A stretch of DNA of 64,000 nt from a virus. Position numbers and translations under genes: made by a program. The notes below the pieces were generated by a model, which searched no databases, was not told the DNA's origin, and was given only the letters and a program-made list of their open reading frames with translations. Shown piece after piece: positions 1 through 64,000 of this stretch. Positions within the stretch are counted from its first letter, which is position 1. Every line of letters begins with the position of its first letter. The stretch lies in IMG/VR virus record IMGVR_UViG_3300042197_000370. The stretch is one strand, 5' to 3'.

Positions 1-42
1 TATATTTCCTATGGCCATCTATTAGTCCTTATCTTGTATTTA

Positions 43-366
43 TCAATACGGACTAAAAGAACTCCCACATCCACATGTGCTTTGCGCTTGAGGGTTTTGT
101 ATGCTAAATCTAGCCCCTTCTAGATCATCTTTGAAGTCTACAGTTGCACCCATTAGGTATTGCGCCGATATAGGGTCAACTAGGACACTTGACGAACCTG
201 CCGGAATTTCGAAATCATCCTCTGCTTGTTCCTGATCTATAGTGAATCCGTAACTGAATCCGGAACATCCGCCACCCTGTACAAACATTCTAAGTTTGCT
301 TTTATTATTTTCTTCTGCTAAGACTTCTGATATTTTGATTTTTGCTGATTCAGTGATTGTTATCAC
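43..366 (-). CDS. erpA: Fe-S cluster insertion protein, ErpA/IscA (HesB) family
   Basis: GGGCSGFSY and C-terminal CGCGSSF motifs; GTG start at 366 overlaps the sod stop (GTGA). Confidence 0.93.
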   Translation of the reverse strand: MITITESAKIKISEVLAEENNKSKLRMFVQGGGCSGFSYGFTIDQEQAEDDFEIPAGSSSVLVDPISAQYLMGATVDFKDDLEGARFSIQNPQAQSTCGCGSSFSPY

Positions 367-917
367 AATGATTTTCCCCATCTAGTACTAATAACGTTCC
401 AATTAATAATCTTCCATTGTTGCTTTAGATATTCTTTTTTGTCGGATCCGTAGTCTAATATCCAAGCATGTTCCCACCAGTCTATAAGTAACAGTATATC
501 GTCACGTACTTCATGGTTCTTGATAGTTTTAATCTTACCGTTATACGCAAGATATACCCAACCTGAACCCTGTATCCCCATTGCTTCCTTCAAAAAATCT
601 TCTTTGAAAGAGTTATAGGATCCGTAATTCTTGTCTATAAAACCCTTGATAGGGCCGTTAGGCTGATTATTTTCACGTACTTTACGGAACTGTGTGAACA
701 ATAAGTTATGTAAAAACACCCCTGCATAGTTAAAGTCTCTATCACCCTCACGCTCATTGTATCGTTTAGCATATGTCTTAGCGAGTTTTTCGTAATGCAG
801 TTCTAATGCAGGTGCGGAAACCACAGGACTGATTTCCCGTGGTTCAAAATTCAATGGAATGATTTCAATGTCTTGAGGTTTAGACTTTTCCTCAAGAAGA
901 GTAATAATATCTCGCAT
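363..917 (-). CDS. sod: Fe/Mn superoxide dismutase with short N-terminal leader
   Basis: All four metal ligands recognisable: LHY, FLHN, DWWEH; catalytic Tyr in AKTY. Confidence 0.92.
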   Translation of the reverse strand: MRDIITLLEEKSKPQDIEIIPLNFEPREISPVVSAPALELHYEKLAKTYAKRYNEREGDRDFNYAGVFLHNLLFTQFRKVRENNQPNGPIKGFIDKNYGSYNSFKEDFLKEAMGIQGSGWVYLAYNGKIKTIKNHEVRDDILLLIDWWEHAWILDYGSDKKEYLKQQWKIINWNVISTRWGKSL

Positions 918-922
918 GCATA

Positions 923-929
923 TATTTAT
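923..929 (-). promoter_or_regulatory. Late-type promoter ATAAATA, 5 nt upstream of the sod AUG
   Basis: Resembles T4 late TATAAATA; no SD before the AUG; motif recurs at the same spacing across the window. Confidence 0.7.
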
Positions 930-1660
930 CGCATACTAAGATATTGAATAATCTGTTTGGTTGTATTGTCGTTAGATTTTATACCAGAGTGAATTTGGTC
1001 TCTGGCTAAATCAACCTTTTTGATAAACAGGTCATAAGGTTGAAATGAATTCAATGATGTAAATTGTATACTTAATATAGGAACGTCAATCACATTTGAT
1101 AACAATTGCGTAGTCAAAAACTTTCTACCATAGAAAAACCCAGTAAGTTCCCCTGTAGCCATAAAAGTTTTATATTCGGGTTCTTCTCTCCAAGACCCTA
1201 TAGAAATCATATTTTCATAGTTTGGAAACACTCCCATATATCTACTATGATCTGGCCATTGAATGAACACATACTTTGGTTTCTTTTTATACTTCGTGAA
1301 CCAAGTAATTAAGTTGTATTCTAGTACGTCTAATCCTGTTCCACCTATGGCCAAATTAATATAGTCTGTTTTTAAATGCTCTGCTATCTTATATGGATAC
1401 GTATCTTCTAGGGCTAGACCTACACCCTCTGTATGACTACAACCAGTAAAAAGAACGTAGTTATCAAAATCTAATTCGTTAGGTTCTTTACATCTAAATC
1501 CTAACGAATTGTAATTATAAATGATCCCTTTAGTTCTATAGATCCAATCTTTAGGTAATTGTGTTAGGTTTTTTTCAAATCTTTCAGCATCATCACTGCC
1601 CGTAAATGAGGTTTCTTGTCCACGTAATGTAGTACAAATAAAATCATTGAAGAATATCAC
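926..1660 (-). CDS. SGNH-hydrolase-like phage protein
   Basis: NSLGFR, GCSHTEG (GDS-like block), NLAIGG, RDQIHSG (DxxH). Confidence 0.6.
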   Translation of the reverse strand: MIFFNDFICTTLRGQETSFTGSDDAERFEKNLTQLPKDWIYRTKGIIYNYNSLGFRCKEPNELDFDNYVLFTGCSHTEGVGLALEDTYPYKIAEHLKTDYINLAIGGTGLDVLEYNLITWFTKYKKKPKYVFIQWPDHSRYMGVFPNYENMISIGSWREEPEYKTFMATGELTGFFYGRKFLTTQLLSNVIDVPILSIQFTSLNSFQPYDLFIKKVDLARDQIHSGIKSNDNTTKQIIQYLSMR

Positions 1661-2286
1661 GGTCTAATCCTCATTGATTTTACTTGAAGTGTATCTACTA
1701 CTAGATTTGCTATCCCGGTTTGGTCAAAGATATCACCCTGATATTGTAGGTTTATTACGTTTGATGAATCTACTAATGTTTCTTTATTTGGAAATACAAT
1801 TTGGTATATGGGATAATTTAATTGCTTCACTAGATTAGAAAATAATGCTTTTCTACCATTGTGAAACCCTGATATATTACCTGCATTAAGTAACTCTGTA
1901 ACATATTCATCATTATAATCTGCAGGTTTAATCCAATCTATAGTTGGACCTGATATCATCAATGCATTAGCAAACTCTGATGCTAATATAATTGTCTTTG
2001 GTGGTTGCTTAACTAAACTCAACCAAGAAAACAAATTAAATTTTACGGCTTCAATGCCGCCATTAAAGACAGAAAGATTATAATAGTCTGTCTTTAATTG
2101 CTGAGAAATTATATAAGGGAACGTTTCTTCTACAGGTACGTGATAAGATAAGCATACATTATCACCTACGAATAATATGTAGTTATGAAGATTTACATCT
2201 GAGATTTCTTTGCATCGATGCCCATATGAATTAAGATTAACATTGGGCGCAAAGTTATTTAAAAACCCATTAGATAACCCATTCAT
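1657..2286 (-). CDS. SGNH-like paralogue, probably degenerate
   Basis: NSYGHR, VGDN, YNLSVFNGG parallel the neighbour; catalytic Ser and DxxH not evident. Confidence 0.5.
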   Translation of the reverse strand: MNGLSNGFLNNFAPNVNLNSYGHRCKEISDVNLHNYILFVGDNVCLSYHVPVEETFPYIISQQLKTDYYNLSVFNGGIEAVKFNLFSWLSLVKQPPKTIILASEFANALMISGPTIDWIKPADYNDEYVTELLNAGNISGFHNGRKALFSNLVKQLNYPIYQIVFPNKETLVDSSNVINLQYQGDIFDQTGIANLVVDTLQVKSMRIRP

Positions 2287-2501
2287 TACCTACGCCTTAC
2301 GATACGTCCCTTTGTTAGGTCGTAAGGACTTAATTCAACTTCTACGTTGTCGCCCAATAAAATGCGTATCTCATGCTGACGCATTTTACCTGACACATAA
2401 CTTAAAATAGTAGTGCCGGTTTCCAACTTAACTTTAAAAGTAGCGTTGGGCATAACATCGACAACTTCACCGTCAAACTTAATCGTACCTTCTTTAGCCA
2501 T
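2286..2501 (-). CDS. infA: Translation initiation factor IF-1
   Basis: 71 aa; [31 protein letters not shown] is a clear IF-1 signature; GGAG SD. Confidence 0.96.
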
Positions 2502-2538
2502 TGTGTTTTGTTAATCTCCTCAGTTAAAACACATAGAT

Positions 2539-2567
2539 ATCATAACAGAAGGTACAGTATAAGTCAA
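2539..2567 (-). promoter_or_regulatory. sigma70-type promoter for infA (TTGACT-17-TATGAT)
   Basis: Near-consensus hexamers with 17-nt spacer. Confidence 0.65.
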
Positions 2568-2570
2568 TAG

Positions 2571-3161
2571 TCATTTCTTTAGTATTGCCCAAATTTTTTC
2601 CTTCTCAATTATATCTTGTTCCAATTCTTTATAACGTTTGGCTAATTCACGCAACTCTTCCCATTTTTCTTCTAGTTTTGGGTTAGGGTGAAGTATACCC
2701 AAACGTTCTTCTATCTTATCGAACATCTCCATGATGCTCTTACCTTTAATCTTTATATCACTTTCAAACTCTGCATCACCTTTAACGTGTAATGTAGGAG
2801 TACTAGTATCCCAACTTAGATTTCCGTTCAAATTGGGCATTGTAATTGTGGGTCCAGTACCACTAGTATTCCATTGATAGGTTGGGGTAGTTGTATTGGG
2901 GCTAGTGAATATATATCCGCCGCCAGTGCCACCGGTGCCACTAATTGCCCCGGCGCTACCTCCGCTACCGCCTCCACCTATAGCACTGATAGAGTACTGA
3001 CCTAAGTTTATTGAGTTTATTGCACTTATAGATATTGTATCTGTTGAGTAGTCTCCAGTGCCAGCAGTAATAGTAAACAAGTCTCCTTGTGTATCATTCA
3101 TGTTACTGAAATCTAATGAGATTATATCTTCGCTAGTTTGTGATATTTTATTGTCTGACAT
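2571..3161 (-). CDS. Hypothetical protein, Gly/Thr-rich middle and C-terminal coiled coil
   Basis: ORF track; GGGGSGGSAG low-complexity tract. Confidence 0.7.
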   Translation of the reverse strand: MSDNKISQTSEDIISLDFSNMNDTQGDLFTITAGTGDYSTDTISISAINSINLGQYSISAIGGGGSGGSAGAISGTGGTGGGYIFTSPNTTTPTYQWNTSGTGPTITMPNLNGNLSWDTSTPTLHVKGDAEFESDIKIKGKSIMEMFDKIEERLGILHPNPKLEEKWEELRELAKRYKELEQDIIEKEKIWAILKK

Positions 3162-3340
3162 TATTTGTTTGCCTTTTTAATAATAAGTCGACCTTTGTCA
3201 TCAACATCAATATCTACATCATCACCTTCTTTTAATTTAAGTGCTTCTAATAACGGAGGGGGTAATGGAATAACTAGATCACCGTTCTCATCTTCTTGAG
3301 TGATTATTTCGTATCTACGTTTGTCAATCGATTTGGCCAT
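3161..3340 (-). CDS. AbrB/MazE/SpoVT-family swapped-hairpin DNA-binding protein (59 aa, below track cutoff)
   Basis: Hand translation MAKSIDKRRYEIITQEDENGDLVIPLPPPLLEALKLKEGDDVDIDVDDKGRLIIKKANK; own sigma70 promoter. Confidence 0.75.
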   Translation of the reverse strand: MAKSIDKRRYEIITQEDENGDLVIPLPPPLLEALKLKEGDDVDIDVDDKGRLIIKKANK

Positions 3341-3345
3341 AATAT

Positions 3346-3374
3346 ATTATACTGTTGTAGTGATGCTACGTCAA
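3346..3374 (-). promoter_or_regulatory. sigma70-type promoter TTGACG-17-TATAAT
   Basis: Directly upstream of the AbrB-like gene. Confidence 0.75.
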
Positions 3375-3389
3375 TATCTGATTTACCCG

Positions 3390-3863
3390 TTACCAAGCCC
3401 TACATGACCAATAACGTGCCTTCCACCGTGGTCCGGGATTAGCACAATTATGTCTAGCACGGAAACTCTTACGGCGCTTTGGGTTAGACTTTTTAATCTT
3501 CATGTTCTTGTCGCCAAAGTTTACTTTAACTACTTTGCCGTTTGGCTTCTTCACATAGACTTTTGACTTAGCAACGTCACCTGCCATTGGCTTACCAAGT
3601 GGTACTTTACGTCCCTGATATTCTGCTTCGGTCATTGTTTCGTTGAAATCAAACTCTTTACCCTCAGCGACAAAATTGTTAAGGTTTAGGTATTCTAGTG
3701 TTTGTTCGTCAGCCTCTAGAATAATACCATCTTCTGTAAATCCTACTACACCCGTTTCAATAACGAAATCTTCGCTTAATTCGAAATCTACGCTATCATA
3801 AAGTTCGATTTGTTCGTTACTCAACTCTTCTAGTGTTTGCATTAAACTTCTTATATCGCTCAT
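3390..3863 (-). CDS. Bipartite phage protein: acidic N-terminus plus basic Cys-containing domain (KSFRARHNC...ARYWSCRAW)
   Basis: C-terminal motif recurs in T4-like phages; leader MSDIRSLMQTLEE. Confidence 0.7.
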   Translation of the reverse strand: MSDIRSLMQTLEELSNEQIELYDSVDFELSEDFVIETGVVGFTEDGIILEADEQTLEYLNLNNFVAEGKEFDFNETMTEAEYQGRKVPLGKPMAGDVAKSKVYVKKPNGKVVKVNFGDKNMKIKKSNPKRRKSFRARHNCANPGPRWKARYWSCRAW

Positions 3864-4438
3864 TTCTTGTCCTCTTTACTCAAATAAATTTTTTCTAATT
3901 GTCGAATAGTATCTTCAGCACTATTAGGAACTTCGAATTCATCTTCATGCTTTACTGCGATACCACCCGCATCACGCCACTTTTGTAAGTAAGGACCAAA
4001 GTCATCTACTAGTACTTGTGGCACACCGTCTTTCATAGCATATTTAAACTTAGCCGATGTAAAGATAGCATTACCTGATGTGCCTGGGTTATACTCATCT
4101 AACCAATCACGTTTTGCTTGTTTACTTGCCTCAGCATAAGGACCACGCAACGGTGCTGATAATACTGTGAAGGGTACATTATGTTTCTTTAACCATGCAA
4201 TAATTTGCATACCGCCCTTAAGAGGTTTTAAATCTCTGAAGAAATCATAAACTTCTTTACTAGAACTATGTGCTAACTGATTGATTTCATCTTCTTTGTT
4301 CTGTATGGCCTTCCAATGGTCAACATTGTTACGTTTAGCCCATGCACCAAAAAAGTCGGCTTGAACCCCGTCCATATCCAAATATAAATGAGGCTTATCT
4401 TTACCGATATCTTCAGTTAATAATTCGACTATTTTCAT
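3860..4438 (-). CDS. 5'(3')-deoxyribonucleotidase, NT5C-type HAD hydrolase, with N-terminal leader
   Basis: LYLDMDGVQADF (DxD motif I), LVDD motif IV, W..AGG. Confidence 0.85.
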   Translation of the reverse strand: MKIVELLTEDIGKDKPHLYLDMDGVQADFFGAWAKRNNVDHWKAIQNKEDEINQLAHSSSKEVYDFFRDLKPLKGGMQIIAWLKKHNVPFTVLSAPLRGPYAEASKQAKRDWLDEYNPGTSGNAIFTSAKFKYAMKDGVPQVLVDDFGPYLQKWRDAGGIAVKHEDEFEVPNSAEDTIRQLEKIYLSKEDKK

Positions 4439-4443
4439 ATGAG

Positions 4444-4459
4444 TATTTATCGCTAAATA
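4444..4459. promoter_or_regulatory. Back-to-back late promoters: ATAAATA (-, 4444-4450) and CTAAATA (+, 4453-4459)
   Basis: Divergent genes; the minus copy is 5 nt from its AUG, the plus gene has an AGGAG SD. Confidence 0.6.
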
Positions 4460-4494
4460 TTAATGTTCCATAATAACAACAATAGGAGAACAAT

Positions 4495-5040
4495 ATGGCA
4501 GAAGAGAAGAAGCCGCTATCTCGTAGTGAGCGTGAGGCACAAATTAAAGATAAAGCAGGTTGGGTTGTGGCATTATTTGCTGCGGTTTTAGCCATAAGCA
4601 CATTGGTGGGTGGTAGTAATAGCAGTAAGATTCTTACAAACACAATAACTGCGAATAATCTATGGGCATGGTATCAAGCAAAAAATACTCGTCAAACACT
4701 AATAGAATTTGAAATTCCACGTGCAATGCGTGACAAAGACATGGCTAGGGTTGAAGAGTTAAAAAATTGGTCTGCTAAACTAGAATCTGATCCTGACAAA
4801 GGTGAGGGTAAGAAAGAGATTGCTGAAAAGGCACGCAAACTAGAAGCAGAACGTGAAGAAGCACGTAAGCGCAGTCCATGGTTCACATACGGTGGTAGTG
4901 GCCTACAGATTGCAATCGTATTATTAACTGCTAGTATATTGGCTGTAAGCATGAACTTATTTTATGCTAGTATTGTTGTGGGTTTAATAAGTTCGGTGGC
5001 AGTTAGCCAAGCAATTTGGATGTGGATGCCGTTTATTTAA
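4495..5040 (+). CDS. DUF4337-like membrane protein
   Basis: TM - ANNLWAWYQAKN - coiled coil - two TM helices. Confidence 0.7.
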   Translation: MAEEKKPLSRSEREAQIKDKAGWVVALFAAVLAISTLVGGSNSSKILTNTITANNLWAWYQAKNTRQTLIEFEIPRAMRDKDMARVEELKNWSAKLESDPDKGEGKKEIAEKARKLEAEREEARKRSPWFTYGGSGLQIAIVLLTASILAVSMNLFYASIVVGLISSVAVSQAIWMWMPFI

Positions 5041-5368
5041 ACGTGTCAGGCCAATCTCGGTACAATGCATGTTGTATGTTGCCTTGTACAAATTGATTGA
5101 AACTTTGATGTTTAGTTTCTAATTCGCCTTCTTTAGGGGCAACTCTATTGAAGGCGTCGTCCATCTGCGCCATATTTTTAAATTCCATCATGATATGCCA
5201 TTCAGGTAAATCTGCTATGCTTCTAAAGCCCATCTTACAGCGTGTGATGCGAAAATTCTCCATCTTGTTTTCACTAACAAGATGCTCTAGAAATTTTCGC
5301 ATATTCGCTACCCACTCCGTGTCAGTTATATCTTCTGACTTGTCGCACCATATATGATAGATATCCAT
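5033..5368 (-). CDS. Conserved hypothetical protein (DUF6614-like, dimeric alpha-beta barrel type)
   Basis: DIYHIWCD...WHIMMEF...LYRDWPD; family assignment from memory. Confidence 0.5.
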   Translation of the reverse strand: MDIYHIWCDKSEDITDTEWVANMRKFLEHLVSENKMENFRITRCKMGFRSIADLPEWHIMMEFKNMAQMDDAFNRVAPKEGELETKHQSFNQFVQGNIQHALYRDWPDTFK

Positions 5369-6555
5369 TATTGATTTTTCTTCCAGTCATTGTATTCATT
5401 AAAAAACTGATCTTGATCGATGAATAGATTGCAATAAACTCTTTTAACACCCAAACCTTCGTTATTAGGAAAGTAATCTTGTATTGTACTTTTTCTGCGA
5501 ATATCTAATGTTATGCAATGCATACCACCATCCCAAAAGCCTCTTGTTCTCCAAGGCAATGCATGTACAGTTACTCCGTGTTTTTCTAATTCTTCATATA
5601 ACGGATCGTATGCATTAACACTGTCTATACACAATAAATTTTTTTCATCTAACATTATTGTGTTGACTTCAAAGAATGTTTCTTTATAATTTCCTATCCA
5701 TTCTTTACAGAACTTTTTAACATACCCATTAAAATGTCTAGGCATATTTTCAATAAAACCTACCCAATTATTTCCGCCGTTGTTAGGTATTGTTGCTTCA
5801 GCCGATAGTCCAATAGATTGACGGATCTTCTTCATCTTTTGTGCATTTACCCAAGAAGGTTCTTTAATGTTTATGTGTTGCCAATTAGGTAGTATTTTTT
5901 GATAATCGTTCCAGTAATGCGTAGTAAGAACTAACCCCGGCTTTACTGGCATAAAGCATGCATCTGCATGTCCGCCATTGGTGCTATAATGTATTCTGTA
6001 ATCGGCAAATTCGTTATCATATGTGTTTAAAAACTTAGTATAGTGTTCAAAAACTTTTTGTTTCTTTTCATGCTTGGTCATAATACCCTGATCAGGGTAA
6101 ACCCAAAAGTCAAAAATTATGTCTCTGCCCAATTTAACTATACACGCACCACTAACGACTCCTAATTGATGTAGTACTCTTGAACCGTGTTCTACTATAT
6201 TTTCTTTAGGATAATATTGCTTAAGTGATTGATATGAATAATTTGGCTGCCCGGCCATATACAACTTGTCTGCTATTACAGCATTCTCATCTCTAGGACA
6301 TATGGGCGGCTTTAATAAAAACTTATCCTTAAAGAGGTAATTTGATTTGTCTCCGTCAATTGTTGGCCTTCTTACAATGACTCCAAACTCTTTTAACTTA
6401 TTTTCTATAACGGTTAAGTCTTGTTTAGTCCATTCAGTAAGTTGATAAAAACTATCACGAACCTCAGGCTCAAGGTCATCGTAAAAATGTGCAGGATAAA
6501 CATCCCCTAACCAAATTTCTTCTAATGGATCCCAGTTGTTGTGTACATTAATCAT
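5368..6555 (-). CDS. Amidinotransferase (glycine/inosamine-phosphate amidinotransferase, pentein superfamily)
   Basis: NWDPLEEIWLG, CPRD, GHAD and GGMHCITLD (catalytic Cys) motifs. Confidence 0.85.
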   Translation of the reverse strand: MINVHNNWDPLEEIWLGDVYPAHFYDDLEPEVRDSFYQLTEWTKQDLTVIENKLKEFGVIVRRPTIDGDKSNYLFKDKFLLKPPICPRDENAVIADKLYMAGQPNYSYQSLKQYYPKENIVEHGSRVLHQLGVVSGACIVKLGRDIIFDFWVYPDQGIMTKHEKKQKVFEHYTKFLNTYDNEFADYRIHYSTNGGHADACFMPVKPGLVLTTHYWNDYQKILPNWQHINIKEPSWVNAQKMKKIRQSIGLSAEATIPNNGGNNWVGFIENMPRHFNGYVKKFCKEWIGNYKETFFEVNTIMLDEKNLLCIDSVNAYDPLYEELEKHGVTVHALPWRTRGFWDGGMHCITLDIRRKSTIQDYFPNNEGLGVKRVYCNLFIDQDQFFNEYNDWKKNQ

Positions 6556-6977
6556 AATGGTCCTACTATTTCATACCCTTCTAATTCACTTTTATAATCA
6601 TCAGCAAGACCTAGATACATGTACCTATAACCATATTGTTTATAATGGGCACACTCATTCTTAAGACTTTCTATTCCCAATCTTAACTTTGGATTAGCGT
6701 AGTCCCAAGCAAACTGCATATTCTCTATGTTGGTTGCGTCTAATCGCCTAACCATTGTGAACGCTACTAATTTTTGATCATCGTAATAACCAAAAATGTC
6801 TACGTTTACATCTCTATACTGATTCTCAAATATAGGAACTACGCTTTCAAATCTTTTGTAATCACAGTATTGTTTGAATATAGTATCAAGCAATTCTATG
6901 TTAGGTGACTTAATTAGTTTATATGTAGGAATCAGAGAGTAATTAGTTTTTCTTAAATCTACCCTTGCATATTTCAT
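6552..6977 (-). CDS. Aminoacyl-tRNA-protein transferase C-terminal (ATE/Bpt-like GNAT) domain protein
   Basis: YYDDQKLVAF...WDYANPKLRLG...YRYMYLG matches the ATE_C pattern; start moved to ATG 6977, 5 nt after ATAAATA. Confidence 0.65.
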   Translation of the reverse strand: MKYARVDLRKTNYSLIPTYKLIKSPNIELLDTIFKQYCDYKRFESVVPIFENQYRDVNVDIFGYYDDQKLVAFTMVRRLDATNIENMQFAWDYANPKLRLGIESLKNECAHYKQYGYRYMYLGLADDYKSELEGYEIVGPL

Positions 6978-6981
6978 GCAG

Positions 6982-7479
6982 TTATTTATTTCGCCAATTG
7001 ACAACATAATCTAAATTTTCTTTTGGCCAAGTTTTATAATAACCTAATTCTTCTAATTCTTTACTAGCGTCATTTAGTTTGGATAGTTTTTGTGCAAGCA
7101 CAAGGGCGCAATGCCCAAAATTCATTACTACCCCATTTAACTCTTCTACGTGATCAGGGTGGTCTTCAAGCAATACATAGTCATACTTTTTTAATAATTG
7201 ATTGAGTATGTCTACTTTATCCGCAAGATTTTTAGAAGTTATTTCTTTAGGATCGATGCAGTAAATCAGAACTTCCATTGTTCCTAATTTATAGAGATTA
7301 GAGGTTATCCAAGATTCTAAATCTCTATCAGGTTCCTTAAATATTACTTCTACTTGATTAGATGCTAGTGCTTTTCTAGCAAAGGGACAGGGAGGCCAAT
7401 TGCTCAATAACTTGTTAGGTTTACCTACAAAGTTGACGATCCAATCGTTCAATTGTCCACGTATCTGTCGTTCATCCAT
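6982..7479 (-). CDS. Hypothetical protein, weakly DUF1415-like
   Basis: WIVNFV...PCPFA and EDHPD motifs. Confidence 0.55.
   Translation of the reverse strand: MDERQIRGQLNDWIVNFVGKPNKLLSNWPPCPFARKALASNQVEVIFKEPDRDLESWITSNLYKLGTMEVLIYCIDPKEITSKNLADKVDILNQLLKKYDYVLLEDHPDHVEELNGVVMNFGHCALVLAQKLSKLNDASKELEELGYYKTWPKENLDYVVNWRNK
6983..6989 (-). promoter_or_regulatory. Late-type promoter ATAAATA, 5 nt upstream of AUG 6977
   Basis: Same spacing as the other copies. Confidence 0.65.
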
Positions 7480-7727
7480 ACTTTATTTGGCCTATAGTCT
7501 ATATTCATTACGGGTTTTCTATCAGGAATCAATGAAGATGGTTGTACAATATGTTCTCCATATTTCAATACAAAATAAGAAATAGTTCCTTCATCCACAT
7601 CATCAGGGAATCCTAATATGATATGTTTCAACCACGTAATTTTTGTACGTGTGATTTTCCTAATGATTGGATCACCGAGTATATCAGTGAAATCATTATC
7701 TTCTTTATATATGTAATAGTGTTTCAT
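7449..7727 (-). CDS. Hypothetical protein
   Basis: ORF track; start moved to ATG overlapping the upstream stop (ATGA). Confidence 0.6.
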   Translation of the reverse strand: MKHYYIYKEDNDFTDILGDPIIRKITRTKITWLKHIILGFPDDVDEGTISYFVLKYGEHIVQPSSLIPDRKPVMNIDYRPNKVWMNDRYVDN

Positions 7728-7927
7728 TTTTTCCACAATGTGAACGCAACATAGTCACGTTCATCCTCAAAAAAGAATACCCAACTGTTGTACATCTCAC
7801 CATTGGGATCTTCCATGTATCGCCAATCATATTTACAATTACGGTCACACCATTCAACAATGGGTTGAAGTTCTCCGTATGGAAGTTTTACGTAAATCTT
7901 AAACGCTGTCGGAATGCTGATGGACAT
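7724..7927 (-). CDS. Small phage protein (EWC..N...W...FE.E.D...F.L.W family)
   Basis: Paralogue of 13500-13700. Confidence 0.7.
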   Translation of the reverse strand: MSISIPTAFKIYVKLPYGELQPIVEWCDRNCKYDWRYMEDPNGEMYNSWVFFFEDERDYVAFTLWKK

Positions 7928-8438
7928 TGACCCCGCCCTGCTTTAAGAAATTCAATCCTGAGTTGTCACGGTATTGCTCACGGTAATATACTGAATTAAT
8001 GCCTGATTGATAAATCAGTTTAGCACATTCAATACAAGGTGCATGTGTACAAAACAATGTAGCACCCTCGCTACTTTCTGTAGACCTGGACACTTTAGCG
8101 ATTGCGTTGCTTTCAGCGTGTAGGACTTCTGGTTTAGTTTTTAGCCTGTAGCGCACAGGAATGTCTACGCACCCATCTTCGCTAACTATTTCATGCATTT
8201 CTTGATATGGCCAACGTTCTTCTATTTCATTAGGGTCTAACCAACCACCTGCATCAATATCCATATATTGTTTATCTTCGCAGTTGTTTTCCCAGCCAGT
8301 AGGCATACCGTTATAACCAGTACCAATGATTTGATTACCTTTTACGATTACAGCACCTACTTGTAATCGTTTAGCATAACTTAACTTACTTGTTAAGTCT
8401 GCTATATTCATAAAGTAATCTATAAACTTCTTTTTCAT
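7899..8438 (-). CDS. dCMP deaminase
   Basis: GYNG, HAESNAI and PCIECAK zinc motifs. Confidence 0.93.
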
Positions 8439-8761
8439 TCTTCTAACAAATCAATCTTGTTTGGCTTATCCTTCCACTCTTCGGCGTCAGGTAATGCATC
8501 TTTCTTCTTAACGATATTAGGCCATTTCTTAGCCAATCTTCCGTTCAAGTCTATCCAAAATTGCATGTTGGTAACGGATTTATCACTATCCTCAACAATA
8601 GCATTTACTGGGCATTCAGGAATACACACGCCGCAGTCAATGCATTCATCAGGATTAATGGCAAGAAAGTTTGGACCCTCATAAAAACAATCCACGGGAC
8701 AAACCGTGACGCAATCGGTGTGCTTACACTTAATACAATTATCAGTTACTACGTGAGTCAT
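8435..8761 (-). CDS. fdxA: 7Fe ferredoxin (FdxA type)
   Basis: [21 protein letters not shown]...[12 protein letters not shown]. Confidence 0.95.
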
Positions 8762-9011
8762 TTAAGTATCCTGTTTTAATAATATATTTTACAGCCTTAT
8801 CATAATCATTTTTATATGTATAAAGCAATAGATAATCTAATATACCAAATCTTTTACAAAAAGAAACTCCGAAAGAATCACCTTTTATAATATCAAATAT
8901 ATATTCTTTGCAAAACCTATCAAACTCTTTTCTATCAATAGACTTCAAATGTTTTACCGTACTTGAATTAGCATTATTCAAATGATGGAAAATTGATTCA
9001 GGTCGCATCAT
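8742..9011 (-). CDS. Hypothetical protein
   Basis: Track ORF trimmed to ATG 9011 just after the upstream stop. Confidence 0.5.
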
Positions 9012-9015
9012 AATT

Positions 9016-9552
9016 TTAATCCCAAAGAGCCCTATAATATTTACCAAACAATTCAAGGCCCTCTTGAATTCTTTCTTCGTGCATTGTGTGTCCAACGTGA
9101 TCATACCAAGTTTGATTTGGATTTTTGTCTACCATTTGATATGTTGCTTCCAACTTACCAGTAATTGGATTAGGATATTGTTTCTCAGTCTTTACCCAGT
9201 CATATTCACTTTTACCATGATGATATTGTGAATCGTAATCTTCTAGTGCTAACTGTTGGAAACTCCAAATCATTTTATCAAGTACTGCGTCCCAACGCTT
9301 ACATCCTTCTTCAAACGATTCGTTATGTGTTTCAGTATAAAATTCGAATGAGGATTGCATGTCATGGTTTGCACCACCTACTTCTGCAAACTCATGGGGT
9401 ATACCATGCTTAGTTGCTTTAAGTTGCAACAGTGCAGGTAGAATAATCAATGCCAATGTATGGTCAAGGTTCCATGTATCGAACCCATCAATTTGAACTG
9501 TTATTTTTCTGTTACCGTTCCCTTTGGGGAACTTTTTCATATCAATTTTCAT
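9016..9552 (-). CDS. Conserved T4-like phage hypothetical protein
   Basis: DTWNLDHTLA...W...LDKMIWSF...GLELFGKYYRALWD. Confidence 0.75.
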   Translation of the reverse strand: MKIDMKKFPKGNGNRKITVQIDGFDTWNLDHTLALIILPALLQLKATKHGIPHEFAEVGGANHDMQSSFEFYTETHNESFEEGCKRWDAVLDKMIWSFQQLALEDYDSQYHHGKSEYDWVKTEKQYPNPITGKLEATYQMVDKNPNQTWYDHVGHTMHEERIQEGLELFGKYYRALWD

Positions 9553-9884
9553 TGAGGTACTGTTTTAACTTTCCCGTTAACAAATACTAGTAGTGCATTG
9601 TCATGTTGAACTTTGGCTACTTTAATTTGGCATCTAGATGCGGCCTCTTCTAATGTAGAACCCTGACATATAAATGCATTATTCTTCTTATTATATACGA
9701 ATATAGTACCGTTGTCAAGTTCAGTGAAGAATGTGGGTACCTCTTCTTCATCCTCATCATCTTCAAGGTCTATGCCTCTACGCTTTGCTTCGTCTAAAAA
9801 TGCAATACGCAAACGTAACAGCAGATATTGAGTTCCAACTATCCATCCTAATGCAAAGATGAACAGATAAATGATAATTTCCAT
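9549..9884 (-). CDS. Hypothetical membrane-anchored protein
   Basis: N-terminal TM helix; coupled overlaps. Confidence 0.7.
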   Translation of the reverse strand: MEIIIYLFIFALGWIVGTQYLLLRLRIAFLDEAKRRGIDLEDDEDEEEVPTFFTELDNGTIFVYNKKNNAFICQGSTLEEAASRCQIKVAKVQHDNALLVFVNGKVKTVPQ

Positions 9885-9888
9885 AATA

Positions 9889-10170
9889 TTATTTATTAAT
9901 GGTAATAGAACTATAGGTCTTGAGTTTTTGGAATTTCTTACGTTTGGCTTTGTTAATGTCTTTCAATGAAACACCTACCTTTTGATCTACAAGCAATTCA
10001 ATCATGGCTTGCAAATCACCGATTTCTTTTTGTAATCGTTGCATATTAGTTTCATCGGTGCCCTGTAGTATTTGGTCAGGGCCAAATCGCATGCATTTAG
10101 ATACCTCTACGATAACCTCTGCACACTCTTCTTGTAAAATAATTAGTATCTCTTTCAATTCGTTGTTCAT
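9889..10170 (-). CDS. mazG: MazG-like NTP pyrophosphohydrolase
   Basis: EECAEVI...EIGDL (ExxE...ExxD). Confidence 0.8.
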   Translation of the reverse strand: MNNELKEILIILQEECAEVIVEVSKCMRFGPDQILQGTDETNMQRLQKEIGDLQAMIELLVDQKVGVSLKDINKAKRKKFQKLKTYSSITINK

Positions 10171-10685
10171 GGTTTCTTTCTACTTGCAGCCTTAGGAGCA
10201 ACATTCTTTTCATGATAAGCGACCCAATCTGTTAGATAGTAGTCATGCTTGACCCAACGTTGAACACCCTTCTTTGGTTCTACTAGAAATCCCCATTCAC
10301 GTACTTGAGGTCCCATAAAAAATAGCGTGGTCGCTGGTTTCTCATCATCTAGTTCTAGCCAATGATACTCTTCAGCGCCACGCTTTATTACACTGCCTGG
10401 ACCTTTCCATTCTCTAAGTGAACCAATCATTTTACCTTCGCTATTGAATAGCGGAGTATGTTCATAATACCCACCCTTCAATACTACAGTCAAATATGGC
10501 CAAGGATGATCATGCATAATAGGATCATCACTACGTACAATCTTATGTAGAGTGACATTAAATGGGAACCATTTACGATCCTTAAGAAAGAGATAATACC
10601 TGTGCATGTAATCAGACCCTGTCCTGCGATCAGGGATCAGTCGATAACGACCTATCTTATCCATTATTTTGTGAAATAGTTTCAT
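10167..10685 (-). CDS. Cupin-fold phage protein
   Basis: LHKI..SDD...HDHPW...GGYYE...YHWLEL. Confidence 0.7.
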   Translation of the reverse strand: MKLFHKIMDKIGRYRLIPDRRTGSDYMHRYYLFLKDRKWFPFNVTLHKIVRSDDPIMHDHPWPYLTVVLKGGYYEHTPLFNSEGKMIGSLREWKGPGSVIKRGAEEYHWLELDDEKPATTLFFMGPQVREWGFLVEPKKGVQRWVKHDYYLTDWVAYHEKNVAPKAASRKKP

Positions 10686-10749
10686 TTTGTTTTCGCAGGT
10701 AGAGAAAGGGGATTTTAGAGGATGACCCCAAACCTTGTCTAATCAATGA

Positions 10750-11013
10750 TTAGACTGAAACGCCCTGACTTGAAAGGGCACGATAGCCAGCGGCAACAAC
10801 CTGACGGCTGGGACGACCAAGGCGATACTTGGTGAAAGTCTCTCCACGGCTATTAGTACGCTTGTTAGCGTAAACTGCGAAACCAGCAAAGCGAAGGCTG
10901 CTGATAGTTGCAGTAGGATTAGCAATCTCAAAGCGAGATGCAATCTGCTTGGCGGTGAGTTGCTCACCATTCTGAAGTGCCTCAAGGAGGCGAGTAGTCT
11001 TACTAACTGTCAT
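10750..11013 (-). CDS. Small winged-helix DNA-binding protein
   Basis: LTAKQIASRF...ATISSLR; AAGAGG SD before ATG 11013. Confidence 0.7.
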   Translation of the reverse strand: MTVSKTTRLLEALQNGEQLTAKQIASRFEIANPTATISSLRFAGFAVYANKRTNSRGETFTKYRLGRPSRQVVAAGYRALSSQGVSV

Positions 11014-11113
11014 AACATTTTTCCTCTTAGTTAAATCGTTATTCTCATAACGTACAAGCATTCTAACATTGTTCTTAGATACTATCAATACAAATTGGTC
11101 AACAACATGCATT

Positions 11114-11971
11114 TCAAATATCCAAAAACTTTAGTTTGAATGTTTCGGCACATTCCTCATAATTTACATAACCACGAGGATTGCACACGATACGGGTAGA
11201 ACCAACCAAATAATCAAATGGGTCATGAGTATGTCCATGAGTCCAAAGTTTAATCTGTGGGTGATCCAAAATAAATTCACTTAGGTCACTACTGTACGCA
11301 CCATTCATTAAGGTATCATCCTTGTATCGAGGATGTGTACTCATCTTAGTTGGTGCATGGTGTCCTACAACCACAAACTTTTCATCAAACTTTCCTTCGA
11401 TAACTGTGCGAATGTAACCCACACTTTCACGATGGCGCGCCGCCACATGTGCCGGCCGCAATTTAGTATAACCATGCTCATCGTTTCTGATGATAACAAA
11501 ATCATTCATCATACTAGATACAGCATGCAGAGTTAGTGGGTCACCCTTGTTCATATCTGTCCAAAGTGTGCAACCAATAAAGGTAATGTCACCGATCTTA
11601 CGGCAATCGTTTTCCATAAAGTAAACATTGGGGAACTTGTCGCATTCGTTACGAAGGTCTTGGATGTTAGTCTTTGGCCACTTACCGTGATAGAACTCAT
11701 GGTTACCTGCCACATAAACAACATGCGGAAACTCAAAACTGCAACGCTTTAAGAAATCTCGAAAACGTTGTGCGGCTTCTTGTCTGCGACCCAATCCTTG
11801 TCCATTAGCAATCATTGACCGCTCAATAGGATTTGCAGGCTCTGGATGATCATGCATATCTTGGGCAATCATAATATCCCCGCTAAGGATTAGGACCTCT
11901 GCACCGTCGGTGTTCTTGAGGTTAATATCACCAAACTCTAAATGTAGATCACTGGCTAATGCTACTCTCAT
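11114..11971 (-). CDS. Calcineurin-like metallophosphoesterase
   Basis: DLH, GD, GNHE, HH and HGHTH motifs all present. Confidence 0.9.
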   Translation of the reverse strand: MRVALASDLHLEFGDINLKNTDGAEVLILSGDIMIAQDMHDHPEPANPIERSMIANGQGLGRRQEAAQRFRDFLKRCSFEFPHVVYVAGNHEFYHGKWPKTNIQDLRNECDKFPNVYFMENDCRKIGDITFIGCTLWTDMNKGDPLTLHAVSSMMNDFVIIRNDEHGYTKLRPAHVAARHRESVGYIRTVIEGKFDEKFVVVGHHAPTKMSTHPRYKDDTLMNGAYSSDLSEFILDHPQIKLWTHGHTHDPFDYLVGSTRIVCNPRGYVNYEECAETFKLKFLDI

Positions 11972-11980
11972 TTTATTTCC

Positions 11981-12397
11981 TTATGATATATCTTCTGCTT
12001 TTCCATTTGGGAATTTTGAACTTGCAAAACGTACAATCAAAACGCTAATTGATAGTACCAACGTTGTTGCACCTAACCCAACTATTTCCCAAATATTACT
12101 AGGATGTGTAACCAAGTCAACTAAATGTCTAGTCAATGCTGTAATTGCAATATAGATTAGAAATCTAACAGGCATATGATTAGTCTTAAAATAGATACCA
12201 ACCATTGCTCCAATTTCTAAGTAGATAAACAATAACAATAAGTCTTGTATTGATGCATGGTGTTTTTGAAACAATTCAACAAAAGTAAATCCTGCCGCAT
12301 ATACTGTGGCAGCACCAATACCAAACAATGCTAGTCTATGAAATAGACCAACTAAAAAGTTACCTACATTATCTAAATCATTCAGTTGTTTATTCAT
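11981..12397 (-). CDS. psiE: Phosphate-starvation-inducible PsiE-family membrane protein
   Basis: LLLFIYLE...HMPVRFLIYIAITALTR; four TM helices. Confidence 0.85.
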   Translation of the reverse strand: MNKQLNDLDNVGNFLVGLFHRLALFGIGAATVYAAGFTFVELFQKHHASIQDLLLLFIYLEIGAMVGIYFKTNHMPVRFLIYIAITALTRHLVDLVTHPSNIWEIVGLGATTLVLSISVLIVRFASSKFPNGKAEDIS

Positions 12398-12947
12398 TTC
12401 TTTTATTTCTGTGCTCCTCACACAATGTTGTAATCCATCCACCGCCACCTGTAGTACCAGGCTTACCGCATGTTTCGCATGTTACGCCTGACATTGCTTC
12501 TGCCATTGCTTCAACACCTCTTGTATAATCGTCACCGCCACTTGTGTAGAAACGTAGTGTACCAAACTTTTCTTTAACTTGTGTAGCAACTACTTGCGGT
12601 ACAGCCTTACCAACTTCTCTAAATGTAGACTTAACAATATCTTCTTCCACATGTTGCAAAGTCCATTCGTTGGCTACACCACGATAACTATGATACTTAA
12701 TTAAAGGTTCTTTGTTTCCGTCAAGTGCTTTCTTCAAGGCACGATTAAACTTCATAGCGTTAGCACGTTGTTTTCTAGACCAATCAATATGACCTTGAAT
12801 CAATGAACATGCATTGTTAAGAATTTCATACCAACCATCACCGCATTCAAAACCCCAACACATTGCTGTAGTTCGCATGTCGGCATAACGATTAGCAAAA
12901 ATCTTTGGATACTTCTTACAAAGTTCTTGATCTAGTTCGGGACTCAT
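12390..12947 (-). CDS. Conserved phage hypothetical protein with C-terminal Zn ribbon
   Basis: GDGW, QVKEKFGTLRFY, CETCG...LCEEH. Confidence 0.8.
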   Translation of the reverse strand: MSPELDQELCKKYPKIFANRYADMRTTAMCWGFECGDGWYEILNNACSLIQGHIDWSRKQRANAMKFNRALKKALDGNKEPLIKYHSYRGVANEWTLQHVEEDIVKSTFREVGKAVPQVVATQVKEKFGTLRFYTSGGDDYTRGVEAMAEAMSGVTCETCGKPGTTGGGGWITTLCEEHRNKRNE

Positions 12948-13183
12948 ATATCACTTTTTTTAAACTTCTTTAATTCTTCAGTGCATTTTTTAATTGTACA
13001 TTCGACCATACCTAAATCATAAGTGGTGAATGCACAATTAGTGGGCGATTGTGCAACAACTTTGATACATTCATCAAGTAATGTATCTACAAATTTTTCA
13101 AAACTATCTGCGGGCATCCATCGTCCGCTTACATCTGGTTTAAATCCTATGTCTTTTGCGATTTCTCGTATTCTTTCATTCAT
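12944..13183 (-). CDS. Hypothetical protein (MNERIRE family)
   Basis: Track ORF trimmed to ATG 13183. Confidence 0.65.
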   Translation of the reverse strand: MNERIREIAKDIGFKPDVSGRWMPADSFEKFVDTLLDECIKVVAQSPTNCAFTTYDLGMVECTIKKCTEELKKFKKSDI

Positions 13184-13191
13184 GTATGTCC

Positions 13192-13503
13192 TTAAAGTTT
13201 TAGCGATTCCCAAATCGCTGTTTTTTCTAAATCACTTTGAAATTCGGGATAAACTATATCTAAATGATTTTTATCTACCTCATTATAACCCCGTTTACGT
13301 TTTTTTGCAAACATTTCGGACGCATCGTAACTAGTACATGTTACAATTTTTGTCTGTAACTTTGCTCCTCGTCTACCCCAAAATGTAAGATACGTATTAG
13401 AATGTATGGGCCAACCACTTCCCGTTCCTTCTGCAAGAAATATAATACCCCAAACTTTATCGTGCTTATCTTCTTTGCACCAACCTATATGTAAGAATTT
13501 CAT
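13192..13503 (-). CDS. WGR-domain-like protein
   Basis: HDKVW...FWGRRG...KKRKRGY. Confidence 0.65.
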   Translation of the reverse strand: MKFLHIGWCKEDKHDKVWGIIFLAEGTGSGWPIHSNTYLTFWGRRGAKLQTKIVTCTSYDASEMFAKKRKRGYNEVDKNHLDIVYPEFQSDLEKTAIWESLKL

Positions 13504-13700
13504 AACCATTTCAATGCAAACATGGTTGCATCCTTACCTTCTTTAAAATAAAAATATGTTTTGTTATGTTGATAAACAACGTGCCATCTACCTTTAAATG
13601 TACCTAACTGCGCACCTAACCATACTTCTATCTCAGTAACAGAATCAGGCTTATCTAACATTAATTTATAAGGCCATATTTCTCTGTTGAGTTCTCTCAT
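13500..13700 (-). CDS. Small phage protein (paralogue of 7724-7927)
   Basis: EVWL...W...FYFKEGKDATMFALKW. Confidence 0.7.
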   Translation of the reverse strand: MRELNREIWPYKLMLDKPDSVTEIEVWLGAQLGTFKGRWHVVYQHNKTYFYFKEGKDATMFALKWL

Positions 13701-14080
13701 ACATTAAACCCTGCATTACGCAATTCATTTAATGCCGAATTTCGTGTTTTTGGGTCTACGTTTAACTTAATGGATTTACCATTATCAAGGGTATCGCACA
13801 AGTCTTTGGCTTCTTTTAGACTGTAGCCACCCACACTACGCAATGCCTTAATGCGCCAAACCTTGTTGGCATGTATGCTACAAGTGTGGATAGTGATAAT
13901 GCCGTTGAATTCACCGGTCAACATTGAAAAGAAAATTTGACCCTTAACATCGGGGTCAAGGACACTTGCGATACTGTCCCAAAGTTTCATACCTTCATCA
14001 GTGCCATAGGCATCTGTAATGGTACGCATAAAGTTGATACCACTTTGAATGATTTCTTGTTTATGCTCGGCGGGAATCAT
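13697..14080 (-). CDS. Protein with ribosomal bL12 (L7/L12) C-terminal-like domain
   Basis: NKVWRIKALRSVGGYSLKEAKDLCD resembles the bL12 KI.VIK.VR..TGLGLKEAK.LV motif; start ATG 14080. Confidence 0.7.
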   Translation of the reverse strand: MIPAEHKQEIIQSGINFMRTITDAYGTDEGMKLWDSIASVLDPDVKGQIFFSMLTGEFNGIITIHTCSIHANKVWRIKALRSVGGYSLKEAKDLCDTLDNGKSIKLNVDPKTRNSALNELRNAGFNV

Positions 14081-14081
14081 A

Positions 14082-14507
14082 TTAGCCTCGGCGCATGCGT
14101 GAGATTTCCATAGCCTGCTCGTCATTGATAACAGGCACCGCATTAGACTTGTGCATAGTAGCGATACCCTTGATAAGAGTACCGGTATACTTGATACTTT
14201 CCTTCTTAGCACATGCGTTGGGGTCACCCATAGTTACAAGGCTAGGGATATGTTGTGTGTCACGGCGATAAGGAGTACCAGTGTCAGTAGGCAACTTGAC
14301 GTTACTAGACTTAGTAACCTTGGGACCGCGACCGTGTACGTAATCCACAAACTCATCGAACGATACAGGACGCATGCCTATACTTTTGAGGAACTTGTTG
14401 TGCTTGACATGACGTTCCTGCAGGTCGGCAATCTTAGCCTTAGTCATTTTGACAACAGGCTTGCGAGTATTGAGTGTGGAAATACCACGTATAAGATGCA
14501 TTGTCAT
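14082..14507 (-). CDS. Conserved T4-like phage hypothetical protein
   Basis: YTGTLIKGIATMHKSNAVPV...ISRMRRG. Confidence 0.75.
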   Translation of the reverse strand: MTMHLIRGISTLNTRKPVVKMTKAKIADLQERHVKHNKFLKSIGMRPVSFDEFVDYVHGRGPKVTKSSNVKLPTDTGTPYRRDTQHIPSLVTMGDPNACAKKESIKYTGTLIKGIATMHKSNAVPVINDEQAMEISRMRRG

Positions 14508-14513
14508 AATCGT

Positions 14514-14542
14514 ATTATAACACAGAATTTAAATGTTTGCAA
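14514..14542 (-). promoter_or_regulatory. sigma70-type promoter TTGCAA-17-TATAAT
   Basis: Perfect -10, 17-nt spacer. Confidence 0.6.
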
Positions 14543-14844
14543 GTACCCCGAAACGTAAAGCCACTGCAAGTGCAGGTCTTGTTGTCCGAATCCACAAAAT
14601 ACTTGTCACCTTTGCTACCGATGACCTCAATCAGATTGGACTTAATCTCAACCTTAAATGGGTTAGACTTAAGTGCAACAAACTTGCGACCACGCCGGTC
14701 AAGGCGCAATGGCTTGCTAAAGTAAAACGGCTTGCCCTTACCAAACTTGAGGTATGCGTGGGCAAAGTCACCATCCATTAGATAGACATGATTGGGCTGA
14801 CGATACTCAACATCCCAAACTGTAACCTCACGCATTGCCTGCAT
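14515..14844 (-). CDS. SWIM zinc-finger protein
   Basis: CTCSGFTFRGTCKH. Confidence 0.8.
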   Translation of the reverse strand: MQAMREVTVWDVEYRQPNHVYLMDGDFAHAYLKFGKGKPFYFSKPLRLDRRGRKFVALKSNPFKVEIKSNLIEVIGSKGDKYFVDSDNKTCTCSGFTFRGTCKHLNSVL

Positions 14845-15269
14845 TATACTGTCTCCTCTAAAGATACAAGAGCCTCAGTCAACAAAACAAAATCACGACC
14901 ATGATCAGATACAAACCAAGTAGCAACACCGTCAACTTGACGCAGGATGTAGTCGAATTCCTCGCCCTGAAAGTTGGTCTTGTAGTCTGCAAAATCCTTG
15001 AAGTAGCGAGCCTCGATACCGGTCTCACCACGATCACGACCATAGAATGTGCAGTCATCCGTACGTGCATCAAAATCATGTTTGGTACCAATATTGTCAC
15101 CCAAACTTGACAGGTCACCAAGGTCGATCAAGTCACGCAACTTGAACGGGTCAGTGTAGTTTTTTTGCAACAGTACTCCGTTGTTTTCTAGATAACCATC
15201 CCAATGACAATAAACTTGTCCAACGGTACCGTCAGCGAATTCAAGTGCAATAGTAGAGCGAGTAGCCAT
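14844..15269 (-). CDS. Conserved phage hypothetical protein (M.TRS.I...YCHWDGY family)
   Basis: Motif recognition; downstream of a promoter cassette. Confidence 0.8.
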   Translation of the reverse strand: MATRSTIALEFADGTVGQVYCHWDGYLENNGVLLQKNYTDPFKLRDLIDLGDLSSLGDNIGTKHDFDARTDDCTFYGRDRGETGIEARYFKDFADYKTNFQGEEFDYILRQVDGVATWFVSDHGRDFVLLTEALVSLEETV

Positions 15270-15300
15270 TTGTGAGTCCTTTAATTAACTGTCTAAGATT

Positions 15301-15334
15301 GTATTATATACCCAAATCCATTTATTGTCAAGCC
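15301..15334 (-). promoter_or_regulatory. Repeated early promoter cassette copy 1 (GGCTTGACA-ATAAATGGATTTGGGTA-TATAATAC)
   Basis: Perfect TTGACA-17-TATAAT; spacer shared with copies at 15606, 33771 and 34474. Confidence 0.9.
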
Positions 15335-15577
15335 TTAGGCAGTGATTGGTTCACTGTACCAGCCCTCACGCTCAATCTTACGCTTGGCTGACAGCATAGC
15401 CTTACGATGTGCCATAAATTCGGGGGTAGGGGTAGCATGAATGCCACCCATTGCGATCATTGCAAGCAGGGCAGTGTCACGTTTTGCATATGTTTTTACC
15501 GCATCAACTGGGATCATGAATTGACGACCAGATGTATCAGCATTCTTAAAAACGGGACTAGTGTACAGAACCTTCAT
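15335..15577 (-). CDS. Hypothetical protein
   Basis: GGAG SD; downstream of cassette copy 2. Confidence 0.75.
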   Translation of the reverse strand: MKVLYTSPVFKNADTSGRQFMIPVDAVKTYAKRDTALLAMIAMGGIHATPTPEFMAHRKAMLSAKRKIEREGWYSEPITA

Positions 15578-15605
15578 GTCAGACTCCTTTAATCAATCAA
15601 TACAC

Positions 15606-15636
15606 GTATTATATACCCAAATCCATTTATTGTCAA
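15606..15636 (-). promoter_or_regulatory. Repeated early promoter cassette copy 2
   Basis: TTGACA(15636-15631)-17-TATAAT(15613-15608); spacer identical to copy 1. Confidence 0.9.
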
Positions 15637-15638
15637 CC

Positions 15639-15914
15639 TTAATCGCCACTGTCAATCTCGTGGCTAGATCCACAATGCTTACAGGTGTAACGGGTAAGAC
15701 AGCGGCCTACAGTAGCACTAGTGTACTCATGCTTACAGGGAGTTCCATCAGGTCGAAGGGGTACCTGACCAGTTGCACGACCGTACATGTGTTGACCACC
15801 GCAGTTGGTACAAGCCCTATGTGTCTTATCCTTGTTCCAACTGTACTTCAATTCATCGGTCGTTAATGGAACTTCCTTAGTACCATTACAAACTGGGCAA
15901 ACTCCGTATTCCAT
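15639..15914 (-). CDS. Cys-rich zinc-finger protein (CPVCNGT...CTNCGG...CKHCG)
   Basis: Start moved to ATG 15914 behind an AGGAG SD. Confidence 0.75.
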   Translation of the reverse strand: MEYGVCPVCNGTKEVPLTTDELKYSWNKDKTHRACTNCGGQHMYGRATGQVPLRPDGTPCKHEYTSATVGRCLTRYTCKHCGSSHEIDSGD

Positions 15915-15943
15915 ATATGCTCCTAAAACTCTAGTGTATATGT

Positions 15944-15989
15944 GTATTATACGCCCAAATTGAATATTTGTCAAGCCTCAAAAAGGCTT
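15944..15989 (-). promoter_or_regulatory. Early promoter cassette copy 3 with abutting hairpin AAGCCT-5-AGGCTT
   Basis: TTGACA(15974-15969)-17-TATAAT(15951-15946). Confidence 0.85.
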
Positions 15990-15995
15990 TATAAA

Positions 15996-16988
15996 TCAAT
16001 GACTTACGTTCCAGCCACTTTGGTCTTTAGATACATAGTCTGCTAATAGTTTATTATTATAAACTAGTCTAGGATATAGGGATTTTCTAAGGTCTTTGAT
16101 ATCATCTACTGTTGGATACTTATTGTACATTTTCTTCAGTAATGATAGAACCCTCAATTGATATGTACCGGGGTGCGATTCATTATAACTATGACCATCT
16201 AGTACGTCATCAAATACATCAAAACCCAACTTACGCATTCTTTCAACATAGCCCTTGCCACTTACAAATATAGGAAGTTGATGCCATGCAAATGCCTTAA
16301 AACCCTTTTCAGTGATACGTATTTCAGGATTATCAGGATCATTTGTTTCTAATACAACATTCATTAAACATCTAAAAAGTTTTTTACCGGGCGGTGAATG
16401 TACAGTATCAGTCCATGGTTGAAATCTATTATCTTCTTGACCTATACCAAACACATCTATAGTTATGGGAAGTTTATATGGTTTCAAAATATCTTTAATG
16501 GATTTATCAATTCCGCCGTTAAATCCAAAACTTACTAAGGCTCTATCTCCAAATAAATCTAAAATATCTTTAGTGTATAATGCTCTACTAAGTGATGGTC
16601 TATGCACAAGAGACAATACATGATAGTGAATATCGATGTTTTCCCAATCGATATTTTTAGATTCTAACTTGCTATACCAATGGTACCAATTACATACTCC
16701 TGATGTATAATCAGAAATTACTTCGTATCCATCTAATGCATGTTTAGCATCAACGTTTAGAATTATTTTTACTTGATTTGGATTTAGTTTTAATTTTTTA
16801 ATAATTCCTTTGGCGATGTTGATAGACATTTCACCTTCGCCAGTGCCGTCAATGATTAATTTTTCATCTGTTAATTTAATCTTTTCGCAGATATAATTTA
16901 TTCTATCAGTGAAACTAATTGTAGGCTTTCTTTTAGTTAAAGCCATACTTTCATGCATTAGATGAATAAGAATCTCTTTAGGCATCAA
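15996..16988 (-). CDS. Putative glycosyltransferase-like protein (TEK...P.F..G...LR..GF..F family)
   Basis: [20 protein letters not shown]...LGFDVFDD; paralogue of 41407-42612. Confidence 0.5.
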
Positions 16989-17575
16989 TCACGTTTGTTA
17001 ATTACCTTATCAGCAAGTCCGTAATCTACGGCTTCTTGTGCTGACATAAAGAAATCACGTTCCATATCATGTTGCAATTGCATGTACGTTCTGTTCTTTG
17101 TATTATGCTTGACATAAATTTCTGTCAATGATTTCTTCATGGCGAGAATTTCTTTGACTTGAATTTCCATGTCAGTTGCCTGACCACGTGCGCCACCACT
17201 TGGTTGGTGAATCATATGCCGTGCATGTGGTAGAATCAATCGTTTACCCTTAGCACCAGCCTGTGCAAGCAAACTGCCCATGCTACAAGCCTGACCCATA
17301 ACAATTGTACTAACGTCAGGTTTAATGAATTGAATAGTGTCATAGATAGCCATACCAGCAGTCACACTACCGCCCGGGCTATTAATATAAAGACTGATAT
17401 CCTTATCAGGGTTTTCACTTTCAAGGAACAATAACTGTGCGACAATCAAGTTTGCCATTTGGTCATGCACTTCGCCTTCAAGCAAAATTACACGGTCACG
17501 CAATAGGCGACTATAGATATCATAACTGCGCTCACCGCGACTTGTTTGTTCCAAAACGATAGGTACTAGACTCAT
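16985..17575 (-). CDS. clpP: ATP-dependent Clp protease proteolytic subunit
   Basis: [20 protein letters not shown] (Ser), MIHQP (His), ERDFFM. Confidence 0.97.
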
Positions 17576-17599
17576 AAAATTCCTCTACTGTAAAACTAC

Positions 17600-17628
17600 A
17601 TTATAACTAAATTTGTTATGTTTGTCAC
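17600..17628 (-). promoter_or_regulatory. sigma70-type promoter for clpP (GTGACA-17-TATAAT)
   Basis: Near-consensus. Confidence 0.65.
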
Positions 17629-18518
17629 TATATTATGGTAACTTTGGAAACACATTGACGTTTACGTAATTCAGTATATGGATCAAAGTGTTTGGACAAT
17701 AAATCTGCAACCGGTATGTTACCCGGTCTATTATGTGGGTGAGACAACGGTAACCCTTTACTATCAAAAAAATCTTTATTCTTTTCATAGTACTCTTTCA
17801 TTTTTATTCTATTTGCTTTCCATGTCTCTTTTGATGTTCCAAAAAATCTAACAACAAAATCTGCGGTGTAGTGTACAAAGGGTTTGTATGCATCTTCACC
17901 GATATATTGATCGTTATCTGTAGCCAAATCTTCTAGTGTCTTTCCTATTTCCACATATAACAAATATATGGTACCGGGTTCGTAATAGTCAGTAAAATGA
18001 TTGTAATCTTCTGCTTCCAACTTATCGTTACGATTCATACCAAACCAAGTAACAATGTGTCTAGGCATAATCCTTCTGCCTGATCCTTCTACAAAAGATT
18101 CGCAACGATGTACTTCAATGTTCAGTTGTGCCAATGCTTTTTGTACATACTCAGGAGCCCCAATATAGAAATCATGTGGCTGTCCTAACAATCCATGATA
18201 TACTTCAAATATATGATGTAAAAAATTCAACGTGTCTTGGTCAACATTTTGATCTACACGCCGTTTTATAATAGGACTGTACTCGTCAATAATGTCACAA
18301 CAACGATTGATTGCCTCTATTGCCTTAGTCTTTTCTGCTATGTAATCATCAAACCCATAGAAACGATTTGGTTGATCTATGTTATAATTCTCAATACAAG
18401 TAGCAACCTTGCTAGCCCATTTTTGTGCTATGTTTGTATTTCTTATTTTGTATTTTAATGTTATGGGTTCTACTGACCCGTTAAGACTGGAATACTCTAT
18501 GTGTATTTCTTTATACAT
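17628..18518 (-). CDS. Hypothetical protein (296 aa)
   Basis: ORF track; ATATATA variant 5 nt before the AUG. Confidence 0.75.
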   Translation of the reverse strand: MYKEIHIEYSSLNGSVEPITLKYKIRNTNIAQKWASKVATCIENYNIDQPNRFYGFDDYIAEKTKAIEAINRCCDIIDEYSPIIKRRVDQNVDQDTLNFLHHIFEVYHGLLGQPHDFYIGAPEYVQKALAQLNIEVHRCESFVEGSGRRIMPRHIVTWFGMNRNDKLEAEDYNHFTDYYEPGTIYLLYVEIGKTLEDLATDNDQYIGEDAYKPFVHYTADFVVRFFGTSKETWKANRIKMKEYYEKNKDFFDSKGLPLSHPHNRPGNIPVADLLSKHFDPYTELRKRQCVSKVTII

Positions 18519-18540
18519 AGAGATATATATGATCTAAATT

Positions 18541-20100
18541 TTATTTACGCTTTTTTCTACCAACATCGCCTGGCTTAGGTGGCGATTGCATTTTCATGCG
18601 AGGTTCTGTGATATCCCTAGATACCTTCTCTAAGTCTTTTCTATCAGACACAGGACCTAAACTTGGCTTCTCTGCACCGCCCATTGATTCATCGGGTTCT
18701 GGCAGATTAGTCTTTGGATCTTCGTTAGATAACTTGAAACTAAAGCCGCCCTTAGTTGGATCTGTTGCTCCGCTCTTACTTTCAAGTGTAATCTTACCTT
18801 CAAGTTTTGCGGGCCATTGAGTAGCAAAACTCATTACGCCTGTTTTCTTATCTAAGTCTGCATACTGCTGAACAAAGTTCATATCAAGTATGTTTAATAC
18901 AACTTGTTGGAATCCAGGTATGGCTTGCTTTTCGTTTACAGCCAACATGACTGCTTCTTTAACAACATAGACTAACTTACCACCATCGCTTGCACCCTTG
19001 CGTGATTTCACTTTACTTGTTAATGAATCATACTGTGGTAATGCGATAGGTTTGCCTTTTTTGTATGCATCAATACTATCAGTAACCTCTCTGACTACTT
19101 TTGCTGGCCATGGTAAGAAAGGCTTAAACTCTTCTGGTATAGCATCAGGTACATATTGATTTATAAGATTCATTGCCTGAAATACTTGACTTACCGTTCT
19201 TGGACTTGGCAACGGATACTTAGGTGGTACACCCTTTTTCTTATCACCTGGATCCGCTAAATCAATAAACGCTACTGCAACTTTATAGTCAGGATTGTTT
19301 CTAATATCGTCTGGTATCTTAAGTCCACTTACACTTGGTGGCGCACCGCCACCAGAACCCTTGCTTGAAATGTTTACTTTGTGATTTGTCTTATCGTTAC
19401 TAATACTTGCAAAACTATCTGCTAATTGACTGTTACTCTCAGCAGGGAAGAATAGAGTAAGTGCGCTAGGATCAGCGCCTAACCATTCAATGAATCCTTG
19501 CTTGCGTGGGAAACGTGATTGTCCGTTAACCATAGCCAATACACCTAAGTACTCTCCTGCGTAGTCTAATATACTTTTACCAATAGATGTTTTCACATAT
19601 TCTTTTGGTATAACTGCAGGTTGACCGTTTAGTATTTGCTGTGCCATTTCAATTACAACTCTACCATAATCTGTAGATTGTAATGTTGAGTTATTAATAA
19701 TCTCTGATCCTAAATCGTTTGCAGGTATATCTTTATCTGTAATACCAATTTGGCTAGGTTTTAATAATGCAGCCTCTTTACTGAGTTCTTCACCCTCTTG
19801 ACCTGTGCTTGCTTGACCTCCGATATCGGCAGTCTTTAATAGTTGACTAAGTGCGTATTCACCTTTGTCTGTTTGTAATTTAATAGTACCTTTGAATTGT
19901 TCATCTGCAAACAATTCTTCCATTCTGTCTGCTTCGCTAGGTTCAACAATAACAGGTTCTTTATCTACAGTATAGAAAGGGGTTTCGCTACGAATCAACG
20001 AAACAAATTTCTCAAATCGACCGGGACGTTTAAGAATAGTACTGGCACTGAGTGTGCGGTCTTCCAGTAGGTTCTCTAATAAATTCAGTAAATCACGCAT
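18541..20100 (-). CDS. Large hypothetical protein with N-terminal leader; possible PD-(D/E)xK-like segment
   Basis: MRDLLNLLENLLED leader; LADSF...ISSK segment; late promoter at 20108-20114. Confidence 0.7.
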   Translation of the reverse strand: MRDLLNLLENLLEDRTLSASTILKRPGRFEKFVSLIRSETPFYTVDKEPVIVEPSEADRMEELFADEQFKGTIKLQTDKGEYALSQLLKTADIGGQASTGQEGEELSKEAALLKPSQIGITDKDIPANDLGSEIINNSTLQSTDYGRVVIEMAQQILNGQPAVIPKEYVKTSIGKSILDYAGEYLGVLAMVNGQSRFPRKQGFIEWLGADPSALTLFFPAESNSQLADSFASISNDKTNHKVNISSKGSGGGAPPSVSGLKIPDDIRNNPDYKVAVAFIDLADPGDKKKGVPPKYPLPSPRTVSQVFQAMNLINQYVPDAIPEEFKPFLPWPAKVVREVTDSIDAYKKGKPIALPQYDSLTSKVKSRKGASDGGKLVYVVKEAVMLAVNEKQAIPGFQQVVLNILDMNFVQQYADLDKKTGVMSFATQWPAKLEGKITLESKSGATDPTKGGFSFKLSNEDPKTNLPEPDESMGGAEKPSLGPVSDRKDLEKVSRDITEPRMKMQSPPKPGDVGRKKRK

Positions 20101-20119
20101 GATTTACTATTTATTCATT

Positions 20120-20614
20120 TTAAGTCTTAAACAGATTTTGATATCTGAACCACATGTTAGTACTGCCGGCTCTTTTAAGGGCTATCCCGTGTTTTGCTAA
20201 CTTATCCCTAAATAAGAAAAATGTTGGGCCATGACTCATTATAGGAGGCATACCCTTTTTCATTCTCTTTTTGCTAATTACGTCCCATTGATATTGATGA
20301 CACATTTCATGTGCTAGTGTAGCAATTAGCCATTGTTTACAGTACCACTTATCCTGTAAACGTATAATACACCCACTGCGATTACTATTCAAGTTGGGAA
20401 TAAAGTGTTTGGCCTGACATAGACCCCAATATTCTCTACATCTTGCTAATATCTCAAACTCGGGTGTGGGTAGTTCATTATTGAATATTTCCTGATTCAA
20501 TATTTTAAATAGGTATTTTACTTCACCCAAATCTGTTCTATATAGTAGACGTTTTTGCGCAGAGATGGTAGGGAGTTCCTGACTCATCATACGTTGAAGT
20601 CTTGATATTTTCAT
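20120..20614 (-). CDS. SprT-like zinc metalloprotease
   Basis: TLAHEMCHQ (HExxH) and HGPTF; ATG 20614 is 5 nt after CTAAATA. Confidence 0.85.
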   Translation of the reverse strand: MKISRLQRMMSQELPTISAQKRLLYRTDLGEVKYLFKILNQEIFNNELPTPEFEILARCREYWGLCQAKHFIPNLNSNRSGCIIRLQDKWYCKQWLIATLAHEMCHQYQWDVISKKRMKKGMPPIMSHGPTFFLFRDKLAKHGIALKRAGSTNMWFRYQNLFKT

Positions 20615-20717
20615 GATAGTATTTAGTATACTCAAAGAAATGGATATTGCTATATTTTGCGGTAAAAATACTAATATTCAGGGAAACAGTTAAATATTAT
20701 TTTAAGGAGAAAAAACA

Positions 20718-21038
20718 ATGGAAATCTTATTTGTAGGATTACTGGCTATTGCAGTATTAGCGGGAATTTGGTACTTTAACAGAAGTAAAGGATTTGACGC
20801 TAATAACGATGGTAAGGTAGACCTTAATGACGTTAAGCCCGTAGTTGAAAATACGGTTGAGGCTGTGAAGCAGGCCGCTGACGTTAATAAGGACGGAAAG
20901 GTTGATGCAGTTGATGTTAAAGAAGTAGCCGCTAAGGTTACTAAAAAGGTATCAAAGCCCAAGGCTCCCGCAAAGCCTAAAGCACCTGCAAAGCCTAAGG
21001 CCACTGGCAAGAAGCCCAAGATGACCGTAGTTAAATAA
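20718..21038 (+). CDS. Membrane-anchored protein with two EF-hand/dockerin-like DxNxDGxVD loops and a KPKAPA tail
   Basis: TM aa 3-20; DANNDGKVD and DVNKDGKVD; AGGAG SD. Confidence 0.8.
   Translation: MEILFVGLLAIAVLAGIWYFNRSKGFDANNDGKVDLNDVKPVVENTVEAVKQAADVNKDGKVDAVDVKEVAAKVTKKVSKPKAPAKPKAPAKPKATGKKPKMTVVK
20956..21003 (+). repeat. Coding tandem repeat (KPKAPA x2 plus KPKA)
   Basis: Degenerate 18-nt repeats. Confidence 0.7.
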
Positions 21039-21045
21039 GGGTCAC

Positions 21046-21744
21046 ATGGAAATCGGTTTTGATGTTATCAGTGATTTAAATCTCTCTCCTGAAGAGAGTT
21101 TTAACTGGGAAGGAAAATCTACTAGTCTATACTGTATAGTAGCAGGCAATGTAAGTTCTGATTTAAGAACAGTACTTCAAACACTAGCACATCTTAGTAA
21201 ACAATATCAAGGGGTATTTTATACACCAGGATCGTTAGAATATGAAGATTGTGATGACATTAATGCAAGGACACATGATATACTAAGTGTGTGTTCTAAA
21301 ATTCACAACCTCGCCGTACTCCATCATAATGTTGTCATTATAGATGGGGTAGCCATTTTAGGAGCAAATGGTTGGGGTAAGGATTTATTGCAAGAGGATG
21401 ATATGGCACATTCTCAAATCGATATGCATAGAATGGAAGATACTGCGTATCTTCACAAGTCATTAGAAAAATTACAACGTCACTTAGACGTAAAGAAAAT
21501 ATTAGTAGTGTCTAGCGCAGTTCCACATAGGAACTTATACTTTAATGAAGAGCCTGAGTTTATTAGTGGAATTTTACCACTAGTAGCATCGCTAGTATCT
21601 GATACTGAATCTAAAGTTAGTAACTGGGTGTTTGGTACACATGAAAAAATAGTTGATACTACTATTAATAATATCAACTATTGCAACAACCCTTATCTAA
21701 AAAGAAATCCTTATTGGGCTAAAAGAGTTACTGTAGAATTTTAA
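21046..21744 (+). CDS. Degenerate metallophosphoesterase-fold protein
   Basis: DLN, GN, GSLE and GTHE in place of DLH, GD, GNHE and GHxH. Confidence 0.65.
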   Translation: MEIGFDVISDLNLSPEESFNWEGKSTSLYCIVAGNVSSDLRTVLQTLAHLSKQYQGVFYTPGSLEYEDCDDINARTHDILSVCSKIHNLAVLHHNVVIIDGVAILGANGWGKDLLQEDDMAHSQIDMHRMEDTAYLHKSLEKLQRHLDVKKILVVSSAVPHRNLYFNEEPEFISGILPLVASLVSDTESKVSNWVFGTHEKIVDTTINNINYCNNPYLKRNPYWAKRVTVEF

Positions 21745-22055
21745 CGTGATTCTGCTTCTACTTTAACTTGTAGAGGATAACCTTGCGCCCTTGCATCTAA
21801 TGTTACCTCTATGCCTTTTTGTTCGGCAATTTCGTAGGGTAGGACAGCAACAACCGCGCTGCCTTCGTCATGTATATTTTTAGTTATTGTTGATGCGGTA
21901 TCAGGATTGTAGTTAAAATATTCAACAAGAGAATGAATAACGAACTCCATGCTTGTATGATCATCATTCATGTAAATGATTTTAAACAGAGGCGGCTCCT
22001 GTAATGTAAGATTGGGTTTAATTTTTTGTTTAATTTCTGTATTTGTGTTTGGCAT
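21741..22055 (-). CDS. clpS: ClpS N-degron adaptor
   Basis: PPLFKIIYMNDDHTSMEFV...IHDEGSAVV...EIAEQK...YPL. Confidence 0.93.
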   Translation of the reverse strand: MPNTNTEIKQKIKPNLTLQEPPLFKIIYMNDDHTSMEFVIHSLVEYFNYNPDTASTITKNIHDEGSAVVAVLPYEIAEQKGIEVTLDARAQGYPLQVKVEAESR

Positions 22056-22075
22056 GATTGTTACCCTTTTGAAAA

Positions 22076-22103
22076 TGTCTGCGGCCATAATCGACCGCAG
22101 ACA
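22076..22103 (-). terminator. Hairpin TGTCTGCGG/CCGCAGACA followed by TTTTCAAAA
   Basis: 9-bp stem and short U-tract between hsp20 and clpS. Confidence 0.7.
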
Positions 22104-22113
22104 CTATATGATA

Positions 22114-22569
22114 TTATTTATTATAGGTAATTGCAACTTTTTTGGGCTTTTGCTCTTCAGGAATCTGACGTTCCAAATGAACAGTCAAGATACCATCACG
22201 AACTTCAGCACCAACTACCTCAACATGATCTGCAAGAGTCCATGTGCGGTAAAAGTTGCGGGCACTGATGCCACGATGTAGATATTCTACTGGCTTATCA
22301 AGTTCTTCAAGTGACTCGATTTTTTCGCCCCTAACACTAAGTTGATTCTTCTCAACGCTAATGTCAATATCACCCTCACGGAAACCTGCAACTGCTAATT
22401 CAATAGCAAATTTATCCTCACTATGTTTCACAACATTGTATGGTGGATAGTTAGTTGAGTTTGTCCCCGCAGTCTGACGCAATAGTTCATCGAACATTTG
22501 GTCAAAGCCAACTGCAAATTTGTGGATTGAGGGAATATCTAGGGAACGAAGGGTTAATGTGTTTGTCAT
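22114..22569 (-). CDS. hsp20: Small heat-shock protein Hsp20 (IbpA-like)
   Basis: GFDQMF, NYPPYNV, LAVAGF, YLHRGISARNF, GILTV. Confidence 0.95.
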   Translation of the reverse strand: MTNTLTLRSLDIPSIHKFAVGFDQMFDELLRQTAGTNSTNYPPYNVVKHSEDKFAIELAVAGFREGDIDISVEKNQLSVRGEKIESLEELDKPVEYLHRGISARNFYRTWTLADHVEVVGAEVRDGILTVHLERQIPEEQKPKKVAITYNK

Positions 22570-22627
22570 GTTTATCTCCTTTATATTAAGCAAGACAATT
22601 AAAGTAGACCCGACCATCGGCATCTAC
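22567..22627 (-). promoter_or_regulatory. ROSE-like RNA thermometer in the hsp20 5'UTR
   Basis: 5' hairpin GUAGA..CCGA-UGG-UCGG..UCUAC, then CUUGCU-UAAUAUAA-AGGAG with a bulged G opposite the SD. Confidence 0.75.
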
Positions 22628-22632
22628 TGTAG

Positions 22633-22639
22633 TATTTAT
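22633..22639 (-). promoter_or_regulatory. Late-type promoter ATAAATA for hsp20
   Basis: 5 nt upstream of the first hairpin. Confidence 0.65.
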
Positions 22640-22675
22640 TTTACTACAATTTCGCAAAAAAATATAATATTTTGG

Positions 22676-22891
22676 TTAAAATTGTTTTGGTGGAAGTTCT
22701 TGACTACGTAGATGTTTTTGCCAACGTTTTTTGGCTTGACTACGTTCTAGTTTGCGTTGGACAGACGGCTTTATATAGCATTGCCTTTTTTGCAATTCTA
22801 ATAATAACCCTGAATCAGCAATTTTCTTTTTAAACTTTCTAAGTGCCTTTTCAACGTTATCGTCTTGTACTATTACTTTTCTGCCCTTCAT
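22676..22891 (-). CDS. rpsU: Ribosomal protein bS21
   Basis: VEKALRKFKKK...ELQKRQCYIKPSVQRK. Confidence 0.9.
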   Translation of the reverse strand: MKGRKVIVQDDNVEKALRKFKKKIADSGLLLELQKRQCYIKPSVQRKLERSQAKKRWQKHLRSQELPPKQF

Positions 22892-24087
22892 GCTAGTGTT
22901 TTTGGATTAATAACCAAGTCCTGAGTAATATTTATCTCGGTTATCCCCTTTTTCTTGTACTGACTAATATGAAACATATGTGGCATTAGTACACGTTCAA
23001 TCTCAGTCTGTAGACCTCTAGCACCAGTCTTAAGTTTAATGCAATTATCTGCTATTTGCTCAATTGCTTCTTTAGAAAACACTAGTGATATGTCATCTAC
23101 ACTAAACAAGTATTGATATTGTTCAATAAAGTTATTTTTTACTTCCGTAAGGACCTTTATAAGTTGGTCTTTATCCAAATCTGTGAGCCCAATTGTAGTA
23201 GTAAAACGTCCTATAAATTCGGGAATCATACCAAATCTAGTTAGGTCATCTGGGGTGAGTTTGTCTAATCCACTGCCATCCTGACTAGATTTAACGTCGG
23301 CACTGAAACCAATATTACTACCCTTTAACCTAGACTTGATTACATCAGCCAACCCCACAAATGCGCCACCAGCAATGAATAATATGTTCTTAGTATCTAC
23401 CTCTGTCATTTCTGACCCAGGGTGCTTACGATTACCCATTGGAGGAACACGACACTTCGTACCTTCTACCAACTTCAATAATGCTTGTTGAACACCCTCA
23501 CCACTTACGTCACGTGTAATGCTAGTATGTTCACTTTTACGTGCGATTTTATCAACTTCGTCAATGAAAACAATACCACGCTCTGCAAGTTTAATGTCGT
23601 TCTTAGCGGCGGCTAATAGCATACTAATCATGCTTTCTACGTCATCACCTACATATCCTGCTTCGGTAAGTGATGTAGCATCCGCTACAACGAAAGGCAC
23701 ATTTAGATATTTGGCTACTGACTTAGCCAACAATGTTTTACCACTACCAGTGGGTCCAACTAATAGTACATTACCTTTATTGATTTCTAACCCATTCTTT
23801 GGTGGGTTAGTTATACGTTTGTAATGGTTAGCGATTGCTACGCTTAATACACGTTTAGCATCGTCTTGACCTATTACATGTTGATCAAGATGTTCCTTAA
23901 TTGTATAAGCATCAAAAGACTGTGTTTCTTCTTCAGGTTTCTCAATAGTAGTATCGTCTACAATTAACTGGTTGCATAAATCAATGCAATCACTACAAAT
24001 CGCTACACTATCACTTACTATAAGTTTTTTAACAGCATCCTTATGATTATTACAAAATGAACAATGTGAAATTTTCGAATCAGCCAT
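22888..24087 (-). CDS. clpX: ClpX ATPase
   Basis: CSFC...CSDCIDLC zinc domain, GPTGSGKT, IDEVDK, RDVSGEGVQQ, GARGL. Confidence 0.97.
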   Translation of the reverse strand: MADSKISHCSFCNNHKDAVKKLIVSDSVAICSDCIDLCNQLIVDDTTIEKPEEETQSFDAYTIKEHLDQHVIGQDDAKRVLSVAIANHYKRITNPPKNGLEINKGNVLLVGPTGSGKTLLAKSVAKYLNVPFVVADATSLTEAGYVGDDVESMISMLLAAAKNDIKLAERGIVFIDEVDKIARKSEHTSITRDVSGEGVQQALLKLVEGTKCRVPPMGNRKHPGSEMTEVDTKNILFIAGGAFVGLADVIKSRLKGSNIGFSADVKSSQDGSGLDKLTPDDLTRFGMIPEFIGRFTTTIGLTDLDKDQLIKVLTEVKNNFIEQYQYLFSVDDISLVFSKEAIEQIADNCIKLKTGARGLQTEIERVLMPHMFHISQYKKKGITEINITQDLVINPKTLA

Positions 24088-24092
24088 AGTAT

Positions 24093-24099
24093 TACTTAT
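24093..24099 (-). promoter_or_regulatory. Late-type promoter variant ATAAGTA, 5 nt before the clpX AUG
   Basis: No SD; spacing matches other copies. Confidence 0.6.
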
Positions 24100-24108
24100 C
24101 TTTATAAA

Positions 24109-25089
24109 TTATATATTACAGTTTTCATGTGCAACTAATTCTAACTTAATAGAGTATAACCCCTTAAGTATACTGTCAGATACGTTATTGGGTAAAGGAA
24201 CATTAACGCTGTATTTTTCTTGCACAGACCCAAACAATTTTATTTTATGTGGATCGCCCAATGCATAGAATGAACGCTGATGACCAGATAAAAATTTGGG
24301 ATAAAAACATTGATCCATCATAACTTGATTGTTTAGATTTTTAAGCAATAACTTAACACGCACCTCTCTATTACCTTGCATGTGGTTACGTATATCATTG
24401 ATATGTGTTAAATCATTAAGTTTATATTTGTCACTGCTTACTGCAAAGAAGTGGGGTATAGGTTGAACACTGACGTTACCGGGTGTTTTCTTAAAGAAGC
24501 CTGCATTACTATCAATGTTATTCATTAGTTCATTAAATGCATTAATGAAATTCTGATTCCATGACATAACATATGGAATCACTAACGATAAATTTCTGTT
24601 GTGATCTACTTTTAGTTGGTAGGGCAGTTGTTCAATATTATATGCACGACTAGGATAATGTCGCATAACAGCCCATACTAAACCATCACTTTTACCGCGC
24701 TCTTCTAAATATGTTTGGTGTTGTGCGGCATGCCTATGATTTTCAAATACAGTGATGTTGTTTGGTTTAGACAGTAATAAGTCTGATAACTTGCTACTAG
24801 AAATCCAAACATCAACTACTAATTGAACTCTATCGCCATAGTCCGTTACACTAACAACCTTAAACTTATCAACATACCCTGCACTATAGGCTAGAATATT
24901 ATTGCGAACAAGTTTAAGATTTTCTTGCTCACGTTCAGAGACAACTACTGTTCCAATCTTATATTCTATAGCCTCACGAAAGGCATTATATTTTGCCTCT
25001 TCATAAGTTTTACCACTAGACGTTACATTGATTGGATTAGCAAAACACCATAATGGGAATAATAGAATAGCAAGAAAAGTAAATTTCAT
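24109..25089 (-). CDS. Secreted hypothetical protein, LPP20-like N-terminus
   Basis: Signal peptide; SSGKTYEEAKYNAFREAIE. Confidence 0.6.
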   Translation of the reverse strand: MKFTFLAILLFPLWCFANPINVTSSGKTYEEAKYNAFREAIEYKIGTVVVSEREQENLKLVRNNILAYSAGYVDKFKVVSVTDYGDRVQLVVDVWISSSKLSDLLLSKPNNITVFENHRHAAQHQTYLEERGKSDGLVWAVMRHYPSRAYNIEQLPYQLKVDHNRNLSLVIPYVMSWNQNFINAFNELMNNIDSNAGFFKKTPGNVSVQPIPHFFAVSSDKYKLNDLTHINDIRNHMQGNREVRVKLLLKNLNNQVMMDQCFYPKFLSGHQRSFYALGDPHKIKLFGSVQEKYSVNVPLPNNVSDSILKGLYSIKLELVAHENCNI

Positions 25090-25090
25090 T

Positions 25091-25732
25091 TTACTTTCCT
25101 GAAATCAGATTACGAACCTTCCCCAAATCTTCTGAATCATGGCGATTCCAAGCAACCGTACAAGAAATAGTTTTGCCGTCTACAACTTTAGTATCAGCAA
25201 TTTTAAATCCTACCAAACGACCTTGTGAGTTTGTAGTCACAGTACGTACGGTGTCGATATCAGTATTAACTAACGCCTCTAGAATACTAAAATTCGTATC
25301 CTTGTCAGCATCAGTAGCAGACATTCCTACTTCATCGCCCTTCTCAGTGCGTGACTTGACACGATCCTTTTGATTTTCATTCTGACGGCTACGCATACGT
25401 GAGGAACGTGAATCAGTTACATTGTCACCGAATACATAACTTACAACATTAGCACGTGCATTATCACATGCCTGCAATGTAACAGTCTTTTGAATTAGTC
25501 GGCTAGCACCGATACTTGGCTGCACACCTACAGCCTCAATTGAATCGATATTGCACTTTTTGCTATTCCAAAGCCAACCACATGACTTAGTAATCTTGAT
25601 GGTTTCTCCGGGAACATTAGTTTTGAATGACTGTGATTCAATACTGGGAACTTCACCTTTACTAGGGCCCTGACTAGCACATCCAGCCAAAACAGCAGTA
25701 GCAACAGCGACACTTAACACTCGACACTTCAT
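25091..25732 (-). CDS. Lipoprotein of unknown function
   Basis: Lipobox LAGC; upstream TTGATC-17-TATACT (25765-25793). Confidence 0.75.
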   Translation of the reverse strand: MKCRVLSVAVATAVLAGCASQGPSKGEVPSIESQSFKTNVPGETIKITKSCGWLWNSKKCNIDSIEAVGVQPSIGASRLIQKTVTLQACDNARANVVSYVFGDNVTDSRSSRMRSRQNENQKDRVKSRTEKGDEVGMSATDADKDTNFSILEALVNTDIDTVRTVTTNSQGRLVGFKIADTKVVDGKTISCTVAWNRHDSEDLGKVRNLISGK

Positions 25733-25789
25733 AAAACCTCCAAAGGTTTGTTTACAATAATAGTAGTATATTATAGTTGGGATTAAAGA

Positions 25790-27328
25790 TCAAGACTTTT
25801 GGGTACGTAGATATTCTTCAATAAGGGCACGTTCGTTATCGGATAATAACTCAACGTCATATGTACCCTTATCTATCTCGCTGACCAAATATTGGATATA
25901 AGATTCATCGTATAGATACGAATTAGATGTTTCCTTTTGTATCTCTATCCATTTGCTTCCGTCGAATTTAAATACCTTGTTTGGTAATATATCAACTCTT
26001 ACGAAAACGTCACCTTTGTTAGCCATTTTTGGGAAAGTAGGACCAAAGTTAGTATTGACTTGTTGTGCATTATCTGCCATTAATGCAAATTGTGGGTAAA
26101 GAGAAGTGAATGCGTCCTTGTGCATTGACTTACCCTCGTACACTACATAACCACCTTCAACATCCTTATAAGGTTTTTCTTTAGTGACGCCCTCAGTGGT
26201 TATCTCTTTGGGTTCGTCAACAATTGGTTCTGCAATCTCGTCTACTACAGGTTCTTCTTTTGGTTCTTCTTGTTTAGGTTCTTCAACAACTTCGGGTCTG
26301 TAAACCTGAGGGGGAACCTTACCCCAACCCTTTGGAAATTTGAATCCTTGTGTAAGATAAGGAAACTTTTCTAGCAAGGATTTTTCGGGTTCATCTGGTT
26401 TAGGCTCATTTGGAACAACTTCGTCCACCACTGTGTCAGGTCGATCTGGTTGTTCGTCATTTCCTTCACTATTACTATGTTCATTATCATTATTATTATC
26501 GGTAGTGGCATTTTCGTTCTCCCAACGTCTGCTCGTATTTGCGGCAATAACTAACGTTAGTGCCAATGGGTCAAATACTAGAACGATAAGGATAATAACC
26601 CAACGTACCGCACGTTCTAATAAATTAGCATCTGGATTGTCGCCATAAATCAATGCGGCAATGTATTTGATAGGACCTACTTCTGCTTCAATCTTACGAA
26701 ACTGTGTGGCTAAAGGAGCCTTTTCTAAACTTAAGGATTGTATGGTAGCATTAGACTTTTCTATACGTGTTTGCGCCTCGTCTATCTCTTTAGAATATGC
26801 TTGTCTATCTCTGCGCTGTGCCGCACGTATCTGTACGGATCTTTCCGCGCTAGCCTCAGTAGTACCACGATCCAACCTTGCGGACACTTGAGCGTCTAAC
26901 TGGGATAATGCCCTACGTGCAGATTCAATGTTCTCTCGCTCACTCTTTATTAATTCTTTTTGTATGTTTATCTTTTCATCAAGCAAACTTATCTGCGCCG
27001 CTACATCACCCGACACGATTCCTTGATCCATGTGTGCTTTCGACAAGAAGCCAAAGATACCCATACTGGTTAATAGTGCTAGTGCTATTACTGCCGGCAC
27101 TAAGTAAAGTTTTAGTTGCCAATTAATGCGATCCCAGTATCTATGTAGCCATACAGTAGTGACTACTTTAGCAAATTCTAATGCACCGCCCATAATGACA
27201 ATGGGTATAACAGCCGCGGCGAAAATGGCAACAAGGCCCAGTATACTATACCAGGCCGCAATACCACTTAAAGATAGTGCTGTAACTAACACTAAGTTCG
27301 ATAATGTAAATATTTTTCCAAAAGGCAT
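25790..27328 (-). CDS. Conserved T4-like membrane/coiled-coil protein with Pro/Glu-rich linker
   Basis: Three N-terminal TM helices, coiled coil, IEAEVGPIKYIA, VFDPLA; ATG 27328 is 5 nt after CTAAATA. Confidence 0.8.
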   Translation of the reverse strand: MPFGKIFTLSNLVLVTALSLSGIAAWYSILGLVAIFAAAVIPIVIMGGALEFAKVVTTVWLHRYWDRINWQLKLYLVPAVIALALLTSMGIFGFLSKAHMDQGIVSGDVAAQISLLDEKINIQKELIKSERENIESARRALSQLDAQVSARLDRGTTEASAERSVQIRAAQRRDRQAYSKEIDEAQTRIEKSNATIQSLSLEKAPLATQFRKIEAEVGPIKYIAALIYGDNPDANLLERAVRWVIILIVLVFDPLALTLVIAANTSRRWENENATTDNNNDNEHSNSEGNDEQPDRPDTVVDEVVPNEPKPDEPEKSLLEKFPYLTQGFKFPKGWGKVPPQVYRPEVVEEPKQEEPKEEPVVDEIAEPIVDEPKEITTEGVTKEKPYKDVEGGYVVYEGKSMHKDAFTSLYPQFALMADNAQQVNTNFGPTFPKMANKGDVFVRVDILPNKVFKFDGSKWIEIQKETSNSYLYDESYIQYLVSEIDKGTYDVELLSDNERALIEEYLRTQKS

Positions 27329-27369
27329 CAATATATTTAGTCTCCTATAGTCTTAAATATGTTAATACT

Positions 27370-28074
27370 TTAATTCACCATGTAATTTAATTGTGTTTCT
27401 ACCCTTTTAATTAAATCAGGATATTTTTCATTAAAGTTACTATTTTTAGACCATTCTTTATGAAACTTTTCCAGTCCATGTACTTCTGCGTTATACCATA
27501 ACATATGTACTTTTTTAGCAGATTCGTACACGTTTGTAAAATTAAATAATGATACTATACTGTTATATAGTACGGGGTCTAATTCTTTAGATATCAGTGA
27601 AGTACAATCTAATATCTTTTTGTTAGTAGATTCATTAATACTTTTTAAACCCTGATTATGTGAAGTTACATTCTCATAAAACAGGTTTTTAGAGCCTTGT
27701 GTAATCTCAGGCCATGCATGTATCATTCTATTAAACAATAGGTCAGTATTATCTATTCGTACAAATAAAGTCAAATCTTCGGGTTGATCGTTTTTGAAAT
27801 TGTGACCTATAACTAATTTGTTACTAGAATTATAATCAGTAGGTGTTCTTAAAAACGCATTAGGATCAGATAATGATTTCCATGGCCAATCATGTCTAGT
27901 TTCTACTTGTGAGAAATTTTTCCAATCTCTTGACTTATTGTATACTTGAGTTGCAATCGTCCACAGTTTTTCTTTTAAAGTTAGGTGTTGAAAACTATCA
28001 TCTAAGAATAGCATCCACCTAATTAAATTTCCGCATCCTCCATATGGATATATTATTCTGTTCGAAAAACTCAT
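27370..28074 (-). CDS. Hypothetical protein, GG..N..RW family (paralogue of 57614-59763)
   Basis: YPYGGCGNLIRWMLFL...AKKVHMLWY. Confidence 0.65.
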   Translation of the reverse strand: MSFSNRIIYPYGGCGNLIRWMLFLDDSFQHLTLKEKLWTIATQVYNKSRDWKNFSQVETRHDWPWKSLSDPNAFLRTPTDYNSSNKLVIGHNFKNDQPEDLTLFVRIDNTDLLFNRMIHAWPEITQGSKNLFYENVTSHNQGLKSINESTNKKILDCTSLISKELDPVLYNSIVSLFNFTNVYESAKKVHMLWYNAEVHGLEKFHKEWSKNSNFNEKYPDLIKRVETQLNYMVN

Positions 28075-28319
28075 GTAGATATAGAATCGAATGGATCAGA
28101 GGGCCCTTCTGTTGGGGTAGAAATACCAAATAGGTGCCCATAGTTGTTTTGAAAGTCTATAGCATTGAATACAAGTTTTCTAGGTATTCCAGGTCCTTGC
28201 TGAATATGCACAGTTATTAGTGTATCCATAGGATCTTCACTACGATATTTTACCTGTATTACTTCAATGCTGTCACCATCTTCAAACGTGAATTTTTTAC
28301 CTACTATGTCATTAAGCAT
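28071..28319 (-). CDS. Hypothetical protein
   Basis: Track ORF trimmed to ATG 28319. Confidence 0.65.
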   Translation of the reverse strand: MLNDIVGKKFTFEDGDSIEVIQVKYRSEDPMDTLITVHIQQGPGIPRKLVFNAIDFQNNYGHLFGISTPTEGPSDPFDSIST

Positions 28320-28836
28320 TATCATCGTCCTCAAACATGGCATCAATTTCAGCCATGCGTTTCTGCTGTGCTTCTTCCTCTACCTTACCATGCTCGGTCA
28401 ATTCAGTATCGCTCTCGCACATAGGACAAACTTTCTTTGGCTTATCGTATGAGTTTCCTTCACTATCTTCCCACTGATAGTCAGCATCATAACTTTGACC
28501 TGTCCACTTACACTTTGTACATTTGTGTGTAGGTTCAGGTGGTGTATTATCTACCCAACTAGATTCATCGCCCAGTTCGTATGTAATTTCGTAACCACCT
28601 TTGCGGTCAGTCCACCAATCATCGTACTGACGTTCCCATTCAAGTTCAACGTCATTATTATATGCCTCTTCAACTACCTCGTCAACGGACACTTCGCCAT
28701 TTTCGATCTGTGTCAATAGATTAGCAATCTCATCTTCATCCATATCTGGATAAATTTCTGACAATAAATCTACGTCTAATTCAAGTGCAAACTGACTATC
28801 TACGCTATGCCATTCATGTTTTACAAGTGTTACCAT
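28312..28836 (-). CDS. Acidic hypothetical protein with Zn ribbon (CTKC...CPMC)
   Basis: Start ATG 28836. Confidence 0.75.
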   Translation of the reverse strand: MVTLVKHEWHSVDSQFALELDVDLLSEIYPDMDEDEIANLLTQIENGEVSVDEVVEEAYNNDVELEWERQYDDWWTDRKGGYEITYELGDESSWVDNTPPEPTHKCTKCKWTGQSYDADYQWEDSEGNSYDKPKKVCPMCESDTELTEHGKVEEEAQQKRMAEIDAMFEDDDNA

Positions 28837-28837
28837 T

Positions 28838-29032
28838 TTATTTTTCCTTTGGTTTATACCATTCATTATCAACACGTGACAATGCATCTCCTAAGTCTCT
28901 AGGATATACCACAGCATTATCATCTAATACATCATGGTTAATAGTTAATTCTTTTACTTCACTAAAAAATCTTTGCAGTTTTTGAAAGAGTAATGCATCC
29001 TCATTACTAATGACTGTAAAGTTGCCACTCAT
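28838..29032 (-). CDS. Hypothetical protein
   Basis: ORF track; coupled overlaps. Confidence 0.65.
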   Translation of the reverse strand: MSGNFTVISNEDALLFQKLQRFFSEVKELTINHDVLDDNAVVYPRDLGDALSRVDNEWYKPKEK

Positions 29033-29499
29033 TTTATCATACCCTCTTTAATAAATTTAATAAACTCAACGGTCTTATCATGCGGATAAATGTTTCTACC
29101 TAAATTGGCAAATCTACATGTTATCACAATATTGTCGGGAGTATAATCACCTGATTCAATGATTTTATCAACAGAAGGAGCACCTGGATGTTTAGGATAC
29201 CATTCAGGATGATCCTTGTATAGTAAACCAAAGTCAATTGGAATCTTAAACCAATAACAAACTTTACCTTGCTTTTCCCATTGTGCTTCTAAATCTGCCG
29301 CAGTAATAAGGACTTTAGCCGGCTTCCATTCTTTAGAATATTTGCCGGCTGTGCCTCCAACTGAAGAACCAGTTTTTTCCATTCTTCTACGATTAGTAGA
29401 AGAATTAATTGTCCAACTACCATCTGGCTTTTGATAGATGCCATTCATTTTGCACATACCCAAAAGGGCATCAAATGGATTTCTTTTACGTTTTGTCAC
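29029..29499 (-). CDS. His-Me-finger (HNH/endo VII-like) endonuclease
   Basis: CYWF...PSVDKI...Y..DNIVITC..AN pattern. Confidence 0.65.
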   Translation of the reverse strand: MTKRKRNPFDALLGMCKMNGIYQKPDGSWTINSSTNRRRMEKTGSSVGGTAGKYSKEWKPAKVLITAADLEAQWEKQGKVCYWFKIPIDFGLLYKDHPEWYPKHPGAPSVDKIIESGDYTPDNIVITCRFANLGRNIYPHDKTVEFIKFIKEGMIK

Positions 29500-30848
29500 T
29501 TATCATCTCTGAATCTTACAAAGCGAGGGAAACGCAAACTATAAGTACCATCTTGGTTCTGTGTGATTACGTCACAAAGAATCTCGGCAGTACGACCAAC
29601 AACACTATTGCTATTAGCCCAGTAATCATCACGATCACCATCGCTAAATCCGCTACCTACATTAACACGGATTTCTTTGCCGTCATCAACACCCTCACAT
29701 ACAAGAGCGCCAAGTCGTCCAGCATTACGACCTGTACCTTCTTCAAGTGCAATCACAGTCAAGTCAACTGTAATAGTAGGCTTCCACTTCATCCAAAATG
29801 TATTACGCTTACATTCATAAGGCGCATCAACATCCTTAATCATAATGCCCTCGAACCCTGCATTAACTTGATCCTTAGCATAACGCATTAGTTGGTCACG
29901 CCCCTCAGCATAATCAAGGTCAACCATAAGATGAGGCAGTAGTTCAACATTAGGCATGTTCTCAATTACACTACGCATTGATTCAAGTGCATCAATACGT
30001 TTACTCAATTGAGCATTCCAATGTCCTCGACGGAAATCATGTAATGGAATAATATCAAAGATATTAAACACACTATCAGTAGCCTGAACATTTTCCTTAC
30101 GGCGAGCCTGTCGCATAAGTTCTTGGAATGTATTACCAATCACTTCACCATCAAGCACAAAACCATTGCTAAGTTGTTTAGCAATTTTAGTTTTGCGAAC
30201 CATCTTAAGCCAGTTATCACGAACCTGCTCTTCAATGTGAGTAAAGTTTTCAAACAGTTTTCCGTTACGGCTAAGGCTCATAACTGTGACTTCACCGCTA
30301 TCAGCGGGGATAACAGTCATCAATACACGCACACCATCTAGTTTAGGCTCAAGGCGTTTAATACCCTTCATCTCAGGGCGGTTCTCGCTATTGGTTGCAA
30401 GTTGACAACCAAAGATAGGAATCTCGTAATCAGTTTTCTTACAGATTTTATTGATAGTCTTATCACTAATGCCTGCCCGCATATCACGGCGCAGTACAGG
30501 AGCCAAGAATGTATTCCACTCAACACTATCAAAACGTAGTGAGATTTCATCGATAGCCTCACGTGCGGCATTACCGGTCAAACCACGTTGCGCTAATTCT
30601 TTGAGCAGTTCGTCAAATTCATCCCAAGGATTTTCACTTTCAACTTCCATGCCATCATCAAATTCACGATTAGGAACTTGCTTGACACCAAAAGTTACAT
30701 AAGGATTATAACACACCTTGAGTAGTGTGAGGAAACGATGGGCGTTACTGCTACCTAGTGTAGCAGCCTCAAGTGCCTGTCGAATAACATCTTCTTTATG
30801 AAGGCGACTATCACTCTCGTTAAGTTTAGCAATCCAACTTGCAGACAT
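29496..30848 (-). CDS. lig: ATP-dependent DNA ligase
   Basis: EPKLDGVR (motif I), LDGEV, FDIIP, EGIMIK, WMKWKP, OB domain LRFPRF. Confidence 0.96.
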   Translation of the reverse strand: MSASWIAKLNESDSRLHKEDVIRQALEAATLGSSNAHRFLTLLKVCYNPYVTFGVKQVPNREFDDGMEVESENPWDEFDELLKELAQRGLTGNAAREAIDEISLRFDSVEWNTFLAPVLRRDMRAGISDKTINKICKKTDYEIPIFGCQLATNSENRPEMKGIKRLEPKLDGVRVLMTVIPADSGEVTVMSLSRNGKLFENFTHIEEQVRDNWLKMVRKTKIAKQLSNGFVLDGEVIGNTFQELMRQARRKENVQATDSVFNIFDIIPLHDFRRGHWNAQLSKRIDALESMRSVIENMPNVELLPHLMVDLDYAEGRDQLMRYAKDQVNAGFEGIMIKDVDAPYECKRNTFWMKWKPTITVDLTVIALEEGTGRNAGRLGALVCEGVDDGKEIRVNVGSGFSDGDRDDYWANSNSVVGRTAEILCDVITQNQDGTYSLRFPRFVRFRDDK

Positions 30849-30855
30849 AATTACC

Positions 30856-31362
30856 TCATTTAAAGGGCCAAGAACTTTTTGGATCTAGTTTGGGCCGGGG
30901 TTTCAATTCAATATTTTCTTCTATGACATTATTATAATCGTCCTCGTCAATAATGTCAACCTTGAAAGGACCCAAAATTTCAATATAATCGTCCTCTATA
31001 TCCCAATCACTAAAGTCATATAGCCATGCCGCACCACATCTACCGTCGGGATCTTCTGGGTCACCATTACACCATTTATCTTCGATATCGGCCTTTTCTT
31101 CATCAGTAAAGATATCATCAAATTCAAAATCAATGCTAATGCCGTCATCTAGTTCAGCACCCCAACCCAATTGTGAATTACAAATTATGCAGGTATCTTC
31201 TGCATGAATCGGTTCATCAATTTCACGGAAGCCCTGACCCCAACGATATAATTCACGCACTACAAATCCACGTGCGTTCCCTGCTTCATCTATTTTGTAA
31301 ACATCGTAGACAGCATAGATGGATTTCTTGTCTACAGGTTTGATACGAAAAAGTTTTGCCAT
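30856..31362 (-). CDS. Acidic hypothetical protein
   Basis: Start ATG 31362. Confidence 0.75.
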   Translation of the reverse strand: MAKLFRIKPVDKKSIYAVYDVYKIDEAGNARGFVVRELYRWGQGFREIDEPIHAEDTCIICNSQLGWGAELDDGISIDFEFDDIFTDEEKADIEDKWCNGDPEDPDGRCGAAWLYDFSDWDIEDDYIEILGPFKVDIIDEDDYNNVIEENIELKPRPKLDPKSSWPFK

Positions 31363-31364
31363 AG

Positions 31365-31751
31365 TTACCAACTTGAATTGTAGAATACTTTGCGACCTAT
31401 AAACAATTCTGCTTTTGCATTCACGCAAAATTCTAGGTCATGCTCACGATAGTATTCATCGCTAGGATTACCAAAAAAGAATCCTGTAGTGCCTAGTTCG
31501 GACACTTGACCTGACTTGATATCCTTCTCTAGTTTATCAACATCATCCCAAGTTAGTTCAACTTCGACACCGTTGAACGTATGATCAAAGTTGTTACTGC
31601 CTATTGGCAAACCGGGATATCCCTTCTCAATCCACAGTCGTTCCATCCAACCTTGTAGGTTAGGATGCTTACGCCAATAACTAATCTCTTGATGATTATT
31701 CCAATCTTCGCCTGCTTTTGCGGCGATATATGCGTATTGATCAAGTCCCAT
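31365..31751 (-). CDS. Conserved phage protein (MGLDQY...YWRKH family)
   Basis: Motif recognition. Confidence 0.8.
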   Translation of the reverse strand: MGLDQYAYIAAKAGEDWNNHQEISYWRKHPNLQGWMERLWIEKGYPGLPIGSNNFDHTFNGVEVELTWDDVDKLEKDIKSGQVSELGTTGFFFGNPSDEYYREHDLEFCVNAKAELFIGRKVFYNSSW

Positions 31752-31752
31752 T

Positions 31753-31881
31753 TTATTTTGCCTGTTCTGTTGCTACTTCTTTAACCTTGTCTACACCTCG
31801 ATCCAACATCCTAGCGACACCGCTGAAGCCGATTGTGGCAATCACAATACCAAACAATGTACCTAGTAGAAAATTCCTCAT
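31753..31881 (-). CDS. Small membrane protein (42 aa)
   Basis: Hand translation MRNFLLGTLFGIVIATIGFSGVARMLDRGVDKVKEVATEQAK; fills the gap with ATGA coupling. Confidence 0.7.
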   Translation of the reverse strand: MRNFLLGTLFGIVIATIGFSGVARMLDRGVDKVKEVATEQAK

Positions 31882-32084
31882 GATTGTTTGATCCTTTCTA
31901 TAATCTCACATGCAATATCAGTATCCATATGTGTGTCAAAGTGAGCAGCCATCATAATATGGAATACAACATGAGCATCCTTTCCATAAATGCTGATGAT
32001 CTTTTTGACCTCAACAGTATCCTTTGCTTCCCAAAGCAGGTCAGCAATATGATGTTGAAGTGCGTTTTGAAGTTGTAGTTCCAT
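31878..32084 (-). CDS. Hypothetical protein
   Basis: ORF track. Confidence 0.7.
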   Translation of the reverse strand: MELQLQNALQHHIADLLWEAKDTVEVKKIISIYGKDAHVVFHIMMAAHFDTHMDTDIACEIIERIKQS

Positions 32085-32272
32085 TATACTTCCAATCTTT
32101 CAAATGTGATATGTTTACCATTGACTGTATTGTAATGCAACTCAGCCTGCACTTGCAACCTCAGAGGTGTATCCATCAATACATAATGGACAACTACATT
32201 ACCGTTTACCTTATACTTTTCTTTAATGGCATGAGCGATGGCTAGATGCTGGCTGCGATTTGGTTGATACAT
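32084..32272 (-). CDS. Hypothetical protein (62 aa)
   Basis: 3' part of track ORF 32084-32416; ATG directly after the upstream stop. Confidence 0.55.
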   Translation of the reverse strand: MYQPNRSQHLAIAHAIKEKYKVNGNVVVHYVLMDTPLRLQVQAELHYNTVNGKHITFERLEV

Positions 32273-32273
32273 A

Positions 32274-32516
32274 TTAGTAGTCCGCAATAATGTTGCCATC
32301 GTTATCAATATGAACAAACACCTTACAGAAAGTAAGGCCCTGTCCTTCGAGGTCTGGATCCTGATAACCAATTTGATAACAAAATTGTCCTGCATTTGTA
32401 ATGCCAACAAATTCACTTTTGATTACAGTATCCTTAGGATAATTTTTACGCAAAAGTTCCTCAAGTGTAATAGAATTCAGAAAGGAACATTTGCGAATGG
32501 TATCTACACTAATCAT
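32274..32516 (-). CDS. Hypothetical protein
   Basis: ORF track; TAATG coupling. Confidence 0.65.
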   Translation of the reverse strand: MISVDTIRKCSFLNSITLEELLRKNYPKDTVIKSEFVGITNAGQFCYQIGYQDPDLEGQGLTFCKVFVHIDNDGNIIADY

Positions 32517-33151
32517 TAGATTACCTTCACACGATTGAGTTGGGTGATGTTCTCGCCATGACGCTTAACAGTACCTTCGGCAATGATCAACTTGCCAGCA
32601 TCGATACCGTTGCGATAACTAAAAAACACAGCTTGGTCGTCAGTGGTCACACCGCTGACAAAGTAAACGCCATACTGTTGGCTGTAGTTGCTACGCACAA
32701 CCTCAACATTAACCTTGACCTTCTGACCCACACGACCAACAAGTCCACCGCTGGCAGTTTCAAGTTTACGATTGATTGTGTCACGTTTGACGGCACGTTC
32801 ATAGCATGAAGGGAGACTTGCGATCACCGCAACATCGTAGGTACTTTCAATAACATCACGATTGGCAATCACCATTGCGGTGTTGTCAAAGTCATTCAAC
32901 TTCTTGCCCTGCAGGATCTTAAATGTCAGACCCTTGTAGTAAGTGCGAACCAACTCACCTTGCTCACGGTCAGCCTCGGTAATGAGGTCAGTGTTGGCAA
33001 TGAAGTTATCCATAATCTCACGATTAGTCTCGGTGTTCTTACCTTCCTCAACAATCTTAAGATAAGCACCATTGATACGCTGAGCCGCACATGCCGCGGC
33101 CCATACATCGGTTGCTTGAAAATTGATTACGGGGCGTTGATAGCGAGCCAT
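32516..33151 (-). CDS. Phage protein with C-terminal OB-fold-like domain
   Basis: GRVGQKVKVNVEV...GTVKRH...TQLNRVK. Confidence 0.75.
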   Translation of the reverse strand: MARYQRPVINFQATDVWAAACAAQRINGAYLKIVEEGKNTETNREIMDNFIANTDLITEADREQGELVRTYYKGLTFKILQGKKLNDFDNTAMVIANRDVIESTYDVAVIASLPSCYERAVKRDTINRKLETASGGLVGRVGQKVKVNVEVVRSNYSQQYGVYFVSGVTTDDQAVFFSYRNGIDAGKLIIAEGTVKRHGENITQLNRVKVI

Positions 33152-33182
33152 TTGTTTCTCCGTTGTTTCAGACTATACCGAT

Positions 33183-33214
33183 ATTATATGACAATTTGGA
33201 TTTATTGTCAAGCC
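33183..33214 (-). promoter_or_regulatory. Early promoter cassette, diverged copy (GGCTTGACA-ATAAATCCAAATTGTCA-TATAAT)
   Basis: TTGACA(33211-33206)-17-TATAAT(33188-33183). Confidence 0.85.
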
Positions 33215-33468
33215 ACAAACCGATCATAACTACGGATCGGACTATACTTGTTAGTATGCTTTTCCTTGTACTGTACGGTCTCACCCTTGAGTGCCAGTGC
33301 CGTAACCAACGTAGACAGGTCGCAATCTTCCTCAAGGTAAACTGTCTGACCCTTTTGGTAACTGTAAGGTGTAATCTTATCAGCAATGCCAAGTTGGTCG
33401 AGAACCTTGCGCTTAACCGCACCCCAGCCATGTCCGGGGTCGGCGTAGAATTTAATTACAAAAGCCAT
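33208..33468 (-). CDS. Conserved phage protein (DPGHGW...YLEEDCD)
   Basis: Motif recognition. Confidence 0.8.
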   Translation of the reverse strand: MAFVIKFYADPGHGWGAVKRKVLDQLGIADKITPYSYQKGQTVYLEEDCDLSTLVTALALKGETVQYKEKHTNKYSPIRSYDRFVA

Positions 33469-33740
33469 TATCGGGCCTCCATCACGAATTCAAACAAAAT
33501 CCACTTAGCACGATTCAGTGCCTGGCGTGCATCCTCTGCACGATTGAAATCGACCTCACCATATTCGGTGTTGATCATTTCCTGTGCATCACTCATCAGG
33601 CTAGCAGCCATCATAGCAGGACCACTGAAGCGAAAAGTAAGGCTTTGTTCAACTGCCTCACGCATTTGAGCCTCGGTGCATCCGTACATACGGACTTCAC
33701 GCTTTTGTTGCTCGGTCATTTGTGCATATAGTGTAGTCAT
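33468..33740 (-). CDS. Hypothetical protein
   Basis: GGAG SD; ATG 33740. Confidence 0.75.
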   Translation of the reverse strand: MTTLYAQMTEQQKREVRMYGCTEAQMREAVEQSLTFRFSGPAMMAASLMSDAQEMINTEYGEVDFNRAEDARQALNRAKWILFEFVMEAR

Positions 33741-33770
33741 ATTTGCTCCGTTAATCAACTTTCAATACAT

Positions 33771-33842
33771 GTATTATACGCCCAAATCCATTTATTGTCA
33801 AGCCTTTAATCCACTGTTTTTAGCAGAAAAAAGGCTTGACAA
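33771..33842 (-). promoter_or_regulatory. Early promoter cassette copy whose -35 lies in a 13-bp inverted repeat (33795-33807 / 33830-33842)
   Basis: TTGACA(33801-33796)-17-TATAAT(33778-33773); arms TTGTCAAGCCTTT / AAAGGCTTGACAA. Confidence 0.9.
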
Positions 33843-33851
33843 ATCAACAAC

Positions 33852-34163
33852 TTACGCTACCTGCCAGGCTTCTTCTTCCTCAGTGACAACGGATTCGGAG
33901 CCGTCATACTCACTTACACGGAAGCGCATGCCCTTCGGTACCCAAGCCAATCGTAACTGGTGCGCACCGCCCAAATACACGCCCTCACCGTAGTTAGAAA
34001 CTACGTAGGCCTCGATTTGGTCATGCTGGTCAGTCTCAACCAATTGCACGATCACCGGGTCAAATAGCAACTTCGGATGCTCTGGGTTCCAAGTAAACCA
34101 ACCGGCACCAAAGTTCGGGGAATACAATACGGCTACAAAGCCGTCACGTTCTACTTTATCCAT
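33852..34163 (-). CDS. Conserved phage protein (VAVLYSP.FGAGW...YDGSE)
   Basis: Motif recognition. Confidence 0.8.
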   Translation of the reverse strand: MDKVERDGFVAVLYSPNFGAGWFTWNPEHPKLLFDPVIVQLVETDQHDQIEAYVVSNYGEGVYLGGAHQLRLAWVPKGMRFRVSEYDGSESVVTEEEEAWQVA

Positions 34164-34171
34164 AAATCACC

Positions 34172-34441
34172 TCAAACTAAATCAACTTGTACATCAACAA
34201 AGACCTGTTCACCTTTGCCGTTGTAGACTTTCATGCGAGTGCCAAAACCTGTAGGGCGCTGACCTTCGGGAAGATGCTGATCACATCCAAGCGAAACCAA
34301 AGCACTAGTCACCGCAACTCGCTGGTCATGAAACGCCATATCAAACGCACCCTTGACAGTGGTATAGAAACCAACACCATTGCAAATCACACGAATTTTA
34401 CGGCTATTGTCAAGACCAGTGATATAACGCTTAGTACGCAT
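34172..34441 (-). CDS. Hypothetical protein
   Basis: AGGAG SD; ATG 34441. Confidence 0.75.
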   Translation of the reverse strand: MRTKRYITGLDNSRKIRVICNGVGFYTTVKGAFDMAFHDQRVAVTSALVSLGCDQHLPEGQRPTGFGTRMKVYNGKGEQVFVDVQVDLV

Positions 34442-34473
34442 TTCCGACTCCTGTTTATCAGTTTCAATACTAC

Positions 34474-34516
34474 GTATTATACACCCAAATCCATTTATTG
34501 TCAAGCCTTACTTGAC
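34474..34516 (-). promoter_or_regulatory. Early promoter cassette copy with abutting inverted repeat GTCAAG-5-CTTGAC
   Basis: TTGACA(34504-34499)-17-TATAAT(34481-34476). Confidence 0.9.
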
Positions 34517-34747
34517 TAGACGGAACTTGGGTTTACGGTGTAGCGGAATTACAACACATGGGGCTCGGTCGATTTCCTGACTTAGTTTAGTCAGGTCCTT
34601 ACCTAGACCCTGTAGTAATTCTACAACATATGCCTTACGATGGTCACTCTGTTTGAGGAACCAACTGCGCAAGCCCTCAGGACCACTATCAATAAGAGTA
34701 GTCATAAGAAACTTGGTGTTGTGTGCGTCACGTTCTATAGTATCCAT
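34508..34747 (-). CDS. Hypothetical protein
   Basis: ATG 34747 downstream of TTGACA-17-TAATAT (34755-34783). Confidence 0.65.
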   Translation of the reverse strand: MDTIERDAHNTKFLMTTLIDSGPEGLRSWFLKQSDHRKAYVVELLQGLGKDLTKLSQEIDRAPCVVIPLHRKPKFRLVK

Positions 34748-34779
34748 AGTGTATATATTACAGTAGTTTGGATTAAATG

Positions 34780-36186
34780 TCAAGGCCTTTTAAACCATTG
34801 TTTTACAACGGATTCTGCTGGCTTACCACGTATGCTTTGACTGAGATTGGGGAAGCCCTCACTATCCTCTTTCATGCCATATTGTGTTTGTACGAACCCT
34901 GTGCTGGGCTTTAGAGTGTCAGTATGCCAATATGAACTATGAAAGTTCACCCCATCAACTTTAAAGAATGATTGTGATTTAATTGCTTTAAGCATTCCAT
35001 CAATGCCAATGGCTTGCACACTAAAGTCTGTGGTATAGGTAGTTTGTATACAATCAACCTTCTTGTTATCGGATGTTACACCCGAAATGCAGAACCCATC
35101 TTCAATCCATCCTTCTTTAAAATACTTGTCTCTGCTTTGTACTGCAATTTCAAAAATAACAGGAACTTCTCTACCTGATCTAGTGTTAGTACAATAATTT
35201 TGCGAGGGCCAAATACAATTGAAGTCTTGATATAGCCTATACATTTCTTTTGATACCGCATTACTAACAGTGTCAGAATTAAAATTAATCATTTCATGAT
35301 CGGACAATCTAGGCATTACTGAAATGTGCAGTGCATCAATTTTATCAATGATGCGATTGTCATGCCATGCCATAGTGCCTTGACCCCACGTTATCTTTCC
35401 TGAGAATACTTTGCGCATGTCATCAATGATACTTACAATTTCTTGTACATACATTTCTTGCATGACAGGATCGTGTAAGTTGCCAATATTCATTGCGTTC
35501 CAATCTGCTGATATACCAGACACTCCAATAGAGTCTCCAAACTTAGCAATGTTTACGATGTTCTTGTGATGTGATTCTAGTATAGTAGCCCATAGTTTCT
35601 TATCAACTATTTGGCCTAATTGAAGCAGGAAATTATTTTTATCGTCAATGATATTAAATTGCCATGCCAAATATACTTTGATATTTCTTTTTTTGGCCTC
35701 GGTAACAACGTACTCTATAAGTTTATATGAGTAAGTAAGATTTTCGGGTTTCTGTACCCAATAAGAAAGATTGGGGTCAACTGACCACCCATGTCCACCT
35801 ATATACAACCAAACGTTATCAACTCCTAATGATTGTAAACGGTCAAGAGAATCCCTATAAAGAATCTTAGTATATTCTTCACCGGTGCATGCATTACTAG
35901 TAGCAAATACTGCCCAATGATTTGCTGGTGTTGGTATGTAGTCCTTAAATCCTACACTACGTTGTACACTACTAGGTAGGGTATTAGTAACAATAGGTAC
36001 TGAATATGGACCTTTGTAAGAATCAGGATATGTGTTATCTTTATGTGGGTTGACACAAGTAGGTGGTTGTGCTATTGCAGTTGGTGTAACTGATGCTACA
36101 TTAACAGTTGGGGTCGGACTGCTACCACCGCCACCTCCGCAGCCTGCAATAACTGCTGCCAGTAGGGCAATTGAAAACTTTTTCAT
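34780..36186 (-). CDS. Lipoprotein with probable TIM-barrel glycoside-hydrolase-like domain
   Basis: Lipobox IAGC, Gly/Ser/Pro linker, alternating beta/alpha pattern reminiscent of clan GH-A (GH113-like); promoter TTGCAA-17-TAAGAT (36218-36246). Confidence 0.55.
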   Translation of the reverse strand: MKKFSIALLAAVIAGCGGGGGSSPTPTVNVASVTPTAIAQPPTCVNPHKDNTYPDSYKGPYSVPIVTNTLPSSVQRSVGFKDYIPTPANHWAVFATSNACTGEEYTKILYRDSLDRLQSLGVDNVWLYIGGHGWSVDPNLSYWVQKPENLTYSYKLIEYVVTEAKKRNIKVYLAWQFNIIDDKNNFLLQLGQIVDKKLWATILESHHKNIVNIAKFGDSIGVSGISADWNAMNIGNLHDPVMQEMYVQEIVSIIDDMRKVFSGKITWGQGTMAWHDNRIIDKIDALHISVMPRLSDHEMINFNSDTVSNAVSKEMYRLYQDFNCIWPSQNYCTNTRSGREVPVIFEIAVQSRDKYFKEGWIEDGFCISGVTSDNKKVDCIQTTYTTDFSVQAIGIDGMLKAIKSQSFFKVDGVNFHSSYWHTDTLKPSTGFVQTQYGMKEDSEGFPNLSQSIRGKPAESVVKQWFKRP

Positions 36187-36250
36187 AACTGTCTGTCTAT
36201 GTTACCAAAGATAGACTATCTTAACACATATAGTTTTAAATTGCAAAATA

Positions 36251-36278
36251 AAAATGCCCGAAACTAGTCCGGGCATTT
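36251..36278 (-). terminator. Intrinsic terminator (ATGCCCG stem, TTTTTATTTT tail on -)
   Basis: AAAATGCCCG-aaactagtc-CGGGCATTT. Confidence 0.85.
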
Positions 36279-36298
36279 ATTAGACGTAAGTTATTGAT

Positions 36299-36571
36299 TT
36301 ACTTGTTTTTATTAACACCGTTAACAAAAGCATACATCTTTTCAGCAGTTTCCAAAACTTTATCAAGTCCTGGAAACTCTGGCATTCCAACAGTATTAAC
36401 CAGTTGGCCAGTCTTTTCATCACGTTTGGCACTAAGTTCCCAACCCTGCCACTTGTAAGTGTATTCGGCTTGAACCATGTCTTTTGCCATGTGTAAGATA
36501 TCAGTACGAATCTCGTAGCCGTTCTTGTTAAATTTTACTTCAGGTACGTTTGGTAATTTTGCTTCATTCAT
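36299..36571 (-). CDS. Conserved T4-like small protein (NKNGYEIRTDIL...AEKMYAFV)
   Basis: AAGGAG SD; ATG 36571. Confidence 0.8.
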   Translation of the reverse strand: MNEAKLPNVPEVKFNKNGYEIRTDILHMAKDMVQAEYTYKWQGWELSAKRDEKTGQLVNTVGMPEFPGLDKVLETAEKMYAFVNGVNKNK

Positions 36572-36590
36572 TTGTGTGTCTCCTTGTGTG

Positions 36591-36695
36591 TTAATACAAC
36601 TTGGTTTTGTTTTCTTTGTCAACAGGTTTGTTGAACTTTTCGGGATAATTTAACCTTTCCCATTCTTCATCAGATACAGGCCACCAGTTATTCAT
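36591..36695 (-). CDS. Very small protein (34 aa)
   Basis: Hand translation MNNWWPVSDEEWERLNYPEKFNKPVDKENKTKLY. Confidence 0.5.
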   Translation of the reverse strand: MNNWWPVSDEEWERLNYPEKFNKPVDKENKTKLY

Positions 36696-36810
36696 TTATC
36701 ATGATCCTTTTGGCTTCTTCGTATCTACCCATACGTGCTAATACTCCGGCGGCTCTTACTTTGCCTAACATATCACAATAGGATAAAAACCTATCTAATA
36801 TACTTTTCAT
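36688..36810 (-). CDS. Small protein (40 aa)
   Basis: Hand translation MKSILDRFLSYCDMLGKVRAAGVLARMGRYEEAKRIMINE; TAATG coupling. Confidence 0.65.
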   Translation of the reverse strand: MKSILDRFLSYCDMLGKVRAAGVLARMGRYEEAKRIMINE

Positions 36811-36995
36811 TATATGATCCTTTCATTTGTTAATCGTTGATTATATTCAAAAGTCAAACGTTCTACATCACCTGAGTTTTGTGGATTTTTGCTTAGAATA
36901 TATTTTTCTAAGTCGCTACCATAATGAACAGGTTTGACTATATATCCAATTATGATTGCACTAAAAAATGCAATAACTGATAACAAGATACCCAT
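36810..36995 (-). CDS. Small membrane protein, DUF3563-like
   Basis: TM helix plus LEKYILSKNPQNSGDVERL. Confidence 0.6.
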   Translation of the reverse strand: MGILLSVIAFFSAIIIGYIVKPVHYGSDLEKYILSKNPQNSGDVERLTFEYNQRLTNERII

Positions 36996-36996
36996 G

Positions 36997-37248
36997 TTAT
37001 TTCCCCTTAACTGAGGACCTCACATAGTTAGTCATGTAGTCAAAGAAATCTTTACTAGAAACAATCATGCCTATTGACGTAGACGCCATAATGCCTGCAT
37101 CAATTGCTTTTTTGGTATAATCTGCCTGCGAGTCAACGAATGAATTTAATGCATTGCGAATACCTTCATGCGGTACTGCAAGATTGACGAATTGCTTTTT
37201 GCTTGTTTGAACCGCGTCTACGGCGGCGTGTGCGAATGTACTAAACAT
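36997..37248 (-). CDS. Phasin-like helical protein
   Basis: VDAVQTSKKQFV...FVDSQADYTK amphipathic pattern; AAGGAG SD; late promoter at 37294-37300. Confidence 0.5.
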   Translation of the reverse strand: MFSTFAHAAVDAVQTSKKQFVNLAVPHEGIRNALNSFVDSQADYTKKAIDAGIMASTSIGMIVSSKDFFDYMTNYVRSSVKGK

Positions 37249-37322
37249 AATTTTCTCCTTGTGTATGTGTGTACGTAGATTACTCTACAAATATATTTAT
37301 GCCTGTTGTAATGCAAACAACG

Positions 37323-37349
37323 AAAAAGTGGGGAATTACCCCCACTTTT
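37323..37349 (-). terminator. Intrinsic terminator AAAAGTGGGG/CCCCACTTTTT
   Basis: 10-bp stem with a TAA stop in the loop and a U-tract on -. Confidence 0.85.
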
Positions 37350-37590
37350 CTGTGTATTTCCTTAGTGCTAGTTGTCTTGAAAGCCAAAGCCTAAATTTAA
37401 CATAGTCACTAAGTTCATACTCATCCTCTTTAGGTCTTATTCTCCATGATTGATTGAGTGTAGTAGGTAGTATTGCATCGTCATCTACTTCATACCATCT
37501 GGGATCATTGGTTAAATATCGACTTAAACGAATTGGATTACTTCTTAGCAGCCTTATCTTCGGCTTTAGCAGCAGGCTTCGCCGCTTCAC
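37336..37590 (-). CDS. Hypothetical protein with uncertain start
   Basis: Protein-like C-terminus (ELSDYVKFRLWLSRQLALRKYTEKWG) ending in a terminator; the only start is a GTG inside the upstream gene. Confidence 0.5.
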   Translation of the reverse strand: MKRRSLLLKPKIRLLRSNPIRLSRYLTNDPRWYEVDDDAILPTTLNQSWRIRPKEDEYELSDYVKFRLWLSRQLALRKYTEKWG

Positions 37591-37753
37591 TTTTTGCAGG
37601 CTCTGCTTTTTTATCAGCAGGTTTGGCTGCGGGTGCAGCAGGTGCAGCGGCTGCTGGTTTGGCTTCAGCCTTCTTTTCCTCTTTCTTAGCAGGTTCTGCG
37701 GCGAAAGCGGTTACTGCGAAAAGTCCAGAGATCAATGTTGCGATAAGTTTCAT
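37538..37753 (-). CDS. Secreted Ala/Lys/Pro-rich small protein (Asr-like composition)
   Basis: Signal peptide ...AVTAFA, then AEPAKK/PAAAAP repeats; AAGGA SD. Confidence 0.8.
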   Translation of the reverse strand: MKLIATLISGLFAVTAFAAEPAKKEEKKAEAKPAAAAPAAPAAKPADKKAEPAKSEAAKPAAKAEDKAAKK

Positions 37754-37808
37754 TTAAGTTTCCTTTTTAAAAGTACACAGAACGAAATTGTTGCTGTGTA
37801 TATATAAT

Positions 37809-37832
37809 AACGCATGAGGCTCACAATGCGTT
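37809..37832. repeat. Inverted repeat AACGCAT-N10-ATGCGTT (hairpin or operator)
   Basis: 7-bp arms in an intergenic region. Confidence 0.55.
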
Positions 37833-37842
37833 GACAACTATT

Positions 37843-38007
37843 TTAGCCGCCTCGCCCACTTCTACGAACTACACTAGCACCACCAAAGCCTTTTGTATTT
37901 GGTTTAGGTCCTTTGGTTTGTTTGTTGTTATTGAATGGGTTAGCATTCTTTTTTGCTGTATTAGCCATATTAATAAATGGATTTTTACTTTTCTTTTCTT
38001 CAGTCAT
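37843..38007 (-). CDS. Small basic protein (54 aa)
   Basis: Hand translation MTEEKKSKNPFINMANTAKKNANPF...VVRRSGRGG; ATGA-type coupling. Confidence 0.7.
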   Translation of the reverse strand: MTEEKKSKNPFINMANTAKKNANPFNNNKQTKGPKPNTKGFGGASVVRRSGRGG

Positions 38008-38408
38008 TTTTTCACCTTTATTGAATTTAAGTATTCTTGTAGACTTCCGTATAGGTTCATCAACATAGAAATTTTGCTATCATATAATCTGATATAAAAT
38101 GTTTTTGACTTGTCCTTTTTATTTACGCCAAGGTAATAAGGACAACTAATTTTTTTGTTTAGTTCAAGTACAAAGTTGTGATAACTTTGTCCTTCTTGTT
38201 TGAATTCATGGTCATAGAATTCAATATCTGCCAATTGAAATGCGGAGACGCCTTCGTCTGTTAAACGAAGGCCGTCTTGTCTGCCTGTGAACCACCATTT
38301 AAATATTACATCGTCAATGGGTAGTTCGTGGTAAATTCTATGTGACTTAGGAATCTCAGCCAGTATTGCTTCGGTAATTTTTTGTTTTACTGTTTTACGA
38401 ACGGTCAT
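38004..38408 (-). CDS. Conserved phage hypothetical protein
   Basis: GLRLTDEG...CPYY motif. Confidence 0.75.
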   Translation of the reverse strand: MTVRKTVKQKITEAILAEIPKSHRIYHELPIDDVIFKWWFTGRQDGLRLTDEGVSAFQLADIEFYDHEFKQEGQSYHNFVLELNKKISCPYYLGVNKKDKSKTFYIRLYDSKISMLMNLYGSLQEYLNSIKVKK

Positions 38409-38694
38409 CGGGGTATACAGTTCTACCCGAGTTCATAAAGACAACCGTAAACTTGTCTGTTTTGAATTGTGCATTAAGTTTACGGCAAAGATTTCTTGCA
38501 TGACCCGGATTGCTGAAACTGGTCTTTTTATATTTTGGTGCCGCTTCGTTGGCTAGATAATGCTGGCTCTTTAGGTTAATAGGCTGGTCATCATAGAACA
38601 CGGCCCAAATGCCACTAGCCTCTACGATCTGGTCGCATTTGTATGTGGCTTTATCCACATGTTCTAAAATAATTTTTGGTTGTGTTCTACTCAC
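38395..38694 (-). CDS. Conserved phage hypothetical protein
   Basis: WAVFY...PINLK...KYKKTSFSNPGHA. Confidence 0.8.
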   Translation of the reverse strand: MSRTQPKIILEHVDKATYKCDQIVEASGIWAVFYDDQPINLKSQHYLANEAAPKYKKTSFSNPGHARNLCRKLNAQFKTDKFTVVFMNSGRTVYPDDRS

Positions 38695-38888
38695 TTAAAT
38701 GATCCGCCTTTAATTTGAATATCTATAACTGGTTCAGGTTTAGATTTTTCCTTTTCATACAAATCAGACAGTAATTTAGCAATGTCATCACGTAGACCTC
38801 TTGCTTCATCTATTGGAATAACAATGTCTTTGGTCTTTTTACTCTCCGCTACTGACATTTTATCCAAGAAACGTCTTACATGTATCAT
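38691..38888 (-). CDS. Hypothetical protein
   Basis: ATAAATA (38893-38899) 4 nt before the AUG; ends IKGGSF. Confidence 0.75.
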   Translation of the reverse strand: MIHVRRFLDKMSVAESKKTKDIVIPIDEARGLRDDIAKLLSDLYEKEKSKPEPVIDIQIKGGSFK

Positions 38889-39346
38889 AAGATATTTATC
38901 TGATTTTTTGCTTCATCCTCAGTTTTATAAGGTCCTCTATACGGGTAACGCTGGATAAAGATGTATTTTGGACAAAAACTGACTTGTTCCGTACCATTTT
39001 GGTTCAAAATGTACCATCCGGCTGCATGATAACATTTACTCTTTTTAGACTTGGTAAATAGATGCAGTTTTCGCTTAATGTCGAAAATGCTATTATATGT
39101 CTTTGAAGTAGTAGGAAACTCTGGGTAAGGCAATTCAGCCTTAGTCTTATTAGACTTCATGGGCTGAAAACGTATGTTTACCCTACGCTGAATATCCTGA
39201 GTATTGTTAAAATGTGTCAAGTTTCCGTTAAGTTTAACTTCGTATCCTGACCCATCTGCAATAACATTTCCTACTTTTCTGTCTCCGTCTGTTACGACCC
39301 AATATTGATTCTTAATGATTGGTTTAGCAATTAATGTAGTTGACAT
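38885..39346 (-). CDS. Conserved phage hypothetical protein
   Basis: LIAKPIIKNQYW...FCPKYIFIQRYPY.GP. Confidence 0.8.
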   Translation of the reverse strand: MSTTLIAKPIIKNQYWVVTDGDRKVGNVIADGSGYEVKLNGNLTHFNNTQDIQRRVNIRFQPMKSNKTKAELPYPEFPTTSKTYNSIFDIKRKLHLFTKSKKSKCYHAAGWYILNQNGTEQVSFCPKYIFIQRYPYRGPYKTEDEAKNQINIL

Positions 39347-39360
39347 TTGCCCTCCGTTGT

Positions 39361-39822
39361 TTATTTAGTGTCATTTTCTTTGGTAAGTTCGGCTACCAAC
39401 AGAAAATGGTCAAATGCTTTTTTGACTGCTGGATTGGTCATAAGTTTTTCAGCCTCTTGCGTCAAAGCCCTGACCGCAGCCTCAGCCGCATCCCTAGAAG
39501 CCGGACGAATAAGTGGATAATCATCCTGCTTGAAACTCTCAGCAAGTTCACGCCACAGTTTTTGTTGATGCTCTGTGATAGGTTGTTTTTGCGGTTTAAG
39601 GTCTAGTGCCTTTCTAATAGCATCAGACACCGCATCCTCGGCTACCCGACCAGCGGCAATCATGGCCGCATAGTTAGGGTCAATGTTATAGTGAGTAGAC
39701 TTGCCACCGGGATAACTCATAACAAGATGAGTACCCTTTGTAAAGGAATCTAGGAAGTCGCTGTCATATTCACTGACAGGCTTGTACCGTCGTCCTACTT
39801 TTTCATAATAAATCTTTTTCAT
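39361..39822 (-). CDS. Hypothetical protein
   Basis: ORF track. Confidence 0.75.
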   Translation of the reverse strand: MKKIYYEKVGRRYKPVSEYDSDFLDSFTKGTHLVMSYPGGKSTHYNIDPNYAAMIAAGRVAEDAVSDAIRKALDLKPQKQPITEHQQKLWRELAESFKQDDYPLIRPASRDAAEAAVRALTQEAEKLMTNPAVKKAFDHFLLVAELTKENDTK

Positions 39823-40100
39823 TTCTTTAACAGTTTGAACAAATCGTGTTTATGTTTTGGTGACCAGTATTTTCCTTCTTTACCGCAATCCCCAGAATAT
39901 CCTCGTTCCGAATAGCAATTCTTATAATCTGCCGGCACCGTGGTACCGCCGGTCACTGGATTAAAGTCTACTACACTTTTCTTACCTGTTCTCTTGCACT
40001 TATACCATTGCTGTCCGGGAGTTAACAGTTTGCTAGGATAATCATACCAAGGAATGAATGCATGGGTGCAATCCTTACATAACAGATTGTTATCATTCAT
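39819..40100 (-). CDS. Cys-rich hypothetical protein (CKDCTH...C...C...C)
   Basis: ATG 40100. Confidence 0.7.
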   Translation of the reverse strand: MNDNNLLCKDCTHAFIPWYDYPSKLLTPGQQWYKCKRTGKKSVVDFNPVTGGTTVPADYKNCYSERGYSGDCGKEGKYWSPKHKHDLFKLLKK

Positions 40101-40321
40101 TCTTGAAATGCCTCCCAAAACAATTCATTATCCTTGACATTTGCTATGGGTTTGAGCCAACCTCTATCAATACAATCTAGTAAAATTGATTTATATTCCC
40201 TAGGACATTTATCACTAATTTCAAACCCTGCTCTAGGTGCCATAACTAATCCATCGATAATATGAAACTTTGGGTCACCTGATTTAATGGTTCGAATAGA
40301 TGTTTGGGTAACCTTAAACAT
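40097..40321 (-). CDS. Hypothetical protein
   Basis: ORF track; coupled overlaps. Confidence 0.7.
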   Translation of the reverse strand: MFKVTQTSIRTIKSGDPKFHIIDGLVMAPRAGFEISDKCPREYKSILLDCIDRGWLKPIANVKDNELFWEAFQE

Positions 40322-41318
40322 GTGCTAACTCACCTATATAAGGATTGTTCAACCACTTAGCATAACTATCAGCCTGATCGCTAATCTTCTGCAATTCGTA
40401 CTTACCACAAAACTTCATGAAGTGAACACCAACTTGCGGCGTAGTAGTTGTACGCACCCCGTTACGAATAGCATCATCTACCTTAACTTTAACGTCATCG
40501 GGTTGAGCAGTCAAGTCAATCAATGTACGGTTGCGCTCATAATCATCACGAACACGGCGCTCAACACCGTCATGATCAACCCAACGTTGCAACATCATGT
40601 TGTTCCAGTTAAAGCCTTGCTTAGTACGGTCAGCAAAGGCTTCGACAAGACCAACCTTGTTCTTGCTACCTTTCTCACGCACACCCGGGTAAGCACTGAA
40701 CACATTGTCAGTTGCATCACCACGCATACATTTTTTGAATAGCAAGTACTGTGGGTCCTCAAGTAGTTTATGTTCCTTAGTCTTTTTGTCAACTACAGGC
40801 TTACCGTTATCTTTGAAATATCCCTGTAGTGTAATGAGTTCGTTGGAGACTCCGTTATACTGGAACACATTTTCAGCAATAAGCTGAACGTAATCAGTAT
40901 CAGAACTAATAATGTAATGCGTGTCATTTGGATGTAGATGTATAAAACGTGCAATTAAATCGTCTGCCTCAGCGTTGGGTTCACGTAATACAGACACATT
41001 AGTTTTCTCACGCAAAAATGTTATAAACATTTCATACGTTTCCCAAAACATTTTGTTTTCTTCGATCTCTGCCTCAGTCATAGCAGATTCATCAAGTTTG
41101 CGATTAGCCTTGTACGGCTTATAGAAATCTTTACGCCAACTGCGACCCTCAAGACAGAACACAACGTGATCAATCTTATGGTTACGCACAATCTGATTGA
41201 CACTGGCAAGTGTCAGATGCAATGCCATACCAATCTTTTCCCATGTATCACTATTGCGACTGGCAACGTGACGGGCACGGAAGAAAGTATTAGCAGTATC
41301 GATAAGTGCGTAATTCAT
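40314..41318 (-). CDS. rnh: T4-type RNase H / 5'-3' exonuclease (FEN family)
   Basis: IDTAN, WRKDFY..YKANR, EADD, SSDTD, GDATDN; promoter TTGATT-17-TATAAT (41352-41380). Confidence 0.92.
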   Translation of the reverse strand: MNYALIDTANTFFRARHVASRNSDTWEKIGMALHLTLASVNQIVRNHKIDHVVFCLEGRSWRKDFYKPYKANRKLDESAMTEAEIEENKMFWETYEMFITFLREKTNVSVLREPNAEADDLIARFIHLHPNDTHYIISSDTDYVQLIAENVFQYNGVSNELITLQGYFKDNGKPVVDKKTKEHKLLEDPQYLLFKKCMRGDATDNVFSAYPGVREKGSKNKVGLVEAFADRTKQGFNWNNMMLQRWVDHDGVERRVRDDYERNRTLIDLTAQPDDVKVKVDDAIRNGVRTTTTPQVGVHFMKFCGKYELQKISDQADSYAKWLNNPYIGELAHV

Positions 41319-41406
41319 GTAAACTCGCTGGTAAGTTGATAATATACGTATATTATATGCAAAATAGTATTTTAAATCAACACATTTTGGGTAAATTTTT
41401 ACCCAT

Positions 41407-42612
41407 TTATCTGATTCTATAGATGAGGTGCATGTTCCTTTGCTCCCTCAACAGGTTATAATTATGGTCTACTATAGGTTGCAGTTTGGCTTGCCAATCT
41501 AAAAACTCACTATCCGTTTTGGAACATAGTCGTTCCAGTTCATTACATATGGCTTGAAGTCGTTCTTCATCATTTTCTATGTCATCGTAACTTTCATTAA
41601 TGTATGGATGAAACGTCTTATACCCGGCACGTTGTAATACTTTTAGTGATCCGGTGTAGCCTGCTAATATGAATGGCAACTTAGTAGCAATAAATTTATA
41701 AATCTTTTCTGTGAAAAAGTAACAGTCTAGTGACACACCACTTAATGATGGATTTGTAAGATATATGTTACCGGGGTCTTTGTCATGGAAGAATTTACTT
41801 TCAGTTACAATACCAAAATAACTGTCCTCATAAAAATGTGTGCTATCTACTTTGTTCATTGTAGATATGACTTCATTGTAGTTTAGATTTTCTAAATCTA
41901 AATTTAATGGGAACAGTTGCCAATTATCTTCTAATATCTTTTGTGTCTCTAAGTATGTATTTGGTAGATAGTGGTGTAGTCCTTTGATAACTGAATCAGT
42001 GTCAAAATCTAAATTTACTGTTTTGCTGTTCAGATAACAAGACACATATCCTTTATCTAGTAGTCCTCTTTTTATAATTTGTGCTACGATATGTAATCGT
42101 TCCCATTTAGTGTGCCTATTAAGTGATAAAAACTTTTTGCTTTTTACCTTAGGTTCGTTGTTTATAGTTCCCGAATTAGGATTCCAATGTATATAATTAT
42201 TTGCAGAGGTAACTTCTAAGTTGTTTTTAAATAGGCAGTTTATTTCTACCCAATTAAATCTATTACAATGATATTTGTAAAACGTTACATTTGCAGGATC
42301 TGGTGCACAGCCTAAAGCCAAATAAAGATTTCCAGGATGATATTTGGTATTATCTATTTCAGTTAATTCCGAAATGATTTTATTACATACATCAATTTGA
42401 TGATACGTTACACCTTCGCTCGTTATGTCAAAACAAACTTTGTTTTTGTTTTTATTAACACAATGCGAATGTATGTGTTTAGCAATCTCTATTGCATTGT
42501 CTTTATCAATGGTTGTAAATTTGTTTGTGTTTACAACAGTAATATCAAGACCCAAAGACTTATATAAATCGCTATTAGGATTTTCATCTAATGGGGGTAA
42601 CGGTATATCCAT
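41407..42612 (-). CDS. Putative glycosyltransferase-like protein (paralogue of 15996-16988)
   Basis: KFLSLNR...IVTES...FTEKIYK...PFILAG..GSL..L...GYKTFHPYINESYD. Confidence 0.55.
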   Translation of the reverse strand: MDIPLPPLDENPNSDLYKSLGLDITVVNTNKFTTIDKDNAIEIAKHIHSHCVNKNKNKVCFDITSEGVTYHQIDVCNKIISELTEIDNTKYHPGNLYLALGCAPDPANVTFYKYHCNRFNWVEINCLFKNNLEVTSANNYIHWNPNSGTINNEPKVKSKKFLSLNRHTKWERLHIVAQIIKRGLLDKGYVSCYLNSKTVNLDFDTDSVIKGLHHYLPNTYLETQKILEDNWQLFPLNLDLENLNYNEVISTMNKVDSTHFYEDSYFGIVTESKFFHDKDPGNIYLTNPSLSGVSLDCYFFTEKIYKFIATKLPFILAGYTGSLKVLQRAGYKTFHPYINESYDDIENDEERLQAICNELERLCSKTDSEFLDWQAKLQPIVDHNYNLLREQRNMHLIYRIR

Positions 42613-43052
42613 TAACTAACCTCTGATCTACCGTTACCAATGTCTTTGCTTTGAATTACCCGAACATCATTGCGTTTGCTGGGGTCAGCATCCTCTTGTT
42701 CATAGACTTCTAATGCAACATTGCGACAAACAGTTTGAAACCAACGGTCTACGATTTCAGCATCAGTGTCAGTTGACTTGATTTTATATCCTGCCTTAGT
42801 AAGATTGATTACAAATTTATCGTTCCAATCTAGTTCGAATGCACCGCTGTTAATATTATTTGGATCAATATCAACCTTTAATATAGCGATATACGGTTCA
42901 TTGTTAGCAGTAGCCTGTTCCTTGCTAGATAATACTACTTCCTTTTTCTTGCGTGGTTGTTTAGGTTTCTTTTCAACCTTAGGTTTTTCTGCCGGCTTAG
43001 CAAAAGCAGGATCATTTTCTCCACTCAACCATTTCTTTAATTTATCAAACAT
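42612..43052 (-). CDS. Conserved T4-like hypothetical protein
   Basis: ELDWNDKF...IVDRWFQTVCRN. Confidence 0.8.
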   Translation of the reverse strand: MFDKLKKWLSGENDPAFAKPAEKPKVEKKPKQPRKKKEVVLSSKEQATANNEPYIAILKVDIDPNNINSGAFELDWNDKFVINLTKAGYKIKSTDTDAEIVDRWFQTVCRNVALEVYEQEDADPSKRNDVRVIQSKDIGNGRSEVS

Positions 43053-43061
43053 ATTTTATCC

Positions 43062-44087
43062 TCATGACTTGTATCTATCATACAATGCAAAACTGGCTAG
43101 ATTTTTAGCCTTACTCTCGCACATTATATCAGCCCATGCATTGTGTGTCAATGCCCAATCATTACATGCATTGTTCCAATAGTAGTCACTATGGGCACGT
43201 AGTTTCTGTTTATTATGACCACTCTCCATCAACGGAACAAGAGAGGGGCGTTCGTGTCGGGAATGGCTTGTAAGTACATCTTCCCTAGATACGGAGTAGT
43301 GTATAGCAGGACGCACACCGCGCCAACTATCAATAACCTTTTTAACACGGTCGTCATTTGCTTCAATGTATTCTCCAGTTTTAATCCAATTGTGATGAAT
43401 GTCGAGTACGATAGGAACAAGATCAGCCAACTCTAGGCACGAATCGAGACCCCAACTGATTTCTTCGTTTTCGATTGTGAGTCCATTTCTTGCTTCGGGG
43501 CTGAGTCTGTTGTAGGCCCGCCTGATGCCTTCGGGACCGGCTCGACCCGAGATGTGGACATTGATTTTAATGTCCTGAAACGATTTACCATATCCCATGA
43601 AACGGGCCATATCTGCATGGTACTCAAACTCCTCTATACTCTTATTTACTACCTCAGGACGATCACTTGCAAGTACCACAAACTGATCGGGGTGAAACGA
43701 AACACGAACATCATTAGCACGTGCAGTCTCACCTATAGGAGCCATCCAACGTTCAAGTGAGTTTTGAACATCGGTGCTATGCCAAAAGTCTTTGTACTCG
43801 TCCATAGTATAGAACGAAAACATGTCGCTAGTAAGACGCAACATACGTAGCCCGCGAGGCAACTCTGCGACTTTCTTAACAAGTGCATGAGTATTAAGAA
43901 TGTTACGTTTTGCTACATCAATAAGTTTGTCCTCGACAATTTGCCGTGACTTTTGACGTTTGGCCCATGCGTGAGTAGTGCCACCTGTATTGAGGCCCTC
44001 AGTGCTGGTAATCTCGCCCTTCTTATTGATTTCTGCCCATTTGCAAGCGAAACCAATGCGTTGTATAGACATGTCGAAAGTGTGCAT
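43062..44087 (-). CDS. uvsE: UV-damage endonuclease
   Basis: RIGFAC, LRLTSD, SFHPDQF, TIENEE, LDIHH, HYS, AHSD, CESKAK. Confidence 0.93.
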   Translation of the reverse strand: MHTFDMSIQRIGFACKWAEINKKGEITSTEGLNTGGTTHAWAKRQKSRQIVEDKLIDVAKRNILNTHALVKKVAELPRGLRMLRLTSDMFSFYTMDEYKDFWHSTDVQNSLERWMAPIGETARANDVRVSFHPDQFVVLASDRPEVVNKSIEEFEYHADMARFMGYGKSFQDIKINVHISGRAGPEGIRRAYNRLSPEARNGLTIENEEISWGLDSCLELADLVPIVLDIHHNWIKTGEYIEANDDRVKKVIDSWRGVRPAIHYSVSREDVLTSHSRHERPSLVPLMESGHNKQKLRAHSDYYWNNACNDWALTHNAWADIMCESKAKNLASFALYDRYKS

Positions 44088-44102
44088 AGTAAACCAAAGT
44101 TG

Positions 44103-44147
44103 ATAAATATATAATCAAGTGTACAATATATATGTAGTTATTGTCAA
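44103..44147. promoter_or_regulatory. Overlapping divergent promoters: late ATAAATA (+, 44103-44109) and TTGACA-18-TACACT (-) for uvsE
   Basis: Motif match only. Confidence 0.5.
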
Positions 44148-44167
44148 CCTATTTGGAACCCAAAGTC

Positions 44168-45742
44168 ATGAATATAATAGAATTAATGGAAGGCGTTGAG
44201 CCAAAATTACCCGGTGCACCCAAAGGCATCAAAATTATGACCCCGCAACAGTTTGTGGCTGATGCAGGGGATGAGGAAGTGGATGAGGACCTAAGCCGTA
44301 GGGGATTTTTAGGGGCATTGGGTAAAGCAGGATTAGCAGCCGCAGGTGCTGGTCTAGCAGGTAAAGCACAGGCAAGAGTGTCCCCTGGACAAGATGATCG
44401 AGGTTTTGGTAATAACCAAACAAATACTAGTAAAGATTTGGGTGACGGTTTTGAATTAGCAACGGTAGATATTGCAGGGTTCACAGTAAAGGCAGTGTTG
44501 GATACACAAACTAATACGTATTATACATTGAATCGAAAGCCAACTACCGGAGGTGCTATTTTTAGTTCACCTGCAAAATATGTTTTTGTAAGAGACGGCA
44601 AAGTAAACACATCAATGAGTATAGGTCCTGCTACAAAACAAGCAATGCAAAAGGCAGGGCTTATTCAAGGTGTAGATGAGGCAACTAAACTTGCAGCACC
44701 TACTAGACCAATTGGCGATCCAGAGTTAACAGACTATTTGGATCGTATCCGTAATAGAGAAAAGAATAAGACAGACAAATATAAACTTCCATATATTCAT
44801 CGTAGTAGTGTAGTAAGTTACTATAATGAAGAAGGTAAAAAATACAATACTGACGCTATTAAAAAAGCACTAGCAGAAAGACCAAAAGCACTTCTTAAAA
44901 AGAATGAGAAGATGAAGCATAGTGACGGTGAAGAAGAACAATTTTTCAACGTTGGCTTTGCCGCATTAGTTGGTATAGCATTAGATGAGAATACAAACGA
45001 ATTGATTATTGTTAATACTTGCCCAGGTGCAGGTAGTTGTAAAGTAGATTGCTTTGCTATGAAGGGCGGTAAGGTACAGTTCCAAGGTCCATGGTTAAGT
45101 GATGGTAGAATTCTTACATATCTACTCAACGATCCAAATGGATTTTTTGAGCAATTAAAAGCAGAGATTAGTAAAGAAGTTTCTAAGAGCAAGGGCAAAT
45201 ATAAAGTAAGCATTCGCTGGCATGATGCTGGCGACTTCTTTAGCCCAGAGTATGCAAGTATGGCATTTAAGTTAGCAGACTCATTACCAAACGTTGACTT
45301 CTATGCATATACCAAAGTTGCTGACGTAGCATTGGGTAATAAGCCAAAGAACTTTATGATTAACTGGAGTGAAGGAGCAAGTAGTTCACAAGAGAAAAAA
45401 GTAAAGGGTGCTGATAGTGACTTATCAAAGACAAAGAACAGTAGAATTGTTCCTAGCGAATTGTTCTATGATTTGTTAGTAAAGGACGAAAAGAAGAACT
45501 TAGTTAAGGGTGCGGAAGGCCAATGGCAAGTAATACCTGACAAGTTACCTGAACTAAAACAAAGACTAGCCAAAGAATATGGATTAAGCGGTAATAGCAT
45601 ATTAAGTTATGATGAGTGGGAAAGTAAAGTAAAGGGCAAAGATAAGTCACCATTGAAGTACAATGTTATCATTGCTCCCGGTGAACCTGACTTAACTGCT
45701 AAAGACGCAGGCGTATTGAGTACGTTATTGTTGAAACACTAA
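44168..45742 (+). CDS. Modular protein: leader, internal Tat-signal module and Gp88-like (radical-SAM-like Cys) domain
   Basis: MNIIELME; SRRGFL...AQA; CPGAGSCKVDC; RWHDAGDF; FYAYTK. Confidence 0.75.
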   Translation: MNIIELMEGVEPKLPGAPKGIKIMTPQQFVADAGDEEVDEDLSRRGFLGALGKAGLAAAGAGLAGKAQARVSPGQDDRGFGNNQTNTSKDLGDGFELATVDIAGFTVKAVLDTQTNTYYTLNRKPTTGGAIFSSPAKYVFVRDGKVNTSMSIGPATKQAMQKAGLIQGVDEATKLAAPTRPIGDPELTDYLDRIRNREKNKTDKYKLPYIHRSSVVSYYNEEGKKYNTDAIKKALAERPKALLKKNEKMKHSDGEEEQFFNVGFAALVGIALDENTNELIIVNTCPGAGSCKVDCFAMKGGKVQFQGPWLSDGRILTYLLNDPNGFFEQLKAEISKEVSKSKGKYKVSIRWHDAGDFFSPEYASMAFKLADSLPNVDFYAYTKVADVALGNKPKNFMINWSEGASSSQEKKVKGADSDLSKTKNSRIVPSELFYDLLVKDEKKNLVKGAEGQWQVIPDKLPELKQRLAKEYGLSGNSILSYDEWESKVKGKDKSPLKYNVIIAPGEPDLTAKDAGVLSTLLLKH

Positions 45743-46593
45743 TGAGAGCAACTGAATTTCTTAAGGAGTCTGAAGTTGATGAAATGGCGTTAGCCAAATA
45801 TCAACCAATGGGTGACTTTACTAAGCCAGGACCATTTAGGGGAGTAGATAAGAAATTAGTGCCTCATCCTAAAAATCAGTTGAAGGCAGAAAAGTTCTTT
45901 GAAAAAACTCCATATGATTTTAGATTATTCTTTAGCAATATATCAGGTACAGGTCGCTATAGTGAATATGGTCCTATGGATCCAAAGAACGTAGAAATAA
46001 TATTTGGTGATGCCGCTAAAGATATTATAGATGGACATGATGATGCTATTACTGTAGTATTCGTAGGTAATAAAGGTGATAGCAAAGTTATGTTAACACC
46101 ATGGATGATGGCGCATCGTTTTGGACATGCTATACAAGCAGGAGTGCGCGGTAAGAATCAATGGAGTGCTTGGACAGAAGCCGAAAATCATTTTTTCAAT
46201 GCAGTTAACAATCTATTAAATGAATATTACGGTAAGATCGGTAAGCCAGGTGGTAATTTAAAATGGGAACTTACCCCTGAATACAACGCATTATTCAATG
46301 CTATTGGAACACAGCGTAGTAGCCGTAGTAATGAAATTAGAAGACCTTACGAATTTTTGTATGAACTATTTGCACAGTATTTAGGTACTGGTAATGTCAC
46401 ACTTAAGCCTTTCCCAACTAACTTAAGTTATGGTCGTAAAGTATGGGGAAATCCCACACGTTATATGAATATCAAGCCCGAGTTCCGTGACGAAAACGAA
46501 CGAAAGAATGCTGCCGAAACACTAGCACGTGATATGGAAATGATGTTTGATGACGTACTAAGCAGTAGCGTCGGCAAGATATTCGTTATGTAA
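45742..46593 (+). CDS. Hypothetical protein with leader and zincin-like HRxxH motif
   Basis: MRATEFLKESEVDE; AHRFGHA...YELFAQY. Confidence 0.7.
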   Translation: MRATEFLKESEVDEMALAKYQPMGDFTKPGPFRGVDKKLVPHPKNQLKAEKFFEKTPYDFRLFFSNISGTGRYSEYGPMDPKNVEIIFGDAAKDIIDGHDDAITVVFVGNKGDSKVMLTPWMMAHRFGHAIQAGVRGKNQWSAWTEAENHFFNAVNNLLNEYYGKIGKPGGNLKWELTPEYNALFNAIGTQRSSRSNEIRRPYEFLYELFAQYLGTGNVTLKPFPTNLSYGRKVWGNPTRYMNIKPEFRDENERKNAAETLARDMEMMFDDVLSSSVGKIFVM

Positions 46594-47419
46594 CTTTTAA
46601 TAGTTCTTCAAACGAATACAAATTCTTCATATAGGGCGACACATCTTCTAGTACACTACTAGGCAAATCACCTTCTCGTCTAGGTCCATATGTAATATCA
46701 AACTCAACGTCATTGACCCTACGAAATAAATCTACAATTTCTTTAACACTATAACCTACACCATGTCCTAAGCATTCAACACTATTGCTAGGTTTATCAA
46801 TGGCAGTTACTAATGCTTCACAAATTTCTAATACATGTACATAGTCACGAACACATGTACCATCAACGCTTGCGTCATAGTCATTTCCGTGTATTGTAAA
46901 TGTACCGGTCTGACTAGCCTTCATTAAATTATACATTAATCCATCTGGATTAGTAGGTGGAACTACAGTACTACCAATTACATTATAAAATCTAAAAATT
47001 GTGTAATCTTTTGGATTTACCCCTGTGCAATACTCACGTACAACATCTTCTGCGGCACGTTTACTAATACCATAAGCACTAGCGCATCCTTCTGCGGCAC
47101 CAGTACTTGCAAAAATAAAGTTTTTAGTTTTTACCTTATTGATGACATTCATAGTACCATTAATATTGGTTATGTAATACATGATGGGAGTACGTTGACT
47201 CTCACCTACATTTACCTTAGCAGCCAAATGTATAACAGCATCAAACTCTTCTGCTATTTCAAACTGACGATTTATGTCTACGTTATAGAATCTATGCGCA
47301 GGAACTTGAGGTGGATTTATATCTAGACAATGTACTTCGTAATTCAGTTTATCCATTAACATTTTAACTAAATGCGAACCAATATATCCTGAACTACCGG
47401 TAACTAATATTTTTTTCAT
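46586..47419 (-). CDS. NAD-dependent epimerase (GalE-like extended SDR)
   Basis: GSSGYIG, YGISK (YxxxK), RFYNV, RDYVHV. Confidence 0.92.
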   Translation of the reverse strand: MKKILVTGSSGYIGSHLVKMLMDKLNYEVHCLDINPPQVPAHRFYNVDINRQFEIAEEFDAVIHLAAKVNVGESQRTPIMYYITNINGTMNVINKVKTKNFIFASTGAAEGCASAYGISKRAAEDVVREYCTGVNPKDYTIFRFYNVIGSTVVPPTNPDGLMYNLMKASQTGTFTIHGNDYDASVDGTCVRDYVHVLEICEALVTAIDKPSNSVECLGHGVGYSVKEIVDLFRRVNDVEFDITYGPRREGDLPSSVLEDVSPYMKNLYSFEELLKVT

Positions 47420-48141
47420 ATTTTCCTCACATCATCTTTTTTATATATATTATCCATAATTGTATCCTTCACATCCCATTCTAATTCTGTTAAATCTATG
47501 GCAGTATCTAATGTTTTATTTTTTATTAAGTCGCATATGATATTTGCTAAACGTTTATTGTTTAGTGAGTTAAGATGGCAGTCTCGCAAATCTCCGCCGC
47601 GATCTGTATTAACATTGCCGGTACGTTGATATTTTCCCTTATAAAAAATATGCTCTGCTATAGATACTTGATTTAATTTTAACAATACTGGATAACTTAC
47701 CTTAGGCATATCATAGTCTAATGGGAAACTAAAAATATTTACAAGGTACTTATTATTTTCTTGACAAATTCTATTCACATCTTTAACGATGTTGACACTT
47801 ATATAATTCAATAACTCCTCAGACATTATATCTTTTCTGATTTTATTATAAGGTTCCATTAGCGAATTACCTGTGAATCCTATTTCCCAAGCATAGTGTT
47901 CTAGTCCAAGTGGTGTTACTGGCCAACGCATACTGTTAGTATGACAAAACACAATACAATCGTATTTTTTATAACGTTTGATAAATTGTTCATATGAATA
48001 CCAATGTGATGTACCGCCCCTAGCCCACTGACCTGCTTTACCGTCGCCCATCATTTCATTTAATAATATAGGCCATGGCTTGTTCTCAGTGTAAACACCG
48101 TAATAGGCTGCAAAACTATCACCAAATATACCTATACGCAT
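47416..48141 (-). CDS. SGNH-hydrolase-like protein
   Basis: FGDSF, ARGGTS, RDCHLN. Confidence 0.65.
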   Translation of the reverse strand: MRIGIFGDSFAAYYGVYTENKPWPILLNEMMGDGKAGQWARGGTSHWYSYEQFIKRYKKYDCIVFCHTNSMRWPVTPLGLEHYAWEIGFTGNSLMEPYNKIRKDIMSEELLNYISVNIVKDVNRICQENNKYLVNIFSFPLDYDMPKVSYPVLLKLNQVSIAEHIFYKGKYQRTGNVNTDRGGDLRDCHLNSLNNKRLANIICDLIKNKTLDTAIDLTELEWDVKDTIMDNIYKKDDVRKI

Positions 48142-49479
48142 TTATAGACCTTGAAATAAGCCGTCTGCCTCTGCCGTTTCTTCTGGCTCAAATGATGGAT
48201 CTCTAGTCAACCAAGTATCATCATCAGTATAGATTACACGAAATTTATGTTTGTTGGTTAATACACTGCGAATATCATCTATGCATACGATTTTTCTATT
48301 TAAACTCTGTACATAATCTAGGTATCTCACCGTGCCAAAGTTACAAATTTGTGCAGTATTACTATTGCTTTGTTTGCCTACAAACTTATTAAAGCATTCA
48401 TTCCATTTGTGAAACACTTGGTCTTCTATGGCACGATATTTTTCTAATATTCCATTAGCATACCATGTTTTAGCATCGGGCACATTATTATATAGTTCTG
48501 TTACTTTAGAAGCCATATTCTTTTTATTAACTGTAAAGAAATGATGACTATCAAAATTATTAGTCCAACGTTGATTTTCTAATACTACTGTTGGTAATTG
48601 TATATGCTGTTCATAGAAAGCCATGCCATAACTTTCTACAATGCTAGGATTGAATGCTACTCTTGCGCTTGTGATGAAATCTACTTTCTCTTGTCCTACG
48701 ATGCTAGCACGAACATCGTATGTCGCACCAATCTTCTTTAATCGTTCTTCAAACTTCTTTACACCGTTAGGGCTAGTCATCACTTTAGCAGGAAGTTTTG
48801 TCTGTTCGATCAAATCGATGAATAGTTCAGGATTCTTACCTTCTTCCCAGCGACCAACAAACAACACGCCCTCACGTGGTTTGTGATGCTCTTCCAGTAA
48901 TACACGCTCTGTGATAGGAATAGGAAGATGCCATGCCCCGTTACTCATAGATATTTGATTGAACTTGCTTTGTGTTCCAATCCATAATGCGTTGCATTCA
49001 AGTTGTTTACGCATCATATCATTAGTAGAGTATAAGAATGGATTCTTAGTATCCTTAAATATCTGACTTTCTAAATGTGTATAGGCAATAATTTGAACAA
49101 CATCTTCAAGACCCATGGTACTAGCAACCTGCACACTCTCGTAGGTATTACAGATAAGTGCGTCATAAATGTTATGCTCCATTGCTTCAACAATAGCATT
49201 ACGGAAGTTAGCCATACGTTCATAGCAAAATGTATCACCATACATAAAGATATTGCTATGTAGTGTGTATGGCAATGATTCTAATGGTGCGATGATGTTA
49301 GCCTTCAACGACTTGACAAACTCATTATCTTTAGGTTCTTTGTCACAAATAATATCAACTTTGATATTATGTTCATCCATAAGTTCGCAAAAACTTTTTG
49401 CAAACTGTCCTATGCCACCGTGCGGGATTAATGTTTGGTAACTAACAATAAATCCTATACGTTTGTCATACGTTCTCAC
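48142..49479 (-). CDS. GT-B glycosyltransferase (GT4-like)
   Basis: HGGIG, FVGRWEEGKNP, ESYGMAFYE (Ex7E). Confidence 0.85.
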   Translation of the reverse strand: MRTYDKRIGFIVSYQTLIPHGGIGQFAKSFCELMDEHNIKVDIICDKEPKDNEFVKSLKANIIAPLESLPYTLHSNIFMYGDTFCYERMANFRNAIVEAMEHNIYDALICNTYESVQVASTMGLEDVVQIIAYTHLESQIFKDTKNPFLYSTNDMMRKQLECNALWIGTQSKFNQISMSNGAWHLPIPITERVLLEEHHKPREGVLFVGRWEEGKNPELFIDLIEQTKLPAKVMTSPNGVKKFEERLKKIGATYDVRASIVGQEKVDFITSARVAFNPSIVESYGMAFYEQHIQLPTVVLENQRWTNNFDSHHFFTVNKKNMASKVTELYNNVPDAKTWYANGILEKYRAIEDQVFHKWNECFNKFVGKQSNSNTAQICNFGTVRYLDYVQSLNRKIVCIDDIRSVLTNKHKFRVIYTDDDTWLTRDPSFEPEETAEADGLFQGL

Positions 49480-49691
49480 ACTACATCCTTTATTCTATTT
49501 ACCAAAAATTCATCACGATCATACCATCTAGATTCAAAGACTGCATCACCGGGCCCAGTCCACATTGCAGTTTGTTTGAATGCATGTTCAAACCAAATTA
49601 CTTTACCAGACAGATAACAACGTTTAGGCCACAATACAAATTTGTATTCTGTTCCTATGCAATTTCTTTTGAAACTGTCATCATATATCAT
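49476..49691 (-). CDS. Small conserved phage protein
   Basis: FVLWPKRC...IW...W. Confidence 0.7.
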   Translation of the reverse strand: MIYDDSFKRNCIGTEYKFVLWPKRCYLSGKVIWFEHAFKQTAMWTGPGDAVFESRWYDRDEFLVNRIKDVV

Positions 49692-49873
49692 TACCAACTC
49701 TCTATATCAGTAATGTCTACCTTAATAAAACTAGGATTATATTCTAAAATAACATTTGGACCAATCCCACTTTTACTATCATAATGAAGTTTAACATAGT
49801 CAATTGTGTCATACATTTCAAATGCTTCTTTAATTTTCTCGTATTGATTTCTTGTTATAACTATCGTTGTCAT
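49691..49873 (-). CDS. Small conserved phage protein
   Basis: SGIG...DITDIESW. Confidence 0.7.
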   Translation of the reverse strand: MTTIVITRNQYEKIKEAFEMYDTIDYVKLHYDSKSGIGPNVILEYNPSFIKVDITDIESW

Positions 49874-50736
49874 TATGTGCCCCATTCATTTTTAAATAGT
49901 GGTACTTGAAGTCTATCACTATATCGCCAGCCACGTTGCATTGCGGCAAGTGCTACATTCTTTGCGTTTAGATTATAAACACTATCAACGCCACCAACAG
50001 GCATAATATAAGTATAGCCCCTAAACCCCGCTCTTCTAAACTCTTCTTCGGCTCTTTCTGCATCACGTATATCCTCTTCAGTTGCTACTACAAATTTTAA
50101 ATAGGCAGCACCATATTCTTCGTATTCACGTACAATCTGGGGATGTATAGCATCCTTCCAATCTTCTCCGCTTGCAGGGAGTTTAGCACTAACACTAAAT
50201 GTAATACTGCGAAAAAAATCTTGTGTATGATATCTCATCCACTTTTCTAAGTATCTCGCAAATTCTTTAGTAAGTTTTTGAGTACCATTAGTTTCAAATG
50301 TTATATGCTTTAAATCCTGCATCTTAGGATGCTCTAGTAACGCAGGATAACTTTTTTGCCATCCTAATAATGGCTCACCACCTGTAATGACTAAGTGTTC
50401 GTCCCGCCACTCTTTGTGTGGTAAGAGGTTGACGATTGCCTCTGCAATGCTTTCCGTTGTAAGTACCGGTGAAAGGTGCTTGAACCTAGGATCCCAACTA
50501 GCGTAAGAATCACAACCGGTACTAACAAGTGGAAGATCCCTATACTCTTTAAACCCTCTAGCATTGCTTGCAATAACGTTTCGCTCATTACTCTTTTCTC
50601 CTCGCTTCATTCCAAATCCGTCGCAAGTAAAATTGCAACCAAACGTTCTCAAAAAGACAGAGGGCACACCCATAAATCTGCCCTCTCCCTGTATACTATA
50701 AAATAATTCACTTACTTTTATATGTTCACCTAACAT
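49873..50736 (-). CDS. queE: 7-carboxy-7-deazaguanine synthase (radical SAM)
   Basis: SELFYSIQGEG...FLRTFGCNFTC...CDS, ITGGEP, ETNG, RLQVPL. Confidence 0.92.
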   Translation of the reverse strand: MLGEHIKVSELFYSIQGEGRFMGVPSVFLRTFGCNFTCDGFGMKRGEKSNERNVIASNARGFKEYRDLPLVSTGCDSYASWDPRFKHLSPVLTTESIAEAIVNLLPHKEWRDEHLVITGGEPLLGWQKSYPALLEHPKMQDLKHITFETNGTQKLTKEFARYLEKWMRYHTQDFFRSITFSVSAKLPASGEDWKDAIHPQIVREYEEYGAAYLKFVVATEEDIRDAERAEEEFRRAGFRGYTYIMPVGGVDSVYNLNAKNVALAAMQRGWRYSDRLQVPLFKNEWGT

Positions 50737-50745
50737 AATATCCCT

Positions 50746-50937
50746 TTACCAATGATGTACTACATTTGCAATAATAAAACAACATGTTATCACATGTAGG
50801 AAAATCCAGAAAGTTTTTAGGAACAATGCGATTTTGGCTTCGTTGACTGTGAGAATAGGCACTCTAGGCCTATCCTCGTCTGTCTGTCCCATTAAGTGCC
50901 CGGTGGCCCGAGCCCAAATTTTTTCTAAACTGTTCAT
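50746..50937 (-). CDS. Small membrane protein
   Basis: IWARATGHLMG...TM. Confidence 0.7.
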   Translation of the reverse strand: MNSLEKIWARATGHLMGQTDEDRPRVPILTVNEAKIALFLKTFWIFLHVITCCFIIANVVHHW

Positions 50938-51461
50938 GCTTCGTATGTTGCAGAATTAGCATTATGCTCAAATACTTCTACAGAACGTAATTTTACACCT
51001 TGACCAGTTGGATACCTTGCTTCAAATACACGACCATCAGGGTGAGTCCAACTACGACCCTCTTTATATGCTTCAAGTATTTCGTTCATAGTCTTGTAGG
51101 CTAATTCAGCAAACTTTTCGCATCCCACTGCCTTTACTATGCGTAGGTCAATAAGCCCCATATTCTTGAAACCACCCTGCACACGATTTAGTTCTACAAA
51201 CGTTTGACGTTCAGGATCATCTTCAGCAATAATGGTAGTATGATCAAACATCCATTCACTCCATTCTTTAAATGCTTTGAGTCCACCGAAGTCCATGACC
51301 CAATTGCGGTCATCAAGTGTTTCACTTTCAAACACTAATTTGATTCCAATACTATAGCCATGTAGTAACGAACAATGGCTATGGATACTTTTCCACTGTC
51401 TAAAAACACATGAAAGTCCACGGTCGTTGCCGTAAGTTTTTGTTGATAAATATTTTGCCAT
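50934..51461 (-). CDS. queD: 6-carboxy-5,6,7,8-tetrahydropterin synthase
   Basis: HCSLLHGY, VMDFG, FDH, GCEKFA, VFEH. Confidence 0.93.
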   Translation of the reverse strand: MAKYLSTKTYGNDRGLSCVFRQWKSIHSHCSLLHGYSIGIKLVFESETLDDRNWVMDFGGLKAFKEWSEWMFDHTTIIAEDDPERQTFVELNRVQGGFKNMGLIDLRIVKAVGCEKFAELAYKTMNEILEAYKEGRSWTHPDGRVFEARYPTGQGVKLRSVEVFEHNANSATYEA

Positions 51462-51535
51462 CTCTAGTCTCCTTTACTAATGAGCAAGTTTGATGGCGGC
51501 AGAGTTTATTAATCGGGGTGACGCCAAGACCGATA
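51462..51535 (-). ncRNA. Candidate preQ1-I-like riboswitch (H-type pseudoknot) with SD-sequestering hairpin
   Basis: P1 AUCGG/CCGAU; loop UCUUGGCGUCACC; A-rich L3 UAAUAAAC; P2 UGGCG/CGCCA; CUUGCU/AGGAG hairpin; lies directly upstream of queD. Confidence 0.6.
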
Positions 51536-52222
51536 TCATTTTTCTAAAATAAATCTAATTGTTCCGTTGATATGACCTTGAATAGGAAATTCATATCCTA
51601 GTCTATCAAATGGGCAATCAAATAAAACTAACTTATAAGGTAATTTTACAATCATTTCTTTTGTAAGGTCAACTAAATTTCTTGCAGGTGGTGCTTTTGC
51701 AAGTTTAGACGTTATGTAATGAGATTCTATCATACCCGTACTTAACGTAAATAAAAATCTACCACCCGGCTTAATTATTCGCATAGCCTGAACAATATTA
51801 TTTTCCACTTCGGTTAACTTACCGAAGTGCAAACTGTTTATAGCCATGCCACAATCATACTCTTCTATATGAGCATCTGCAAACTTTTCGGAGAAATCCA
51901 TATGTAAATCTGCATGCTCACCTGATGCATATCCACCCGGTTCAAGTGATGTTATATTAGGAAACCAGCGTTTCCAAAAACATTCTCCCGCACCTACATC
52001 AATAACACTTTTAGGGTTGTTATCGTATAGCCAACTAATGTAATAGAATATCTCTTTAAAGCCTATTTTATATTCATAGTGCCCTCGAGGAGATACTTTA
52101 TTTTGTACAACTTCATCTTTGACGAATAACTCGTAATGTTCTTCAAGTTCCTTTTCTAGGTTAGGGAAATTTCTAATTTCATGATTACGATTATACTCGT
52201 TTATATTAATATTTTCTATCAT
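51536..52222 (-). CDS. Class I SAM-dependent methyltransferase
   Basis: VIDVGAG, NSLHF, IKPGGRF. Confidence 0.8.
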   Translation of the reverse strand: MIENININEYNRNHEIRNFPNLEKELEEHYELFVKDEVVQNKVSPRGHYEYKIGFKEIFYYISWLYDNNPKSVIDVGAGECFWKRWFPNITSLEPGGYASGEHADLHMDFSEKFADAHIEEYDCGMAINSLHFGKLTEVENNIVQAMRIIKPGGRFLFTLSTGMIESHYITSKLAKAPPARNLVDLTKEMIVKLPYKLVLFDCPFDRLGYEFPIQGHINGTIRFILEK

Positions 52223-52410
52223 ACTAAATCCATAAACATTTTCTTTCTACCTTCAACACCTAATTGAGTATCAAAGATTTCACGAACACGTTGTAACATA
52301 GCACAAGCCAACATCAACTCGTCTTGCCTGTCATTACACATAAAAAGTTGTTGATTAATGGGAGCCATCATTTCACTCATGCGATTTTCGATTTCTTCAC
52401 TGTTTATCAT
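52219..52410 (-). CDS. Hypothetical protein
   Basis: ORF track. Confidence 0.7.
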   Translation of the reverse strand: MINSEEIENRMSEMMAPINQQLFMCNDRQDELMLACAMLQRVREIFDTQLGVEGRKKMFMDLV

Positions 52411-52417
52411 AATATCC

Positions 52418-52891
52418 TCATTGATTTAACTTATTGATAATTTGTGCTTCTGCTACACGCTTTCGCAAACTACTAGAACTAAAACTATGATCACGGCCAT
52501 TGAATACTATCTCAATACCACGATCAATACATTCTTCACGCCCCGTAAAGTCTTTCTCTGCATATTCTACACCTAGTATACGCACATCTACAGGTAGAAT
52601 TAATAGTAAGTCAATCAAGTCTTGTTCAGTTTGATAAACAACAACCTCATCTACAAAACGACATGCGCTAAGTTGAATTTGACGTTCAACGATACTTTGT
52701 ACAGGATGATTCTTTGTATCGGGTCTATCGATAGTAGGATCAGTTTGTAATCCTGCAATCAAATAATCACAATGGTTCTTTGCTTCACTAAGCATAGCAA
52801 TGTGACCTGCATGCAACAAATCAAAGGTACTAAAGGTAATACCAATTTTAAGACCTTGAGCCTTTAATTCTTTAATCTTATTGAATATCAT
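52418..52891 (-). CDS. Cytidylyltransferase (TagD/glycerol-3-phosphate CTase-like)
   Basis: TFDLLHAGH (HxGH), ER...L...VDEV, FSSSSLR. Confidence 0.9.
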   Translation of the reverse strand: MIFNKIKELKAQGLKIGITFSTFDLLHAGHIAMLSEAKNHCDYLIAGLQTDPTIDRPDTKNHPVQSIVERQIQLSACRFVDEVVVYQTEQDLIDLLLILPVDVRILGVEYAEKDFTGREECIDRGIEIVFNGRDHSFSSSSLRKRVAEAQIINKLNQ

Positions 52892-53124
52892 CTTTGTAAT
52901 GTTTTCCACATGACAGTTTGTTCATGTTCTTTTAAGAACTCCTCTTCTCCTGAAAAGGACCCACTATCTTTAAGAATAGCATCAACAAGCCATTTAATCT
53001 TATACAAGTCTTGTTTGATAGCCCATTGAGTATATCCGTCATTATAAGGACTGTGTAATTCTACACCTGCCATATAGACTTGATGATGAACACTATTATA
53101 ATCCATTGGTTTACGAAATCCCAT
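52888..53124 (-). CDS. Conserved phage hypothetical protein
   Basis: SPYNDGYTQW..KQDLY. Confidence 0.75.
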   Translation of the reverse strand: MGFRKPMDYNSVHHQVYMAGVELHSPYNDGYTQWAIKQDLYKIKWLVDAILKDSGSFSGEEEFLKEHEQTVMWKTLQR

Positions 53125-53291
53125 TATACTAATTCCTCTACAATACCTAATACTTCTGCTAGAATAAACAGTGCACCGGCTGGTACTAGCAATCCGTAGA
53201 TTAGCGTAATACCTGCCCCGATTCTAAATCCGCTCTTGACAAGGCTAACATAAAAATGTCCCTTGCTTGTATCTTTAGGTTGAACTTCCAT
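53124..53291 (-). CDS. Small membrane protein (55 aa)
   Basis: Hand translation MEVQPKDTSKGHFYVSLVKSGFRIGAG...LAEVLGIVEELV; TAATG coupling. Confidence 0.75.
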   Translation of the reverse strand: MEVQPKDTSKGHFYVSLVKSGFRIGAGITLIYGLLVPAGALFILAEVLGIVEELV

Positions 53292-53452
53292 TACTTACTC
53301 CATTTATCGTCCATATAACCACATGTGCAAGTACCTACCATATTACAATCATTGTTGCACTTTGAATGTCTAGGGGTAAACCTAATCAGTAGGTACAGTA
53401 TTATGCCGATGAGAATCAACGCCATAATTTTAAAAAACAACACGACGGTCAT
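53291..53452 (-). CDS. Small TM protein with Cys-rich tail (53 aa)
   Basis: Hand translation ...LILIGIILYLLIRF...CNNDCNMVGTCTCG. Confidence 0.7.
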   Translation of the reverse strand: MTVVLFFKIMALILIGIILYLLIRFTPRHSKCNNDCNMVGTCTCGYMDDKWSK

Positions 53453-54129
53453 TTACAAGCCTGTCTTGCTATCTGATAGAATTCGTTGCGTACAGCAGGA
53501 TCATTTTTGAATCCACCACCTAGACGGCTAGTGACTGTGCTACTTCCAGTATCTTCAACACCACGTGACTTCACGCAATAATGCTGTGCATCGATCATTA
53601 CGGCAACGTCTTCTGTACCGAGAATGAACTGCAATGTGTGGAAGATTTGTTCTGTGAGTCTTTCTTGGATTTGTGGTCGCTTGCTGAAGTATTCAACGAT
53701 ACGATTGATCTTGCTGAGTCCAAGCACTCTATCCTTAGGTACATATGCAACAGTAGCGGTACCATCAATGATAACAAAGTGATGCTCACAATTACTTTGA
53801 ACATTGACATTCCTTTCAACGACCATCTCGTTATAACTCATCTTGTTATCTACAGTAGTGCATTTTGGGAATGCATCATAATCTAGACCCCAAAAGATTT
53901 CATTAACATACATCTTAGCAACACGTTTAGGTGTTTCGATAAGACTATCATCAGTTAAGTCTAGTCCTAAGGCTCTCATGATCTCAGCAAAGTTACCTTC
54001 GATGATATCAATCTGTTCCTTACGGTCTAGATTACGTTTTTTGATTGGGGTTTCAACACCTACTTTAACTAAGTGTTCGTGAACTTGGCGTCCCAATTCG
54101 GGATCGGTTTTAGTTTTGTTATATGACAT
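53449..54129 (-). CDS. folE: GTP cyclohydrolase I
   Basis: ETPKRVAKMY, SNCEHH, GLSKINR, QIQERLT, HYCVKSRG. Confidence 0.97.
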   Translation of the reverse strand: MSYNKTKTDPELGRQVHEHLVKVGVETPIKKRNLDRKEQIDIIEGNFAEIMRALGLDLTDDSLIETPKRVAKMYVNEIFWGLDYDAFPKCTTVDNKMSYNEMVVERNVNVQSNCEHHFVIIDGTATVAYVPKDRVLGLSKINRIVEYFSKRPQIQERLTEQIFHTLQFILGTEDVAVMIDAQHYCVKSRGVEDTGSSTVTSRLGGGFKNDPAVRNEFYQIARQACK

Positions 54130-54156
54130 ATGAATCCTTCCTTACGCGGATATGAG

Positions 54157-54196
54157 TTTTGAAAATGTGCTACCGTTGTGTAGCACATGTATTTAT
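54157..54196 (-). terminator. Hairpin ATGTGCTAC/GTAGCACAT plus TTTTCAAAA, overlapped by late promoter ATAAATA (54190-54196)
   Basis: 9-bp stem; same 12-nt flank as the clpS element. Confidence 0.7.
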
Positions 54197-54381
54197 GCCT
54201 TTGCTTCCTTACGTGCATTTTTTGTTTCAGTGATTTCGTTACGGCGAGCCTTAACTGCCTTGGCTAATTCACCCAATGCCTTACGGGCACGTGTCCCGGC
54301 TGCATTGTTACCCTTTTCAAACTTTTCATGTTCTACTAAGTATGCTTCCAAATGTGTGTTAATATCATTATGTGCGCTCAT
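54193..54381 (-). CDS. Hc1-like (histone H1-like) nucleoid protein
   Basis: EKGNNAAGTRARKALGEL. Confidence 0.7.
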   Translation of the reverse strand: MSAHNDINTHLEAYLVEHEKFEKGNNAAGTRARKALGELAKAVKARRNEITETKNARKEAKA

Positions 54382-54644
54382 GTTTTCTCCTTTGATTTAC
54401 GCTTAGTTTTTGGCTTTTCGGCCTTTTCAATAACTGCACCTTCATAACCTGGATGATACGGTGCCTCATCGACCAGTTTCTTTTGATCATATTCACGTAA
54501 TGCTTGACTAACATCACGTTTCAATGCTTCCCAATCTGTGTAAAACTCTACACTGCCATCTTCATATTCTTTTCGTGTGCTATGGCTACCTATTGTTACT
54601 TTGGGCCATTCATTTACGGGTTGTTTATTTCGCTTTGTTGCCAT
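54378..54644 (-). CDS. Hypothetical protein
   Basis: ORF track. Confidence 0.65.
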   Translation of the reverse strand: MATKRNKQPVNEWPKVTIGSHSTRKEYEDGSVEFYTDWEALKRDVSQALREYDQKKLVDEAPYHPGYEGAVIEKAEKPKTKRKSKEKT

Positions 54645-55399
54645 AATTTTTTCCTTATTAAAAACGGTATAATAACTTGTTCAGTATATATCTTGTGTTG
54701 TGCAGATCCAGGATGAGGATCGTTTTCTACTGGAAAGGGTAAGCCTGAATATTTAATAATCCATGATTGACAATCTTCAGCATCTATCCAATTATCAAAA
54801 TCAATTAAATCATATAGATATTTTACATCAGGATGATCGACTACATCAATGTGTTGGTCTGTATTTTTTGGATACCTTGTTTTGATATTTTTATTAAAAA
54901 CATCACTGAAGTACTCTGTCATAAAATACGGGACTCCGTGACTCTTTAAAAACCACTGTACGTTTAATATGTGTTCAATGGTTGATATAACTGATCCTAC
55001 ATGGTCGTAAAAATTATTATAAAAACTACTTGACAATGGATCGTCCCAATGGTCATTTACCAAGTAATAATTTGAATCGCTTACGATTCTAAGAGGATTA
55101 CTATCATTATCTCTATAACCCATTTTATGAAATTTGCCAGGATCACGGTCAAAGTAGTATTCATCTCTATGACACCCGGACCACATAATACCAACTAATA
55201 TATCTTTTGGATTGTAGTTCTTTAATGTTTCTAGTGTGTTAAAAATGGTTTTCTTGCTTATAATTCCATTGCTACCTGCACCATGGCCCAAATATAAAGC
55301 CTCAATACCCATAGCCCTACTTAAATGATAAGGCCATGTTTTGTGACCACTCGGAAATTGTGTGAAACTACATCCAGCAGATATAAGCAATTTTGTCAT
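54614..55399 (-). CDS. SGNH-hydrolase-like protein
   Basis: AGCSFT, GHGAGSN, DPHPG. Confidence 0.65.
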
Positions 55400-56424
55400 T
55401 TAGCAAATATATTATTGTATTGTTTATTAACTCGTATAAATGTTGTACACTTACTTAACTGTTTTAAAGTAGATGCACCAACATAACTGCAAGTACTACG
55501 TATTCCACCTAACAAATCTAATACTGTATTGTTTATAGGTCCGCGATACGGAACCTCAACAGTTCTGCCCTCGCTACTACGATAGTTTGCTACCCCACCG
55601 TGATGCTTATTCATTGCAGTATCACTACTCATACCATAGAACGTTACCTTGCCATTTTCAACATGACCGCCACCTTCGTCATGACCGGCTAACATGCCAC
55701 CAAGCATCACGAAGTCAGCACCCGCACCGAAAGCCTTACTAACATCACCAGGACAAGTACATCCACCATCAGCAATAATATGACCGCCAAGACCGTGAGC
55801 GGCATCGGCGCATTCAATAATTGCACTAAGTTGAGGGTACCCCACACCAGTTTGAATGCGAGTAGTACAAACGCTCCCAGGCCCAATCCCCACTTTAACA
55901 ATGTCGGCTCCACGTAAAATTAACTCCTGTGTCATATCTGCGGTAACAACGTTACCTGCAATAATTGTATGCGTAGGATATTTATCACGAACCTTACTTA
56001 CAAAGTCACAAAAATGTTCGCTGTATCCATTAGCAATATCAATACAAATGAAATGAATTTCAGGATATACGTTTAACGTTTGTTGCAGGTTAGTCCAGTC
56101 TTTATCACTAGTTCCTGTACTAACTGCAAAGTAGTTGCCACCAATATCTTCTACAGTGGTATCCATGTATTCCATGTATTCCATACCGATATTTTTAACT
56201 AGGCACGTAAACATTTTATGCCGGTATAATGCATGTGCCATTTCTAGTGTACCAACACCGTCCATGTTAGCAGCCATGATGGGAACACCGGTCCATTCAA
56301 ATCCGCTGTGTTTGAACTTGAATGTTCGTTCTAGGTTTACTTCTTTTCTGCTAGAAATTGTACTGCGCTTAGGGCGAATCAATACGTCACTAAAATCTAA
56401 CTTAACTTCGTTTTCGATTCTCAT
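55396..56424 (-). CDS. guaC: GMP reductase
   Basis: [55 protein letters not shown]. Confidence 0.95.
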
Positions 56425-56426
56425 TT

Positions 56427-57614
56427 TTATTCGTATTTGCTTTCTCTTGTATACTTGCGATAGTCTTTAGACATACGCAACCATTGCTGACCGCGACCTT
56501 CAAGAATATCACAGATTCTATCAATAGTGCCATCAGTCCAATCGCTAATCTTGCCTTGCTTAGGATGAGGTTGAATCAATAACTTATGCAACTTTTCTAA
56601 TGCATCATCCATACTCCATGGCACATACAAACGTTCATAGTCATTAGCAAATGTTTCAGGGAAACTACGATACGCAGGATACAATACATTGCATCCTAAT
56701 GCATCTGCCTCACTTACTGTATTGCTTACCCAGTCTTGTAATGCACAGTTGAACAATACACGTGTATCGTTAAGCAACAGATAATAGATAGTCTTATCTA
56801 AATCTTCATAAACTTTTAGTTTACCTTCTTCACGCATTTTATTAGTGCGTTGCATATAACTGCTATTGTTACTGCGTAGTTTACTACCGCTAAACACAGC
56901 AAATTCTACGTTGTTCCCATAACGATTGTGCCACTCATCGATCAAGTCCAAATAGAAGTCAGGTTGCTTTTCTTGATCCCAACGTGCGGCAAAGCCTACA
57001 CGCATATGACGTTCTTCAAATGGCTTGAGATTTTGGCCTGCATCTAATACTCTGCGTCTTACTTCTTCCTTACCGAATGCAAGACCACTGATATTATAGA
57101 TAGGGGCAGTCCAGCCTGCAACTCGCATATGCATAACCATTTCTTCATTGCTGGCTAACACACCATCTACGAATTCGTTAACCATCTTTTCATATTTCTG
57201 CATCCATTTCGACATGCCCCATACATGTACGAAATCATCAGGATCAATGGATTGAGCAAGACAACGGACAAAAATGCGAGGACGGTGAGCATCATCGACT
57301 TGATCAAGAATATAAGGTAGGCTCTCGATACCGGGCTGAAACATGTCCTCAAAGTAGATAACATCTTCATTTGTTACTAATCCTTCTTTCATCATTTTAA
57401 CAAGATTCATCAATTGACTCATGCCGTAATATGTACGACCATGCGCATCCAGTACTTGACCAGTTACAATCTGCTGATCACTAGATAGTGTTTCACCTGG
57501 GACAACAACGTACTTAATACTGCGCCGGTCAAAAACTGTTGTGTTCCAATCTGTTAATTGTAGTGTGTATCGTGCCTTGTATGGCTCCAAACCCATATAA
57601 AATAATTTTTTCAT
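56427..57614 (-). CDS. GT-B glycosyltransferase, phage type
   Basis: [31 protein letters not shown]. Confidence 0.8.
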
Positions 57615-58390
57615 TATGCTACTCCGTATGTTTGTTTTAATGTGTCTTTAATCAATGTGTAATCCTCAATTGAAAGTTTACTACCTTTAAGGATACTATT
57701 CAAGTAGTGACTATCCCATGGATAGTTTGGGTAACTTGAATTAGTTATCCAATCAATACATTCTTTCTTAGCCCTAATATGGCAATTATACCAAGTACTA
57801 TGTACGTCTTTAGCGAATTCATATTCGTTTGATATATTGAAAAAGTTTACCATATTCTCGTAAAAGTCTTTATCTAGTACTTCATTATACAATGTTTCAC
57901 TATAACAAGTCAATATTTTATGACCCTCTTTTGGAATAAATGATCCATTGTTACTATCCATACCGTCTAGAAATGTTACAACACTATTTAGGCCGTCAAA
58001 CTTGTTTTCTTGTTTTAATTCTAAGATGTAATGTGGGTGAAGTTTCATAAACTTTTCAGTGCAGAATTTACCCGTAGACCTTAATAATATGGTCTTGTCA
58101 ACATCATACAATGAATTCTTATGCTTGTCCATAACTTGTGCAACCATGATAACTGTTTCTAATTGATCTTTTAGCATCAACTCGTAACGTATCCAATTAT
58201 AAAAATTTCTATTATCTGGGTATATAAATTTCTTAATAAATTCTACTTTACCCAATGTGTCGATTGGGTACGCACTATTTCGTATTACAAATCCTTTTGT
58301 GTTGATTTGTCCGTTATATTCATTAGACAATAACATTAACCAACGAACGTGATTGCTGAATCCACCATTAATAGCACATACACTATGCAT
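57614..58390 (-). CDS. GG..N..RW family protein, tandem copy 3
   Basis: MHSVCAINGGFSNHVRWL. Confidence 0.7.
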   Translation of the reverse strand: MHSVCAINGGFSNHVRWLMLLSNEYNGQINTKGFVIRNSAYPIDTLGKVEFIKKFIYPDNRNFYNWIRYELMLKDQLETVIMVAQVMDKHKNSLYDVDKTILLRSTGKFCTEKFMKLHPHYILELKQENKFDGLNSVVTFLDGMDSNNGSFIPKEGHKILTCYSETLYNEVLDKDFYENMVNFFNISNEYEFAKDVHSTWYNCHIRAKKECIDWITNSSYPNYPWDSHYLNSILKGSKLSIEDYTLIKDTLKQTYGVA

Positions 58391-59165
58391 CTTCTAGTCC
58401 GTATATTTTCTTTGCATATTTCTTAATCATGTTGTAATCTTCTATTGGCATATTTTTGCCTTGTAATACATAATTAAAATAATGACTGTCCCAAGGGAAA
58501 TCGGGATATTCTGAGTTTAATAACCATTCAATACAATCGGATTTCGCTTGCTGATGTAAGTTATACCATATTGTATGAATTTGTTGCGCTTGTTCATACT
58601 CATTTGATATTTCTAAGAAATCTACTATATCATCGTAATATTCTTTATTTAATATTGGATCATAAAATGCTTCACTGCGACAACTAAAAATCCTGTGGTT
58701 ATCTTTGGGAATGTAGAGGCTGTTTTTTTCATCCGCACTTTTAAAAAAATTGTACATTGTTTCATCAGTGGATATGTTATGCTTTCTATTGTCTAGTATA
58801 AAAAAAGGATGCAATTTAACATATTTTTCTACACAGAACATGTGTTCGGATCTTAATAGGATCGTTTTAGTTATAGTTAAGTTTGGATCATTAAATTTCG
58901 TCATATGATGAGAACATAAAACAACGGTATCTAGTTTGTCTCTCAGTAATGATTCATAACGTAACCAGTTATAAAATTTTCTAGTATTAGGATATACATG
59001 TTCATGTATGAATTCTACTTTCTCAGAAGGATTAGTGGGGAAGTATTTACCACTTATAATAAATCCTTTGCTGTTAAGTCTATGGTCATTGTATTCATCT
59101 GACATTAGCATTAACCACCTCATGTGGTTAGAAAATGCTCCGGGTACAGCACATACACTATGCAT
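58383..59165 (-). CDS. GG..N..RW family protein, tandem copy 2
   Basis: MHSVCAVPGAFSNHMRWL; ATG 59165. Confidence 0.7.
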   Translation of the reverse strand: MHSVCAVPGAFSNHMRWLMLMSDEYNDHRLNSKGFIISGKYFPTNPSEKVEFIHEHVYPNTRKFYNWLRYESLLRDKLDTVVLCSHHMTKFNDPNLTITKTILLRSEHMFCVEKYVKLHPFFILDNRKHNISTDETMYNFFKSADEKNSLYIPKDNHRIFSCRSEAFYDPILNKEYYDDIVDFLEISNEYEQAQQIHTIWYNLHQQAKSDCIEWLLNSEYPDFPWDSHYFNYVLQGKNMPIEDYNMIKKYAKKIYGLEDA

Positions 59166-59763
59166 TATGCAACCCATACCACATTTGATGAATTTCGTTT
59201 GCGTAGTCATACAAATCTTCTAACTCAAAAAAATTTATTATTTTATAATAAAGCGATTTGTCTAATTTTGGAGTATACAGTGTTTTTCCTTCTACTATTA
59301 ATAATTCTTCATTTGGATTACATACAAAATCTGTTATACCTTTATTCTCATCTTCACAACGTTTAATGAAATCTTTAGGTGTAAACGTGTTTAGGGTAGG
59401 ATTAAATCTAACGTAGTGTTTTAAACAGTCTATTGGATCTAGTACTGAAGCCAATATTTTATGAGGACCAACTATATTTTTTGTTGCTACTTCCATCTTA
59501 TGAGATATTGTGATAATATGATCTAATTGACCACGATATCTCCATTCATACGCAATCCAATTAGAATGTGTCCGCTCTTTAGAGTACACATTTTCTTCTA
59601 TAAATTTTACTTTATCTTTACTATTCCATGGGAATGCTCTTTTGAATCCCATAAAACTATTTGCATTTAATAAACCTAAACTATTGTACTTTTGCGAAAG
59701 TAGTATTAACCAACGATAATGATTAGCAAAACCCCCTACTGGAGCACATATACTATGACGCAT
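59158..59763 (-). CDS. GG..N..RW family protein, tandem copy 1
   Basis: MRHSICAPVGGFANHYRWL; ATG 59763. Confidence 0.7.
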   Translation of the reverse strand: MRHSICAPVGGFANHYRWLILLSQKYNSLGLLNANSFMGFKRAFPWNSKDKVKFIEENVYSKERTHSNWIAYEWRYRGQLDHIITISHKMEVATKNIVGPHKILASVLDPIDCLKHYVRFNPTLNTFTPKDFIKRCEDENKGITDFVCNPNEELLIVEGKTLYTPKLDKSLYYKIINFFELEDLYDYANEIHQMWYGLHNA

Positions 59764-60532
59764 TTTTTCTAATAATATCTTCTTCGATACAATTAATACC
59801 GTATTGAATTTCAATGACTTTCAAAGGTTCGTCAGTATCATTACATAACTGATGCCATTGATCTTTTGAAATGTGAAGATATTTATGTTCATCAAATTGA
59901 CCTAACTCATCAAATTCAGTTTTGACAGGATCGATAGTATTGACGGTTGCAGTACCGTGAGAAACAAACCAAAACTCACTACGCTCATTATGTTTTTGCA
60001 TACTTAGTTTTTGTCCAGGATTAACAGTTAATTCTTTAACTTTAACACTAGGACCATCTTGGTGAAGAACCCTATAATATCCCCAGTCACGTATAGTTTT
60101 AGGTGACTTCCATTCTTCTAATATCCAACTTGAACTGTTAGCCTTGTCTCCCCCACCTACACCAAACTTAAACGTTATATCCTTAACTACTGTTTCGGGA
60201 ATGTTCGTGACATTTCTATCGCCGCCGTTTGCAAATATAATATTTGCATAGGGGTAACTAATTTTTAATTCTTCTAATAATGATATTGCACTACCATCAC
60301 TATCGTCAAACGTTAATGTAGCATCTACATCTTTCAATGATCCCACTATCATTCTGCGTTCTTCAATGGGCATAAAGGCTCTACCTTTTTTACGGGTAAG
60401 CCATTCATCGCTATTAACGCCTACAATTAAACGATCACCTAATTGCCGTGCGGCGCTCAAATATTTTATGTGTCCACTATGTATTGGGTCAAAACCACCA
60501 GTACATACTACTATGTTTATTTGTTTTTCCAT
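59753..60532 (-). CDS. Bifunctional cytidylyltransferase (RfaE-like) / mannose-6-phosphate-isomerase-type cupin
   Basis: TGGFDPIHSGH; WGYYRVL...VNPGQKLSMQKH..RSEFW...H.L.N...EIQYG. Confidence 0.9.
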   Translation of the reverse strand: MEKQINIVVCTGGFDPIHSGHIKYLSAARQLGDRLIVGVNSDEWLTRKKGRAFMPIEERRMIVGSLKDVDATLTFDDSDGSAISLLEELKISYPYANIIFANGGDRNVTNIPETVVKDITFKFGVGGGDKANSSSWILEEWKSPKTIRDWGYYRVLHQDGPSVKVKELTVNPGQKLSMQKHNERSEFWFVSHGTATVNTIDPVKTEFDELGQFDEHKYLHISKDQWHQLCNDTDEPLKVIEIQYGINCIEEDIIRKNAS

Positions 60533-60711
60533 TAATTCCTTAATCCAACATAAAATAAAAAAAGTGCAAGTACTGCGAATATTGCATATGTCAACCAAGC
60601 GGGTGCGGGAGGCTTCTTAAGATGCGGGCACCTGCCTTGTTGAAAATCGCAATAGTACGGAAGCAACTCATCATTCATTTGCTTCCCGCAGTACTTGCAC
60701 CTCTCACTCAT
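60532..60711 (-). CDS. Small Zn-finger/TM protein (59 aa)
   Basis: Hand translation MSERCKYCGKQMNDELLPYYCDFQQGRCPHLKKPPAPAWLTYAIFAVLALFLFYVGLRN; coupled at both ends. Confidence 0.65.
   Translation of the reverse strand: MSERCKYCGKQMNDELLPYYCDFQQGRCPHLKKPPAPAWLTYAIFAVLALFLFYVGLRN
60564..60700. repeat. Perfect 14-bp inverted repeat closing a three-way-junction structure
   Basis: GTGCAAGTACTGCG (60564-60577) / CGCAGTACTTGCAC (60687-60700). Confidence 0.85.
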
Positions 60712-60917
60712 GATGGTTTACGATCCATTTCCCAGTTGTCCTTAACAGGCTTTCCTGACAAGAACTTGTTGAACTGCCTATAAGTATGGCTCCTATTACT
60801 ATATAGGTCCTTCTCATCAAATACATATCCATAATCCTTACAGAACTCCAAGAACTTTTCCAAATCCTCAAAAATCTGCTTGACGCGGGGGTTATGCTTG
60901 ACTTCATGCTTTGCCAT
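60708..60917 (-). CDS. Conserved phage hypothetical protein
   Basis: AAAGGAG SD; DLEKFLEFC..YGYVFDE. Confidence 0.8.
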   Translation of the reverse strand: MAKHEVKHNPRVKQIFEDLEKFLEFCKDYGYVFDEKDLYSNRSHTYRQFNKFLSGKPVKDNWEMDRKPS

Positions 60918-60930
60918 TGTAATTTCTCCT

Positions 60931-61395
60931 TTAGATGGCTAGTGATTGATATGGTTTATGTGTATCGTATTGTGTCGTAGCACCGTTTTCTCCGTCTTCG
61001 GATACTGTGATTTCAATATCACGATTGGGATATCTCAGTGCTATTTGTAAGTATAGATCATCGCTGATCATTTCGCAACTCTTATGGTTCAATTCAAGTG
61101 TGCCTTCACTGTAAAGTTTTTCCAACCAACGTTTGAACTGAATGAATTCAATATCACGGTCGTCATGAAATACTTGAATGGCTACATTGAAATGAAAGAT
61201 GTGTCGATGTGGATACCCCAAAAAACTAACATCATATTCATCGTTAGTTGCTAGTTTAGGATCAGATGTTGCCGCTGGATATCGGTGTATACCTTCTTTT
61301 CGAAAGGTCACCCATATCATTTTTTTCGCATTCTTCATAATTCTACTTGTTTTCTCTACCAGAGCCTGTTCACGTTGTTGCATAATACCCCTCAT
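60931..61395 (-). CDS. QueD-like T-fold protein (second PTPS-family gene)
   Basis: IHRYP, HRHIFHF, SCEMI, VSEDGENGA. Confidence 0.75.
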   Translation of the reverse strand: MRGIMQQREQALVEKTSRIMKNAKKMIWVTFRKEGIHRYPAATSDPKLATNDEYDVSFLGYPHRHIFHFNVAIQVFHDDRDIEFIQFKRWLEKLYSEGTLELNHKSCEMISDDLYLQIALRYPNRDIEITVSEDGENGATTQYDTHKPYQSLAI

Positions 61396-61433
61396 TTAAA
61401 TAAATTTTTACTAGTTAAAAACGGAAATAGTCA

Positions 61434-61643
61434 TTAATACGTTCTATTTAATGTAGCCCAAGTTAGCCATTGATGGAAAGCATTATATACCTTTTCTGCT
61501 TCTTTTTCGTCTTGTTCGATTTTAACTCCACGAACATAGAAACCATCTTTTGCTACACGTAACATTTCTGTAGTATTAGAGTTTAAAGAAATCGAACTAG
61601 GATTATCTTCTCTAACATCATAGATAGTATTATCGTTCATCAT
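61434..61643 (-). CDS. Hypothetical protein
   Basis: EMLRVAKDGFYVRG. Confidence 0.7.
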   Translation of the reverse strand: MMNDNTIYDVREDNPSSISLNSNTTEMLRVAKDGFYVRGVKIEQDEKEAEKVYNAFHQWLTWATLNRTY

Positions 61644-61830
61644 CAAAATTAACTCGCTCGTGGTCTTCTTCCCACTGAAGTTTTCTCAATCTACGCAACT
61701 CGTCAAAGTACTTTGCCTGTTGCTCCTTTAACACATTTAATGATTCCTTATCACCTTCGTGACTATTAATCTTTTGTGTGGTTATTCTGTATGCTTCTTC
61801 AAGCGTTTTAATTCTACCATGATAAGACAT
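61630..61830 (-). CDS. Small coiled-coil protein
   Basis: ATG 61830. Confidence 0.7.
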   Translation of the reverse strand: MSYHGRIKTLEEAYRITTQKINSHEGDKESLNVLKEQQAKYFDELRRLRKLQWEEDHERVNFDDER

Positions 61831-61831
61831 A

Positions 61832-62434
61832 TTAGGTCTCCTTATACATTTGATTGAAATGTTCAATTACTAAATCATCTTTTAAATTATACAACCAAGC
61901 ATTTGCTTGCTTCCATTCTTCAAAATATGATACATCCAAATCATTTTCCTTAACAAATTTTCCATCTACTATATCACTAAATTCTATATTGGTACAATCT
62001 TTATGGCTAGTGAATGCGTCTTTTAATAATCTCATGTTTCCAATTAAAGACCCTATCCTTTTATTAATATCAGGTTCTTTAATTAGTTCAATATTGTATA
62101 TTCTAATTATGCGATATAGTTTGCTTAATCTAGTTTCATCAGTTATACAAATTACACGTTCAAAGTCTGATAAATTTGGTACTACTGAAGGATGAATATG
62201 AGTTCCGTACCACATACCTTTAGTCCATTCTTGTGTGTTATAATAAGAAAATAATCTATCCCATTCTTTTCTGTCAAAGGTTCGCTGAACTAGTATTCCG
62301 TTATTTCCAATTTTAAAAAAACTATGTTCCTGCGAAGCGGCTATTGTTCCATCTACTATTTTATTCTTTTTATTATTTAACAAATCGCAAACTAAACCGC
62401 CCCCGCAGTAGTTAGGAAAACATACTAAATTCAT
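61832..62434 (-). CDS. Hypothetical protein, distantly GG..N-family-like
   Basis: LVCFPNYCGGGLVCDLL; ATG 62434. Confidence 0.65.
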   Translation of the reverse strand: MNLVCFPNYCGGGLVCDLLNNKKNKIVDGTIAASQEHSFFKIGNNGILVQRTFDRKEWDRLFSYYNTQEWTKGMWYGTHIHPSVVPNLSDFERVICITDETRLSKLYRIIRIYNIELIKEPDINKRIGSLIGNMRLLKDAFTSHKDCTNIEFSDIVDGKFVKENDLDVSYFEEWKQANAWLYNLKDDLVIEHFNQMYKET

Positions 62435-62435
62435 T

Positions 62436-63968
62436 CTATGCCAAAGCACTCATCATAGCGTCATCGCTATCTTCAATAGCCTCATCTACTTCAGGATCAG
62501 AATCTTGCTCTTCAAACAGTTGATTAAACATAGTTAATGCATTGACTGACTTCTTGCCACTATATCCTTGCCCAGCCTTCATTTGAGTCCAAAATCTACT
62601 ATGCTCTTCAATTAGGTCTAAACTTTTTTGACGGTCCTTTAATGAAAATATTTCATCTACAATTTCACCAAAACTAATATCTTCAAAGCGATCCAATACC
62701 ATAGCAGGCTTAGTACCTTGTTCATATCTACGATTTGCCTCTTGTACAGCAACAATATGTTGATATACGTTGTGTGCTTGCAACAATGTATAACTTAGTG
62801 TGTCCCAACTTGTTTTAGTTTCTTTACCATGCTGACCTAAGAAGCCTGGACCACGATAGCACAAGTCACGAACCATCATACGTTCAGTGATAGGACTATC
62901 ACTAAACATTCTATGTATATTGTCCTGCAACACAGCATCGCTAAACTTGCGAGTATCATTATGATATGATTTCTTTTCAGCAGTCTTTTCCATACTATAC
63001 GTCCACTTCTTATCATGCTCAATGGAAGTGTTATAGTATGCTAGACCTTTGGCAGCACTAAAGAAAGGGCTTGCGCAGTCAAAAGTAATCTGCAAGTTAG
63101 GATTATGATACTTGCGGACTGCACGTTGAATATCAGTAAACAATACTGCATATTCAAGAATCGATGTACCCAAACAATGTATAAGATCATGTTTGCCAGG
63201 TTCAAGCAAGCCATCATGAATGATGTTTACGATTCGTCTTAGCGTTAGGTGAATGTCAATCTTATTTTGACCCCCAAACGCCCAACCATTGAAATGATTG
63301 TCTGGATACACTTTTGGATCACAGTACTTTTTCATTTCGGCGTACCAATCGTCACTCTGCTTGTGATTCAAGCCCTGTAATACGTTTAAGAATTTACAGT
63401 TCCCGTTTCTATGCTTAATAAAATATTCGTTATTAATATGTGTAGCAAGTACAGCCTCATCGATTGTACTGATACCATGCTTATCTAACAAATGTTTATT
63501 ACGCAATGTTTGTGTTGGCACATCTAAACACATACCGTAATCCATGTATGTGTCCATCCATGTCAACACTAATTTTCTTTGTTTCAATGCTTTAGGGCAA
63601 TTAGGATTCTTCCAATCAGCAGGCCATTGACCTTTCATGATTTGAAATCCACCACTATCACCTAGCATAAACGTTCTACTTTCACGTTTACGAATAATAC
63701 TTTCAGCATGGTCATCAACTGTAGTATCTAAGTTGGCGTGACCAGCACTATACAAACCCCACTTATATTTGAATAATCCCTGCTTACTGTTTAAGAAGTT
63801 TAGACATTCAACGTCACCATTGAAGCCTGCAGGGATTCTTGCACTATCAAAATAGTTCTCCCCCTCACGTTGCTTGCCTAAGCCAGTGATGAAGAAACTA
63901 GACACTGCTGGTAAGAACAGTGCCCAATCAGGATTATGATTACTTGTGAGATTTTCTTTATCTATCAT
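62436..63968 (-). CDS. DpdA/TGT-like guanine transglycosylase (probably DNA-directed)
   Basis: LGDSGGFQ, LDVP, NVLQG, GWAFGG, IHCLG, TFDCAS; adjacent to folE/queD/queE. Confidence 0.8.
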   Translation of the reverse strand: MIDKENLTSNHNPDWALFLPAVSSFFITGLGKQREGENYFDSARIPAGFNGDVECLNFLNSKQGLFKYKWGLYSAGHANLDTTVDDHAESIIRKRESRTFMLGDSGGFQIMKGQWPADWKNPNCPKALKQRKLVLTWMDTYMDYGMCLDVPTQTLRNKHLLDKHGISTIDEAVLATHINNEYFIKHRNGNCKFLNVLQGLNHKQSDDWYAEMKKYCDPKVYPDNHFNGWAFGGQNKIDIHLTLRRIVNIIHDGLLEPGKHDLIHCLGTSILEYAVLFTDIQRAVRKYHNPNLQITFDCASPFFSAAKGLAYYNTSIEHDKKWTYSMEKTAEKKSYHNDTRKFSDAVLQDNIHRMFSDSPITERMMVRDLCYRGPGFLGQHGKETKTSWDTLSYTLLQAHNVYQHIVAVQEANRRYEQGTKPAMVLDRFEDISFGEIVDEIFSLKDRQKSLDLIEEHSRFWTQMKAGQGYSGKKSVNALTMFNQLFEEQDSDPEVDEAIEDSDDAMMSALA

Positions 63969-64000
63969 GGAGTTGTCTGTGGATGTACTCGTTGTTGCTC

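Follow-up and report, generated by a model that had tools for sequence, protein, structure and literature searches.

The 74-nt leader of a queD-like gene in a virus genome most likely represents a new, phage-only riboswitch that switches translation on, as comparison of homologous leaders suggests. The leader probably functions in cis as a translational switch in which a ligand would stabilise helix P2 of an approximately 45-nt H-type pseudoknot and turn QueD synthesis on. A literature search found no description of this leader motif.

The locus and the anatomy of the leader RNA

The window, that is, the whole stretch of 64,000 nucleotides analysed here, comes from a lake phage. The regulated gene encodes a phage-type QueD protein for which a profile search identifies PF01242 with an E-value of 2.4e-13 and a PHROG scan identifies phrog_2389 with an E-value of 3.4e-34; the protein shares 51% identity with QueD of the dPreQ0 phage Iggy. 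The spacer (51535..51462, minus strand) extends from the TGA of an upstream 228-aa ORF to the ATG of the queD-like gene (51461-51459). The following features, read directly from the sequence unless another basis is given, were assigned to this region.

50934..51461, minus strand: queD-like gene, regulated (phage-type QueD, PTPS family, 175 aa, H-C-x3-H-G-Y motif)
51457..51534, minus strand: whole element, predicted pseudoknot aptamer plus expression platform through the start-codon helix (direct reading, match of the covariance model R1, consensus pattern)
51536..51538, minus strand: stop codon of the upstream 228-aa ORF, 1 nt before P1; 5' border of the element
51530..51534, minus strand: P1 5' strand AUCGG, pairing with 51512-51516
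51527..51529, minus strand: L1 UCU (family consensus N-C-U; C and U near-invariant, first nucleotide A, U or C)
51522..51526, minus strand: P2b 5' strand UGGCG, pairing with 51494-51498
51519..51521, minus strand: U51521 of a U.C mismatch, then the P2a 5' strand, C51520 (pairs with G51500) and A51519 (pairs with U51501)
51517..51518, minus strand: L2 proper, C51518 (Y in the family) and the invariant C51517 adjoining P1
51512..51516, minus strand: P1 3' strand CCGAU (covariation in relatives)
51502..51511, minus strand: L3 UAAUAAACUC (consensus N-W-A-N-A-N-A-Y-U-C; alternate A's invariant or near-invariant, YUC invariant)
51499..51501, minus strand: P2a 3' strand, U51501 and G51500, then C51499, the mismatch partner of U51521
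51494..51498, minus strand: P2b 3' strand CGCCA (covariation in relatives)
51492..51497, minus strand: sequestor 5' strand GCCAUC, pairing with 51457-51462 and overlapping the P2b 3' strand by 4 nt
51482..51488, minus strand: 5' side of an inner helix, CU.GCUC (MFE fold; conserved, no clean covariation; weak)
51469..51474, minus strand: Shine-Dalgarno (SD) sequence AAGGAG
51457..51462, minus strand: sequestor 3' strand GAUGGC, including the start codon 51459-51461

Judged by comparison with its relatives, the leader is a real and conserved H-type pseudoknot of preQ1-I-like topology. The 5-bp P1, the P2 helix (UGGCG/CGCCA) and the A-rich L3 claimed in the first-pass annotation are all present in the window at the positions listed. 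Two features had been overlooked there, namely pairing of the L2 'CA' with the L3 'UG' and the invariance of the L3 tail, YUCUGC. The family architecture, accordingly extended, consists of a P1 of 5 bp and a P2 in three parts, namely P2b with 4-7 bp, the U.C mismatch and, next to the junction, the two P2a pairs. L2 comprises 2 nt (Y followed by an invariant C), and L3 has 10 nt, in which alternate A's are invariant, and ends in YUC. About 15 unpaired positions (N-C-U, Y-C, A.A.A, YUC) are invariant or near-invariant. The hairpin loop in the window is UCUUGGCGUCACC.

The 228-aa ORF ends 1 nt before P1 and in the window no sigma-70 promoter is found ahead of P1, so that upstream ribosomes could disturb this helix. 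A role of the pseudoknot in readthrough or frameshifting of this ORF was considered and rejected: the ORF is nearly unique to the window (a homologue is present in only 1 of 126 related loci), and elsewhere promoters or intergenic DNA occupy its place. No terminator is apparent at the window leader, where a U tract is absent. Contigs from RNA libraries (metatranscriptomes, exact match) span queD and reach into the leader as far as 51512-51517, but the upstream ORF is represented in none of them; given that these matches are contigs, for which DNA carry-over is possible, they are counted neither for the 5' end nor for expression.

Covariation and distribution in uncultured phages

Folded as a single sequence, the window leader yields an MFE of -16.6 kcal/mol (z = -0.12), and 88 of 200 shuffled sequences fold as well. 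The family-consensus pattern has a single match in the 64-kb window (51499-51531) and none in 100 shuffles. Our covariance model R1 likewise identifies exactly one copy in the window (51489-51536, 39.4 bits, with the window sequence included in the training set). Beyond its building set, the model recovers the motif at 173 out of 200 loci.

As a check on the candidate, the first-pass annotation had proposed conservation and covariation in homologous queD leaders; P1 and P2 indeed covary strongly in relatives. Sets derived with the pattern fix the 'invariant' positions by construction, and only the protein-anchored sets are unbiased in this respect. Among leaders gathered via QueD protein similarity, 75 of 80 carry the motif. 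In the alignment of 120 distinct protein-anchored aptamers (A3), P1 is 99.2% paired, and three of its five pairs covary (AU/UA, GC/CG/UA and CG/AU/UA). All 7 columns of P2b changed on both sides in the same alignment; pairing amounts to 84.5%, compared with 31-46% in slid controls, and none of 500 shuffles equals the observed score, although relatedness among the sequences makes both the shuffle statistics and the Wilcoxon p-value overstate independence. The L2 cytidine is present in 118 of 119 distinct protein-anchored aptamers, and the first L1 nucleotide is distributed among A (57), U (35) and C (27).

The same comparison shows that P2 extends two pairs further through the L2 'CA' and the L3 'UG', an extension that is new here. 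Both P2a pairs show double changes in A3 (CG 109 and UA 2; AU 109 and GC 2). The A-U form and the compensated G-C form are each matched in at least 120 viral contigs; the uncompensated A.C form is represented by one true case among 4 matches, against at least 117 contigs with G-C; the U-A form of the neighbouring pair accounts for 10 true cases. P2a and the U.C mismatch are conserved in sequence as well as in pairing. L1 was considered as a triplex partner of P2a and dismissed given that it is unchanged between the A-U and G-C forms.

A scan with the RNA pattern that was blind to gene content identified the motif in more than 120 viral contigs. A QueD/PTPS-family ORF lies 0-40 nt downstream in all 80 contigs examined, and the ORFs downstream of the scan hits share 26-89% identity with that of the window. 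At least five subfamilies are represented among the downstream proteins, one of them the canonical HGH type (in L067). Searches with four types of downstream QueD-like protein retrieved more than 1,200 relatives from contigs of IMG/VR; the motif is present at most of the examined loci. Among 185,579 species genomes scanned there are 7 true matches, all on MAG contigs; in these scans the motif occurs in uncultured phages and in no bacterial isolate genome. The cultured phages Iggy, Mendera, RHEph and immuto encode QueD homologues with 43-51% identity, and blastn searches with three family leaders detect no similar leader in cultured phages; there is next to no spacer ahead of queD in immuto, Iggy and Mendera.

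The strict association with the QueD/PTPS family is what autoregulation would predict, and protein-bound pseudoknots in phage mRNA leaders are known. A phage translational regulator or QueD itself could choose between P2 and the helix that sequesters the ribosome-binding site (RBS), in the manner of the leader of phage T4 gene 32, a pseudoknot at the 5' end of a phage mRNA that is read by the product of the gene itself, is not known to have a conserved junction pocket and participates in translational control of the downstream gene. We regard such a protein operator as quite unlikely. Conservation is far higher in the RNA than in the downstream proteins (down to 26% identity, at least five subfamilies), which are too diverse relative to the RNA for the T4 scheme; apart from QueD, there is no constant neighbour across the related loci; and in an RNA this small, a cluster of invariant unpaired nucleotides where helices meet is typical of small-ligand pockets.

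The expression platform

The first-pass annotation had noticed that the P2 3' strand and the start-codon region are complementary, GCCAUC (51497-51492) matching GAUGGC (51462-51457) perfectly; this holds in the window, and the mutual exclusion of P2 and the start-codon helix extends across the family. The ON geometry suggested on these grounds is also borne out by comparison in that, across 249 distinct leaders, the P2 3' strand can pair instead with the AUG or the SD. In these leaders, the 11 nt following L3 pair with the RBS region with a median of -8.0 kcal/mol (-3.9 for shuffled sequences), 95% of the best duplexes take in at least 2 nucleotides of the P2b 3' strand, and the target is the AUG in 128 cases and the SD in 109. 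Alignment A1 shows a compensated exchange in the sequestor (column pair 53-90, CG 32 and UA 8). At least four independent platform designs share this logic, GYCRUC/GAUGGC, GCCAUUGUU/AACAAUGGC, CCUAUG/CAUAGG and ACUCC/GGAGU. The proposed masking of the SD by a CUUGCU/AGGAG hairpin stands in part: an inner helix consisting of CU/AG plus GCUC/GAG.C is conserved and reaches three SD nucleotides, but there is no clean covariation, and the hairpin is weak as originally written.

The P2 3' strand is thus at the same time the anti-RBS strand, located 30-45 nt upstream of the SD, and P2 formation is predicted to free the RBS. In the window, the predicted pairing probability of the SD drops from 0.62 in the free ensemble to 0.06 with the P2 strands blocked, and that of the AUG is 0.99 in the free ensemble. 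The combination of a covariation-supported aptamer in a 5' leader with a linked, mutually exclusive platform provides two generic features of a riboswitch; the third would be protein-free, direct binding of a small molecule that alters expression. The closest parallel in platform logic is the add adenine riboswitch of Vibrio vulnificus, a three-way junction with a known ligand, the substrate of the regulated enzyme: there, too, folding of the aptamer withdraws a strand that pairs with the SD or AUG, and the RBS opens on ligand binding, although the add aptamer is structurally unrelated to the queD-leader pseudoknot.

The energetics bear on a different possibility, namely that the element works without any ligand, as a kinetic timer that keeps the RBS open on young transcripts, a thermosensor or a translational enhancer. 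The sequestor hairpin of the window (-11.4 kcal/mol) is thermodynamically favoured over the P2 duplex (-6.6 to -7.7 kcal/mol), so that P2 would be transient without extra stabilisation. Furthermore, wherever promoters are recognisable, the aptamer is the extreme 5' end of the mRNA: 23 of 128 distinct loci have a near-consensus sigma-70 promoter whose end lies 6-9 nt from P1 (none in a control shifted by 30 nt), a placement that also speaks for the ligand-dependent switch. This anatomy would be compatible with control by a protein or by kinetics alone. Nevertheless, a mere competing helix would have no need for some 15 invariant or near-invariant unpaired positions, nor for the conservation of P2a and the U.C mismatch in sequence beyond pairing, and a ligand-independent element therefore appears rather improbable.

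The ligand-dependent switch is best compatible with this pattern. Without ligand, the P2b 3' strand would engage the start codon or the SD, and the resulting hairpin would close the RBS. At the junction of P1 and P2a, a small, planar molecule offering a guanine-like face might dock against the invariant C, stabilising P2 such that the anti-RBS strand is withheld and QueD is translated. This ligand would probably be an intermediate or a product of the phage route from GTP via H2NTP and CPH4 to CDG and 7-deazaguanine. If the ligand were the end product, an ON switch for a biosynthetic gene would be unusual, which counts against the model.

Relation to preQ1-I and the putative pocket

The first-pass annotation had presented the leader as a preQ1-I-like variant. 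Membership in preQ1-I proper finds no support in the Rfam model: RF00522, the model for types I-III (among them B. subtilis queC, T. tengcongensis and E. coli yhhQ), finds nothing at E<=10 whether 1.5 kb or 121 nt of the window is searched, nor in the leader of the nearest record or in 20 diverse members, with a gathering threshold of 39 bits and positive controls at 33-55 bits. In the nearest record, RF00522 matches one site only, which is unrelated (9.2 bits). None of the 4227 families of Rfam 15, including preQ1-II (RF01054) and preQ1-III (RF02680), matches the leader at E<=10. To call it a variant rather than a canonical aptamer was fair; the leader is preQ1-I-like in fold but no demonstrable member of preQ1-I.

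R1 was built without preQ1-I sequences, and 23 of its 49 matches at E<=10 coincide exactly with genuine preQ1-I aptamers, distributed over 21 of 30 Bacilli loci; these aptamers make up less than 1% of the sequence searched. Together with the H-type topology of a very small pseudoknot, the 5-bp P1 ending in two G-C pairs, the A-rich L3, the invariant C that directly precedes the P1 3' strand, and the location ahead of a gene of the 7-deazaguanine (que) pathway, these matches could indicate a true divergent preQ1-I subtype that binds preQ1 or preQ0 via the canonical alpha-site and was rewired to an ON platform. In preQ1-I, the specificity cytidine is found at the 3' end of L2, and an L3 adenine adjoining P2 along with an L1 uridine reads the minor-groove edge of the ligand (PMC10622847). 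C51517 occupies the position of this cytidine and might contact the ligand likewise. The A-rich L3 of preQ1-I lies in the minor groove of P1; the leader L3 shows the sequence feature concerned, in its invariant alternate A's.

A preQ1-I subtype is still an unlikely explanation. The R1 matches are local only, limited to P1 and the first 7 nt of L3 (AGRGG..CCYCU-WUAAA), with about 8-10 bits (7.9-9.6) and E-values of 0.2-0.8. The leader P2 is much longer than that of preQ1-I, with 7-10 layers (P2b, U.C and P2a) versus 3-4 pairs; L2 is only 2 nt long; the 10-nt L3 ends with the invariant YUC followed by P2a instead of the ligand-reading adenine; and the first L1 nucleotide is variable rather than a conserved U. 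In preQ1-I, the P2 3' strand contains SD nucleotides, resulting in an OFF switch; in the leader family, which is found in uncultured phages only, it never does, and the predicted logic is ON. To our knowledge, every known preQ1 switch operates by the opposite logic.

A pocket distinct from that of preQ1-I would be made up of the invariant L2 C, the YUC of L3, the CU of L1 and P2a as a ceiling. In a more specific form, which we advance only tentatively, the leader would represent the first virus-confined riboswitch class, with a preQ1-I-shaped but distinct pocket that senses a pathway metabolite and turns on QueD translation. The candidates would be the FolE product H2NTP, CPH4, CDG, 7-deazaguanine and preQ0.

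Riboswitch classes are known from bacteria, and phages mostly carry copies of bacterial classes. The leader motif stands apart in being abundant, located outside isolate bacteria and Rfam, tied to one enzyme family and opposite in logic. Phages use the 7-deazaguanine/pterin route for DNA modification that counters host restriction, and a virus-confined class, if real, would imply feed-forward control of phage 7-deazaguanine (or pterin) synthesis. Identification of a ligand would show how phages time or meter the DNA-modification pathway, would provide a second minimal pseudoknot pocket beside preQ1-I, arisen by convergence or from deep homology, and would make a natural ON switch of compact size, about 80 nt, available to synthetic biology.

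The gene content of the phages was compared with this pathway. Searches of the window and of four relatives at least 97% complete with Pfam TGT, immuto DpdA3 and Iggy DpdA detect no DpdA, an enzyme that the first-pass annotation had attributed to the phage. The probes miss each other's positive controls, the annotated DpdA of immuto being missed by both Pfam TGT and the Iggy DpdA probe, and a DpdA may therefore have escaped these searches. Detection of DpdA subfamilies in the literature has required HHpred. For QueC, there are weak partial matches only, with none in the 100%-complete record, and a PHROG scan of 20 window ORFs identifies neither DpdA nor QueC. All four relatives with a completeness of at least 97% carry FolE and a QueE-like gene, which speaks for the proposed switch.

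Conservation and distribution of the queD leader

The leader analyzed here (51457-51534, minus strand) precedes the following gene:

50934-51461, minus strand: PTPS/QueD-family gene (175 aa), downstream of the element

Folded alone, the window leader yields no signal above chance (MFE z = -0.12). Among the IMG/VR loci anchored on QueD (the best 80 of 269 relatives), 75 of 80 leaders contain the same motif with clear compensatory changes. Thus, the riboswitch-like element that the first-pass annotation proposed from the window sequence is conserved in homologous queD leaders, and helices P1 and P2 covary in the alignments. In A1 (an alignment of 42 distinct leaders), P1 is 100% paired, with covariation at 3 of 5 pairs, and P2 is 84% paired. 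The respective values for A2 (117 distinct aptamers, collected in part with an RNA pattern that fixes the “invariant” letters by construction) are 98.8% and 79%, with double changes at 7/7 P2 pairs; none of 500 shuffles reaches the observed score, and slid controls reach 36-51% compared to 87.7%. Because A2 is partly pattern-derived, three further sets (315, at least 595 and 40 relatives) were collected through divergent QueD-like proteins. With the covariance model R1, built without these sets, 173 of the 200 loci taken from them show the motif at E<0.01, always on the coding strand and immediately before the ORF; the loci missed are cut off at a contig edge or have queD directly behind a QueE-like gene without a leader. 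P1 pairing is 99.2% in A3, whose 120 distinct aptamers were all protein-anchored. The window copy, the only one in the window, scores 39.4 bits with R1, at the low end of the 38-63 bit range, and the family pattern matches once in the window and never in 100 shuffles.

A subset of loci (L397, L399-L403, L409, L410, L437 and L495-L498) lacks the motif before the QueD-like gene, which starts a few nucleotides after an ORF, probably QueE-like, that ends in ...HIWGNTMGT (upstream of position 401); this subset therefore uses operon coupling in place of the leader. Two loci, L483 (329-372) and L478, carry a variant with an L3 shorter by about 3-4 nt and a 4-bp P1 (UAGG/CCUA), which retains UCUGC and the P2/sequestor arrangement and scores only 15.7 bits with R1.

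A gene-blind pattern scan matches more than 120 viral contigs, and in 80 of the 80 examined, an ORF of the QueD/PTPS family starts 0-40 nt after the motif. The encoded proteins are only 26-89% identical to the window protein, and at least five QueD/PTPS subfamilies are served by the motif; nothing else in its neighborhood is constant among the related loci compared. In L067 (2496-3525), two PTPS paralogs lie under one leader, a canonical HGH-type QueD followed in tandem by a phage HGY-type QueD-like gene. Across 185,579 prokaryote species (one genome each), the pattern matches 68 times, about the chance expectation; seven matches are real (P1 plus QueD), all from MAG contigs, plausibly phage DNA picked up in binning, and none comes from an isolate. 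Among the cultured phages of a 50,697-record collection, blastn with three family leaders found none with a similar leader. Judged by these comparisons, the structured queD leader is genuine, widespread and restricted to phages.

A near-consensus promoter of the form TTGACA-N16-18-TATAAT is found 6-9 nt before P1 (distance from its end) in 23 of 128 distinct loci, compared to 0 in a 30-nt-shifted control; at these loci, the mRNA starts with the aptamer. In the window, such a promoter is missing before P1. Instead, the element is abutted by:

51536-52222, minus strand: 228-aa ORF without a Pfam family, ending in TGA 1 nt before the start of P1

The PHROG match of this ORF to tRNA methyltransferase is weak (E 4e-4), and a homolog occurs in only 1 of 126 related loci; in the relatives, a cytidylyltransferase-like gene occupies its place upstream of the motif. 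The arrangement resembles an insertion placed precisely at the aptamer's 5' edge, and the ORF at least delimits the element on its 5' side.

Pseudoknot architecture and expression platform

Direct reading of the window sequence recovers every pairing listed in the first-pass annotation, at the coordinates given there; its loop assignments can be refined, in that L2 (UCA) and the end of L3 (UGC), placed there as unpaired, pair with each other. P2b is followed by a conserved U.C mismatch, a C-G pair and an A-U pair, the latter two constituting P2a. The relevant positions in the window are:

C51520-G51500 and A51519-U51501, minus strand: P2a pairs
C51517, minus strand: invariant L2 cytidine

In the unbiased protein-anchored set, the first P2a pair is C-G in 109 cases and U-A in 2, and the second is A-U in 109 and G-C in 2; the nine “others” are rows that MAFFT shifted, each with one extra nucleotide in L2. 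Three additional pattern scans of viral contigs were used as a check. The compensated G-C form (UCG with UCCGC) matches at least 120 contigs, at least 117 of them with true motifs (P1 with at least 4/5 pairs), nearly all of these followed by QueD-like ORFs among the matches listed; the U-A form (UUA with UCUAC) gives 13 matches, 10 of them true motifs, and the uncompensated A.C form (UCA with UCCGC) 4 matches, with one true motif. Therefore, P2 consists of a variable P2b, the U.C mismatch and P2a. Accordingly, L2 shrinks to two nucleotides, Y and an invariant C (118 of 119), and the L3 consensus is N-W-A-N-A-N-A-Y-U-C. In L479-L481 (aptamer at 335-384; three loci, one aptamer sequence), the L2 cytidine is replaced by U (UCACU), which may reflect natural variation in specificity or simply an error.

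The 3' half of P2b doubles as the 5' half of the RBS-closing helix, so that formation of P2 opens the RBS, which is ON logic. In the window, as originally noted, GCCAUC (51497-51492) pairs with GAUGGC across the AUG. The predicted sequestor hairpin has an energy of -11.4 kcal/mol, with pairing probabilities of 0.99 for the AUG and 0.62 for the SD that fall to 0.72 and 0.06, respectively, when the P2 strands are blocked. The relatives preserve this logic with other sequences and even other targets: GCCAUUGUU/AACAAUGGC, with the AUG within the stem and the SD within the loop; CCUAUG/CAUAGG, which masks the SD; AAGUCAUC/GAUGACUU; and ACUCC/GGAGU. In a set of 249 distinct leaders, the median pairing energy between the 11 nt that follow L3 and the region -15..+8 is -8.0 kcal/mol, compared to -3.9 for shuffled 11-mers (Wilcoxon p = 3e-39, inflated by the relatedness of the leaders). 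At least two P2b nucleotides are used in 95% of these anti-RBS duplexes, which target the AUG in 128 cases, the SD in 109, both in 1 and neither in 11. The ON-switch geometry suggested by the first-pass annotation is thus borne out by the competition between the P2b 3' strand and the RBS-closing helix across these leaders; a ligand would stabilize P2 and so open the RBS.

The helices also fit an operator worked by a protein, including autoregulation by QueD, and a ligand-free kinetic or thermal switch. Both alternatives appear quite improbable: each leaves unexplained the approximately 15 invariant unpaired nucleotides at the junction and the fact that the RNA is better conserved than any neighboring protein. 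The queD leader is most likely a new riboswitch class with a preQ1-I-like fold and ON logic, for which only candidate ligands can be named. A literature search found no paper on the motif or on a natural preQ1-type ON switch, and Rfam 15 has no family for it.

Relationship to preQ1-I and candidate ligands

As defined in PMC10622847, a preQ1-I aptamer is an H-type pseudoknot whose P1 has 5-6 bp and whose A-rich L3 lies in the P1 minor groove; preQ1 pairs with a conserved cytidine of L2, the other edge of the ligand is read by a conserved adenine in L3 and a conserved uridine in L1, and P2 sequesters the SD. At the sequence level, the queD leader shares the fold, P1, the position of the cytidine and the A-rich L3, whereas counterparts of the L3 adenine and L1 uridine are missing and the platform logic is reversed. 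The Rfam preQ1-I model (RF00522), which scores true examples at 33-55 bits, gives no match at E<=10 in the window, the nearest record or 20 diverse members. In the reciprocal search, R1 was run with filters off over 30 Bacilli loci holding genuine preQ1-I aptamers, which make up <1% of the sequence searched and are not mutually independent; 23 of 49 matches at E<=10 fall exactly on these aptamers, in 21 of the 30 loci. Given that R1 finds these aptamers but all 23 matches are local and weak (P1 plus the first seven L3 nucleotides, 7.9-9.6 bits, E 0.2-0.8), the likeness (AGRGG...C-CCYCU-WUAAA) is real but limited. It could stem from shared ancestry or from independent arrival at one minimal fold. 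A true preQ1-binding subtype of preQ1-I is unlikely, and we file the motif, from its sequence features, as preQ1-I-like and not as a member of preQ1-I.

The invariant junction C suggests a ligand with a guanine-like Watson-Crick face, as found on 7-deazaguanines, on guanine and on pterins. An ON switch would fit a substrate or feed-forward signal (H2NTP, an upstream or a parallel intermediate) better than end-product feedback. All 4 relatives that are at least 97% complete carry FolE together with a strong QueE-like gene; therefore, these phages can make H2NTP, CPH4 and CDG. QueC is weak or absent in the searches, and phages without QueC that nevertheless contain 7-deazaguanine in their DNA have been reported (bioRxiv 10.1101/2023.04.13.536721). 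Three DpdA probes give no match in the window and four relatives, though these probes miss each other's positive controls. The annotated DpdA (DpdA3) of Flavobacterium phage immuto (MW353175.1, 12879-13673) is missed by both Pfam TGT (PF01702) and Iggy DpdA, so that negative searches with such probes say little; DpdA3 and DpdA4 were defined only with HHpred (bioRxiv 10.1101/2023.04.13.536721). Guanine set free by a phage DpdA, the hypothetical signal named in the first-pass annotation, is thus not refuted by these negative results. In G002, a 357-kb record of a 100%-complete jumbo phage, a stretch of 20 kb (168994-188457) holds about nine additional radical-SAM sequences that weakly match the QueE-like PHROG cluster, suggesting an unusual array of radical-SAM genes.

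QueD and the neighboring genes

The window QueD matches PF01242 (E 2.4e-13) and phrog_2389 (3.4e-34) and reaches only 35 bits with the bacterial QueD equivalog TIGR03367 (cut-off 89). Its identity to QueD of the dPreQ0-modifying Pseudomonas phage Iggy (PMC10484667) is 51%, and in both proteins an invariant H-C-x3-H-G-Y motif takes the place of HGH. A QueE-like radical-SAM gene (phrog_2076, 3.2e-52) and FolE (NF006824, 326 bits) are encoded nearby on the same strand. The neighborhood further includes:

55396-56424, minus strand: GMP reductase (GuaC equivalog), full-length
53449-54129, minus strand: adjoining FolE
46586-49479, 52418-52909 and 59753-60598, minus strand: sugar-nucleotide genes around queD/queE
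50746-50937, minus strand: 63-aa ORF without a family match, its start overlapping the queD stop (ATGA)

The GMP reductase is genuine (NF003470, 557 bits against a cut-off of 397), and its combination with FolE, QueD and the QueE-like protein points to a broader rerouting of the guanine-nucleotide pool. The sugar-nucleotide genes encode an NAD epimerase, a GT1 glycosyltransferase, an RfaE-II-like nucleotidyltransferase and a nucleotidyltransferase fused to a mannose-6-P-isomerase-type cupin. The 63-aa ORF is conserved behind queD in 33-44 related loci; its translation may be coupled to that of queD, which would place it under the switch too.
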